This document shows positions 1 through 64,000 of a DNA stretch of 64,000 bases, piece after piece. Source of the DNA: Girardia tigrina (Eukaryota). A program made the translations under genes and the position numbers. Numbering within the stretch: the first letter of the stretch is position 1; each line of letters begins with the position of its first letter. The notes below the pieces were generated by a model. That model searched no databases. It saw only the letters and a program-made list of their open reading frames with translations, and was not told where the DNA came from. The stretch spans positions 1 through 64,000 of the forward strand of contig MQRK01216646.1 of assembly GCA_001938485.1 (NCBI GenBank). Direction: 5' to 3'.

Positions 1-246
1 GTTCCTTAGCAACCGTCACTAAGGTGACCGCGACCGTTGCCGTGGTAACGGTAACCCCCCGTGGGACATCGCGGCCGTAACTGAGGTGATCGCGACCGTT
101 GCCATGGTAACCGCGACCGCAACTAAGGTAATCGCGACCGTTGCCATGGTAACCGCGACCGTTGCCATGGTAACCGCGACCGCTGCTATGGTAATCGGGT
201 CGGTTGCCATGGTAACCACGATAACCCATATCGTTGCCATGGTTAC
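1..246. repeat. 21-bp tandem repeat (CGCGACC + 14-bp palindrome GTTGCCATGGTAAC)
   Basis: Exact GTTGCCATGGTAAC at 98, 140, 161 and 203. Variants at 36, 119, 182 and 233, plus GTTCCTTAGCAAC at 1. Units from 98 to 203 are spaced exactly 21 bp apart. Confidence 0.95.
36..246. promoter_or_regulatory. Cluster of RFX X-box-like sites
   Basis: GTTGCCATGGTAAC fits the established RFX/DAF-19 X-box consensus (GTTNCCATRGNAAC; palindromic optimum GTTGCCATGGCAAC). Function is inferred, not shown. Confidence 0.5.
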
Positions 247-975
247 GGCCAGGGGGGGGGGTGGTCGACAGAATGCCCATTTTCACACTACTTTTGAAAA
301 AAATTTTTTGTCATAATTAAAGAAAATAATACTTACAAAGAGTTGACTATAATTTTTAATTTAAGTAAAAAAAAATAAAATAATAATTCTGAGGATGTTT
401 TATCTTTAATATAAGTACACATTTATTCAACAAAAATATAATTTAGTTGTAAAAGTACCGAAAATTAAATGTATTTAAATTGAAAAATATGGATTCAAAC
501 ATTTTGATCTCTAGTACCTTTCTAGTACCTTTACCCTTGTTAAAAACCGTTGAAATTCAAAAAATAAGTCTTAAAATAATTGTTTTTCCTCAGGTAAGAA
601 GATTAGATAAATGTTCGTTTTCAACAATGTTTTGGACGCAAAATTTCAATTTTCTCCCTAAATTATTTATCAATCATAACAAACTTATTCTCAAAGTTGA
701 ATCGTCACTCGTCTCAAATCTTCAGTTCAACCATTTCCGAAGACATGAGTATTACTTCAAAGACAGGAAAGGTCTTAAAAGAAATAAAACCAGAAACTTG
801 TAATCCACACAGATAATTCATCAAAGTCTTTTGCCGATATATCTGTAAATACAAAACAAGCAAAAATATAAATATAATAAACATCAGTTTTCATTATTTG
901 ATATTTGTTATAATTTAAAATCAATGGCATTTTAAAAATAAGAGAAAAAAATATTTTATTAAATGATTTTGTTAT

Positions 976-1424
976 TGTGAGGAATATTTGGAATGTTGAT
1001 GTTTTTTGGTTGAATGTTGTGTCTTGATTTGGGACTGTGTCCCTCCTACCGAGTTGGCTGATTAATATTTTAATTCTTGTTATCTGAATCTAATTTATTC
1101 AAATTTAGATTTAATATTTAAATTTATTTTTAATTTTATATAACTTTAAATTTTAAATGATTTTTTTAATTTTAATTTTAACTTTGTAAATTATGAATTC
1201 AAATTAATATTATTAAATGATAAATAGTAATTTTAATTTTAAACCAATAACTTTTGTAGCAAATATTTTTAACGAATATGTAGCTTAAAGTTAGTTCAGA
1301 TTTTGGGATGAAAACTATTAAACTTTGACCGACATGAGTGAAAGTACTACTACGGATTGTCGTAAAGGTGATCCATATTGTAATGGTAGTAAATGTTGTA
1401 ATAAATGTGTGAGTTCTCTTAACA
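976..1424 (+). mobile_element. Solo LTR, TGTGAGGA...TCTTAACA family, copy 1
   Basis: TG...CA termini. Shares the core TTGATTTGGGACTGTGTCCCTCCTACC and an AATAAA near the 3' end with four other copies. Flanks GTTAT/TTTTT (degenerate TSD). Confidence 0.7.
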
Positions 1425-2427
1425 TTTTTTAAGAATAAATTCTATTTGTTCCACTCGATAAAATTTTTGCCTATACATATTTTGAAATATTTTGTCTTAA
1501 TAATCTATAAACAATTACAAGTAAAAAAAATAAAAATAAATGTAATACCTTGTTTTAAAATGTTTTGAAAGTAGATTTTATAAACAGTTTACTTCGGAAG
1601 CCTTTGCTTTAAAGATGAAAGTTTTTGTAATTTAAGACTGATCACAATAACGTATAACATGTCCATTTATACGTTTTATTTTCTAGACAGAGGTTTATCA
1701 TTGAAAGAAGAGAATGAGTTTCGAAACTTCTAGATTGTTGTGATCGGCATCAATCACTTCCTATGAAGTTAGAGACCTATCATAAATTTACCTGATGATT
1801 TTTTTCGTCATAATAAAACTAAATTTCATGTTCTCGTCTCGCTACTGAAGACCGAGGCACAATGAAATTTTGAACATCCTTGAGTCTAAAATCAGCTAAA
1901 ATATTTATATCACTGTCCTATTGATTCCTATATTAAGCAACTTTATTTTTCCTTACCAAGAAATAAAATAGTTTTATCGACATTAAATGCCCCAATTATA
2001 CTAATAACTCTATTGAATATCCTTAACAAAATGATCGATGAGGCGCTTCATAGTTACGAACTCTCTTTTTGTCCATGGTGGCAGACCAATGAAGACATCT
2101 ATTTGAAATAACTGCAGATATTATTAACTATTCCATTTCAAATTTTATTACGCATATTTTATTCCAAACTTATAAAGTTTATTTTGATTTTCAAAAGTTT
2201 TTTATCAAATTTAAATTTAAATTTTAATTATTTTTTAATTAAAAGTTTAAGGGCTTTTCAATAATGAGTCTTATGAAAGTTGTTGGAATTTCAGAAAACT
2301 CCTATATATTTTGAATTAAATCTAAAAAAAGAAATTTCCAAAATAATAAAAAATATATCATATATGTAATTTATATAGCAAGTTTAAGTATTTGAAAGAG
2401 TTATTTAGTTGATATATACCTTATATA

Positions 2428-3219
2428 TGCTCTCCGTCGATAACACACTCCCAGAACACAGTTAGCATTGCTGCTCACTTTTGCGAGGTGCCGATTCAAA
2501 GTTTTCGGGGAGAACTTTCACATGGGAAGCACCACTCAGAAGATTGACGCTTGCTCTCAGGCACATACAAGCTCACCGAGATTTCATCTTGTGTAACGAT
2601 ATTGTTGATGAAGCTATCACCAATTGTGCGAAGCAACTCAAAAATTGGCAGTGCAACACTGCAAACGTTTGTCGCACATTTCACCGGATAGGAATCGGGG
2701 AACAAAACGTTGAACACAGTTTGCGAACTCCAAATGATTGCAGAATATCATATGTAGAATGGTTGGTGATGGATAAACGCTGTGCAAATTCAAGGATGCT
2801 TATTCGTCTCTCTTTCGGCACGATTTATATGAACAAATCACTTTCCCGGGTAAAATTTCACACGGTCGTCCTGATCTCTCAGCATCAAAAACGGATTGTC
2901 GGCTATGTTTAAAGTCTCTGATCCAATTATACACTGTTGCACGTGATGGGCACTGGTCACCGCGCTTCTTGCAACTGCTGCAAAGTATCGTAGCTTTTAG
3001 TATTGCGCAGGAGCAGAAATTTTATCACGCTGCGATATTCGACGTTACTGTCGATGTCTACAGTAAAAGTGAAATAATGGATGTACCACTCACACACACA
3101 GGTTGGGTATTAGGAGTCATATCTGTAACCAATGATAGCTTATCTATTTATAGTATCAACGGCATATACGTCATAATCTTGTTTATCAACGAGTCTAAGT
3201 ACTTAGGGATCACACCACG
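2428..3219 (-). mobile_element. mariner element, 5' half (TIR plus degenerate transposase N-terminus)
   Basis: TA-CGTGGTGTGATCCCTAAGTAC TIR at 3219. Minus-strand translation gives VEYRSVIKFLL..PSRATVYNWIRDFK..DAERSGRP..NIVTQDE..YVPESKRQSSEW..MLTVFW. Truncated near 2428. Confidence 0.85.
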
Positions 3220-3916
3220 TAATGAAATAAAATTGTATATCTATAAGAAATTATTTTTAAATATAAGTTTCAAAACAAGTAAGGAGTTTCTTTAAACTCT
3301 AGATATGGTTCAGATGCCTCCTAATGACTGCGCCTAAATAAAACCATTCATATGTCTTCAATAACATGTAAATTAAATGAAGTTTTTTCAGAAGATTAAT
3401 AAGTAAAGATTTTCTTCTGGAAGTTATTGTTTAACTTGATTATAATTTTAGCATAAAATAAGAAAAGAAATAAAATTAGACGCAAAATAATTGAAACAAA
3501 TGAAAATTCAGATGGGAAAAAAATTAGATGAAATTGAAATTGGTAATTTGAGAAAGAGAATAATACTGGGGACACGCTATTCGGTGGCTGCCGGATTGAA
3601 GGAATAACGGGGAGACCATACGGGATTATTTTACTAGTTAAAAAAAAGAAAAAGGTGACAATTTATGTTTATTTTGAATTTATTTGGTCATTTGTTCAAA
3701 AGAAATTAAAACATGAATCTAAAAGTTTATCACTTTTGTCTTGAATAAATAAAAAAATAGTCTTTTTCGTTACTTTAAAGACTATTTTTCTTTCTTTAAA
3801 TTTTTTAGATTTGTAAAGTTATGTTCACAGAAAGATAATATACCTTAACATTTAACCCTATATCTTTAATTGTTAGTAGTGGATTCCTGATAGCCACTAT
3901 TACGATTCAATTTCAA

Positions 3917-6040
3917 CGTGAGGAATGTTCTGAATTGTTTATTCTTTTACCTTTTGCATGTGGTGTGTTGATTCGGATCGTGTATCTTCCACCAAGATGG
4001 TTGATTGGTATTTTCTTTGAAAATAATTTAATTAAATTTTAAAGTACAAATATTTGAAATATATTTTAAATGTACAGTATGTTGCCAAATTATTATGAAT
4101 AATTTTTTTGAAATTTTAACTTTGAATGAATTTTTTGAGTAAACAAAAAGTCATGCCATTTTTTTTTCATTTAGTAAAATGTTTGCTTAGTAATACGAAA
4201 GCCAAATATCAAATGAAAAATTTACATATAATGTACGAAAAGTGATATGAAGACCATTGATACAATTTTATTAAAAAAGCTAATATTTTGTAATACCACC
4301 CTTTTCTCGAAGTACGGCTTCTATGCATTGTGGCATACTTTCTATGAAGACTTTAATAGTATCTATGAAGTTTAAGGTATGATGCCACACTCTATCTATA
4401 ACTTCCTTTAGCTGTGTATTGGTTGTTATGACTTGTTTAGGTACTACCCTTTTCGTGATTTCCCATATGAGTTCAATGGGGTTCATATGCGTGAATTCCC
4501 TGGCCAGCATTAAACTTTAACATTTTTTTCATCTAAAAATGCAGTGACACTTCTGACTTTGGGACAAGGTGCCGAATCGTGCATAAAGATATAATCTTCC
4601 TCATTCTTTCAACTGAGAAAGAATATGAGTTTGGCACTCATTGGAATTGGTCCTTTCTTATCATCCTTTCCACAACGTGAAGAGGTCCCAAACCACTGAA
4701 TGAGATCAAATACCACACCATGACACTTATAGGATGTTTGACCTTTTCTTATAAGGCATTCCTTTAGGAACTGCTTTCAGGGTCGCCGTCGAACAAAGCA
4801 GCATTTGTCCACCCATATTTGAAAAAAGGAACGTTGGAGAAGCAGACTTATAAAATGATACCATAAAAAAGAAATATCATTTCTCAATAAAAAAATGTTA
4901 CTTACACGATGCCAGTTCTCAATGGTCATATGATTGTGCAGTTTAGCCAATCGAAGTCTCTTTTTTCATTACAAGAGTCAGGCGTGGTTTTTTAGTAGGT
5001 CGCTGACCCAGCCAAACGTCTCTGAACTGTCTTTTTGGAAACTTTAATTTCCTCGTTGTTTGTCATCGTAGCTAGGCGATCTAAACTCTATTTACGAATA
5101 TCGAGAAACAGATTCTTGATTTTGCGGTCAGTACGAGGAGTTGTGGCCCTTTTCCTGCCGCATTTTCCAACTTGACTTGCCTACAGAGGCTTGCTTTGAT
5201 CGATCTTGACCTAATATTGCTAATCAATGAGTTTGAAACGCCTGAATGTTTCGCTATTTCCCTTTGGCTATATTAGAATTTCCTAATTCTAATTTGGTGT
5301 TTAATAAAAGTGTTTCGATTTCTCTTAATTTTAACGGAGATGTATCAGAACACTTGCCCATGCTGTAAAAAACAAATTTTGATAATATCATAAAATACAA
5401 GCAAAATTAATGCTTTTTAGCATGGCAATAATAAAAAATTTACGATTTAAATTTTAAATATGGTTTTATCTAAAAATAATAAAGTTCATTTAACTAAAAG
5501 TTGTTAGAATGTTTCCTAAAAATGTTTATTCATTTTTTTAAACTAAATCATTATTACCAAAATTTAGGTCACATTGATAAAATTCATTACTCAGACAGAC
5601 GATTCAATCTGATATATTTCCGACAATTGTCAAGAACATTTACAAATATATCATCGTAAAATTGATCAAAAAATTAAATCCGAAACTATTCGTTTTCTCA
5701 AAAATATCATTTAAAGTTTAAAATACCTAAAAAAAATAATTGTCTATAATAATTTGGCAACGAACTGTAATATTTAAATTTTTCAAATGCAGTATTAATT
5801 TTTTTAATGTAATTTAACATTTTAATATCTTAATGTAATTGGTACTTCTTTTTTAAAAAATTTGATAATTAATTTATATTATAATATTTTTCAATTTTTC
5901 TCATATATTTGAATGATCTACAGGAAAATATTAATCAAGAAAGATGTTGTACATTGAAGATGATTTGAAGAATTGTTGCTACGGTAATTCTATTTGTAAT
6001 AATAATAAATGTTCAAAAAATCATATTAATGTTTTAAATA
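3917..6040 (+). mobile_element. Solo LTR family copy 2, split by the Tc1 insertion at 4075-5767
   Basis: Starts CGTGAGGAAT and carries the core GTTGATTCGGATCGTGTATCTTCCACCAAGATGG. About 430 bp remain after removing the Tc1. Flanks TTCAA/TTCAT. Confidence 0.6.
4075..5767 (-). mobile_element. Full-length degenerate Tc1-like transposon with intron-containing transposase
   Basis: TIRs CAGT(A/T)(T/C)GTTGCCAAATTATTAT and TA TSD at both ends. ATG at 5361 (MGKCSD) and C-terminus MNPIELIW..ESMPQCIEAVLREKGGITKY. Intron-like GTAAGT...TTTTATAA at 4848-4905. Frameshifts and stops present. Confidence 0.92.
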
Positions 6041-6400
6041 TTCATAACTTTATCTGTCTTTAGACAGATTTTCGTGCATTTAAATTGTCAATGAATCATG
6101 GCTTAAGTATTTCGTATCTTTTTTTCTTCAAAAAGATTATTATTTTCGTGTCCAATTTAATAGTACTTTTTTCTATCATTAAAATTATTGAATCAAAAGT
6201 CTTTAAATTGCAAAAATTGTCTACTACATTCATGAATAGATCCATATTTAGAAATTAATACTCTCTGAACTCCAAAAAGGCACTGATTTTACATTGACAA
6301 CAAAAACAATTTGTGGTGTTTTTAGAAAATTTATGAATGTCTTTAAAATACATTGAATGTTTCAAAACGTTTTGTTCTAGTAAATGTAATCTTTCTTATA

Positions 6401-7330
6401 AGTTGTGTCCACTAAAAAAGTGCACAAGTTTTAAAACCATCATAACTTTTTAATTAGACTAGATCATAATAACACAATAACTATTTTATTATATCAAACT
6501 ATTAAGGCCATAAGAGTTAGCAAGCATTATTCTTTGTCTAAAATTTGCAAATAATGTCCTAAAATATAAATAGTTAAACTGCTTTGCTTTAGTTTTGATT
6601 CTGCGAATCAACTGGTCTTCAGAATCGGCAGTCCAACCCTTTTCATACACCTTCTCCTTTAAATGAACCCAAAACTTTTCAATTGGGCGTATTTGGGGAG
6701 CACAAGGTGGATGCGACTCATCATCAAGTACAAAGTCGGTTTTGGTCTTTTCCACAACAATTTTAGCAAGATTTTGCAACCTGGCTTTCTGGCGAATAAT
6801 CTGTGTCGGAGTGACCTTTGGGGCTTCTTTCCTCTTTCGAAACACTATGTTATTAGTCTTGAGCATCTTATGCACGTAAGACTTTGAAACATTCATTTCT
6901 CTACCTAACTTTCTCACACTTTGTCCAACAGTCAAAGTNNNNNNNNNNNNNNNNNNNNNNNNNNNNNNNNNNNNNNNNNNNNNNNNNNNNNNNNNNNNNN
7001 NNNNNNNNNNNNNNNNNNNNNNNNNNNNNNNNNNNNNGTTGTATTATTGCATATATACCTCTTCTGGAAAAATGAATGCCAGTAAACTTTGTCACAGTCT
7101 CACTTTTACTGTGCGTTTTGAAAAAAATGATTATATCTTCATGTCGTTTTGAAATCACTATAATTTTCTCTAAAATAAAACATATTAAACCAAAAATTTT
7201 AAATACCTGCTTTACTATTTCTAACCTATTAAAACAAATATTTAAATTCCAAATTTACGAAATTAAATAATATTACATTAAAAAGTTATGATGGTTTTAA
7301 AACTTGTGCACTTTTTTAGTGGATACACCT
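6401..7330 (-). mobile_element. Tc1/ITm-family transposon with internal deletion (resembles the DD37E-type PQxRPIE motif group)
   Basis: About 52-bp near-perfect TIRs (AG(G/T)TGT(G/A)TCCACTAAAAAAGTGCACAAGTTTTAAAACCATCATAAC) flanked by TA. ORF 6489-6935 joins FVLDDES directly to HPPCAPQIRPIEKFW. Subfamily assignment is from memory. Confidence 0.88.
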
Positions 7331-8077
7331 TAATAATTGATTGGGAAGACATTCTGAGCATGATAATAATCTTATAGCAGCAAATGCTGTGATCAATAAG
7401 CACTGAACAACCAAAATTAATTGTGAGGACTGTGTAATTAATAATGTCATCAGGTAATATTTAAAGATATTTAGCAGAGAAGTTTAATATGAGGTTCGAA
7501 TATTAATTTTCAGATTTATTATTTGTGATTAAATATTGATTTCATTGATGTATAAGTTATAACAATAATTTTAATTTTAGTTTGAAGATAGTGGGTAAGT
7601 CTTCAACGTTTATTTTTCAAATAAATGTTAAATGAAAATAATACATAAATTAATAAATAAAAATCTCAAAATCCTTATCAACTTAAATAAGATTACAAAA
7701 TTTAATTTATTAAATTTAAATTGAACAGCTTGAAAAAAATATAAAAGTTTTTTTCAGTTAACATTTTTTTGTAATTTAAAACCATTTGTAACCGAAAGCC
7801 AAGAATTGATATTGCAAAATTTGTAAATTTAAAAGTAAAGTGGAAACGATTTAGCAAAATAGAAAAAAAATAAATTTGAAACATTTATAATTTATGTTTC
7901 TCAAAATTTTTTTCAGCTAGAAAAAACAGATCGTTTATAAAAAAAATTAAAATTAAAAGGAAATTCTAAATATTATAATCAAATAATAATGTCAAAATAA
8001 ATAAATTTTCGAATATCTTCGAAAATTTTCAGTTTTGTCTTCTTATTCAGGATGTTTCTGAATAAATTTATATAATA

Positions 8078-9251
8078 TTAGGTTGGTCGAAACATAATGG
8101 CGGTTTTGGGACACAAACTTCAAAGACGTGCAAATTCACAGAAACAAAAGTTTATTAATCAAAGTATGAACCGTTGATGTATGAACATTTTTGCCAACGA
8201 GAAACAAGTTGTTTTATTCCATCAGCATAAAATGCATCGGTTCTCGATGCAACGAATTCTTGGAAGGCATTTTGAGCATCATTTTGGTTTTTGAAAATTT
8301 TTTCACGTAGGAAGTTGTACAAATGCCTGAAAAAGTAGAAGTCCGTTGGTGAGAGGTCTGGTAAATATGGTGGATGAGGCAGGGTTTCATAGTCCAACTC
8401 ATTAAGCTATTGAAGAGTCACTTTTGAAATATGAGGTCTAGTGTTATCATGAAGAAGGATGGGACTTTTTCGATTGACCAATCCCGGACAAAGGGTTTTC
8501 AATTTTTTATGCATTTCATCAATTACATGACAGTACCTTTCCGCTGTGATTGTTTCACCTGGATTCAAGAAACTATAGTGGATGATTCCAGCATCACACC
8601 ACCAAACTGTCACCATAACCTTACGGGGTGTTAGTTTCGGTTTTNNNNNNNNNNNNNNNNNNNNNNNNNNNNNNNNNNNNNNNNNNNNNNNNNNNNNNNN
8701 NNNNNNNNNNNNNNNNNNNNNNNNNNNNNNNNNNNNNNNNNNNNNNNNNNNNNNNNNNNNNNNNNNNNNNNNNNNNNNNNNNNNNNNNNNNNNNNNNNNN
8801 NNNNNNNNNNNNNNTCTCTGATTGTTGTACGGGGATCTGTTTCCACCATTGTCCTCAAATTGTCGTTGTTCACAGCAACTGGACGACCACGACCTTCTTC
8901 ATCTTCATGGTTTTCATCTCCATCAGAAAATTTCGGAACCATCGTTGCACTGTGGCTCAGAAGCTGTTCCCTTGCCAAACGCTTTATTGATATTGCGAGC
9001 CGTTTCTGCTGCTTTACTACCCAGTTTAAATTCATACAAGAAAATTGCTCGAATTTTAATTTTTTCCATTATTAATTTAGCACCGTAAATATTCTAAAAA
9101 ATAACAGAAATGTGTTAATAATGGCTATAGGAATATATAGCTAGGCATAAGATTTCAAATAATATCTAACACTAATGCATTTTAACTTATATCAAAGTAG
9201 ATAAACAAAGTATAAAGCTGAAAAACCGCCATTATTTTTCGACCAACCTAA
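8078..9251 (-). mobile_element. mariner (Hsmar1/cecropia-like), full length, defective D,D34D transposase
   Basis: TIRs TTAGGTTGGTCGAAA..ATAATGGCGGTTTT with TA TSD. ATG at 9069 (MEKIKIRAIFLYEFKLG), then MVTVWW, LLHDNTRPH, PPYLPDLSPTDFYFF and GSYFD*. Internal N-gap. Confidence 0.95.
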
Positions 9252-9259
9252 TATAATAT

Positions 9260-10860
9260 AATATTTTCATTATCTATTTGTAAAACCCTTATCCAAGTTT
9301 ATCCAAGAATTCCATGTTTACGCCATTGATAGAATTTTGAGTAGAAATGAAATTTGTAATTCTAGAATTGTTTCAAAGAGCTTTGAGCATTTTTAGAAAT
9401 CAGAAGTGGATGGTTTGATCGGAGCAGACCATCTCCAATTACATCAAGAGATCAAGAAAGTCAGAGGAAAAGAAAATGATCTTATCACAAGATAAGCATA
9501 TTTGAAATGGAATTAGCTCTGGAAGAGTGCAGACAACGAGAACTAATTCGATTCAAACATAATTGATTCAGACTCCGTGTCTCAGAAATAGATTTAGAAA
9601 ATTTATTATGAAATTTCAGGGAAAAAGAAAATTTTAACGAATCAACCGAGAACACAAAAATGAGAATGGAATTTTGGAGACATTTAAAATGAGCTTAAGT
9701 CAAAATGTAAAACGCTTTGAAGTTAAATTGCCCCTTATCGGTGAGATTGACAATTTACCTGAGAGCAAGAAAATGTCTCAGTAAAGAATGAGAGTTTAAT
9801 TATGAGATTTAAAAGAGATAAGAATATTAAAGTAGAAAACGCGAATGATGAAGATTGCTTCGAAGTTAAATTGTATTTGATCGACGAGAGAGAAAATCTA
9901 CTCGTGAAACATTCAAAGACTGTTAAAGAGGGATGTATTGATGAACTGGAGAATGTTAATGAAATTAATGGAAAACAGATAAACGAGAGATTGATGGATG
10001 CAAAAACGATGGAAATTTAATTTGATCGATTAAAGGTTGATTCGAAATCATTGGTGATTGTGTGGAGGAGCTCAAACGATTTTGACATTGAAGAATTGGA
10101 CGAATTGAACGAAATTTGTGATAGAAAGGATTTTCCTAAAATTATAAAAGTAAAAGATCGTGAGTACGAAGAAAGTGAAAAATTATCGATAATTGAAACG
10201 ACGATTAATGAAGTGTTGAGTTTCGTCGATTTGGAAATATCTGATTTAGAGTTTTGCGAACTGTCTCTGACGTTGGAAAGTGCTAAGAAGAAAAGTTTAT
10301 AAATGATAGAAGGCCTTCGAGTTGTAAATAATTAATAAAAAGTGGAAAATTTTGAGAGATGAATTATTTGATAAAGAGAAGAGTCGTGGCAATATTGAAA
10401 TTCAACATTTCGATTCACACAGTGATTGAATATTGTGGAGAAATGAAGAGCGATTCAAATATAAGAACTCGGAAACAAGAAACAAGAAAAAAATGGTAAT
10501 TCAAAAAAAATAATTATGAAAACGCGCTCAGAAAAATACAATTTGATTAGACAACTTTTCTGTTTTGATAAATTTTGTTGTTTACGAATGATCGCTCTTT
10601 AGACAAGGACTTGTTTAAAATTGTTATGCTTGGGTGTGAAAAAATTATCCCTGGTATAAAGATAAAAAGGCAATGAAAGAAAGTCAGAAAATATCAAGAG
10701 TGTTTTGAATGTGAAAAAAATGAATATCAGAAAGAATAAAATGAACTGAACCTAAAGATGAGTCAAAGGGGAAAGATCTTTTGGAATAAATATATAATAG
10801 ATTAATATTAGATTACCATTATCTATTTTGAAAACATCTCTCTCTATCTTACTAAGACAA
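9260..10860 (+). mobile_element. Highly decayed BEL/Pao LTR retrotransposon pol remnant
   Basis: VDGLIGADHL.. and KRFEVKLPL..LPES motifs of the BEL protease-RT linker. Purine-rich coding strand and a PPT-like AAAGGGGAAAGA near 10765. Confidence 0.55.
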
Positions 10861-10979
10861 TTCAAATTGATAAGGCATTTTATGTGAATAAAAATTGTTG
10901 CAATTTTTATTGATTATAATCTATATTTATTGATATTTATATTTATTGATATTGTATAAGCTTGTGTTTACCCACTTTG

Positions 10980-11421
10980 ACAAAGTGGTCAACCAGAAAG
11001 GTCCACAAATGAAAAACGTTTGCAGTTCCAGTCTTTGACAAATGATTTTGCTAACTTTTGCAGCGCCGAAATGAATTCTTCACCTACCTCTCCGGTTTAG
11101 AGAGTTCATTTTCAAAATTTTTAACATGTACCTATGGAGTCTAGGTCGTAAGGCTCGAGCAGGGTCGCTTTCACCATGTCAAAGTTCTCCTTGTTGCTGA
11201 ATCACATCCCAGTCAACAGTTCGAAGGCATGGGTCTCTAGCAGCATTAGAATAGCCGCTACTTTGTTAATACCGAGATCACTTGTTCCGTCAAGCAAACG
11301 AATTGCTTTGACAAATTTCATTTTTGACCGGCCGCGGTAGTTTATAAGAAAGATTTAAAACGACTTAAAATTTATTTCTACGACAATTAATTGAAAGTCC
11401 AAATAACTCGTTTTCACCACA
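10980..11421 (-). mobile_element. LTR-retrotransposon remnant (short LTR-like start plus gag-like N-terminus)
   Basis: The minus strand starts TGTGGTGAAAAC and then reads MKFVKAIRLLDGT..NFDMVKATLL..GEEFISALQKLA. It resembles the start of the element at 12950. Confidence 0.5.
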
Positions 11422-11495
11422 ATATTAAACAAAAAATGTTTTGATTCCGCACGTAATTTTCATAAAACTACCCCTTATGCATTTAGGTTTAAATA

Positions 11496-12790
11496 TTGGG
11501 TTGGCCAAAAAGTCATTGCGTTTTTTACTAAAATATTTATTATCAAAAAATGACATGGATGCACAAATATTTTTACACGATATACTGTCCATTATTTTCA
11601 ATTACTTTCTTCCACCTTTCCGGTAGCTTCATTATTCCTGATTTATAAAAACCTTTGCCTTTGTCAGCAAAAAAGCCGTCTAAGAACGATTTGATGTCAT
11701 CATCACTGGCGAATGTTTTTCTGTTTAAGGAATTCTGCAGTGATCTAAATAAGTGAAAATCCGATGGGGAATCCAAGGGAATCCAAGTCTGGAGAATCCG
11801 GTGGGTGCGGCAAAACCTCCCAACCCAGTGATAAGAGTTTCTGGCGAGTGGTCAAACTTGTATGCGGTCTTGCGTTATCATGCTGAATTACAACTCCTTT
11901 TCGATTTGCCAATTCAGGACGTTCCTGTTGAATTGAATGAGCCAATTTCTCCAGCTGATCACAATATCTGTTTGAATTTAGGGTTTCATTCCTCGGAAGG
12001 AGTTCAAAAAACACAATTCCTTTAAAATCCCACCAGACGGAAAGCATAACCTTCTTTTGGTGAATTTCTGCTTTTGGGATCGTTTTGGCAGGCTCACCAC
12101 NNNNNNNNNNNNNNNNNNNNNNNNNNNNNNNNNNNNNNNNNNNNNNNNNNNNNNNNNNNNNNNNNNNNNNNNNNNNNNNNNNNNNNNNNNNNNNNNNNNN
12201 NNNNNNNNNNNNNNNNNNNNNNNNNNNNNNNNNNNNNNNNNNNNNNNNNNNNNNNNNNNNNNNNNNNNNNNNNNNNNNNNNNNNNNNNNNNCCAAGTTTC
12301 TTTAAATGACTTCCAACACTTGATTTTGATATTTCCAGAGTCTCTGCAACTTCTCTTGTCGTCATATGTGGATTAAATTTGATCAGTGCTGTTATTTTGT
12401 CGCCATCAACATAAACTGGTCGACCGGAGCGTGGTGCATCTTTCAGATGAAATTTTTCAGATCGTAAAAAAAGAAAACCAGTATTGACAATGTCGAAGTT
12501 TTAAGGAGTCACTACCATATACAAAACATATCTTCTTATGAGATTGCACAGCGGTTTTCCCTTTGCGAAAATAATACAACAAAACATGACGAATATGCTC
12601 ATTTTGATTTTCCATTTCGAATTGACGGTAAAGTAATAAATTAAAACAAATTCAATTAATATTTTGTATAAAAGTCTGAAAATTAAGGTTTTAGAATATA
12701 TAATTGAATTTAAATTTTATCACATCGTTTTATATTTTCAAGCTTTGTATTAGGACGTAATCAAAAACGCAATGACTTTTTGGCAAACAA
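11496..12790 (-). mobile_element. mariner (mellifera-like), full length, defective
   Basis: TIRs TTGGGTTGGCCAAAAAGTCATTGCGTTTT. ATG at 12615 (MENQNEHIRHVLLYYFRKGK), then KVMLSVWWD, QHDNARPH, SDFHLFRSL and LPERWKKVIENNGQYIV*. Confidence 0.95.
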
Positions 12791-12949
12791 AGTTTTTAGA
12801 TTTACTAGTTTCATGAAGTTGTCATATTATCATTTATTGTAATAAATTTATAAATTTTTTATAAAGCATGGATAGAAAAAACCAAAACATTTCTATTTAA
12901 TACAGTTTAAACATTTGTGGATCGTATAACGTTTTTTGCAAAAAATATT

Positions 12950-13490
12950 GTGGAGAAAGCAATCGGGTTTAATTGCTTAGCTGAACTGATAAATTACTGC
13001 AACTTCGAGCGAGTTGATTTTTGATTTAAAAATAAAACTTATCAAACTATCACGGCCATGAACCGGATTAAATTTACTGACGCGGTCCGAACCTTTGACC
13101 TTGTGCAGGTGAATACGGACTTGTACTACGATGACATCGCCATCAACGTCGCCGAAATGTCAGTAAATCGAGTTCTAACTGTGTTTCAGGGCGTCGGATT
13201 AGAAGCGAAAGATCCAGTCTCCATAGATGGCGGTCGAGTGTTAGGTCACTTGATTAAGGTGGAAGAAAGCGGCCAATTACGGGGGTCTTGTGACCGAGGA
13301 GTTTCACCGCTGCCTAAGCAAGTCATTCGCCGCAAATTATATGCGTGGACCGGTCGGTTGGTGGGACATTACCCAGTCTGCGTTTGGTTACGGCCGGTGT
13401 GTAGCATTATCAAAAGGATGAACAGCAATTGTGGATGGAATACGGTCGTATAACTGCGAATTGCAGAAATAGCTCAGCAATTGGCGCACT
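12950..13490 (+). mobile_element. Ty3/Gypsy-like remnant with gag start fused by deletion to the RT C-terminus
   Basis: Starts TGTGGAGAAAG. ORF 13058-13453 reads MNRIKFTDAVRTFD, then LYYDDI (RT YxDD), RVLG and GRLVGHYPVCVWLR. Confidence 0.65.
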
Positions 13491-13871
13491 GAGACAAATT
13501 ATATTAGAAAAAAATTTTAAAAAGAGAAATTAGCCAACTCAGCAAAATTTAAACTTTAGAACATTAACCATTGGGAGTCAGTCGATAATAATGCTACCAT
13601 CTTTACTAAGCAAACTGAGATTGACAAAAATGTTGTTAAGGATTTGAATAAAAGTGGAAATGTATCCATACATTTTCACATTTTATTTTCCAGAATCAGT
13701 AAAATTAAATTACGAGAAGAAATAATTGTTATTCCTCAAATTTTCAAAGATTTAACTGTAAGATGCACGGAAGTGAAGTAGATCCATGAGGAAAAGTCAA
13801 GACTATTGCGAATAATTTTTTCGGAAATTAATTACAAATGCCAAAAATATAAAAATGTTTAAACGGTATTA

Positions 13872-15258
13872 TAGGAATTTTCGATCAAATTCGTAATCGT
13901 TGCAACCAGTTTCGTAATCATTAACTATAAATAAATTTCTAAAATTTATAAATTAAAATTTTTATAAAAAAATATTTTTAAGAAATCATTTAATCTTATG
14001 TTAAATAATAATAAAATAATAACAAAATCAATATTATGTTCGTTATTTTGTTGCGATGAAATTTCCGAAAAAGGCATTTTTAAAATAATAATTTTTATTA
14101 AATAATAATTTAATAAAAACAATAAACATATTATTTAATCAAGTTTTGCTTAATTAAATTTCCGAGGAACGATTTTTAATTTTTCTTGCACAAACCAATA
14201 ATATCTAAATAATTATAAAAATATAAAATATATTAATTTATTATTTTTGAAATTTTATATTGTATTTAATTTTTTAATTTAAAAAATATTATAAACATAA
14301 ACTATTCTCAAATATTTTATATTAATTCTTGTATTTAATTATACATAAATTGTTTTTAAATATTGTATTTTCTTTTGAATAATCATTTTATTAAACTTCC
14401 TTAAAATTTAATATTTCTTATGATATTTAGTTTTTTTATTTTTATTTACTTTTAAAGTTTACTAAATTCTTTTACAATATTTTCCAGATCTTATATTTAA
14501 TCCGTTTTCAAATCTATCTTATTAATTTTATTATTTTAAATTTAATTCGTTTTTTAAATCTATTTAATAAAAAATTTCATTATTTCAAATTTTATCTAAA
14601 ACATTTTTAAAAATTATTAATATTGAAACTTTATACCGCATTTTATTGTATTTACTTATTTTACAATAAATTTCTATTTTTTACTTTTATAATTAAATAG
14701 TTATTAAAAACGTTTTTATCTTTAATTCAACAATTTAAGCGAAACTTAAAAATCCTCACAATCAATAAGAACCAACAAGACAGAACATGAACATATCAGA
14801 CAACGATCAGAGTGAAAGAACACTAATGAGCTCGGGTGTTCAAATATCCCTTTTACAAGGGTCTCAAGAGGCAGTAACCAGCAATATGCAGCAAGAACCA
14901 CAGAATGATATGAACGTTCCGACTCAATTTATAGGAAAATGTTGGGATACATTACAACATCATTGGACAGAGAAAAAAATCAATGAATAAAAATTATGAA
15001 TAAAATCTGTTAAATAAATTTTGATTAACAACATTCTTATTTTTTTTAGTTTATATAAATTTAATGCAATTTTTATTATTTTTTATATAACCCAATAATT
15101 ATTATAATTTTTATAATTTAGTTGCAATTTAATTTATATTTTAAATAATGTTGCATAAAAAATTTTAATGATTACGAAAATAATTGCAATTCTACGATAT
15201 TGATTACCAGGATTACGAAACTGATTGTAACATTTACAAAATTTATCGAAAAATCCTA
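13872..15258. mobile_element. Non-autonomous TIR element (MITE-like, about 1.39 kb)
   Basis: About 50-bp TIRs TAGGA(A/T)TTTTCGAT.AA.TT.GTAA..GTT.CAA.CAGTTTCGTAATC, TA-flanked at both ends, with an AT-rich interior. Confidence 0.75.
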
Positions 15259-17488
15259 TACATAGAAATGTTTTAGTTTTTTTCCTTCCATGCTTTATAA
15301 TAAATTTATTATGTTATAAATAAATATTTAAGTACTAGATGGAGTTAAAAAATGCTTTATATGACATTTCATCTACTACAAAAGATTCTAATAGTTAATA
15401 ATAACGGGTCTAGGACAACATTTACCCCTCATAGAAAACCCCCAAAACAACGTATGAACTGCTAAAATTTGAGTGCAATATACTTGATCACCTAACCCTA
15501 AACAAACGCCTAACTCTAACCCTAACTTGGGTCTCTATTGTTGGTTCTTTATTATTTTTTTGCAAGGAAGGATTGATCTATAGGGGATTTTTTTTCAAAA
15601 ATTTGAGTATTTAAAGTATGAGGGAGTGAACAGACTTATGAACAGACTGTATATCACAAAATTCATTATAATAGAATAAAACATTGTTTAAACATTCGCA
15701 AAAATCCTTTACATAATCTTTATTGTAAAAATCTCACTGTCATTTCTTTTTTTTGTCGCTGTTATTTAATGGCTACTATTAGTCTGCTAACATTATTTTT
15801 AATTAACAGCTACAAAATAGCAGAATATCATATAGCATAGCTCTCGTGGAACATGCATAATTACTTTTTGAATTTGTATATTTGCTTTGGAATTTTATTC
15901 TTGACGTTCCACATCAAGAACATTTATTATGGACATTGATGATGGAATTACTTGAATTGGTAAAAAACATCAAAAAATATTCAAAGAAACAACAAAACTT
16001 TGTTAGTAAATTTTAACAATTTAAAAAGTTTTAGCGCCCCATCCGGGGGCTCGCTCCTTAGTTTGCGCACTTCTGAGTTCTGCGACAAGGATTTTTAAAA
16101 CAATGCTTTTTTAACATTAATTTAATTTTTATATAAATTTTATTAAAATTTTGTTTAACTGAGTTTTTTAATAGAATTTCGGAACACAACAATAATATTT
16201 TAAATTGAAATTATACTACTAAATCTAATTTTAATCTTTTATTTAAACTGACACATTTTAATGTGTAAACACATTTTTTTTTCGATTTTTGATAGTTTTA
16301 AAATGACGTTGTTGTCAATACGCCACATTAATTTGTTTTAGTATCGAAGGAAGTATGACAATGTTTCCTCTTTTATCGAATATTAATTATCAAAAGCTTT
16401 TAAATTTTTAAAAATAAAATTTCTTTTCTATGATAAAAATTTTATTAACATTATAATATCAATTTCTAAATATTACGAAATTCAAATTAGAAAATAATAA
16501 TAACATTAACTAGTAAATAATTCTTTAAAACATTTATATATTTTGTTGAAATTTAAGTAATGAATATATTCTAAACTAAAAGCAAACAATTTTTTTCCAT
16601 TCTTAAAGACTATCTCTAAAACTAAAAAAATAAATAAATTCATTAATTGATAAAAATTCTTGTAGAAATATTAAACTTACTTGTTGGACAGCAACGACAG
16701 CCGGCGTTGCTAATAATTGAATTAGGTATAGCTACTGGGATTTTAAATGCATAAAAATATTATATTTTGACAAAAAATAGTTTACAAATGGAAAAAAAAT
16801 AAAAACAAAATTTAAAATTTCAAAACAAATAACAAAATAATTAAATAAATATATTTAAATAATTAATTAAGAAAATAAAATATTAAAAATTAGCAAAAAT
16901 TATAATGAAAATTAATTAATGAAAATAAAATTAAAATAAATTTATGAATTTTTCAAATTATCATTATACAAATTTTTAAACATGATTTTAAAAATCGTTT
17001 AATGATAATTATTTATTTAAGAAGACAAATCCATCGAATTTATATTCTTACTTTAATAGAAATTAAAAATAATGAAATCTATATGGTAATTATATTAATA
17101 TAAAAAACAAAGGAAAGAGAAAAAGAAATGATTTGAAATCGATCACAAAAGACTAGAAAGTATGACCGGTAGATGTTAGCTGAAAATTCGCAGAAATCAC
17201 TAATATAATTATTCCAGAATCAAGACTGCTCAGAAGTTCGTGAACAATGTCAGCTAGATTTTACATAGAATGTTTGGAAGAGATTTGACCCACAAAGGAA
17301 TTATTGATACAATTAATCACATTGCTTGAACAACTTGAAACGAGGACTGGATTTAATTATTTTGACACAGATACAATTCTTCCACCTTGCAACAATCAAA
17401 TCAATTGATATTATTTCAGATTGAAGACTTTAATGTTTATTAGGCAATGAGTAATCGCCTTATTTATTTATATTTTCCATTATATATA

Positions 17489-19139
17489 CTACCAAAATTC
17501 ATATGTATTCGGACACGTAAAATAATTCTTATTAAAAATTCTAAATTATAAATAATATACACTTATTTGTATTATAGATGAATCAATTTGATATTTTACG
17601 ATAATCTAAATACAATTCTAAAATAATTTGAAGAAATCAAATCAAAAAGTTAACTAATAAAAATTTTATTCGCATTTTTTTTCTCAAATTCAAAAGAATT
17701 CGGACACCTACTATTTAAAATCTTGTAACATCGCCCTTTGCTTTTATGACATCTTCCATTCTTCTATTTATTGAATTTTATTTCTATAAATCCTGACATT
17801 TATCAATGGGAAAACTATTCCATATTACTAAAATTTTATTCTTCAAATCAATTTTATTTTTAGGACGTATTTTTCGTAATTCCTTTTTCATAATTTCCCA
17901 AACATTCTCTATGGGACTTAAATCTGCGCTTCCTGAAGGCCATGTCCAGAAAGACATATTATTTTTCATCATCCAAGTTTTTGTAAATTTAGAAGTATGA
18001 CAAGATGCTCCATCTTGTTGAAAAATGAAATCTCCATTGTCAAAATATTGTGTAATAGATCGGATGAGACTTTCCCTTAATATCTCGGTATACTTTGTAG
18101 AGTTCATTGTGGCCTATATAAAGTGAAGACTGCCAAGTCATTTGCTTGTCATACAACCCCAAATCATTACACTTTCTGGAAGTTTCAGAGTTCGGTTTAA
18201 ACAGTCCGATAATAATGACTCGGTACTAAGTCTTGAGACCTATTTTCCATTTTCGCCCATGGACAATTCAAAACGAGATCTTTCTGAAAAATAACTTTAT
18301 TCCAATCATTTTGGCTCCATTTACTATAATCAAGAGCCCATTCAAATCTCTTTCTTTTGAATAGGTGACATAAACGGTTTGTTTTTAGCCTTAAAGAAGT
18401 GTTACGTAATGTATATAATTTATTAAGAAAATCTCACCTTGTAGAATGAATAATTTAATTCATGTATTCGACGTAGACAAGTGGACGAAGAAGAAGAAAT
18501 ACCTTTTTGCATACTCCATTTCTCGTTGATTTCTTGAACAGTAGCACGACGATATTGAGGAATTAACCTCTTTAAACACCGGTTATCAGTAGCGGAAGTC
18601 AACTTTGGTCGTCCAGATTTCTATGCGATGAGTTATTCTGACAGTATTTAGCTTTTTAAATGTTATCGAACACCGTCGATTTACTTATCTCTAAAATTTT
18701 TTGAAATTTCCCTTACTGATATTCCTTTAACATGCATGGCAAATATTTTCTCACGCATTTCCGTATGCATCTTTTTCCTACGAACTATATTTTAAAAATA
18801 ACGAAAATTTAATCGACTGAAATATTTAAACAATAATAACTACATGTGTTTTTACTAATAATCCATATTGAATTTAAAATAATTCATTGCATATTATAAT
18901 TTTTATTAAGTGTCCGAATTCTTTTGAATTGAATTTGAGAACAAATTTTTAAATGCGAATAAAATTTTTATTAGTTAACTTTTTGATTTGATTTCTTCAA
19001 ATTAATTTAGAATTGTATTTAGATTATCGTAAAATATCAAATTGATTCATCTATAATACAAATAAGTGCATATTATTTATAATTTAGAATTTTTAATAAG
19101 AATTATTTTACGTGTCAGAATACATATGAATTTGGGTAG
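17489..19139 (-). mobile_element. Minos-like Tc1 element with IR/DR long TIRs and an intron
   Basis: About 220-bp TIRs, each with two direct repeats (AATTCA.A.G.ATTCGGACAC), and TA TSD. N-terminus (M)VRRKKMHTEMREKI resembles Minos MVRGKPISKEIR. A 48-bp GT..AG intron (18390-18437) splits FYK|AKNKP. FQQDGASCH..SADLSPIENVW gives DD34E. Confidence 0.93.
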
Positions 19140-20229
19140 TATATATTGATAACCTATGTCTGTATGTATATATGTATATCCGTAGCGCTCAATTATTATC
19201 TAATTACTATAATAATCAGTATATATAATATTTTTTCATTTATTCTTTCAATTTCTTAATAAATGAGGTTTAGGGTAAGGAGTAGAGTTAATAAAGTTTA
19301 TTCTGTGCTGAGTTGCATTTGTTTAAAGTTTAGGTTCAAAATCCTGCACTGCCTTTGCAACAAGCTAATATTTCTTTAATTTATCCTTTAATTAGTGTTA
19401 CAACCAGGAGGAAATCTAGACCTGAATTTGTATTAATTAGACCAAATTTACCTTTTAGTTATCTGGTATCAAATAAATAAAAAAACAAACTAACACTTGA
19501 CAATAATAATTATAGTGTATCTAAACGTTAAAACGGAAAGAGTTGAAAAAAGAAGTAGAAATGAATCACGATTGGAAAAACAACAAGTCACGTTGATTAT
19601 AAGGGAATAAGTATCTACTTAAAAATACTTTGAATATCGATAGTTCTTCGAAAAACTGTTGTGATATCTATCAAGTATATTAATAAATATTCGGGCTTCC
19701 TGAATGAAGAGAGCTCGCAATTGAAAGAAGTTTGTTTCGATATTTATGGTTGTTGTTATAAAGTATTTAGTTTTTACAAAATTCAGGAATAAAAGGATTT
19801 CTTTACAGAATGAAGCTGATTCTTTTAATGAGTTTTCTTTTTTTGTTGGGTGTAAATCTAATGAATTAAATCGAATCTTGTAGTAATATATTTTGTATTA
19901 TAATACAAATTAGAATATTAATTTATTGATTTAAACTTGTATTACTAGGTAATACTTAATTATTATTAGGGTAATTATTATTTATTTTTAATTTAATGTT
20001 TATTTATTTCTATTTTTTTTTCTTGTTATCCAAAATCAACCAACACGAGTCTGGAGAAATTATTGATGTCACGATAATTAGTATATTTTATTTCTGATAT
20101 GAATATAAATTAATTTAATTGACATAATCTAAGTTATTTTAACTATTAGTATCAACTACATTATACAAATGTTTATGTATATGTAGTGTAATTTTATTAG
20201 TAATAATTGATTCCAGAAATAGATCAAAA

Positions 20230-20454
20230 ATGTAGATTCTTTGCAAGAATGAACGGAATTTGTTCACAGATATTTTAATTTATTTTTATTTGAGAAAACT
20301 TTTCACTGTATTAAGAAAATGTCGTACAGAGGAAGAGCTTAGAGAAACTTAATTAAATACTTAACAATTGTATCTCTTCACTGGATCGAGTGTCGGCATA
20401 TTAAACCGAATTAATTTTCTTTAGTTGAATGTTTTCTATTCAATTTATGTCGTA

Positions 20455-20503
<49 letters not shown>

Positions 20504-20647
20504 CAATAAAAATATGGTATGTGATTAATATGCTCGTTTCCAATAAAAACAATCGCCATTTTTTGGGGGTGGTGGGTGGATGGGTGCCGCGAAATTTTAA
20601 AATTGAATATTGGGGTTCCGCCCCTGAAAAAAAGTTGGGAAACCCTG
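20230..20647 (+). mobile_element. hAT 3' remnant
   Basis: Ends GTTGGGAAACCCTG (reverse complement CAGGGTTTCCCAAC) followed by the nnnTAnnn target GACTAGTA. Decayed dimerization-domain-like text lies upstream and a (TA)n is inserted. Confidence 0.6.
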
Positions 20648-21046
20648 GACTAGTAAATCTGGGGAATTCTTCTTCAGCACTTGCAAGCAGTGCGCAACGA
20701 TATTACCACGGTTGAGGAAATTAAGTACTTTAATACTTGCCGGACAGAACATCAACATAAAGTGATTCTCAAGGTTCCTGTATTTCACGTCTTCAAAAGT
20801 GTTGCAACAATTACGGAGGACATTTTGAACATCTCTGAATATCAAACTTATTTAAGTAAATATAATTGTCTTCCTTTATCACGTGTTTAATAAAATACAC
20901 TTTGGTTTCATAATATCTGTAATATCTCCCGATATTTTCTTATGTATTTTTATTATATTTCTTGTCCATAATTATTTGTTCATTGTCTGTGGTGTGTTTG
21001 TGATTTTTGGGAAGTGTTGACCTGTATATGTTGTTTGAAATGTGTG

Positions 21047-21503
21047 TGTTAAGAGAACTCACACATTTGTCAGAACATTTATTATATTCACAATTTTTAT
21101 CATCTTTATGATGATCAACAGTAAGGCTTTCACTAGATTCCATCAATCAATTTTTCAATATNNNNNNNNNNNNNNNNNNNNNNNNNNNNNNNNNNNNNNN
21201 NNNNNNNNNNNNNNNNNNNNNNNNNNNNNNNNNNNNNNNNNNNNNNNNNNNNNNNNNNNNNNNNNNNNNNNNNNNNNNNNNNNNNNNNNNNNNNNNNNNN
21301 NNNNNNNNNNNNNNNNNNNNNNNNNNNNNNNNNNNNNNNNNNNNNNNNNNNNNNNNNNNNNNNNNNNNNNNNNNNNNNNNNNNNNNNNNAAATTAAATAT
21401 TGACAATCCATCTGGTTAGGAGAGGCACAATCCCAAATCAACATACAACATTTAAACATACAAAAACTACACAAAAACATCCACACACCAAATATTCCTC
21501 ACA
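21047..21503 (-). mobile_element. Solo LTR family copy 3
   Basis: TGTTAAGA...TCCTCACA on the + strand with a perfect 5-bp TSD GTGTG/GTGTG. The middle falls in an N-gap. Confidence 0.85.
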
Positions 21504-22637
21504 GTGTGTATAGACGAAGAGATGAAAATATTTTTCGAAAAAGAAAAATAAAGAATATTTTGACCAATAATCAAATTTCAATTAAAAGTGGAATCAACTT
21601 AAATCAGTACAGCCTGGTGCTAATCATTTTGTCCTATACAGACTGTAAAGTGACAACTTTACTTAATCAATAAATTATTTTAATTCAATTTTGTTGAGTT
21701 AAAAATAATGATTTTTAATTTAATTTTTGTTAAATTAAAAATAATGATTTTTTTATCGATTGTTTAAATAGATAGATTTAGTTATTAATAAACTTTTCAA
21801 ATAACTGATCTTGTCTTTTATTTATTTAAATTATTCAATATTTAAATAATGCAAGAAGATTACACAGACCTATACCAAAACTAAACCAAAGAAATGTATT
21901 TCAGTTAAAGCATTCTCAGTTTGTGAAGACACTCTAACATCCAATATCACATCGTTTACTTTGTCAAACGACGCGGCAGTTATAAATAACTTTACAAAAA
22001 ACCGATAATCACTTTATTTAACAAATGTTCGAAAAGATCTAACAGTTCTCAAAGGAATATGAAAAATGTCAATGAAGTAGATTTAATATCCAAATCGGGG
22101 AAGTTATCCATTACAGCTGTTTCTTCCATTGCCGGAGATCACCATACTTATTCTTTACGGCAGTTGGATGTTAATTTTTTGATAATAATAAGTTTTCAAG
22201 TCAAAGGAAAGTTATTACTTATCATTCTGGTAGTAATAGTGAAATAAAAGAAATCAATAAAGCAATTAATAAATAATAATAATTACTTACTAAGTTATGT
22301 GGATATGTTTATATTATGTTTGATGTATTGCCTAATTAAAGTTCGTCATATAATCGTTTTTTTTATTTTTTCGGTTATTTTTTTGCATTAGTTTGAATAT
22401 TGTTTATCTATTTTTTATAACAATAGTAAAAATAGTGAATTTGTGTAAATCAGTGAAATTACTATTTTTACAATATCATTTGGTTTTCTACTGGGAACCC
22501 TGTATCACTATTAGAAGCATCTAGTTTCTTCTAATATTGATCTCTGATCAGTTATTTAAATAAGAACCTTTTATTGAGAAAGAGTCAGTATCTGATTTAG
22601 CAATATAAAAATTTCCAATACCATATTAATTATTTTA

Positions 22638-22683
<46 letters not shown>

Positions 22684-25600
22684 TTATACTTGTATGATAA
22701 TATGTAGCCACTGAAAGTATGGCTTCCCAGACGAAACTGATACGACAAGTATACATAAATTAGTAAATTTAATTATTTACAATCACTTTCAATGTTAAAA
22801 AAACAGAAAACCGTCACTTTATTATTCATTTTTATTGAAAAACATATTTCGTCATTTTTTGGCCAGCTTAGAAAATCAAAGAAAAACTTTCAGTCAACAA
22901 TACCGAATCGTTCCGATAAGGAATGTTGTAAGGTATTTTGCTAAAGCATGTAATCCTTTTAGTGCTTCAAGGAAGAATGTAAACATTTTTGATACTTTTT
23001 ACTTTTCTTAAATTAACTTCTTAATTAAATCTCGAATTGTTTTAATGTGATTTTTAATTTGAACTTCAAGTTCATATAATTAAACAAAATATTACATTTA
23101 ATATTAAGTTACATTTTATATTAATAAGTATGTGTTATATTATCAATATAATAAAATTAATTTTTCTAAAATTTTACTTCGATTTTTTTCCGTTTTATTA
23201 ATTTTTAATTAATTTAAACAACATCCTTTTAATTTAAATTATTTAAGGATTGTTAATAACACTGAAATCTGTAATAGATTGAATTTAATTAACAAAGAAA
23301 ATTAAACTTTTAAATTGAATTAATTTATATTTTAATCACATCATTCTTTTAAGGATGTGATTTTTTTATATATATTTTTAATACAAACTTTTTATGTAAT
23401 ATTATAAATTTAAAAACCAATAAAAAACTTTATTTCAAAATATAAATTGATTCATAGTGATTGGATTTAAATTTAGAATTATATAAGTAAATAAAATAAA
23501 AAGAAGATACCTCTTATTGTAGTTATATATTCAATTCCCCTACTCAGGCTTTATTAAAAGAATGTAAAAAATTCGTAGTCGAATCTGGAAAGTAACAGAA
23601 ATAAGTTTTAAACACTTGCGAATCAATTTTCGGCCAAAAAATTCTAGATCCTAAAATAAAAAAGGGAGTGGACTCATCTTTGAAATTTAAAAAATATTGT
23701 CTATTAATTAGCAAACATTTCCGTTCGATTAGTTTCTAGTTATAATAATTTAACTCTAAGCGCTTGAACTACACCGCCTTCGCAAAAGTATTCGACGCCA
23801 CGGTATTATTATGAAATATAGTGCAAGTCTGATTGTTTGAATATTATTTTAATATAACAAAAAAACCAATAAAAATTAAAATTAATAACTAGTTACCGTG
23901 TGTTTTTTTCATAAATTTTTGAAATTAAATATTTAAAAATATGTTTTGTAAATTTAAATATTTGAAAACTTTAGGTTTACAAAGATTTTAAATTAAAAAT
24001 TAAAAGGAAACATTATTATTCAAACATTATTATAAAAATGCAAATTTATAAGAATATAAAATCCAAATGAAACGGTTAGTTTTAGATTTTTAAAGAAGAT
24101 GCTTTAAATAAAAAAATTATTATTGAATTTTCTTACATGAAAATTTTTTTAAAAACAATAATTAATAGTTTTAAAATGATTAAATTAAATTAAATGATTA
24201 AAAATTAAATGATCTTTAAATGATTAAATTTTAATAAAAGAAATATTTTAAAATTAATTTTGTGAATTCCAAAAACAAAGAAATAATAAATTATGTATTC
24301 ATATTTATCTTTATGTGCAAAAGAAAAAAAATATTCCTCGAAAATTTGTTCGGATAATGTTTTTATGTTATACCAATATAATTTTAAAGTTATAAATTTA
24401 AATTTTGATATCAAACCTAACACTGCTTCTTCATCCAAATATAGTTTTCCTAAAATGTAGTTCTTGGAGGTACTCTTTGAAGACGAAGGTTCGTGAACTA
24501 ACTGAAACTCAGTATGTCATCAAAATTGACTGAAATTTAATTGGAATGTCTCAGAAACAGATAGTCGTCTTAACTAGTCACCCCAAACTATTAAAGCAGA
24601 TGCAAGACGCTCATTCGAAACGAAATAAAATTCTCTGTCCAGTAATGGACTGAAAAAATTGTAACACGAGAGACAATTGGACTTCAAAATTAAAAAACAC
24701 TAAAAATATTATCTATAAACTTAAATTTTTTATATATAATTTCTTTCAAAAGTTCTTTCAATTTAATTAGTAAAATATTATCATTACACTATAATAAAAA
24801 ACTTATTTTATAACACTTATTTTATTTTAATCAGTAAAAATATTATTTTTTAATTTATCTCAAATATAATTATGATTTTTAATTTAAAAATATCAAAAAA
24901 TTACAGTTCGCCAAAAAGAACCCCTACGAAAGACGAACACAAACTTACTCATAAAATTTTGAAACACATTTTAAATACTATTTATTATTTGTAAAATCGA
25001 AGGTAGTTTAATTTTTTGTAAGGATAACTTCTTCTTGAGTACTTTTTTACAGATTATTTTTTTTAAAATAGTTTTATCTTAGTTATAAACATTTTGTCTT
25101 AAGTGTAGTTTTGAGACCCCAAAATAAGTAAGACATGAGCTAAATTAACTAAAAGAGCAAGCAATGCTTCATAAAGGATTTAGAAAATAATTTAGGATGA
25201 ATGCTGAAAAATAAAAGTTCTACAAATCGAATTTAGCAATTTTCAAATTATCAAAACTCAAAAAGTAAAAATGATGTTCAATTGATGAATATTTTATTAT
25301 CCAATTTTTATTTGATAATATTTACATAATACATTTAATTTTCATTTAATTATATCTTGCTAGATTATATAAAAATAAATATCCTAAAAAGAAATTATAT
25401 CATTACATATTTATTCTGTAACTGTCAAAAGAACCGAAAAAAATATTCAAAACTATATTATAATGAAACGGATCACTGACCATAACGAACTTATCTTCCA
25501 GTACAAAGATTTCCGAGATCAAACGCATTTAACCAGAAAAATATCAAACAGAGATAAATCAATTTTTTACGAATACAAATTAAAGGTATTCAATATATGT

Positions 25601-25739
25601 TACATACATTTCCTTTTTCGTTTTATAAATATCAAGTAAATTAACATTTTTCATGCTAAAATAAAATTTAAAAATTAATTCATATATATATATATATATA
25701 AAATAAAAATAACAAACGCCATTTTAAAAGTTTTTTATT

Positions 25740-25781
25740 TCTCAAAACATGTTTCGCCATTACGGCATCATCAGTTGTGAA
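25740..25781 (-). ncRNA. Minimal type I hammerhead ribozyme
   Basis: ttcacaa-CTGATGA-T-GCCG taa TGGC-GAAA-CATGT-T-ttgagaa. Core and stems I and II are intact, and stem III is a short palindrome (AAACATGTTT). Confidence 0.85.
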
Positions 25782-26047
25782 GTAAATTTCAAATTACAAG
25801 TCATTTATATGGCACATTGACTATTACACAATAATTTTTTTTTTAATTAATATTAAAAGATTTTAATATGATTGGATAATTCACTTTGAACATTTAAGCA
25901 TGGTTTATAAAGCATTTAAAACCATGCTTAAATGTTCAAAGTGAATTATCCAATCATATTAAAATCTTTTAATATTTAAAAAAAATAAAAAAATTAATTG
26001 CATAATAGTCAATGTGCCATATAAATGACTTGTAATTTGAAATTTAC

Positions 26048-26090
26048 TTCACAACTGATGATGCCGTAATGACGAAACATGTTTTGAGAA
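26048..26090 (+). ncRNA. Minimal type I hammerhead ribozyme (mirror copy, one stem II mismatch)
   Basis: CTGATGA at 26055-26061, TGCCGTAATGAC, GAAA at 26074-26077, then CATGTTTTGAG. Confidence 0.8.
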
Positions 26091-26168
26091 ATAAAAAACT
26101 TTTAAAATGGCGTTTGTTATTTTTATTTTTTACAAATAAATTGCCATTAAATCTTAATATATATATAT

Positions 26169-26615
26169 GGTACTACGTTAAAACGTCGAAAAATAAAATG
26201 CCGATACGTTAAAAGATCGAAAAAAAAATTCGAATGTAAAACGTCGAAAAGACGTCGAAAAAAAACGTCGAAACGTTAAAACACCAAAAAAGTTTTTATA
26301 AAACATTAAATTAAATGATGTATTATTAAATAATGATTAAGTGAAAGAATGGATAAATGAATGAATGAATAAATACATTTTCATAAAAATACATTTCAAA
26401 AAATAAAAATAATTAAAATTTTAATTTTATGTATAAAGTTAAATTTGAAGAAAGATCGTGTTTTCAAAACTTCCTTATGTTTACGAAATGTAAAACCATT
26501 TGGAGGAAAAAGAAATATGTGATTTTAAACGAAAAATTAGTAGGTTTTTTAAGACTGAGCCAATAAAAGTCCATCTAATTTTTTCGGCGTTTTTTTTCGA
26601 AGTTTTAACGTGCCA
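26169..26615. mobile_element. Non-autonomous DNA transposon remnant with AAAACGTCGAA subterminal repeats (MULE-like?)
   Basis: Left end GGTACTACGTTAAAACGTCGAAAA versus right-end reverse complement GTGGCACGTTAAAACTTCGAAAA, with several internal repeats of the motif. Confidence 0.55.
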
Positions 26616-27988
26616 CAATATATTTATATTGTAAACCGGCTAATCACCAATCACCACTTTCTTATATAATTTATTTATATTAACTTGTATGTATTTATTT
26701 ATATATATTTATATAAATTTATTTATATATAATATAAATTATTTATTATATGTATGATTTATTATTATATTTAAAAGTATCAATTAAAAAAATCAATAAA
26801 GATAAAATATTAAAAATAAAAACGTATTTATCCTGTAAAGAAAAAGAAATTATTTCGAAGATTTCCACTCTGTTTTTGTAATCTAAGGTATTTCAAGCTT
26901 CAAATTACCACCACATTAAATTGAGTCCACGAACAAGACACAATTTCATCTATCATCTTTCTTACTCAAAAATTATAAAATGAATTAAAATTTTGTCACA
27001 AAGATTTTGTTTCGTCTTTTATTAAATTTCAATTTTATGGTACATTTAAATTTACCTGTTTCTCAATTAAATTTTTCAATTCTATACAATAGCATTTTTC
27101 ATTTCGTTTTCATAAGAAATTTAAAAATTACTTTGGATTTAATAATATTTGAAAATAGAATTTAAAATCGCAATTTCGTTTTATTTAACATTTTTTAAAT
27201 TACCCCTTTTTTTACATAAAAAATAAAATTATATTTCAATTAATAATTACGTTTTCCAAAATAAAATTAAAACCGCAGTTTCATTTAAATCGATTTAATT
27301 GTTTTAATTTATATTTTGATTCCAATTAAAATTTTCAAAAATAAAATTATAATGACATTTTTAATTTACTTCGATTTCATCGTGTAGAATAAAATAAAAT
27401 TACAAAAATATTTTAGTTTACTTTCATTTCGCAAAAAAATATTAAACTTTATATTACTTTTGACTTTATTTCAATTAAATATTTTCATCAAATTTGAAAT
27501 TAACTTTTTTACTTTATAATAAATCTTTTAATAAATCTACCGTAAAATTTATTTTATTTCTTACATGAATTAATTTTTTACATTAAATTTCTGAAAATCT
27601 TATTTTAACATATCTATAACAATATTTTTCGGAATGTAACTGTTTAATTATTAATTTGATAAAATTGTAACTTCAAAAATTTTATGAACTCAACAACGCT
27701 CCAAACACGGATAAAATTAATTCAATCTCTAAAGTTAACAAATTTCTATTAACAAATTCTAAGATAAAAACTTCCAATTATCCGTCCATTCAATTTTTCA
27801 AATATTAACTGATTTATGTCACTAGTAAGAATTGTTTATGTTGTTTGATATCTCCCACCATACTCCCGTTTCCTTTTATTAACGAAACATTGATCATTTT
27901 GTTTAACTTCATTTATCCTCCTTCCGTTTTATTGTTTAAAAATAAAATTTATAAAATCAGACTATATTTATTTATTAGTTGTAACATA

Positions 27989-28040
<52 letters not shown>

Positions 28041-28043
<3 letters not shown>

Positions 28044-28573
28044 TTCATCCCAGAAAGAATGAGACTTTTGAAATGTCAATATCCTTTTTAACGAGCAAGG
28101 TAAAAAAACAACCCTGTGTAATACATTCATTCATAATCACCATTCTTCTTTATAACATTAGAGGGGCATTGTATCAGTTTTTCCATCTCAGATGACCATC
28201 GATCAGCAGAAATATTTTTCAGTTCTGATGTAATGAATTGATGTAACTCATCTGCAGATTGAAAATTGGTTTTGTGTCGCTGATCTTCCAAGTAAGAGTG
28301 AATAAAGCGATCCAAGATGTTATAATCAGGGAAATATGGTAATTGACAGAGCAAGATAGCATTCTTGTTTGCGAGAAACATGGACGTCACTTTGGAAACA
28401 TGATGTCTCGCTTTGTCTTGCACGAAAATCATGTTTCTCCAGTTGAGTGGAAACACATGTCGACTAAACTTCTTCTCCATATTAACAAGAAAAGTGACAT
28501 AACGCTCGCTATTCAGGCTTTCTCTCTCCTGCAGCAGTTCGCAATGATATTTTCCAGGGAAAGACACTGTGAT
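28041..28573 (-). mobile_element. Divergent D34D mariner-like element, 3' half, cut by the Gypsy insertion
   Basis: IFVQDKARHH...LPYFPDYNILD (34 residues between the Asps) and VIKKNGDYE*. The sequence stops at the Gypsy LTR. Confidence 0.8.
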
Positions 28574-31500
28574 TGTAAGGATGTGTGAATTATTATTATT
28601 ATGGTTGTTAATTATTATTGAGATTATGATTATAAACTTATTATTATCATTATTAGATGTATGTGGAAAGTATGCGTGATTATAAGTATGAAATTGAGTA
28701 ACAGGATTGAGAGTTTGATGATATAATGTATGCATGTAATAGTATGCGGTGTCAATCATGTGGTGCTAACCCAGCAGATCTCCTTAATCCAGTTATGCAA
28801 CCAGATCGAGGTGTACTTGTATATAAGATATGCCAATTGAATGATTAGTTTATTATAGTGTTGATAATATATCTTAGAAAAGCATCTTGTCTCTTAACAT
28901 GGCGACCACGACCGAAGTACAAAATTTTATCAGACCACCAGAGACATTTCAGAGAAACGGAGACCTGGATAATTTTATTCTGGAATTAAAAAGATTCTTC
29001 GAGCTCAAGCGACAGCCTCCAGAATTTCAGGAAACTCTGACAAAAGCATTCTTGTCAGTCGAATTAGTAACACAATATGAAGGAACCAAAATCACAACTG
29101 AAGGATTTGAAGACCGACTCCGAAAAGCGTTTGAACCAAAACAAAATTAGCAGTAGATCTGGAAGCTGCGTTACGTTTTCGTATATCGGATGAGAATTGC
29201 TCACAATTCTTTGAAAAAATCGAAAAGTTAGTTGATAATATTCTCTGACACAAGTTAACGAAGCCGGCATAAATGTTATTCCTGACACAACATGCAATTG
29301 AAGACAGAGAAACAAAGAAAGAGCTCAAGATGCAAGATGTCAAATCATTGGACAAGGCCAAGGAAGTGATTTGCAGAATGGAAGAAATAAAGAAAGAACT
29401 AGAAAGCGAACAATTACTCGCTGCAGTTCACGTAAAAAAACATATGCCGATTGTGCAAGAAAACCGAGACAAGAGACTGATTTCAGGCAGCAGACGATGC
29501 AGAACGCGAGTAACGTAAATCATTTGCCTCATTTTAGAAGATTTCTAAATTATGAACGAAATGCTTCTCCAGTTCAAGTTTGCAGATGCTGGGCATGCAG
29601 AGAAGAAGGCCACATTCGCGCAGAATGCCCGAGCATAAGATACAACAAGTGTAACAAAAGTGGACATTTCAAATATCAATGCTGGTCAAATAGAAAATCT
29701 TTTGACGATCGACAGGGATACTTCAAACAGAGATATGGCAATATAAACCTTAGTCAAGACAATGGTTGGAGATTCAAAGACCACCCAACGATGGATCATG
29801 ATGAAGACAAAATGTACTAATGGAAGAAGAAGCCCAGAGCAATGATCGAGATTTAAAAGGAGAGACTCCGGCTTACAGGGAGGTGCTAGGAGCTATCAAT
29901 CTGGGTTAAGTAAGTATGTGATTGACACCGAATGTTATGATGCGAATGTGTATGAAGATAATGAATTTGTGATTTTGAATGACGCTGAATGTGCTGAATA
30001 TGAGTGTGATGATAATAATAATGATTTTATTAACGAAAATGTTACGAAAAATAACGCAATTCGAAACGATTCTGAATGTACTGATAATATTTTTATTAAT
30101 AATGATTTTATTTATGATACTTTGAGTGTATGTTGTATTAAAGAAAGACGTGATGAAATATATTATCTTTAACAAATAGTAATTATCCTTCTTATAATTC
30201 TTTCAATTCTAATAATGCTAATGGTAATAATTCACTTTTGGAGTTGAATCTAAGGAGACCTCACGCTTTAACAAAAATAGCATATGAGGTAATGAATGGT
30301 AGGCCTAGTATAAAAATTTGGTTAGAGGATGTGATTAAAGAACATTGCTTACTAGATAGAGGAGCAAAGATAAACGTAATTAGTCTGAATATTATTGAGA
30401 AATTGAAAATGAGTGACATAATAGAAAAGTGCGATATACAAGTCATATGTGCAAATGACAGTCGATTAGTTATTCTGAGAGTGATATTTTTAAAAATTAC
30501 AATAAATAAAATAGAATAAATAATATGTTTTTATGTTGCGGCACATATAGAACCATTAATTATTGCGGGAATAGAAATGATGATGATGTTTAATATAAAT
30601 TTAACAATAGATTCAGAAAAGAATAAGAAACAAGTGCTGAGCATTGAAGATAAATATAAAACTCATAATAATTTGCAGTTAGAAAAGATAATGCTTAAGT
30701 TTAACTCAATCTTCATGAAAGACAAGTGGGATGGGGGACATACAACACTAATAAAGCACAAAATTTCGACAAATGGGGGACCCATAGCTATAAATCCTAG
30801 GCGCCAACCAGTGCACATAGAAGAAAAATTAAGAGAAATGTTGACAAATATGGAGAAATCAGGCATAATAAGAAGATGTGATTCAGTATGGAACAGCCCT
30901 TTAGTTTGTGTGCTCAAGAAGAATAAAACGGATTTGCAAATTTGCCTAGATTTTCGAACGTTAAATTTGATTACGGAACGACCACTTTTTCCTATGCCCA
31001 ATATTGATGAAATGATTGAGATTTTGAGAGGAGCGCAAGTGTTTAGCACTATCGACTTGAGTAATGCGTATTACCAAATCGAGTTAGAAGAAGAATCGCA
31101 TTTAAAAACAGCATTTTCGACTAAGAGTGGACAGTATTGTTTTAATAGAATGCCGCTTGGCATTGCAGCGGCCCCAGCGACTTTTCAAAAACTTATGACA
31201 GAAGTTTTAGAGGAATTAAATTGGAAAGAAGCGGTTGTATATCTAGACGATATACTAATTTTTTCTCGTGATGAACAAGAACATTTAAAGAAACTCAAAA
31301 GAATATTCAATAAAATAAAAGATGCAGGACTAAAAATTAATCTGGACAAATGTAATTTTTTAAAAGAAGAAATAAAGTTTTTAGGACATATAGTAACTAA
31401 AAACGGAATTAAAACAGATGACGAAAAAATTAAGACAATGCAAGAATTCAAGACTTCAAAATGTGTAAAGAGATTTAGAAGTTTTTTGGGTTTGACCAAC

Positions 31501-32425
31501 TACTATTGAAGATTTGTTAAAGATTACGCGAAACAGTCAAGAGTTTTAGATACGAAAGATTAGTTTGAAATATACCTTAGTGTGTCTTTAGAAAGATACC
31601 CAAAGACGAAGCAATCGATCATAAAACAATTCACAGCGGAACCTTTTGAAGAAATATTCATAGATTTTTGCGGACCTTTAAAAAAATCATTTTCAGGCAA
31701 GCAATACATCTTAGCAATTATAGACCAGTTTAGTAAATGCGTATCGCTCACAGCCATTGCTCCTCAAGACGAAAAAACCACGGCTAAAATATTAAAATAT
31801 TAAATATGGAGCTCCGAGAATAATACACTCAGACAGAGGACGAGTTTTCGAATCTAGCGTTATAAAGGCACTGGCAAATACGCATCATATATCCATTGTA
31901 CAGTCAAGTCCGTACCATCACCAAACAAACGGACTAATAGAACAATAAGAGATGCTATAGCTTTGAGCATGACAGACCGGAAAGGAGATTGGATAGATAC
32001 ATTACCAGATGTGGAGTTTATGATTAATGCAACAGTTCAACAGTCAACAAAAGTATCACCAGCAGAAATAGTTTTTGGAAAAACTATTAACCGTCATTGG
32101 ATAGAGAAAGATAAGCCACAGGAAGAGCGAGAAACAAACCGAAATATTAGAAGACAAGAGTTAACGTCTAAAATAAAAATACAACAAACCTTGGGCACTC
32201 AAGAAAATATAACGAATAGACGGTATAACATAGGAGAATGGGTGTTAATAAAGAAAGAAAATTGTAATAAAATGGAAGTGAGATATGAAGGTCCATATGA
32301 AATTATAGAAATATTACATCCTAGAAGTTATCCATTAAAAAGCAAAGATGGAAAAAGTATAATAAGGAATATAGAACGGATACGGGATTTTAAAAGGGGG
32401 GATGTATGGATGTGTGAAGTAGTAA
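28574..32425 (+). mobile_element. Ty3/Gypsy retrotransposon, near full-length, defective
   Basis: 5' LTR TGTAAGGA..TCTTAACA (28574-28899) and PBS TGGCGACCACGA (tRNA-Arg-like). gag has the CWACREEGHIRAEC knuckle, protease reads LLDRGA, RT (30577-31509) has YLDD, and integrase has IDFCGP/YEGPY. PPT AAAAGGGGGGA precedes a 3' LTR starting TGTATGGATGTGTGAA at 32403 (truncated). RNase H and the IN Zn finger are deleted near 31555. Confidence 0.95.
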
Positions 32426-34179
32426 TAAATTTTCGAATTTAAGAAATATTTAATAACAATTTTACATTTTTCAATAGTTTAACATCAATTTTGCGAACTA
32501 CTTATAATTTGAAACTTTTTTTTATTTTAATTACCGTAAAAGAAACAAATATTAACTTATTTTGAAATATATAAAAAATAATAGAAAAAAATAAAAATAT
32601 AAATAAGTCATATATAAATAAATGTAGTTTCAAGTGGTTTAATTAACATTAATATTAATAACTGGTTTTCAGAAAGTTTAACATATTTGAGAATTTTTAT
32701 TATCAGGTAAAATTTTTCAATTATTTTTGGAGATTAAATATATTTTTGTCTGTTCTACAGTTTTAATGCCTTTTGGTAAGGTAGTTAAATATTAGTATGA
32801 AATAATTAACAACAGCGGATGATCCGGATGTATTTAATGGAGACTCACAAATCTCAATAACTGTGTCTATTAGGTTCATATTATTAGATTTTAAATTGTT
32901 CTAAACTTACAAAAACGAACAGACTTAAATTTTAACACAATATTGCACTATACTACAGATCCAGGATGAGTAACCATTAATATATCATAAGCAATGTTTC
33001 GTCTGTTGGTCAAATTACAACTTTGTCAACTCCTTTTTTACAATATTTCTTCTTCAAAAGCAAAATGTAACCCATTATCCAGTGCTTAAATAATATTCAT
33101 TTTAATGAAATGTTCGAGATTCTCACCACCTCAAATATATTGTAAAATTTATGTTAAATAACGAAATGATAAATTAAATTCAGATTTAAAGAAATTTAAA
33201 ATATTTTAAGCTCAAAATTCAAATTTTAGTGAATTGAATTAGATTAAATGAAAATCAATAAAAATTAATACTTATCNNNNNNNNNNNNNNNNNNNNNNNN
33301 NNNNNNNNNNNNNNNNNNNNNNNNNNNNNNNNNNNNNNNNNNNNNNNNNNNNNNNNNNNNNNNNNNNNNNNNNNNNNNNNNNTTCAGTGAAAATTTGAAG
33401 TTTCTATGTGGTCTAAATGCTGAGATATAGGCAAAAGTAAATGGCCCATTCTTGACAAGATGAAATACAGTGAAGGTATATGAAAAGTGCTTAAAAAAAT
33501 GAATGGCATAATAATATTTTTTAAAACCACGCTTGTATTGATAATGATTCTGTGTTGGAAGACCGGGACGGAATTCTGCATATTTTTAGCATATCAAAGT
33601 CCTAATTGAATTCAGATTTCATAATGTACAAGACTGCCAATTTCTGGAGTTCGACTCTGAATCGATCCCAACTATCATCCATTAAATCGATGCTGAGTCG
33701 ATATTTCGAGTCAACAACTTGAACTAGTATAAGTCGGTCAAGCCGGTTAATGTAAAAAGTAACCTAAAAATTTAGGAAAGCAATATAGTATGCGTTTTAG
33801 TGTAATGCAACTCTGGGATCACGGTTGAATCCTGAATTATTTGTTCCGACTCGTAAACCTTTGACCAAATAATTTTTTGGCGATTGCTTATTTGGATAGC
33901 TTGGAGTTCAGAGCACCGTTTCCGATTATGAAAGCACCAAAATTCGGTTTTAACACAGTAAAATTATTGAAAAGAGTCGAATACCTCGAGTTCCGAAAAT
34001 TAATGAATAAATTTCTCATGACAAAGATTTCTCCAAATAAAGGATAATTAATTAGGAATCCAAAAATGTATTTATTATGCATTGGGGGGTGTGCTTTTTG
34101 TAGCCATTAGCATCCCAGGCTTTCTAAAAAGCCTCGGGCTTAATAACTTTCAAGGACGTGAGAATCACTATAAAATAAA

Positions 34180-35140
34180 TTATTATAAAATGATACAAAA
34201 AATTAAAAGATAATGGCAAATTATGTTTAAAAACAAAAACGCGCCATTTGTTAAATTTATTTTTTACGACAATTAATTTCGACGGTATAACGGTCATCGT
34301 CAGGTCTCAAGAAAGAAATGAATTTTAAATCTGCTTATATTGGCAAGCAGTGATTATGTCATCAATGGATTATTATGTCATCTAAACACGCTCAATAGGG
34401 TTTTTGAGAGACCCGTTTGCACATTAATCTTAGGACCTAAAGATCTGATATAAAGTGCTTCACAGTCCACCCTCTCCCAATAGTTTTTAAAACGAGAACA
34501 CAGAATTTTAAAATCTTTTATGTTTATGTTTTCATTCAACTTACAACCCTTTCTGTTTTCTGCAATATTACTTCCACCTACATTCCGACCATGTTCTTGG
34601 ATTCTCTTACAAAGATGACGGAACGTCTCTCCAATGTATGTGGCATTACACCCATTACATGTAAATTTATATACGAGATCCGAACATAATCCAAATGGGG
34701 TTGGAGATTTATTACAAAACACATTTTGGATTTTATATGTTTGTGANNNNNNNNNNNNNNNNNNNNNNNNNNNNNNNNATTTTAAAATTGAACGTTTAAA
34801 TTGACCAAATCCCTCTGAATATGGAATGCTTAAAACATATTTTAAAGTTGTTGAGTCTTCTTTATCATTTATAATTGGTTTATTAATTAATTTATCAATT
34901 GTTTCTTTGATCAATTTCTCAACAATTGATTTTAAGTAACCATTTTTATTCAATAATTTAGTTAATTGGTTAAAATCAATTGATCAAAATCAATTGTTGA
35001 GAAATTGACCAAAGAAATAATTGATAAATTAATTAATAAACCGATTATAAATGATAAAGAAGACTCAACAACTTTAAAATATGTTTTAAGCATTCTATAT
35101 TCAGAGGGATTTGTTCAATTTAAACGTTCAATTTTAAAAT
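34180..35140 (-). mobile_element. 5'-truncated Penelope-like element (GIY-YIG endonuclease) with inverted 5' duplication
   Basis: ORF 34378-34953 reads NGY..IPYS..LVYKFTCNGCNATYIGETFRHLCKRIQEH..EALYI..PKINVQ. 34780-34933 is inverted at about 34986-35140. Confidence 0.92.
34265..34310 (-). ncRNA. Minimal type I hammerhead ribozyme in the Penelope 3' UTR
   Basis: gac-CTGACGA-T-GACcGTtatACcGTC-GAAA-TTAAT-T-gtc, with palindromic stem III AATTAATT. Confidence 0.8.
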
Positions 35141-36359
35141 GCGTTTTTTTTAAAAATAGCTTGTTATTATTTTTTTAAATTTAAGAGAACTAAACTTTAA
35201 ACTTTAGTTTAAAAAAATATATTTTATAAAATACAATTAAATTTTTTTCGCATAAATAAAATTTTAATTAAAAAATATCAAAATTAAAGAAAAGAAAATA
35301 AAAATAATTAAAATTTGATTCAAAATTAATTTAATTAAATAATAAATTTATTTAAATCTAATTTAACTTATAACTGACAATGAAGAAAATTATTAATTTA
35401 TTTCTTTAAGACAGAACGAGAAAATTAATTTCAAATGATTTTAATTTTAATTTTAAAGAATAAAAATTCACATATGGCAAATAAATATTTTTTCAGTTGA
35501 GGATGAATATTCGTTTTTTTTCTAAAGATTTCCCTCAGTAAAATAAAAACAAAACAAACTGATGGAAACGAAGTGCACAAACGTTGAATGAATTTCACAC
35601 TTTTATTTCTGTTTTTTTAACAATTTATTATTTTGCATCAATGAATTTTATTTTTCAAAAGCAAAAAATATATTATTTTTTTAATGGGAAATCTGCAGGA
35701 TCTCAGGAGAATTGATCGAGCTCACCATAGCTTCAAAACAACTCCACAAACAATTAGAATTTTCAGATGATTGTTTTCATTAATAATTTATTTTCTAAAT
35801 TATTTTTTTTATTTTCAACTTTTTTTTGTTTTTAATCTCTTTTAAAAATCTTTAATAAGTATTAAAATTATTTTGAAATTAATCTTTTATATTTTATACA
35901 TATATCAATTGACCAATTTATTTGTCGTTACTTAATTAAATGACGAAATCCTTCTTTGAGGAGCAAATTTATAAATTTGGAAGAGTTTGGGCTTTTTGTT
36001 TCATCTTGTTGGCTTAGTGAAAAATAAAAGTTACAATCTTTTTGTTTGAAGTTTGTAGACTCAAAGGAACCCAGTCTTATGAGATTATATTTCGTAGACT
36101 GAAGAAAAATTTACAATTTAATAATTTTTTTGTCGTTTAACAGTGCTTATTTCTTAAATGTTTAATCTAAATAAATTCCCATATCACAGTATTTTAAATT
36201 TATTTTATATTTATAAAAATATGGATTAACAATCAATTTACAACTTTTTCAGCATTTTCTTTTCTTAAGTGTTGTTTGTTATAGATCTTATTTCCTTAAT
36301 GTTATGAAAAAGATATCAAGTCGATGAATACATTTTAAAAAATTTTTATTGAAATAAGT

Positions 36360-37830
36360 ATCATTATCATATACCCTCCTCTGAGTTCCATGGCATTTCA
36401 CTATGTGATCCAAAATTGAGTTTTTCTATTTGATTGGGTATGTTCTGCAATTCTATAACAGAGGTGACGATTTGTCTATCCAATGTACAAGGATTCAAAT
36501 TTGTGACATTTATTTATTTTGGGCCACAGAAACTATTCGGAGTACTGTAAAGATCAGTATCTGTTGGTTTTCTATAGATCCCTGTCAAAAATCTATTTTG
36601 CTTTCTTTCAACCAAGAAATAATAAAATATCGTTTATGGCTAAAAGACCAATGGAAATTTTTGATAAGGAAATCTATACTCTCCATAATATGCTTAGTAA
36701 TAATGGTTATATTAAAATATTTAAATAATATCATTAAAAATAATGAAGAGTCAATTTATTTAAAATCAAAAGACTAAATCAATAATAATATGTATTAAGA
36801 ACACCAATTTGACTTTTTACATTTTATTAACATAACAAGTTTGATTGTCCTCAAGACAATCTTTGTCAAAGCTTTCGTATGATTGAATTCTAAATAATTG
36901 ATTAATGACTTAAATTTTATTATTTGTAGCAAATGGTGATATAAATAATTTGTTAAAATATTTACTCAAAACTTATTGGATAAAAATGAAAACGATTATT
37001 AATTATTTAAAAATTATTAATTCGAGTTATTTATTAAAAATTGTAAATAAAATTAATTAACTTATTTTAAATTTTACAATTATTTTAAATTAGAAATAAA
37101 TTTAAACATTACATATTTTTAGATAATAAGAATTAAAATATTAATCATTCATCTTGGTAAGATAGACGCAATTCCAAATCAACATACAAACACAAAACAT
37201 TCAAATTATTCCTCACAAAATGAATACAATTGACGACGAGATTAATTAAAAAATTTATTTTTAAAATGTCGTACACCGAAGGTGCCAAAGAGTTTAAACG
37301 AATTTTAGAAAAATGGGCTCCAGAAGGGGTTACAATTAAAATATTATTTATTGTTATTAACTAATAAAATTTCTAATTAAATAAATCTAGAACAAAATTG
37401 GGTATGAAAGGAAATTAAGCTACCAATTTAAATATCACAAGTACAAGAATCTTTGTACATTGGAAAGACTCAACTCTATTCAAGAAGAAAAAGCTCAATT
37501 TTGGATCACATAGTGAAATGCCATGGAACTCAGAGGAGGATATAATAATGATTTTCGGGTTGCCATTAGCAACTTTGATCACAATTATAAAAGGAAAATT
37601 ACTAAAGCACTGCTAATTAAGTTTTATAAACCTAGTTTAAATGTACAAAGTGATTCGTCCAATCATATTAGAGTATTTTGACGAACGCTTTGTGACGTAA
37701 TGATCATCTTACTATATAAACAGAAATTTTTTTACTTAAATACAGAATTAAAAATACCACAAAAGTGGCGAAACAAGTTTTCAAATAAAAATTTTAAATT
37801 GAAATGATGTTATTATCTTTACTTACGAAA
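36360..37830. mobile_element. Rearranged Penelope-like element (inverted 5' piece plus + strand linker/GIY-YIG), interrupted by solo LTR copy 4
   Basis: Minus strand 36360-36600 reads IYRKPTDTDLY and LYIG*TNRHLCYRIAEH. Plus strand reads FDKEI..LSNNGY (36600-36790), SYTEGAKEFKR (~37265) and ILDHIVKCH..KPSLNVQ..RVF*. A decayed hammerhead lies at about 37744-37782. Confidence 0.8.
36793..37217 (-). mobile_element. Solo LTR family copy 4
   Basis: TATTAAGA...TCCTCACA with TSD ATATG/AAATG. Alignable to copy 5 over its whole length. Confidence 0.8.
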
Positions 37831-38599
37831 AAGAATTAGTCACAATATTTGTTAAAACATGTTTTAATAAAAAGGAAAAAATTATCGTGCGCAGAACATT
37901 TATACATCCCTCGTAATGAACTCAATAGAAATCACTTTTGTCAGCTTACAAATCCTTGAATAAATTAACCTGTTATATATTCATATTGAACATTTTCTGT
38001 CCATTAAATCATTGTTCTCGCAGTCAATACAAAGGACTTCAAGTATCATCATTTATTGTTATGTCGAACAAAACATTAAACATAACAAAACCGACTTAAA
38101 TCACAACATACCGAGTGCAGAAGCTTCTATTATATAAAAGAATAATTTAAATTTAATATAAAGAAAATATAAAAAAGTCAGAACTGATTAAGTCAGCGCC
38201 AGAATAAATAAAATGATATCAGAAAAACATAACCAGAAATGGATGACAGACCATTTACAGCTACAGATTTTATTATCTACAATATAAAAATATGCTATTG
38301 CTATATTCAGAAAAATAACATACACCTCTCTCTTAATAAACTTCAATTTTAATTCATATATTATGGAACCGTTGCCAGAAATAATTGAAAAATCTCTTGA
38401 CATTTTGATAATTAGTGAACAGGTTACAGTGGCCCAAATGACTCCAGTGCTGTAATTCTAAAAAATAATAAATAGGAAATATTTTGCGATTAAACCAGAC
38501 ATTTTCAACCTGAACTCCGTGACCATCAGGACTGAGGCAAAGCGAATTGAAGGAGACTATATAAGATAGCATTAGAATATGGTTAAATAAAATTTCTTT

Positions 38600-38940
38600 T
38601 TTCAAAATGTATGTATGATTTTGATTTTGTAAATGGTTTTCATCCTAATATCAAATTTACCTTTGAAATAAAGACTAATAATAAATTATCCTTTTTTAGA
38701 TATCATAATTGTACAGTTTTTGAAACAGTTTTTCGGACTTTAGATATAATAGGAACATAATTAAAGTTTTGGTACATAGATTTATTAAAAATCAATTGAA
38801 TAAAATCATGAAAGATACATTTGAATCCATTTATCTAAAATCAAATAATAATTGATAGAATTTTTTGAAATAAAATTCAAAATAAAATGACTATTTATCA
38901 TAAGTTACCGTACTTAGAGAGAACAAAATAGTTTAAATAT
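38600..38940 (+). mobile_element. Penelope-like RT fragment
   Basis: FVNGFHPNIKFTFEI..NNKLSFLDI and YHKLPYL motifs. Confidence 0.7.
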
Positions 38941-39157
38941 TATTTAGAACAGGGGTCTCCAAACTTTTTCAATGCGAGCCGGATAGAGCATTTGAAAATA
39001 GTCCTGCGTGTCACATATGTAAATTATGGTATTAAAAACGCATAATCAGTGAATACATAGATAAATGATAAGTTTATAAATAATATAAAAATATAAAATT
39101 ATGATTGTAATTACATTATAGTGAAAATTTTTGAAAATATATTCAAAACAATAACAT

Positions 39158-39596
39158 TATTAAGAACACCAATTTGATTTTTTATATTTTTATTTAAACA
39201 ACAATTTTGATTGTTCTCACGACAATCTTTGTCAAAACTTTCGTACATTTGCATTCCAAGCGAAAATGATTAATGGTTTAATTCTCATTACTTTTTTTAG
39301 AAATGGGGAAATAAATATTTAAATAAAATATTCACTCAAAACTTATTGGATAATAATTAAAATGATAATTAATTATTTAAAAAATATTAATTTGATTTAT
39401 TTATTAAATATTATAAAAATTAATTAACTTATTTAAAATTTTAAAATTATATGAAATTAAAAATAAATTTAAACATTACATATTTTTAGATAATAAGAAT
39501 TCAAATATTACTCATCCATCTGGGTAGGAGAGACACATTTCCAAATCAACATACACATTCAAACACAAAACATCAAACATTCAAATATTCCTCACA
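39158..39596 (-). mobile_element. Solo LTR family copy 5
   Basis: TATTAAGA...TCCTCACA with a perfect 5-bp TSD AACAT/AACAT. Confidence 0.85.
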
Positions 39597-40441
39597 AACA
39601 TTAAATTATATTTAATAATTATTTAAAAAAATTGACAATTAGCGGAAGGTTCAACTAGTGAGAATGGTGTAACTATTGTTGATTTTGTAAAATATCTGAG
39701 TAATCCATTTGAATCTTCGAAGCACTAGTCATAAGTAAAGATTTTAAATGTGAGTCTGACAAAGAAGTTCTGTATTTTGATTAGATATACTTCCTTTTAG
39801 AAAAAAATAGTTCGCAAAGATAAGTTGTGCCAAACATGGAAATAAACTGGCAAACAAATTTTTGGAAAATGGTCCAAATCCCATTTTTTATAAAAATCAA
39901 TCAAGTTTTCTTTCTTATATTTATTTTTAATACGTTCATCTACCTGCAGTTCAATTACTTCTATTTGAAAATGGGTTGGAATATTTTCAATATCACAATC
40001 GAACGGATTTTGAAAAAAACATTATTTCAGTTCAGCAAAACGTTTCAAAATTTGTGGTTTCAGGTCTTCGATAACTATATTTGCGAAAGGCAAAGGAAAT
40101 ATCCATTGACACATTTAATACAATTCTGCACAGCATTACACATGTGTTAAATTATATTTGTTTATTTGGTTTTCGAGCAGTAGCGACTTTGCTCTGATTG
40201 CCGTTATATGTATGTAAAAATCGCAAATTAAATTATTTTTACCTTGTAATTTTAAATTTAAATTGTTCATATCATTTACGAAATCTGCAAAAATTGCCAA
40301 CTTCCAGAGCCATTCACGATTTGAAAAAAGTGGTTAAAAGTGATCTTTTCCGGTAAGGAAAAAAATTAATCTCATGTCTGAGTTAAAGAAACGAAAAAGA
40401 ACTTTTCCACAACTAAACCAACGGCCAGTGGTGTAGTATAT

Positions 40442-40445
<4 letters not shown>

Positions 40446-40490
<45 letters not shown>

Positions 40491-40567
40491 NNNNNNNNNN
40501 NNNNNNNNNNNNNNNNNNNNNNNNNNNNNNNNNNNNNNNNTATATATATATATATATATATATATAT
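40446..40567. repeat. (TA)n microsatellite (others near 20460, 22641, 25682, 28010, 42968, 47866, 48928, 52852, 59407)
   Basis: Directly visible. Several tracts coincide with N-gaps. Confidence 0.95.
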
Positions 40568-41189
40568 TCAGAATTACATTCTTCAAAGAAAGTTCGAAAT
40601 TGGCGATTATTAAGTGCATGAGCACGAATAAAGTTTGCCATTGAAATGACGGGCTTCAATACACAGCTCATATCAAGATATTTTGCACAAAGTAATTTGT
40701 GGTCGATCATATAGTGAAAAAACATTTTCCAATTTCTTCACACGCTGTTGAAATTTTTCCAACTAATCCTTTTTTATACCAGCCATCTTTCTTCCGCCAT
40801 CAATTGTAACGCATTATAATCGACTTCAATCTAACTTATAATCATTTAATGTTTTTTGATCCGGTTGTTTAGAATTTAAATTTAAATTTCTTTGTATAAT
40901 TATTTTGAACTATTATTATTTATATTTTAATCCCTCCTCTGTCAAATCTACATTTATCATTCCGAATGACAATCTCTGAATTTCTTTATTTGTCTTCGTT
41001 TTGTATATATTGACATGTATTTAGAAAAAATATTAAATAAATTAAAAATAAATTTTTCATTTAAAATAAAAGAAAATAATAATTATTATTTAAATTATTT
41101 TTATTACGTCTTTGTTCGGGTTATTATTATTGTTGCCAATTATTTGTTCAATTAATGACTAATCGAATCAATTCAATTAAATCGAATTA

Positions 41190-41357
41190 AGTCGCCCCGT
41201 TTGTGAGCATTGATATGTTGCGAGAGTTGGTGTTGCGAATTGGTGAGAGAGATTCGAATAACTGATTGAAATGAATAGACCATAAATTAAGAATTAGAAC
41301 GAGATATACTAAAATACTGAAAATGCAGAGGCATATCTTGCAATTTAAATTATAACA
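41190..41357 (-). mobile_element. Possible short LTR plus PBS-like remnant
   Basis: Minus strand TGTTATAA...GCTCACA (41202-41357) followed by AACGGGGCGAC. No internal sequence follows. Confidence 0.35.
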
Positions 41358-43055
41358 TTTAATAAGAAACACTTAGATGACTTTTTTATTATTAAATTTT
41401 GGTTAAAACAGATCATAAAAGAATTAGAAATTATACATAAAACCAAGTTTTATGATAGACTACTTACTAAATAAATAATCTATCATAAGAAAGTCATTTC
41501 AAACATGTTTAATGTTTGTGAAGAATATTCATTTTAAAAATTTAAAATCCCTATTCTTCAATAAAAAGCATTCATTTATTTTTTATCCCTATTAATTATC
41601 GGAAATTTTAACTTTGTTTTGGAATTTCAGCTTCGACTCTTCAGTATATAATAAATTGTTTATTACCCATAATACTTTTGTCACAAAAAACATAAAGAGA
41701 ATCATAAAATTCTCAAAAATATTGTTATTTCTAAATCTCAAATTAAAAAATTATTATTTACAATGTCGGCAAAACATCTTTTCTTTAATGTTTTTCCTAT
41801 TTTAATTACTGAGTTAAGTTTCTTTAATTATCAAATGTAAGGGTTAGAATTATAATGTCATACGGGAAATTATTCATAATGGTTAAATATATAATATAAT
41901 TAAAGACTTTAGACTATATTAAATTATTGTTATCCATAATTAATTTGATAGTTTAATTGTCATCTTCAGATCACTTATGTTTCTCATAAAATGATTTAAC
42001 ATATAATTTCAGATTATGTTAATCATTCATAACAAAACCAATAAAAACCACTTAATACAGTAGTTTAAAGCGTTTTCCATTTGTAAATTATTTATTTATC
42101 AAATTATTTACACTTCTTTTACATATATTTGGGCCACAGCAAGAAATGTAAATGTACATTTTTATTTTTTGTACCGGTGTATGTTTAACTCTTGTGTATG
42201 TTTTATCATTTTTAAAATATTTTTTATGAATGAAAAGTTTTTTTTATTTTTTTAACGAAGAAAAAAGTTTAATTTAATTTTAAAGAAAAAAGAAATAAAA
42301 CAAAAAAGGAAGAAAACAAAGAAATGAATGAAGAAAGAAAATTATTTTCCCCCTTCCGAATTAAATAATTATCAAAATTATAATAATAATTATAAATTGA
42401 TTGAAAAGAAAAAAAATCAATAAAATTATTAGAAATACCAAATAATAATAAAGAGATATTGAATACAAAGAATAATCTAATCAAAATTAAATGATTGATT
42501 GTCGTCGCCATCAAAGTAAATATATCCACCTCGTTGAAATTTGTTTTTTTATAAGTTACGTTATTACTTTGTAATTCAATTAAAACTCTAATTGTAATAG
42601 CTACACTTAATAAATAGTTATTACAATCACTAACTCATTCAGTTTATTCATAGAATAATAATAGAGAAAGGAAAGTATTTTTTGAAGTGAATTATATACA
42701 GGATAGTTTCCTTTTTCTATTATTACAAGAATGTCAGATATTTAATAATTTAACTTTTCCATTAATTTAGTCTTTACAATTATCTAATTTAAAAAAGCTG
42801 TTTCATTAAAATTTCAATTAAAGTTCAGAAACCTTTGATATCTTCGTACCGGTTGGTGTTCTTGAGTTCTCACCGGTCCTCAAATAGTTCCTGTAAATAG
42901 TATGTTTTATCGGAAGTGTTTTAGAATGATTACCTACACTACTCACTATTTAACATATAAATATTATATATATATATATATATATATNNNNNNNNNNNNN
43001 NNNNNNNNNNNNNNNNNNNNNNNNNNNNNNNNNNNNNNNNNNNNNNNNNNNNNNN

Positions 43056-43086
<31 letters not shown>

Positions 43087-43087
43087 T

Positions 43088-43430
43088 TTACAGTTCCCAT
43101 TGTTGAGTTCGATCGACACATGCATTTAAAATTAGTTTGATACGATTTTTGATATATTTCTTTGTCTTTTTGATACAAAAATGACATAAATCTATATATA
43201 TTTTCCTGATGAAATCTGTTTTAATTTGCTTTGGAACCAATGGCAACACACGATTTCCTTCTTGCCTATCCCATAACCCATTCCAATAGATCTGAATTTC
43301 TTTTAACTGGTTCAACTCTGAGCACTTTTCTTGTTCGTCTTTTGTCCATTGAATTGTAGACTGAATCGCCACTGTATTTATATACTTCATCTTTGATTTT
43401 GTTGATTTTAGTTCTTCATGTTTTGTTTCA
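43088..43430 (-). mobile_element. Gypsy integrase Zn-finger region fragment
   Basis: VLPLVPKQIKTDFIRKIYIDLCHFCIKKT..ILNACVDR (decayed H2C2 region). Confidence 0.65.
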
Positions 43431-43431
43431 C

Positions 43432-45400
43432 ATAGTGCAAGTGGAGGAGCCTTAGGCGCTGTTCTGGGTCAAGAGGATGACGAAGGTAGATATTATGTTG
43501 TGGCATATGCCAGCAGAGTTTTAAAAGGAACAGAAACTCGTTATTCAACTATAGAAAGAGAATGTTTGACAATTGCGTTTGGTGTAACACATTTTAGACA
43601 ATATTTATATGGTGCGGAAATCATTTTGAAAACAGATCACAAACCTCTCGAGAGTTTAAGGAAGAATAAAAACGCATCAAGTCGATTAATTGGATGGGCA
43701 ATGAGATTACAAGATTGCGATATTAAAATAAAATATAGAACGGGAAAGGCAAATGGAAATGCTGATGCATTGTCTAGAATCCCGATCGCTCTAATAGAAA
43801 ATGAGACTATAAAGCGTAAAGATGAAGTAAGCCAAATGATTGAAATAGCTGCTGTAAACGTAAACATAAACACGAATTTGCAAAACTGGCAAGAAAACGA
43901 TGTCAAACTTAAAAGGTTAAAAGAAAAATTAATGGAACAACAAATAAAACAATATAAAGTTGAGAATAATATATTAAAATATCTGGATGGAGATGAAGAA
44001 TTAATTGTTGTACCTGATTCACAAAAAGAAAATATAATGATGTAGTATCATGATGGAGCCTTAGGAGGACATCTTTCGTTGCGTAAAACGTTTAACAGAA
44101 TCAGAGAAAAATATTATTGGGAAGGTGTGAAAGCCGACATTGAGTCATGGATCCAATCATGTGCAATTTGCGCAACTCGGAAAAATACGGGCAACCGAAG
44201 GAAGGTTCCCTTAAAACCGATTCCAGTACCAGCAACTCAATTTGAATTATGCGCAATGGATATCTTTGGACCATTGCCAGAAACAGTAAATAGTTACAAA
44301 TATATTCTAGTTTTCGTGGACCATTTCTCAAAATTCACTGAAGCTTTTGCAATGCCAGATCAAAAAGTTGAAACACTTGCACCAATATTCGTCGAACGTA
44401 TCATATTTAAATACGGACCACCCAAAAAGATTTTGACTGTTAGAGGTTAAAACTTGATGAGTGGTATCATGAACCAAATAAATCATGTCTTTGAGATATT
44501 AAAGCTCAATACTACAGGCTACCACCCGGAAAAAAGGGTTGGTTGAACGTATGACGGTACATTTTTAAATAGAATGGCATGTTTAACAAGCCGAAAACAA
44601 TGCGATTAGGATATTTTTATTTCATATGTGTTATTCGTGATAAATAATACCAAAACGGAAGCAACAGGTTATAAACCAAGTTATCTCTTATATTTACGAG
44701 ATATTATAATGCCTGTCGACTTGGATTTTAGTTAATGGAAGTCCCAGACTTTGTTACCTTAATGTTAGAAAAACTTAACATTGTGTATAAACAAGTCTTT
44801 TTGCGGATAAAGTATAACCAAGAAAAATATAAAGAACAATGCGATAAAAAGACAAAACTACATTCCTTTAAGGTAGGGGACCGAATGAGAATATTCGCCC
44901 CCGAACCAAGGAAATGACTAACTCCGAAATTAGCAAGACCATATAAAGGTCCATACGAGGTCATCAAAGTGGCACCCACAAATTTATTTATAATACAAAA
45001 TAAGAACGCTGATTCTATAGTAGTACATGTTAACAAATGTAAAAAAGCTGAAAATGAGCTTATTAAGAGATATAATCTCAGATCACAAACTCAACCGGAT
45101 GAAATAGCAGTGGTGGAAATCGACCCACTACTACCAAGGAATAGAAATACAGAATCTATCGATTATGGAGACATCATAACAATTAATCCTCAAGTACCAC
45201 GTGTAAAATCGATTCAAATAAAATCAGTAAAAGTTAACCATGATAATGGATCGCCATAATCTCATAATGAGATTAGTGAAAATGCAACTATTTTATTGTT
45301 AAAAGAAGATATTGGATTGCATTTTGCGAAAGGACATATTTATAATGACCAATTTTTCAAATGTGCGGTAATGAAATACCCACACCTTTAACTGTGAAAG
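43432..45400 (+). mobile_element. Ty3/Gypsy pol fragment: RNase H plus integrase
   Basis: ALGAVLGQ..AYASRVL..YSTIERECL..TDHKPL..NADALSR, then HD..GGHL..CAIC, MDIFGPLP and PYKGPYEV. Stops and frameshifts present. Confidence 0.95.
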
Positions 45401-45469
45401 ATCCAATATGAAATGTTACACCACTAAAGATTGTAATAACTCGACATAAGTTTCATAAAGCTGCAAAGT

Positions 45470-45762
45470 TATAATTTTTTAATTTTTGAAATATTAATTA
45501 TTTTGGATAGTTCACCTTTAAACTTAAGGATTTTAACTTATTGTTAGTGATAATCAGTTAAAAAACTTAAATGAAATTAAGATCATAATTCAATTTTTCA
45601 ATGGGAGGATTTTTTTAATTTGAAAAATATTAATTATTTTGGATAGTTCACATTTAAAATTTTTAAACATTTTAACTTATTCTTATATAATTAAGATCAT
45701 CATTCGAAATTTTCAGGGGGGATTTATCCCCCTATAACGCCCCCCCCCTGCGTACACGCTTG
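45470..45762. repeat. About 140-bp tandem duplication ending in an hAT-like GC-rich terminus
   Basis: AATATTAATTATTTTGGATAGTTCAC..TTTTAACTTATT..ATTAAGATCAT occurs twice. The region ends CCCCCCCCCTGCGTACACGCTTG. Confidence 0.55.
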
Positions 45763-46224
45763 TATATATATATTTTAATAATTTAGTACATGAGACTGAT
45801 AACATATAGTTTTATATAAGTTTTTTAAAGTTTTTTTTTATTTTTTTCTAATATTTTTAATAGTTTTTAATAATTGCAATTTAACTTAAACCGAATTATT
45901 TTCCATAAAAATGTTCATGAATTTTAAAATAAAAATACAGTTTCAGTTTTAATTTAGTAAATAAATTCAAATATAAATTTCACGAAATAATTTTAGTCGT
46001 TTAATTTAAATAATTAAATTTCAACATTTTAATTAATATTATCGTCAATTAATGAAAAATTTATATTAATTTAAAATAGTCGAAAATGTTTTGTTCACTC
46101 ATAAATTTTTTCACTTCTTAAAAATATATTTATGTAATCTTTACAAATTTAATGTATTCTTAATATTGTAAATTTAATATTAAGATGAAGATCATTCAAG
46201 AATGTTAGTTTTGTGAATCATTGC

Positions 46225-46355
46225 TAATAACATTCATGAATGGGCTTCATCATAAAATTAAACTTACCACATAATTGGAAGTATATAATAAAATTCCCTT
46301 TCTTGACATTCTTTTCACTAAGATAAATAGAGGCTATAAAACTGAATTATTCAGA
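46225..46355 (+). mobile_element. Penelope-like RT fragment
   Basis: FMNGLHHKIKLT..NKIPFLDIL..YKTELFR. Confidence 0.65.
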
Positions 46356-46800
46356 TAGGCAACAGATACCCGTCTTTACACAACAGGAGCGGTCGACCAA
46401 ACATCTCATCATCTGAAGAAAATGCAAAAGCAATCAAGCAAATCATTGACTTTGATCGACGTGTTAATATTAATGAGATTTCAGTCCTTATCAACGTGCA
46501 TCCAAGTTCTGTAAACCGCATCATGACCATAGAGGTCAAAATGAAGAAACTTTCCGCAGGATGGGTGCCGCAACTTTTTACAAGCACCATGAAGCACAAT
46601 CGCCAGACAGTATGCCAAAAACTGTTGCAAATGGTGGCAAATCTAGATAATGAATTTTGGGCGATGGTGCCGCCAGGAAGAAAGTCCCAGGTTAAAGCAA
46701 ACCTTGTACTTAAACCGACAAGATCACGGTCACAGTAGTTTTGGATTGAGGCATGATTATTTTAAATGATTATCTCGCGAAAGGAGCCATAACCACCACG
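46356..46800 (+). mobile_element. mariner internal fragment
   Basis: RSGRP..IIDFDRRV..MKKLSAGWVPQLFT. Confidence 0.8.
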
Positions 46801-47646
46801 TTTACAAATCAAGCAACACAGATTACCTTTATTGGTAAAGCCCATAGACATAATCTTTAAATATAAAATCTACAATAACCTATATTTTATATTAAAAAAT
46901 GTTAAAGGCATTCAAATCTTAAATATTTATATGTTAAATAACGCATGTGTATGCGTTTAGTTTCTTATAAAGTAAATCAAAAATAATAACTATAAAATAT
47001 TTTAGTCGAGTTTTTGCCGTTGTCGTTATCCGAAATTTCACTATTCATATTTCACACAAAAAGTTATTAATATAACAAACATAAATTTTCAAACAAATTT
47101 TCGTTAATTAAATTTTTCATTTCATTAATTCCTTAATTATATTATAATCCTAAATTTTATCCTAACTTTAATTTTATCAATTTAATTTATGATATTCTAT
47201 AATATTTTTAGAAATTTTTATTTATTCAAACTTGTTAATATTAAAATTTATTAATAAAATTTATTTTAATTATAAATGAAATTAATAAATTTAATTTTTT
47301 CTAAACTCTTATTTATTTCATATAATTTTGTTAAAATATTTAACTTAATTTTAAGTTCTTTCAGAATGATTTCGTTCTACATTAAAAATTTTCTAAATTA
47401 AAAAAAACATTCACTAATTATTTTCCTAATAAATTTTATCAATTTTACTTATCGTAAACTTTTTATATCTTAAACTGATAATGTTAATTTAAATGTCCAT
47501 GGCTATCTGACGGCCATCACTCTCTCGCAACTTGTGGACCATCACCGCTCTCCGACATCGTCGAACGGCTGCCAATCACAATTTATGATCCTAAAGAGGA
47601 CCGTTGCGCGTTCTTTGTGACCTTTAATAAATCGTGGCCCGACAAT

Positions 47647-47784
47647 CTTTTCGAAGATCAAAGCGGAGGTTCTCTTGACACCACCTTTTCTCGCTATTCG
47701 TCTTATGACCGGCTTGGTGATGCCCTGGATGTTGTCTCCCAACATTTTCCGGTGTCTTTTTGCTACTTTTGATCATCCCGACAT
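47647..47784 (-). pseudogene. H4: Truncated, divergent histone H4 (N-terminal 46 codons)
   Basis: [45 protein letters not shown] versus canonical ..[40 protein letters not shown]. Stop at codon 4 and the C-terminal half is absent. Confidence 0.9.
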
Positions 47785-47862
47785 TATTTATTTATTCAAA
47801 TTATTAAAAATATATAAAGCTCAAAAAAACGAAACTTTATTCCAAAATTTTTCAAAAAATTT

Positions 47863-47906
<44 letters not shown>

Positions 47907-47940
47907 TGTAACATTAATTTACCTTTTTACTTTTTAAATA

Positions 47941-49109
47941 CAGTCGACTACGGATAACTCGATAATCCGGTTTACTTGATATGTTGTGGTTGTCCCTGCT
48001 GAACTTTTATTTCTGAAATACCCTGTATACACGATGGATTCACAGATTGTATCGAGTAAAGCGGTTTATCGAGTTATTCAATATCAAGTTATACGTTGTT
48101 ACTGCCATGTAAATGTATGCACTCTCAGCCTGGACAACCACAACATATCGAGTAAATACTATATAAATACAATACAATAATTAATTTACTTTTAATTTAA
48201 AATATCCCGGCTCCTAACATTGACAGTAATGGCATCAAAATTATCTTTAAAAGATCGTGCAGCAGCAAAACCATTGCAGAAAAGCAAGATATTGTTCAAT
48301 TCGTCATCTCCTATCCTTCCTGGAAACAAAAGGATATGTGTTCTAAATTCGGATTAAAGCAGTCTACATTGTCAACTTACCTGAGTAATAAAGAAAAAAT
48401 CATCGAAGAGTATCAGTACATGGATATGACACTTAAGAAGAAGAGAAGTCGTCCTTCGAACTACGATTACTCCTATTACTGATTGGGTAATGGGAGTAAT
48501 ATTGCTGGACATATGAAAGTTTGTAGATCGGAAGTTAAAACAACTAATTTTAAAATAGTGTGCATTAATTTTAAAAAAATATTCGGAGAGAGATACTTGT
48601 GAGGCATTATTGATTAAATCACCTAATCCTTCCATTAATGTCCAAAATAGTCTCTCTTCAACTTTGTTGAAAATATTTAATTATTTATAACACCAGATGT
48701 TTGCATAATCATGAATTTGCGACAAGACAGCAAAATTGTTGTTCATTCAGCCTTAATATGGTGGAAAATTCACCGAAATATATTGCATTAAAATTTGATT
48801 GTTTTAATGACGTTCTTGATTTTAATATAAATTTGCCATTATTTTTTAAATTTCTTATTAAAAATTATTATTCGTTTATTATTGCTCTTTAACACTTATT
48901 ACTGTAAACATCAATTTCTGTAAATCTATATATATATATATATATATATATTCTAGAGTATATCATGCCTGTACAGAAGAATTACTGATTTTTCTCAACA
49001 TATGGATATCGGGAAAAGGAAAGATGTTGTTTGTTCGCTTATCTCGATATTCGCTGAACTCGATAAGTTTCAGAAGTCGCAAGCATATCGAGTTATCCGA
49101 TGTCGACTG
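47941..49109 (+). mobile_element. pogo/Tigger-like element, internally deleted
   Basis: TIRs CAGTCGAC..CGGATAACTCGATA with TA TSD and repeated TATCGAG subterminal motifs. CENP-B-type HTH KTIAEKQDIV..KFGLKQSTLSTYLSNKEKII at about 48250-48470. Confidence 0.88.
48485..48927 (+). mobile_element. Penelope-like 3' fragment nested in the pogo element
   Basis: GSNIAGHMKVC..NFKI..CEALLIKSPNPSINVQ..LLKIF, homologous to the 34378 ORF. Decayed hammerhead CTTAATA-T-GGTG..CACC-GAAA-TATATT at about 48748-48787, followed by (TA)n. Confidence 0.85.
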
Positions 49110-50099
49110 TATATTTTTAATACATTGAAATTGTAATACAGAATTCCAATTTCAATGTTTCTTTTTTTTTAAATCCAATTCTGAAACAGAAACTCTTTTT
49201 TGTTTTATATAATTATTTAATTTTTGTTAAAGTTTTAAATTAAAAATATTACAAATTATTAGGTGAAATGAAAAATTTAACAAATGTAAAATAATAATAA
49301 AAATAAATGTTATCTTTTAATATTAATTTAGATTAAGAATTCGATAAATAAACTGAATATCGTCGAAACAAAATCCGAACAATCAGTTATGTTCTTTTAA
49401 TGAAAAAATTAATTTATAATCTTCATTTAGAGGATCCATTTTATGGATTTTTAATTGTTTTATGGAAAAATTTATAAATTTAACTTTAAACTAATCTCCA
49501 AGGAAAATTATAAAATCTTTTCCCGAGAGAACTGAAAATCTTCAAATTGAATTTACAAACCATTTAATTCAAACAATAAAATAAGAATAATTTATTGTGC
49601 TGGATAATTCAGAAAAAGAAACAATTTAACAGTATAAGTCAATTCTAAATTTTATTTAAATTGATAAATTAATTTTCAAAATGTTATGAAAAAATATTTC
49701 ATAGTTTTAATTGTTTTACAAGGTTTAAGATAAAATCAAACTAAATGAGTAAAGATATTTTTTGAGTCACTGATTCAAGAAAATGAAACATTAATTATAA
49801 TATAAATGACAATAAAGATTCTAAATTAATTGTAGTTGTAAGAGTAAAATAAATAAAAATTAATTTCTATACGAATATCTATACATATAAATTGCATATA
49901 TTAAAATTATTACATAGATTATTTATGAAAAAATACGTTGTTTTACTTATGAAGCATTTTACTCGCGTACGTTTTGAAATGAAATCGAATAACAGAAGGC
50001 ACAAATCAATAGCTGTTCGTTATGTGACAATGAATGTTGATCATGCGGTTATGACTGCATCTTGTCGGAGTACAGATTATCACACATGTACATAAAAAT

Positions 50100-50730
50100 A
50101 TTTTTTCATGTGTTATCGTTGTTATTTCTGTGGTTTCTTGTCTGTCTGTCTGTTTGTCTTTCTGTCTGTCTCGAACAAATCTTGCGATTGATTTTTCGAC
50201 CACTTTCAGTCATCCAATTGAGCTGATTTTTTTATACAGGCTTGCTTCCGATGACAATACAATATTTTAAAACATTTACTTTACGGATGTANNNNNNNNN
50301 NNNNNNNNNNNNNNNNNNNNNNNNNNNNNNNNNNNNNNNNNNNNNNNNNNNNNNNNNNNNNNNNNNNNNNNNNNNNNNNNNNNNNNNNNNNNNNNNNNNN
50401 NNNNNNNNNNNNNNNNNNNNNNNNNNNNNNNNNNNNNNNNNNNNNNNNNNNNNNNNNNNNNNNNNNNNNNNNNNNNNNNNNNNNNNNNNNNNNNNNNNNN
50501 NNNNNNNNNNNNNNNNNNNNNNNNNNNNNNNNNNNNNNNNNNNNNNNNNNNNNNNNNNNNNNNNNNNNNNNNNNNNNNNNNNNNNNNNNNNNNNNNNNNN
50601 NNNNNNNNNNNNNNNNNNNNNNNNNNNNAAAAACGTGGGGCATAGAAATGATCGATTGTTACTAAAAAGCAGTAAAGAGGAAATAGCAGTTAATAATAGC
50701 AGTAATTCAGAAATCCGCCCCACGTTTTTG
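50100..50730. mobile_element. Helentron/DINE-like non-autonomous remnant(s)
   Basis: (TCTG)n microsatellite followed by CCAATTGAGCTGATTTTT, and a 13-bp inverted pair AAAAACGTGGGGC at 50629 and 50717. A gap hides the middle. Confidence 0.4.
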
Positions 50731-52429
50731 GTTAGGTATAAAATTTCGCACATGTCTAGAAAAAAAATTATTTTCCTTCTTTTTAGTGCATTGGTAATGC
50801 TTGAAAAACGTGGTTGTTTTTATAAAATTTTTTTTATTAATAATATTATTTCATTGTGATCGAGTGTTCACTCACCTACGGTCCAATATTTACAGTGGTA
50901 CTCAAGAACAACATCAGTTTCAGAAACTCCATAAAAATATAATATAAAGTTAATTTGGAGAACTTCTTAAAAATACAACATGAAAATATTTAACTAATAT
51001 CAACAAACTAAACACAATCACTAAACATACTAATTCGTGATGTGTTCAATATTTATCTGATCTAAGATAAAAAAAATGTAATAACAAATTTTAGTTTTTG
51101 TCTCATTTAATAAAAAAATATATAGGTTTAAATTTCAGTAATTGTTTTATTTTATCCAAAGTGCTAAAGCTTTTATTTTGAATTTTCGTCTGTGCGATAA
51201 TTTCAGATGTCAAATATCCAAGCGTTTTCAATTTCTTTGTTATGCAGAATACATCCAGTGAAATCCATTATTTTTGTAAACATTAATACATGAATCTCCA
51301 TTTCTGACAACTGTTAAACATTAGATCACAAGGTTTAAAGTTGGTCATATCTTTATTTTTGATGAAGAAAAATCAGGTCAGTCAAAGGAAATTTTCGATT
51401 AAGGTAATGAAAAATTGGAGAAGAGCATCGAATTACCATGAAAATACGGTCAACACAGCTCAACTTTATCGATGGTACAGTCCACGCAAAAGTAAAATAC
51501 ATGGATATCAGAGAATTGTGCTCCATATTCGTACCCCACTAATCGACTGGCGAAATAAAGTGAAAGCGCTGAGTGTGCACTCAGAACAATTTGAACCTGT
51601 GGGACTTCTATTGTGAGACTTTCCTGGTAAATTTCATTAAGAAAGATAAAATCACAGTGAGTATGTATTTGTTGGAAACACACGTGAATTAGCGAAGTTG
51701 AAACTGCATAGACAGAAGCCATCTTTGAAGATGTAAACAGGGACAAGTCATGATCAAGCAATGATGCATTAAATTTTCTTAAATCATAAAGGTAATATTC
51801 TCTTAGATTTTGTGGATAAAGGCATCACCATCAACACTGCCTCTTACATTTTTAGTCAATGATGTGAACGTAATTGTGAGAAGAATGGGAGTTGGGAATA
51901 GAATTTGAGAGATAATTGTCGAATAGAGTGAGAGTAGTTTAAACGAAATTGAATTGATTATTGAAGAAGTTTCGAATGAATTTGCAGAGACTGTTGAGAA
52001 TTTCAAGCTTTAATATTATTCAACAGACTGATAATTAGTTCAATACTTTCGTGGATAATCGAATGTGATTTTAAAAATAAGTAGGAAGGAAAAATTAGTT
52101 TTATTTAAACAATATACAATTAATTTTATTATACGAGTAAAATATTCACCATTAATTTCAGGAGTTATTTGTTTTACATATTATTTTTTTTGCAATTTTA
52201 ACAAGATTTTTTCTGAGTTTTTATATTGAATTCCAATTTGTTGAAATTGAATTAAAAATAAAGTACAATGGAATTGATACTTCTATAAATTGGATTGAGA
52301 TTTATCTCGCTAGTATTGATTTTTATTTTTTAATTTTGAGTTTTTTTCTTTTTTGTTGTTCTTCGCGGAGTGAAGAGACATAACAACAGCTAACTCGTGA
52401 CGATCGCTAGAAAGAATAAAAGGAAGCAG

Positions 52430-52784
52430 GAGAACACGATACTATCGTTTCTCCACGACAATACTCCCAATGCACAAAGCTGACATTTTTCAGGTCGTAA
52501 TTGAATGTGATGTACAGTGCAGATTTAGCAACGAGAAATTTTTATCTCTTCAGAAATCTAAAGAAGCATTTGACAGACATCCAGTTTGGATCTAAAGACA
52601 CTTTGAAGAATTTTTCAAAAATACGTTTTCTGAGTTTATTATTCGTTGGTAAAATTATGCTGAGTAAAATGAAGAATATGTTGAAAAATAATGTCTACAT
52701 ACGTTAAGCTTATTGTGTTATAAAAATGCAGCGTTTTGGTATTCGTTTTGTTTTACAGACCGGGTACTTATTGAACACACCTCG
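52430..52784 (+). mobile_element. mariner 3' fragment with TIR
   Basis: FLHDN, YSADLATRNFYLFRNLKKHL, ending ACTTATTGAACACACCTCG. Confidence 0.75.
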
Positions 52785-52847
52785 AACTACTAGTATTTTT
52801 AAACTATAGTTTTGTAGTGACCCTACATTTTAATTAATATACATGTA

Positions 52848-52888
<41 letters not shown>

Positions 52889-53799
52889 TGATTAATTGAA
52901 TTAATCAATTGAATGAAATTAAAATAAATAAAATAATTCTCTTTGGAAACAATATGTTGTTTGTCCGAAATATAACCTTGGAGACCCTCAGATTCGTAAC
53001 GCATTAGTGCCGTATTGGATGAAATTGGTTCGTGTAACGGGACGCAATCCGCCAGAACTAGTCTAATTCAAAGAGAAAATTATAATTTATCTTGACATTT
53101 CTGTCGTCGGAATTAATAGTGATAACATCCAGTTATACCGTAACCATCAATGAATCGTTTGTCTACCTCCCAAATATCATAAGCTACGGTTTCTTATGAT
53201 TATTTTTAACTTTCGTGCCGATAATTCGAATCTTTATGTGTAACTTTTATCTAGAATTCGATTTAATTAATCAGTCTTTCATTTCATGTAACAAGTGAGT
53301 ATGTTTTGTTTAAAGCACGACGTTATTTTTATGTATGTTGTTACATGTACCACTATTCAAACACATAATACATCGACGATAGGTCGAAATAATATATTTC
53401 TACCGTCCTAAATTAGTATGTAAGTATACGGTACCAGTCAATGTCAGAGGATTTTTGTCGCATTGAGAAAATGAACAAATCGATTTCCATAACACTAGCT
53501 GTGATGCATCCAATCGGAGCACTAATCATTTATCGGGTTTTCTGGTTTAGTCGGTACTGGAAATTCGTCTCACTTGGCACTCTCGCCGACGTATTTCCAT
53601 CAAACTACCGACAACTAAACCACTCGCATAGTGAGTTTCACCCGATGAATGTTTAGTAGCGGTCTAAACATGGAATCAACATTTGTTCAGCAAATCTCAT
53701 GTTGATGATTTCAGTTGACACCTTTTTACTGGTACAGAAATATAATTATTACTGATTTGGGACTCCGGAAAACAATCTATTTATTTCATACCACTAATA

Positions 53800-54307
53800 C
53801 TGTCGCTGACATTTAACAATATCAATGTAGACAGTTAATAATAATTCTTTAATCTAAAATACAAAGAATTAATCAATTATCCAATGAAAAACAAGACACA
53901 CTTACCAAATTAGACATATGATATGCAGTCCTCACACACATGCATACACACATATACGAAATTTCCACGAGATGGTATATCATTTTTGATATTCTNNNNN
54001 NNNNNNNNNNNNNNNNNNNNNNNNNNNNNNNNNNNNNNNNNNNNNNNNNNNNNNNNNNNNNNNNNNNNNNNNNNNNNNNNNNNNNNNNNNNNNNNNNNNN
54101 NNNNNNNNNNNNNNNNNNNNNNNNNNNNNNNNNNNNNNNNNNNNNNNNNNNNNNNNNNNNNNNNNNNNNNNNNNNNNNNNNNNNNTTAATTGTCTAATTT
54201 GGTAAGTGTGTCTTGTTTTTCATTGGATAATTGATTAATTCTTTGTATTTTAGATTATAGAATTATTATTAACTGTCTACATTGATATTGTTAAATGTCA
54301 GCGACAG
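53800..54307. mobile_element. MITE-like fold-back with about 115-bp TIRs and TA flanks (middle in a gap)
   Basis: TA-CTGTCGCTGACATTTAAC...GTTAAATGTCAGCGACAG-TA. One mismatch seen between the arms. Confidence 0.6.
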
Positions 54308-55739
54308 TACCAACAATCCTGAAACAACCTTATGTTGATCATTCTAAACAATAAATTTTCCAGATTATTTTGTGTTATTTAATTTATTTAGTTAATGGAA
54401 GATAGAGATCCACTCGCTCTCATTTTTTATTACAGTTTTTTGAATTTTTTTCTATCAGAAAAGAAAATTTATAAAAAACTAATAATATTGTCATTATTAC
54501 AAACCGATTTGAGATAAAAGTCAATTACAAGTATAATATCCAAACAGAGACAATTATCTATTCAAAAGCAACTTGAATAACAAACTAACGAGCGATCGTT
54601 CTATCATTAGATTCTTATATTTCTTGATCTCCTGACCGACTCTTCTCACTCTTCCGGTTTTGTGATATATCTTTGCATCCTTTTGTTCTTTTTATAAACT
54701 ACTTCCATTTAATTGTTGTTACCAATATTACTAATATCATAAAAACCACAAATTGCTTATTAATTTCTCTCATTTCAATTAAAAAATAAACATTTATCAA
54801 GACGAGAAATATTATAATTTTTTTAATAATTATATTTTAAAGTAAGAAAAAAGTAAATATCAAAGTTAAAAAAACAATGAATAAAAGTGACATTATTTAT
54901 TATTTTAAATGTTAATTTTAAATAATTTCTAGAAATATATACTAATATCTCTATTTATTTTTCGATTACTTAAATAAAAAATTTTTTCTAGGAACTGTCG
55001 ACGTCTTTTTTATAGATCTGTCATAAAATATGAATCAATTAAGGTAGTTTAATGAAATTATCTTTTGATTCTCATCAATCAAATGGAGTTTTTTTCGTTG
55101 ATGATAAATTTCCTCAGATTCTTCTTCTAATAGGAGCCGCCGACAAATATAAAATGTGTTATTTTAAGTTTATATTTAAAAGTTATTAATATAATTACAT
55201 AAAGTCAAACAAGTGACTATAAAAAGAGTAAAAAAAATATTAAAGGCTTTAATTTCAAAAAAGTACATTTTAATATATCCTTTGAATAATCCTTTATAAA
55301 ATATCTTTCCAAAAACGAAAAAGGGAAAATTGCATTGAAAATAAATTAGTAGAAAGTTTACTCACAAAGTGTTTGTTTGTCGACGTCTCAATTTGGGTAT
55401 CAGCAAAGAAGAACGAGACAAATATTCTTTGGAGAATATGAAAGACGCGCGATAAATGACGTTGAGTTTAAGCTAGATTGTTTAGATCAAAGAAGGCTGA
55501 AAAAGGAAAAAAGAAGATCGTAACAAATAAGTAATTTCATAAAATTTTGATTTTTCTATATATATTATTTTTATTAAGATAATTTTTGAGGAATTTTTTT
55601 CTAATTTGATATTTTGTATGTTGTTTGTTGTTGCGTCTACCCGAATGATCGATTTCTATATTAAATATTTGACTTTTTCAAACACGATTTAAAATTCTGA
55701 TCAAGTAATCCCCTAACGCTAACCCATTTTAATTAATCC

Positions 55740-55965
55740 AAGGTTTTTCTAAAAGGATCACTTAAAAAAGTGTCTATACACATGTATTCATCTAGATAAC
55801 TTTCTAAATGACCCTTTCTTTATCCTTTCATAAATTTTTCTCCTGCTTTCATCTTGACCCAATATGACTCAATATTTTGAGTTGTAACACCTCTTTTAGG
55901 CTTCATAAAGCTTTCAGAATGATTTACTGTCTCATCTTGAAAATACATCTTGACATCGCCATGTG
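55740..55965 (-). mobile_element. Merlin (IS1595-like) transposase C-terminal fragment
   Basis: TVNHSESF..GVTTQNIESYWVKMK and HLESYLDEYM motifs. Confidence 0.8.
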
Positions 55966-55974
55966 CGATGTTTT

Positions 55975-56381
55975 GTGCTGTTATTTTGTCGCCATCAACT
56001 TCAACTGGTCGACCGGAGCGTGGTGCATCTTTCAGATGAAATTTTTCAGAACGAAATTTAGAAAACCAGTGTTGACACTGTCGAAGTTTTAATGAGTCAC
56101 TACCATATACAAAACATATCTTCTTATGAGCTTGCACAGCGGTTTCCCTTTGCAAAAATAATGCAACAAACATGACGAATATACTCATTTTGATTTTCCA
56201 ATTTGAATTGACGGTAAAGTAATAAATTAATACAAAATCAATTAATATTTTGTATAAACATAGTCTGAAAATTAAGGTTTTAGAATATATAATTGAATTT
56301 AAATTTTATCACATCGTTTTATATTTTCAAGCTTTTTATTAGGACGTACTCAAAAACGCAATGACTTTTTGGCCAACCCAA
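55975..56381 (-). mobile_element. mariner 5' fragment of the same family as 11496-12790
   Basis: Near-identical to about 12385-12790, including the TIR TTGGGTTGGCCAAAAAGTC and TA. Confidence 0.92.
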
Positions 56382-56384
56382 TAT

Positions 56385-56640
56385 TTGTAGGAGTAAAAGA
56401 AGACCTAAAAGAGTATCGTTAAGAAGCCGAAAAATCGCAGAGATTAGAGAACACACAGGACTAGAAAATGAAAAAATCTTCAGATGGAATTTTAAAATTG
56501 GTGAAATCTTAAAAGTAAGGATCGAGAACAGACAGAAACAAGAGACGAGATATCATGGTCGATAGACTGTAATGGGAAAAATAATGAAATCGAAAAATAA
56601 ACCAGCAAGCCGTAGATAACTCTAGAAAAAAGGAATGCAT
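56385..56640 (+). mobile_element. Gypsy integrase C-terminal remnant
   Basis: NFKIGEILKVRIENRQKQETRYHG parallels RYNIGEWVLIKKENCNKMEVRYEGPY at about 32220. Confidence 0.55.
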
Positions 56641-59405
56641 TTTAAGTTCTAAAATTAAGCAACTCCAAATACCTGTTTTTATTATTTGCAACTTCACGCT
56701 AAAAAATTAAATAGTATAAAAATAGAATAATTTATATATTTTTGAAAATATTTATAAATTAATTAAATTTTAAACTATAAAAACACAAAGTATAAATTGG
56801 TTCAAAAAATATTCCCACCACAATATGAAGATGGTAGCACATATCAAAAAGCCCTTATGTAAGTGTTTTGAGCACACTTTGAAAATTATTTGCAACATTT
56901 TAGACTATTTTAGACGCACCGATTTTGTTTGATAGTTCATTGAGTGTAATGTAGCAATTTGTTTTCTAAAAAAGGAAAACGTTTAGTATCACGTTGTTAT
57001 TAAATATTTATTTTTAAACGCCTTTTTTACCACCGCTAATTAAAAATGAATTAGACGCTCTTCGCTAGGGACTTTACTACATCATATACAATTGTCAAAT
57101 GTTTAGTAGGTGAATTCAAAAGTTAAGGATCAAGTTTATATGACTATGAAGACATCAGCCGCTCACAAACTGCGACCTCTGCAGATATTAATGTCCGGTA
57201 TAAATGGTTTAGGAAAACCTTCGTATTAATGTTAGAAAGCTAAAGATATCCAAAAAAACGTGTTTGATAGATATTAAAATAAAATGTATACATGAAAAAG
57301 TTGATTGCGTGATATGCGTCATGTTTGTTCACTTCAATCCAAATACATATTTGACTGAACATTTGCACTGCGTTGTAAGCGTAGATTAGGCACAATAAAT
57401 TTGACTTAATTAATATAGATAGGTCTGCGTAGATTAAATTGGTCCCAAAAAAATGAAAAATAAATGTTACTTCAGTGAGAAAGTTAATGGCAACTGTGTA
57501 GATTGGATATTAGTAGAGTTCTTTTCATTCATTATGTAAAAAATGGAAAAAAACACAGGAGCATATTATGATCATCAATCTATAAGTTAAAGAAAGAAGT
57601 GGAACAAAAGTGGCAACATTTGCATATCAAGATAATTTTTCACATCTCTTTTTTCCAAAACAATTTAAAATGCAATTAATATAAACAAACATTTAAGTTA
57701 TACTAGGTTTCCACATCAAGTCATAAAAGTGTAAATACAACAACAACAATAATAAAAAATAAAAATAATAAAAATTGATCTCGTCATTCACAACTTTACG
57801 ATCTTTTATTCATTTGCTAATCACAGTAAATACAATCAGAAATGTTACTGACGGATTGGAAACGTGAGTATGCTTTCTTATGGTCATTCAGAGTTCCTCC
57901 ACAAGATAACATAAAGTCTCATTTTGATTTGACATTAAATGTGAAGTATACATTTTAATCATTGAAAATGTTTGAGTCCAGAGTAATTTCCCGACGGTAT
58001 TGCTGAGTAGCAACAAGAGCAATGATGTTGGAGTCTCCAACCGCCATATTTTCCTCATGACATTGAAGAGTCAATGCTGACATTGTCTATAACCACATTG
58101 CTTACATTGATCTCGTCATTCAGAACTTTACGGTCGTAGGATATTTCAACCCATATTGCAATATAATTCGAAAGATAAAAAGACAAAAGGAGATTGGTTT
58201 AAGTTTCTTTTTTTTCATTTAATTTATGATTAATTTCTCAATTTAATAATAACAAAAAATTATTATTATGTAAACTTGTCATATGACTAAAACTTATCTA
58301 GTCAGTTTACAACTTGCTGGCTTACTGTAGATTTGATGCGTATTACATTTTATTTTTGAGAAATAAACGATTTTTTATCATAGTAAATTAATGTATTTTC
58401 AATTTATAACATTTATGTCCTCAATTAATATTTAATTACAATTAAATTATTTGCGGGGGGTTTGAAAAGATCGAGCGTTGAAAATATACAGTATTGAAAT
58501 GACCGCAGGTAGAAAAAGGTTATGGGATGAAGTACCATACAACCGACAGAAAATTGTGAAGGAAATTACCAATTATATAAATTGAAATTATAAATGTTTT
58601 AATTTTACGGCAACTGTCATTTGACACTTCTGGCTCTGTTGAACGGAAATAGATGGAATGGTTTGCCATAGTGTTCTATGGTAGTTGTAGTAGGGCAAAG
58701 CGAGACGTGTTTTTTTCTGAGATATGTTTGAAATTTACTTGAATTTAATTTTTCTTTAAAATTGACCTGAAATTTTTAATTTTTTGAAATGTATTTGAAA
58801 TGACTGTAAACTAATGTTAATAATATTTAAATTAATATATTTATAATTAAAGTATTATTAATTAAAATTCAAATTAGAAAATAAAAAATATCATCTTCCA
58901 AGAATAATTAAAAAAAATAAATAATAGTAAAAAAAATAACATCAGTGTCAAACGTCGCGCATAGAAATGTCACAAAGCGGTAAAAAGGATTTATATGATA
59001 AACTTGATTGAAAATAAAATTTTTTTGATTGCTGTATATTAATTGGAGAAATAGTATATAATAATTTATGATGAGTTGAAATATGGGTTGAAAATGTATA
59101 AGTGTTGACTACCCAACTTTATTGTTAAGCTCCATGTCGTGAATATGAAATCCAGATTGTGGTAGTCTTATAGATAATGATGATCAAATTTTAATTGTTA
59201 TTATTACGTTTTCTAACATTATCAGAAGGATTTAATTTTGTTTTTAGTTAATGGTACTTAAATTTAATTAATTTTAATTATTGTGATTTTTTATTAAACC
59301 TTCGTAATTAATTTTATTTTGTTTTTTATTTTTCCAAGTAAAGTGGTGTTTTTTTACTCTATTAATCCGTTCCTAACTAGTTTAACTGTGTTAAGTAAGT
59401 TCCAC

Positions 59406-59446
<41 letters not shown>

Positions 59447-59470
59447 ACTGCAATGCAAATATTAACAACA

Positions 59471-60110
59471 CTAGAAAAGATCCGTCATATATGACGGGTG
59501 AGCTAAGCTTTCGTCTTTGAAAGTTTGTGTTTTAATTTTTAAATCGTAATTATTATAATTTATTATTTATTGTTTTTAATTTGGTGTTGATTTATAAGTC
59601 GGTCTACCAGCACGGTTTTCGGTACATTTTGTTGGCTTCTCAGTGTTTTTCGTTGACAGAACCAACTTGATGTGGGCTATCTATTTTACGTTTTATCAGT
59701 ATATTTATTTCATTATAGTAAAATTTGAGCGTGACCAACACGCTGTGATTCAGATCATAACGAAATTTCGCAAATTTTTTTTACACTGAATTGATTTTAA
59801 ACAATATAATTAGTAAATAAGTGATAGAAATCGTCATTTATCTATTGAATTCATATTTTATTAGTAATTTCATATAAATTCTCTCGAAATTCCTTCTAGG
59901 AAACATCAAAATCGGTATTATTCGAAATCGGTGTTGATTTAATTGTCGGTCGACTTACCAGCATTTTTCGGCAAAGGTGTTACACCGACAGAGCTGCATC
60001 GATGCATGAGATCCAGATTCGCTCCGGTGCCTCCGCGATTTTGCATTTTGATCATAGCGTTACCGACAAACCAACAAACAAACTAACGAACATTTTAGAC
60101 AAATATATAT
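59471..60110 (-). mobile_element. Non-autonomous Helitron
   Basis: The minus-strand 3' end has the hairpin CCGTCATATATGACGG, then CTAG and a host T. A (TTTG)n-like tract lies near the 5' end and GGTGTTGATTTA..GTCGGTC..TACCAGCA is repeated internally. Confidence 0.75.
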
Positions 60111-60639
60111 TATATTATAAAAACCATTCATTAAACATTTAAAGCAAAGATATGGGTTAAATATCTATGTCAACAGGAATAAAATTCATTTTATAAAGCA
60201 AAACAGGTTACAATTTTCATGGAAACAAAAGTTATATATAAATTTTAAACTGAATTAAGAGATAATATTTATACTTTAAAACAAAAACGTTTTAATATCA
60301 GTAGGATATAAAAAATAATGAAAGTAAATATGCTTTCAGTTTTCTGATGGTGCGAATATCAACCGTCCCAATTTGAGCAGCAAAATCCCATTATTATTTT
60401 TTGTTTTTTTGGTGTGTTATATTCTTAAATATTATATTTATTTTTAGTTTCAACAGAAAAAGTCAAAAAATAAAATACAAAGATCTGACTACAAACATAA
60501 GATTTACTTTCTAAAACTCTTTCTTTACTTTGAAAATAAATTACATTCTTATTTTTTTATTTATCGGTAATTTAATATAATGAAAAAAGTCTTCAATTTT
60601 TAATTCTTCTATTATTTTCAGATTTTTTGATTCATTTTT

Positions 60640-61834
60640 TTCCAACTCCGGCAATCCTTCGCCTGATGAGAACTTTTGAGACAGTTGAAACATAGTCCTT
60701 TCTTTTTAACTAGCTCGATCCTTCCCTCAACTGTCAACTCTTTGAATTGTTTACATTCTGTCAACATGTGATCTGTTTTTTTCGCATAATATGCATATTT
60801 TTATCCCACTCTTGTTTTGATTTTGCTCGTCCTGTCTCACCTAAAGTTTTCCTTCGTTGATTGTTCTTTCTGTATTCCGTTCCTGATTGAGTTGTATCAA
60901 CTCGTGCCACATATGTGCGTTTCTCATCTTCTTTGCCATGTTTCCGAATTCCTGTCAAGGTTTCTTGCACTCCCCTTCTCAATATCGCTTCCTTCTGAAC
61001 CCACTTTAACAACTCCTCGACACTGGCGGACACTGACTGATCTTGTACATGTCTTTGATGTTGCAATAATGTTTCTGGTGAGAGTTTTTTTATTAAGGTC
61101 CGGAGCATAAATCCATCCTGTAGTTCCGACTCCTTCCTCATATCTTTGAATCTAACTATCACGTTCTCCACTAACTCTGCAAACCTTTCGAGATCTCCGA
61201 CCTCCCCCGATCTAATTGGTCGGAATCTCTCCACGTCATCTAAAACCGATAAATATAAACGTCTATTCACACCATATATCGTTTCTAGACGTTGTAGAGC
61301 CAATTAGAAAACCGCTTCTCCATAACCAAGGTTTTCGATCAATCGAAGAGCTGGTTCATTTAAATAGTTTCGGAGCTGTAGTAGTTTCTCCTCATTAGAT
61401 GCATTTGTAATTTCAATACAATATCTGAATGCAATTCTCCAGTTTTCGTATTCTTTGGTATTACCAATGAACATTGGGATCGTCAGTTTTCGAAATCCGG
61501 ACAAGGTTCGTTGTTTAGCAACCTTAATTTCATATTTATTCGATCTGCACTGCTCTGCTGCACTATTTTCTCCTTTAATGAGCATTAATTGCTCCATTTC
61601 CTCATATTTTTCTCTATTCCCTTGAGGTCTTCTTCGATCTCGTCCACTCTGTCTTCTTTCCCCAATCGAATTCCAATATCTTTTAAATTTTTAAAATATC
61701 GAACGGATTACTGTGTACCACCGTCAGAAGTAATTTACATTTTCATGCATAGTTGTCTGTAGCCTGTTATTTCAGCTCCGTAGCGATGTTTCAATGAGCA
61801 TAACATTTCGGGATCAGGACGTACCCCCACAACA
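60640..61834 (-). mobile_element. BEL/Pao retrotransposon 5' part (gag)
   Basis: LTIPMFIGNTKEYENWRIAF..EKLLQLRNYLNEPALRLI..ALQRLETIYG (DUF1759-like gag) and the knuckle GLCFNCLKSSHQAKDC. Possible LTR start TGTTGTGG at 61834. Confidence 0.9.
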
Positions 61835-61939
61835 TGTACAAAAACTTATTTAGGAACAATATTCTATGGAAAATACTTTAAAAAAAACTTGAGTGATCGG
61901 ATAACTATCAATTTAAATATTTCTTTGTAATGTTGTGTA

Positions 61940-63211
61940 CTAGGGTGATTAAAAAGTTTTTTTCGTTTTTCCACTCATATTTTCAAAATAACAAAGCATG
62001 TAAACAGAACATATTTATTCTTCGAAACATGCCTTTATTTTTGATGATCTCTAACCATCTATCAGCCAGTTGCTCGATTTTCGGGTATAACACTCTGTCG
62101 TTTTGGAAGCAAAGAAATTGAGGCATCCTTGTTCAACCTCCTCTACTGAATCGAACTGCCATCCTTTGAGAAAATGCGTCATTACCAAAAAGAGATGTTA
62201 ATCGCTGAAGAAAAGTTGCAGCTGTAGGCAGGGTATGGCTGAATTTTGATCCCCTACAGCTCTTGCAATTTACCTCGAGTGAAATGTGCAGTGTGTGCTG
62301 CAGATTTGTCTTGTTGTAGAAGACCTCGGTTGCAATTGACCAATGCCGGAAAACTCACAGCATAGACTCTGTCCATCTGCTTAGTGTAGAGGTTGGTATT
62401 AACAGCACGCCTCTCTGAAACAAGCTCGTAGTGGATCACCCCCTCAACATTCCTCCATACACAGAGCATAACTTTATAAACGAAGCTTCCTTATTTAACT
62501 ACGGGTTGCGTTGGAATACTAGTGTAAAACAAATGACTCCCCTTGTTCGGATTAGGGAAAAATATCTACTTTTTATCTCTTGTCACGATCCTTCTGAAAA
62601 AAATGTCATATGAATGAGCAAGCAACTCTTTGCAGAGATCAAGTCGTTGTTGCGCTTGAGCGGCTGTGAGTTCGTAAAGAATTTGTCGACACCGTCTATT
62701 GACAAGGTCAAACTTATGAAGATAACGTTGAATAGTGGGTTGTAAAAGACCATTATCTGCTGATAATCTCCGCGTGTTGGTGTATGGCTGCTGCTCCCTA
62801 GCTTGACATAGAGTATCCCCATCAACAAAAGATGATCGACCATAGCGTGTTGATCTTCCAAATTGACGTCCCCACTTGAGAAATGCTTAAATCACAATTA
62901 TGACACACAAAGACTGACCATACTTTTGCCTTCTACTTCCTTCACACATTTCCTGGGCTGCAGCAGCTGCGTTGAAGTTTTTTTCCAGTAATGTCGCAAA
63001 AGAACTCGAATTCGTATTTTTCACTCTCCATAATCTGATTAGAATAAACAAACAAACGTTTAATGAATAAACTAACACTATACAAGGAGATTTTTCATGT
63101 AATACCATAATAAATAATATAAAAATCAATAATGTCAAAATAGAATATTCATATAAAATAACTGTCACATGTAAGGCATAAAAAAACGAAAAACCTTTTG
63201 ATTCACCCTAG
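61940..63211 (-). mobile_element. mariner, full length, decayed
   Basis: TIRs CTAGGGTGA.T.AAAAG.TTTTT with TA TSD. ATG at 63031, then MLCVWRNVEGVIHYEL and LLQQDKSAAH. Confidence 0.9.
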
Positions 63212-64000
63212 TATTGTGTATATTGTAGTTTATTAATGTGGTTTATGTTTTTATAATTTTTTAATTTGGTGAGAACGAAACTGAATAAATTAAAAAATTG
63301 ATATTTTCAAAAAATTCTACCTAAAGGAAGTCTTTATTTTGTCCCTGTGAAAAATATCATGTAGGGGCCTCTGCTCCTAAATAAGCTTCCCCCGACAGGA
63401 CGGATAACTAAGTATTTTAGAGAATTTAGAACCAGCATTAGCGTACACTGTACACTGTATAAGGTAGTAAGCCATAGACTCTGTATCGAGTATAAACCAC
63501 AAATAGACAATACAGAGCCTACTGACTTTCTCGCACGCTTAAGATGTAAGAATACGAACTTTCAATGCACGAACACGCTTCTGTTTCCTAGTCCGAAAGA
63601 ACCAGTCATGATCCCCATTACCGTGATTTCGTAGAGCTTTGGCTGTGTAAACACATTTTAAAAAATATTTTCTTAGATTTTAGCATCCAATTATAATTTT
63701 CAAATCTCTTAGTAAAATAATTTTTATTCAATTTTTTTCTAAATATTATTTATCCTGTGGGTGCCCATTCTCTGAATCTAGGTCTGTCTTTACTTTACTA
63801 ATCATCATAAAACAGTTCGGTTGAAGATTTAAAATTGATCTAAGGAATTGTATTTCAAAATATGAAATGATTATATTTGCGAATAAGACGAAATTTATTA
63901 AACACAAAATTTACTGATAGAAAATTGGTTACTTTTATTATAATGTATTATAAAAAATTATAAAACTTTTATGATAAATATTAAATTATTATTAAAAACT

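Follow-up and report, generated by a model that had tools for sequence, protein, structure and literature searches.

What kind of DNA ends in the short GC-rich block at the left edge of this stretch of 64,000 nucleotides (the window), and which protein reads the 14-base boxes repeated inside it? The window is AT-rich (0.27 GC), transposon-dense, CpG-undepleted and of animal type, and reads as the flank of an insertion. Its positions 1–250 form the GC-richest of 1205 N-poor 250-bp segments (0.59 versus 0.27 overall). A first-pass annotation, made from the letters alone, placed an array of RFX X-boxes here inside a Polinton-like terminus.

An array of 14-base boxes

Exact copies of GTTGCCATGGTAAC start at positions 98, 140, 161 and 203 of the + strand of the window, and copies with one mismatch at 36 and 233. 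With up to two mismatches, both strands together have 10 matches, compared to a shuffle mean of 0.20 (none of 100 shuffles reaches 10). The earlier count of at least four exact 14-mers plus variants is thereby confirmed. The box had been described as a palindrome; it is an imperfect one, with six of seven pairs palindromic.

Features of the array ("consensus" refers to the X-box consensuses of the following section):
1–13, + strand: X-box-like site of 13 bases where the window begins (degenerate consensus, both strands)
15–28, + strand: variant box with five changes, 5 of 7 pairs still palindromic, one change present on both arms (degenerate consensus only)
36–49, + strand: box with one mismatch, 62 bp before the copy at 98 (all three consensuses)
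70–216, no strand assigned: seven head-to-tail 21-bp units, each a 7-bp CG-rich spacer plus a 14-mer, strong and degenerate units interleaved (Tandem Repeats Finder, unit table)
77–90, + strand: degenerate unit, 7 differences (no consensus match)
98–111, + strand: exact 14-mer, copy 1 (all three consensuses, both strands)
119–132, + strand: degenerate unit, 6 differences (no consensus match)
140–153, + strand: exact 14-mer, copy 2 (match count, consensus table)
161–174, + strand: exact 14-mer, copy 3 (match count, consensus table)
182–195, + strand: degenerate unit, 3 differences (no consensus match)
203–216, + strand: exact 14-mer, copy 4, with a diverged spacer (match count, consensus table)
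233–246, − strand: proximal 14-mer resembling an X-box; the next box is 30 bp away and the flank differs (strict consensus, minus strand only)

Tandem Repeats Finder reports a period of 21 bp in the array and also periods of 42 and 63 bp. The strict 21-bp period of the first-pass annotation holds for the seven units at 70–216 and fails for the copies at 15, 36 (1 bp off) and 233 (9 bp off). The 30 bp between the copy at 233 and the next box are within 1.5 bp of three helical turns. This final box stops at 246 and the hexamer ACTACT at 292, in agreement with the 46 bp given earlier for the distance from array to end. The array continues past position 1, so that its visible length is a part of the whole.

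Helical phasing is rejected here as proof of function, since near-helical periods are common in the window. Among 28 other tandem arrays (period of at least 10, one period chosen per array), 8 lie within 1 bp and 4 within 0.5 bp of a multiple of 10.5.

Translations of the array have no Pfam match and no Atlas match above 0.78. Against proteins, one search gave a single weak 58-residue match and a second search gave none. A search of the array region with Rfam yielded nothing credible (best E 0.59), window 1–330 has no match in phages and plasmids, and neither a sigma-70 promoter nor a terminator was found.

Resemblance to the RFX X-box

Three published X-box consensuses (PMC2375033) were applied: RYYNYY N1-3 RRNRAC (degenerate), GYTRYY N1-3 RRHRAC (restricted) and RTNRCC N1-3 RGYAAC (strict). 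They match 7, 5 and 6 sites in positions 1–292, respectively, which amounts to eight distinct sites and bears out the proposed likeness to the RFX/DAF-19 X-box. Elsewhere in the window (the other 62 kb) the strict consensus is matched twice. A random 21-bp tandem unit of the array composition yields a strict match with a frequency of 0.00046 (400,000 trials) and a shuffled unit with 0.0007. After allowing for 10–20 well-known long motifs, we estimate the chance of such a resemblance at about 1%. The in-register units at 77, 119 and 182 (three of seven) match none of the three consensuses. PMC2375033 notes that matching a consensus is by itself no predictor of RFX dependence.

The terminus

The GC-rich block terminates in ACTACT at position 292; composition alone puts the change between approximately 271 and 291. 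The features of the terminus, compared with a diverged relative (locus L004, see below), are:
252–261, + strand: ten-base G tract between tip and array, not found at the matching place in L004 (alignment)
262–292, − strand: 31-base non-repetitive tip, conserved with the tip of L004; candidate core origin or integrase end (alignment to L004)
287–292, + strand: end hexamer ACTACT, the putative outer end, with the element to its left (sequence; Maverick end motif)
293–298, + strand: flank; at a Polinton end these bases would be the candidate 6-bp target duplication (sequence alone)

The G tract is the only + strand run of at least 8 G in the window. In PMC8097293, (AGT)2//(ACT)2 is the commonest end motif of vertebrate Mavericks, and whole-word counts in the table of that paper give 712 for ACTACT versus 338 for CTCTCT. 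By chance, 50 bp of the remaining window would contain ACTACT with a probability of 0.007. A Polinton/Maverick end motif is present at one end, as ACTACT at 287–292, and the homologous AGTAGT is found in L004.

No second copy of the element end is present in the window. One flank is visible here and one in L004, and neither family shows a mirrored end or a target duplication. None of 93 frames of at least 78 real residues matches a polymerase, capsid, ATPase or protease family in Pfam, and tblastn with eight polymerases found nothing in the window, in L004 or in L002, another locus described below. The only rve match in the window accompanies LTR-retrotransposon domains at 43–45 kb. The 63.7 kb downstream are free of Polinton genes, as expected for flank, and the interior of the element lies beyond position 1.

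Window 1–292 is probably a Polinton-type terminus. The earlier assignment as Polinton-like gains the Maverick end motif and a diverged AGTAGT-ended family with the same boxes, and applies to the one end seen. Read by itself, the window also admits a hAT-like end at 290; chance yields this pattern about ten times more often, and evidence from outside the window is therefore needed. Two further superfamilies were considered and rejected: the boundary has neither the CTRR end of Helitrons nor the TAGTG end of CACTA elements.

A diverged relative with the same layout

Bacterial and archaeal genomes were scanned for two boxes 3–33 bp apart, and eight loci were returned. L004, 2,254 bp long, is a scaffold from a bacterial bin (MAG). 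It has no recognisable gene and a CpG ratio of 1.05, and is probably a eukaryotic carry-over. A single AGTAGT is present, at 1843. Alignment of window 262–292 with L004 1843–1877 gives 27 identities in 36 columns. The score of this tip alignment is reached by 1 of 5000 shuffles against the whole of L004 and by 4 of 20000 shuffles with the hexamer fixed. It amounts to 33 for L004 versus best scores of 19–25 in the other seven loci and the remaining window.

The boxes of L004 lie 113, 134 and 155 bases inward from the hexamer, with the 21-bp spacing and the orientation seen in the window. Two of them are identical to the 14-mer at 14 of 14 positions and one at 11 of 14; the spacers match those of the window at 0–3 of 7. 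A fourth, partial box is found 27 bp further on, out of phase. L004 was chosen on its boxes and box identity is partly built in, which does not apply to tip, orientation and spacing; the comparison comprises two families. Box and spacer length persist between window and L004, while the spacers and the intervening DNA do not align. Four motifs that we take to be YY1-like and three that are presumably E-box-like flank the boxes of L004; they are absent from the 292 bases of the window. As judged by alignment, two diverged AGTAGT-ended termini share the tip and a same-oriented 21-bp array of predicted X-boxes, with the spacers turned over.

Further features of the scaffold include an inverted recurrence of the tip motif 62 bases inside (1849–1874 and 1937–1962) and, where the scaffold starts (1–318), a tandem repeat of 128/148 bp that contains inverted arms. 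P0002, the protein that NCBI annotates over the junction, is probably spurious, and the L004 frame has no family in Pfam, PHROGs, NCBIfam or Atlas.

Boundary of the L004 family

A protein search with this spurious frame returned the frame itself and four unnamed records (five of 11 candidates). From the hexamer on, 24–25 of 25 residues are common to the five records; before it, 0–3 of 10 are. Judged by these translated junctions, the five records are five independent insertions of one element. The boundary of the family is placed at the hexamer, because five unrelated flanks diverge there. Both valine codons, which lie inside the hexamer, are kept in the five records, and at least GTAGT is shared. 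This excludes a start at TAG, since both valines require the G before it. The residue before the valines can end in A in all five records, a weak indication. One record continues through the boxes, keeps their 7-residue register and has one fewer YY1-like unit.

Two of the four outside flanks (P0005 and P0006) are frames of protein-primed family B polymerases and stop at the junction or at most three residues from it. They are 62% and 40% identical to a 1,336-residue DNA_pol_B_2 protein. Searched directly against Pfam, PHROGs, NCBIfam, PDB and phages, the two flanks gave no identity, which was obtained via their long relatives. Eight long relatives (8 of 150 matches scanned) were inspected; three carry DNA_pol_B_2 and six Endonuclease_7. 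Searching called proteins favours intron-free flanks such as polymerase frames. The flanks indicate that the L004 family lives among Polinton-type elements, with apparently nested insertions; this establishes company, not identity.

Other loci of the scan and the rest of the window

The spacing of the two boxes is within 1 bp of a helical multiple at six of the eight scan loci, versus 8 of 31 possible spacings, and the loci are not independent. Five of the loci are bacterial (see below); those remaining beside L004 are one coding repeat and one intron in a eukaryotic contig. L002 belongs to a 2.8-Mb contig (CBDBCZ010000019.1) that is filed under a Nitrospirales MAG and looks eukaryotic. It contains exon-like pieces of cathepsin, prolyl oligopeptidase and armadillo repeats together with microsatellites, and a 47-bp duplicated X-box closely follows a cathepsin exon.

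In the window itself, the Pfam domains among the 93 frames are those of Tc1/mariner, LTR retrotransposons and GIY-YIG, besides a few weak ones. Broken LTR retrotransposons are located at 29302–32442, 43365–45256 and 60761–61690, with pieces of gag knuckle, reverse transcriptase, RNase H, integrase and DUF1759. Inverted-repeat elements with 92–99% arm identity are located at 17482–19146, 25688–26141, 34779–35140 and 53798–54309. The first of these holds a DDE_3 transposase fragment, and the other three resemble MITEs or a Penelope-associated repeat. A segment of about 300 bp occurs four times with 71–76% identity: 956–1424 (+), 21503–21047 (−), 37218–36948 (−) and 39618–39325 (−). Two of the copies are followed by a short cysteine-rich exon-like stretch that ends at a splice-donor-like site, and the segments may represent a small family of host genes. 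About 660 bp separate the first copy from the end of the element. An isolated 15-base X-box-like palindrome is present at 37559–37573, near a repeat that is also found at 25896–25970. At 51453–51824 (−) there is a weak PDDEXK_3 match (E 0.0044, below the cut-off).

Proposed mechanism and alternatives

Taken together, we assign a probability of about 0.5 to a Polinton-type terminus whose phased X-box array is bound by host RFX and serves as a host-controlled regulatory block. Window 1–292 would be the outer portion of a terminal repeat. The element, of Polinton/Maverick type or a non-autonomous descendant of one, would have inserted into a genome of animal type that is AT-rich and dense in transposons. 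The hexamer and the tip of about 30 bases would be the start of protein-primed replication and of integration; such an initiation/integration role has been proposed for the Maverick end motif (PMC8097293). Host RFX dimers may bind the X-boxes, spaced by 21 bp, on one face of the helix. The array would then control transcription of the element, and perhaps also how it replicates; host factors act in this way at other viral termini. By analogy with known RFX sites, the array could activate or repress. Given Polinton membership, RFX is a rather likely binder. The tie to ciliated or male-germline cells that the first-pass annotation had drawn is unsupported: RFX sites also repress, and an ordinary cell line suffices for RFX1 and RFX3 to act on the terminal repeat of a virus.

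The best-surviving alternative retains the same Polinton-type end. The palindromes would be read by an element-encoded protein or by another host dimer as a signal for origin, packaging or integration, and the likeness to RFX sites would be convergence. Among the box columns the right half is kept, with four of the six invariant columns, and the left half drifts. This is in line with such a reader, but the conserved half site is equally what RFX needs. It is common for mobile elements to bind subterminal repeats of their own, quasi-palindromes among them (Hermes, PMC10368747). Furthermore, five of the eight scan loci (L001, L003, L005, L006 and L008 at 10001) are bacterial pairs of a near-identical palindrome, located between or just before genes. 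Two of these pairs adjoin MarR genes; in two Myceligenerans species the pair lies between the MarR gene and a flavin hydroxylase and is likely a MarR operator. Because bacteria carry near-identical palindrome pairs, the sequence need not imply RFX. Against convergence, a strict RFX match is rare by chance, and the neighbours of the L004 boxes, presumably YY1-like and E-box-like, look like a host-factor cassette. We consider a reader other than RFX unlikely.

In a second alternative the array is a by-product. A single ancestral palindrome would have been amplified by slippage within a terminal repeat, and its copies would be kept because they fold as single strands during strand-displacement replication, or for no reason at all. 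The units are related by duplication, with higher-order periods of 42 and 63 bp. The first-pass annotation expected boxes to be conserved over spacers. Within the window this is not the case (mismatches at 16 of 98 box positions versus 4 of 49 spacer positions, Fisher p 0.21); between the two families it is (boxes at 14 of 14, spacers at 0–3 of 7), with L004 selected on its boxes. Seven of 10 distinct box substitutions keep the degenerate consensus, versus 6.9 expected from transition bias (p 0.62). The window alone shows a good motif that was amplified rather than selection on each copy, because three in-register units are unmatched, the boxes vary more than the spacers and the substitutions fit transition bias. 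For the + strand, folding is better than in each of 200 shuffles (z −3.5). On the other hand, folding of the minus strand is no better than chance (z −1.4, 19 of 200 shuffles), and any palindromic repeat folds. Moreover, box and spacer length have persisted between families whose spacer and intervening sequences no longer align. We rate a by-product as quite unlikely.

The terminus could also belong to a cut-and-paste transposon, either hAT-like at 290 with an 8-bp nTnnnnAn site or of another TAG-ended superfamily, and the repeats would then be transposase sites. The end fits the hAT terminal pattern. The 8 bases after 290 fit nTnnnnAn, the Hermes target (PMC10368747), as do 13% of the positions of the window. 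The joint pattern is common, however, with 0.067 occurrences per 50 bp and a fit at 3 of 16 other ACTACT sites. In addition, the whole hexamer is common to the window and L004, and the kept valines put the boundary at least one base outside TAG, not at the short TAG/CAG-type end of hAT elements. We regard a cut-and-paste end as improbable.

The array might also be host sequence that has nothing to do with mobile DNA, such as a plain minisatellite, an enhancer of the host or a coding repeat of 7 residues. Three reading frames that are open across the array and an element start outside the visible sequence would agree with this. Such an origin is highly improbable, as the 62-bp step breaks the repeat frame, Pfam, protein, Atlas and Rfam searches gave no credible match and the tip is homologous to that of a repeated, independently inserted element.

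An extension of the RFX reading is a long shot. Phased RFX arrays might be a module that Polinton termini have long had in common throughout the animals, and act as a latency switch. Strong and weak X-boxes would keep the integrated element silent or primed, and release would follow a change of RFX activity during differentiation or replication stress. In yeast, Rfx1/Crt1 acts on ribonucleotide reductase genes in the replication-stress response. If true, such a switch would be a prophage-like induction signal for virus-like elements that is read by a host regulator.

Comparison with known systems

A terminal array of host-factor sites names a candidate for the regulator that activates animal Polintons, and for the cells in which it does so. 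The question can then be approached through chromatin data that already exist and through simple assays of binding. Each insertion would bring several strong RFX-like sites to a new location. Polinton particles are described in PMC8097293 as not observed. Planarian Polintons are de-silenced during normal differentiation and are held by PIWI (PMC8532177); a terminal RFX block could explain this pattern if the host is similar.

The terminal repeats of Polintons/Mavericks, as described in PMC8097293, resemble the window in their end hexamer and in the sharp change from GC-rich to host composition. With at least 292 bp, the block fits their repeat length of 46–1,447 bp (PMC8097293). Their ends are described there by 6-bp motifs, to which the window, known here from one end, adds an internal array of factor sites. 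Putative factor sites are reported in repeats derived from a Polinton end of C. elegans, and the main text of PMC11414722 does not mention DAF-19. Among the matches listed from the literature searched, no work joins RFX with Polinton, Maverick or adintovirus ends, one unrelated mention aside, and none was found on the 14-mer GTTGCCATGGTAAC; Repbase may carry such repeats. A search for RFX with terminal repeats of DNA transposons surfaced only piRNA-cluster work. Host-factor sites in viral termini are known already; a phased RFX multimer common to Polinton-like ends was not found in the literature searched.

The adenovirus origin has a protein-primed end with a short repeated start and a conserved core, followed by sites for NFI and Oct-1. 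The window has a similar layout, with predicted host-factor sites past a candidate core. It differs in that the adenoviral sites are single, closer to the end and bound by other factors. By eye, no adenovirus-type (NFI/Oct-1) site is evident in the tip of the window.

The RFX sites of HBV and polyomavirus are internal enhancer sites and not a multimer at a linear end. With the predicted sites of the window these EP/EF-C/MDBP sites share the palindromic form, and DNA viruses make use of them (via PMC5760533).

As in the window, where they are predicted, protein sites are repeated near the end of hAT elements (Hermes, Ac and Tol2), at a distance of at most a few hundred bases (PMC10368747). Their sites are scattered 4-base motifs read by the transposase, with an 8-bp duplication (PMC10368747), whereas the boundary of the L004 family points to the hexamer.

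Several boxes of unequal strength in one region are also found at yeast RNR2/3/4 and at F25B4.2 of C. elegans (PMC3245922). These promoters have two to a few boxes, belong to host genes and repress or tune them (PMC3245922). An X-box array therefore need not be an enhancer.

The closest precedent is the action of RFX1 and RFX3 on the terminal repeat of AAV. Both proteins bind the D sequence of the inverted terminal repeat and raise expression modestly (PMC5760533). In AAV an RFX site lies within the viral terminal repeat and affects expression of the viral genome (PMC5760533); the window has predicted RFX sites at a comparable place, the probable terminal repeat of a virus-like element. In this single-stranded parvovirus, binding has been demonstrated to one imperfect site, the mutation of which lowers expression by 20–30% (PMC5760533). 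The window, in comparison, has six predicted strict-consensus sites in a phased array, at the end of a probable integrating double-stranded element.
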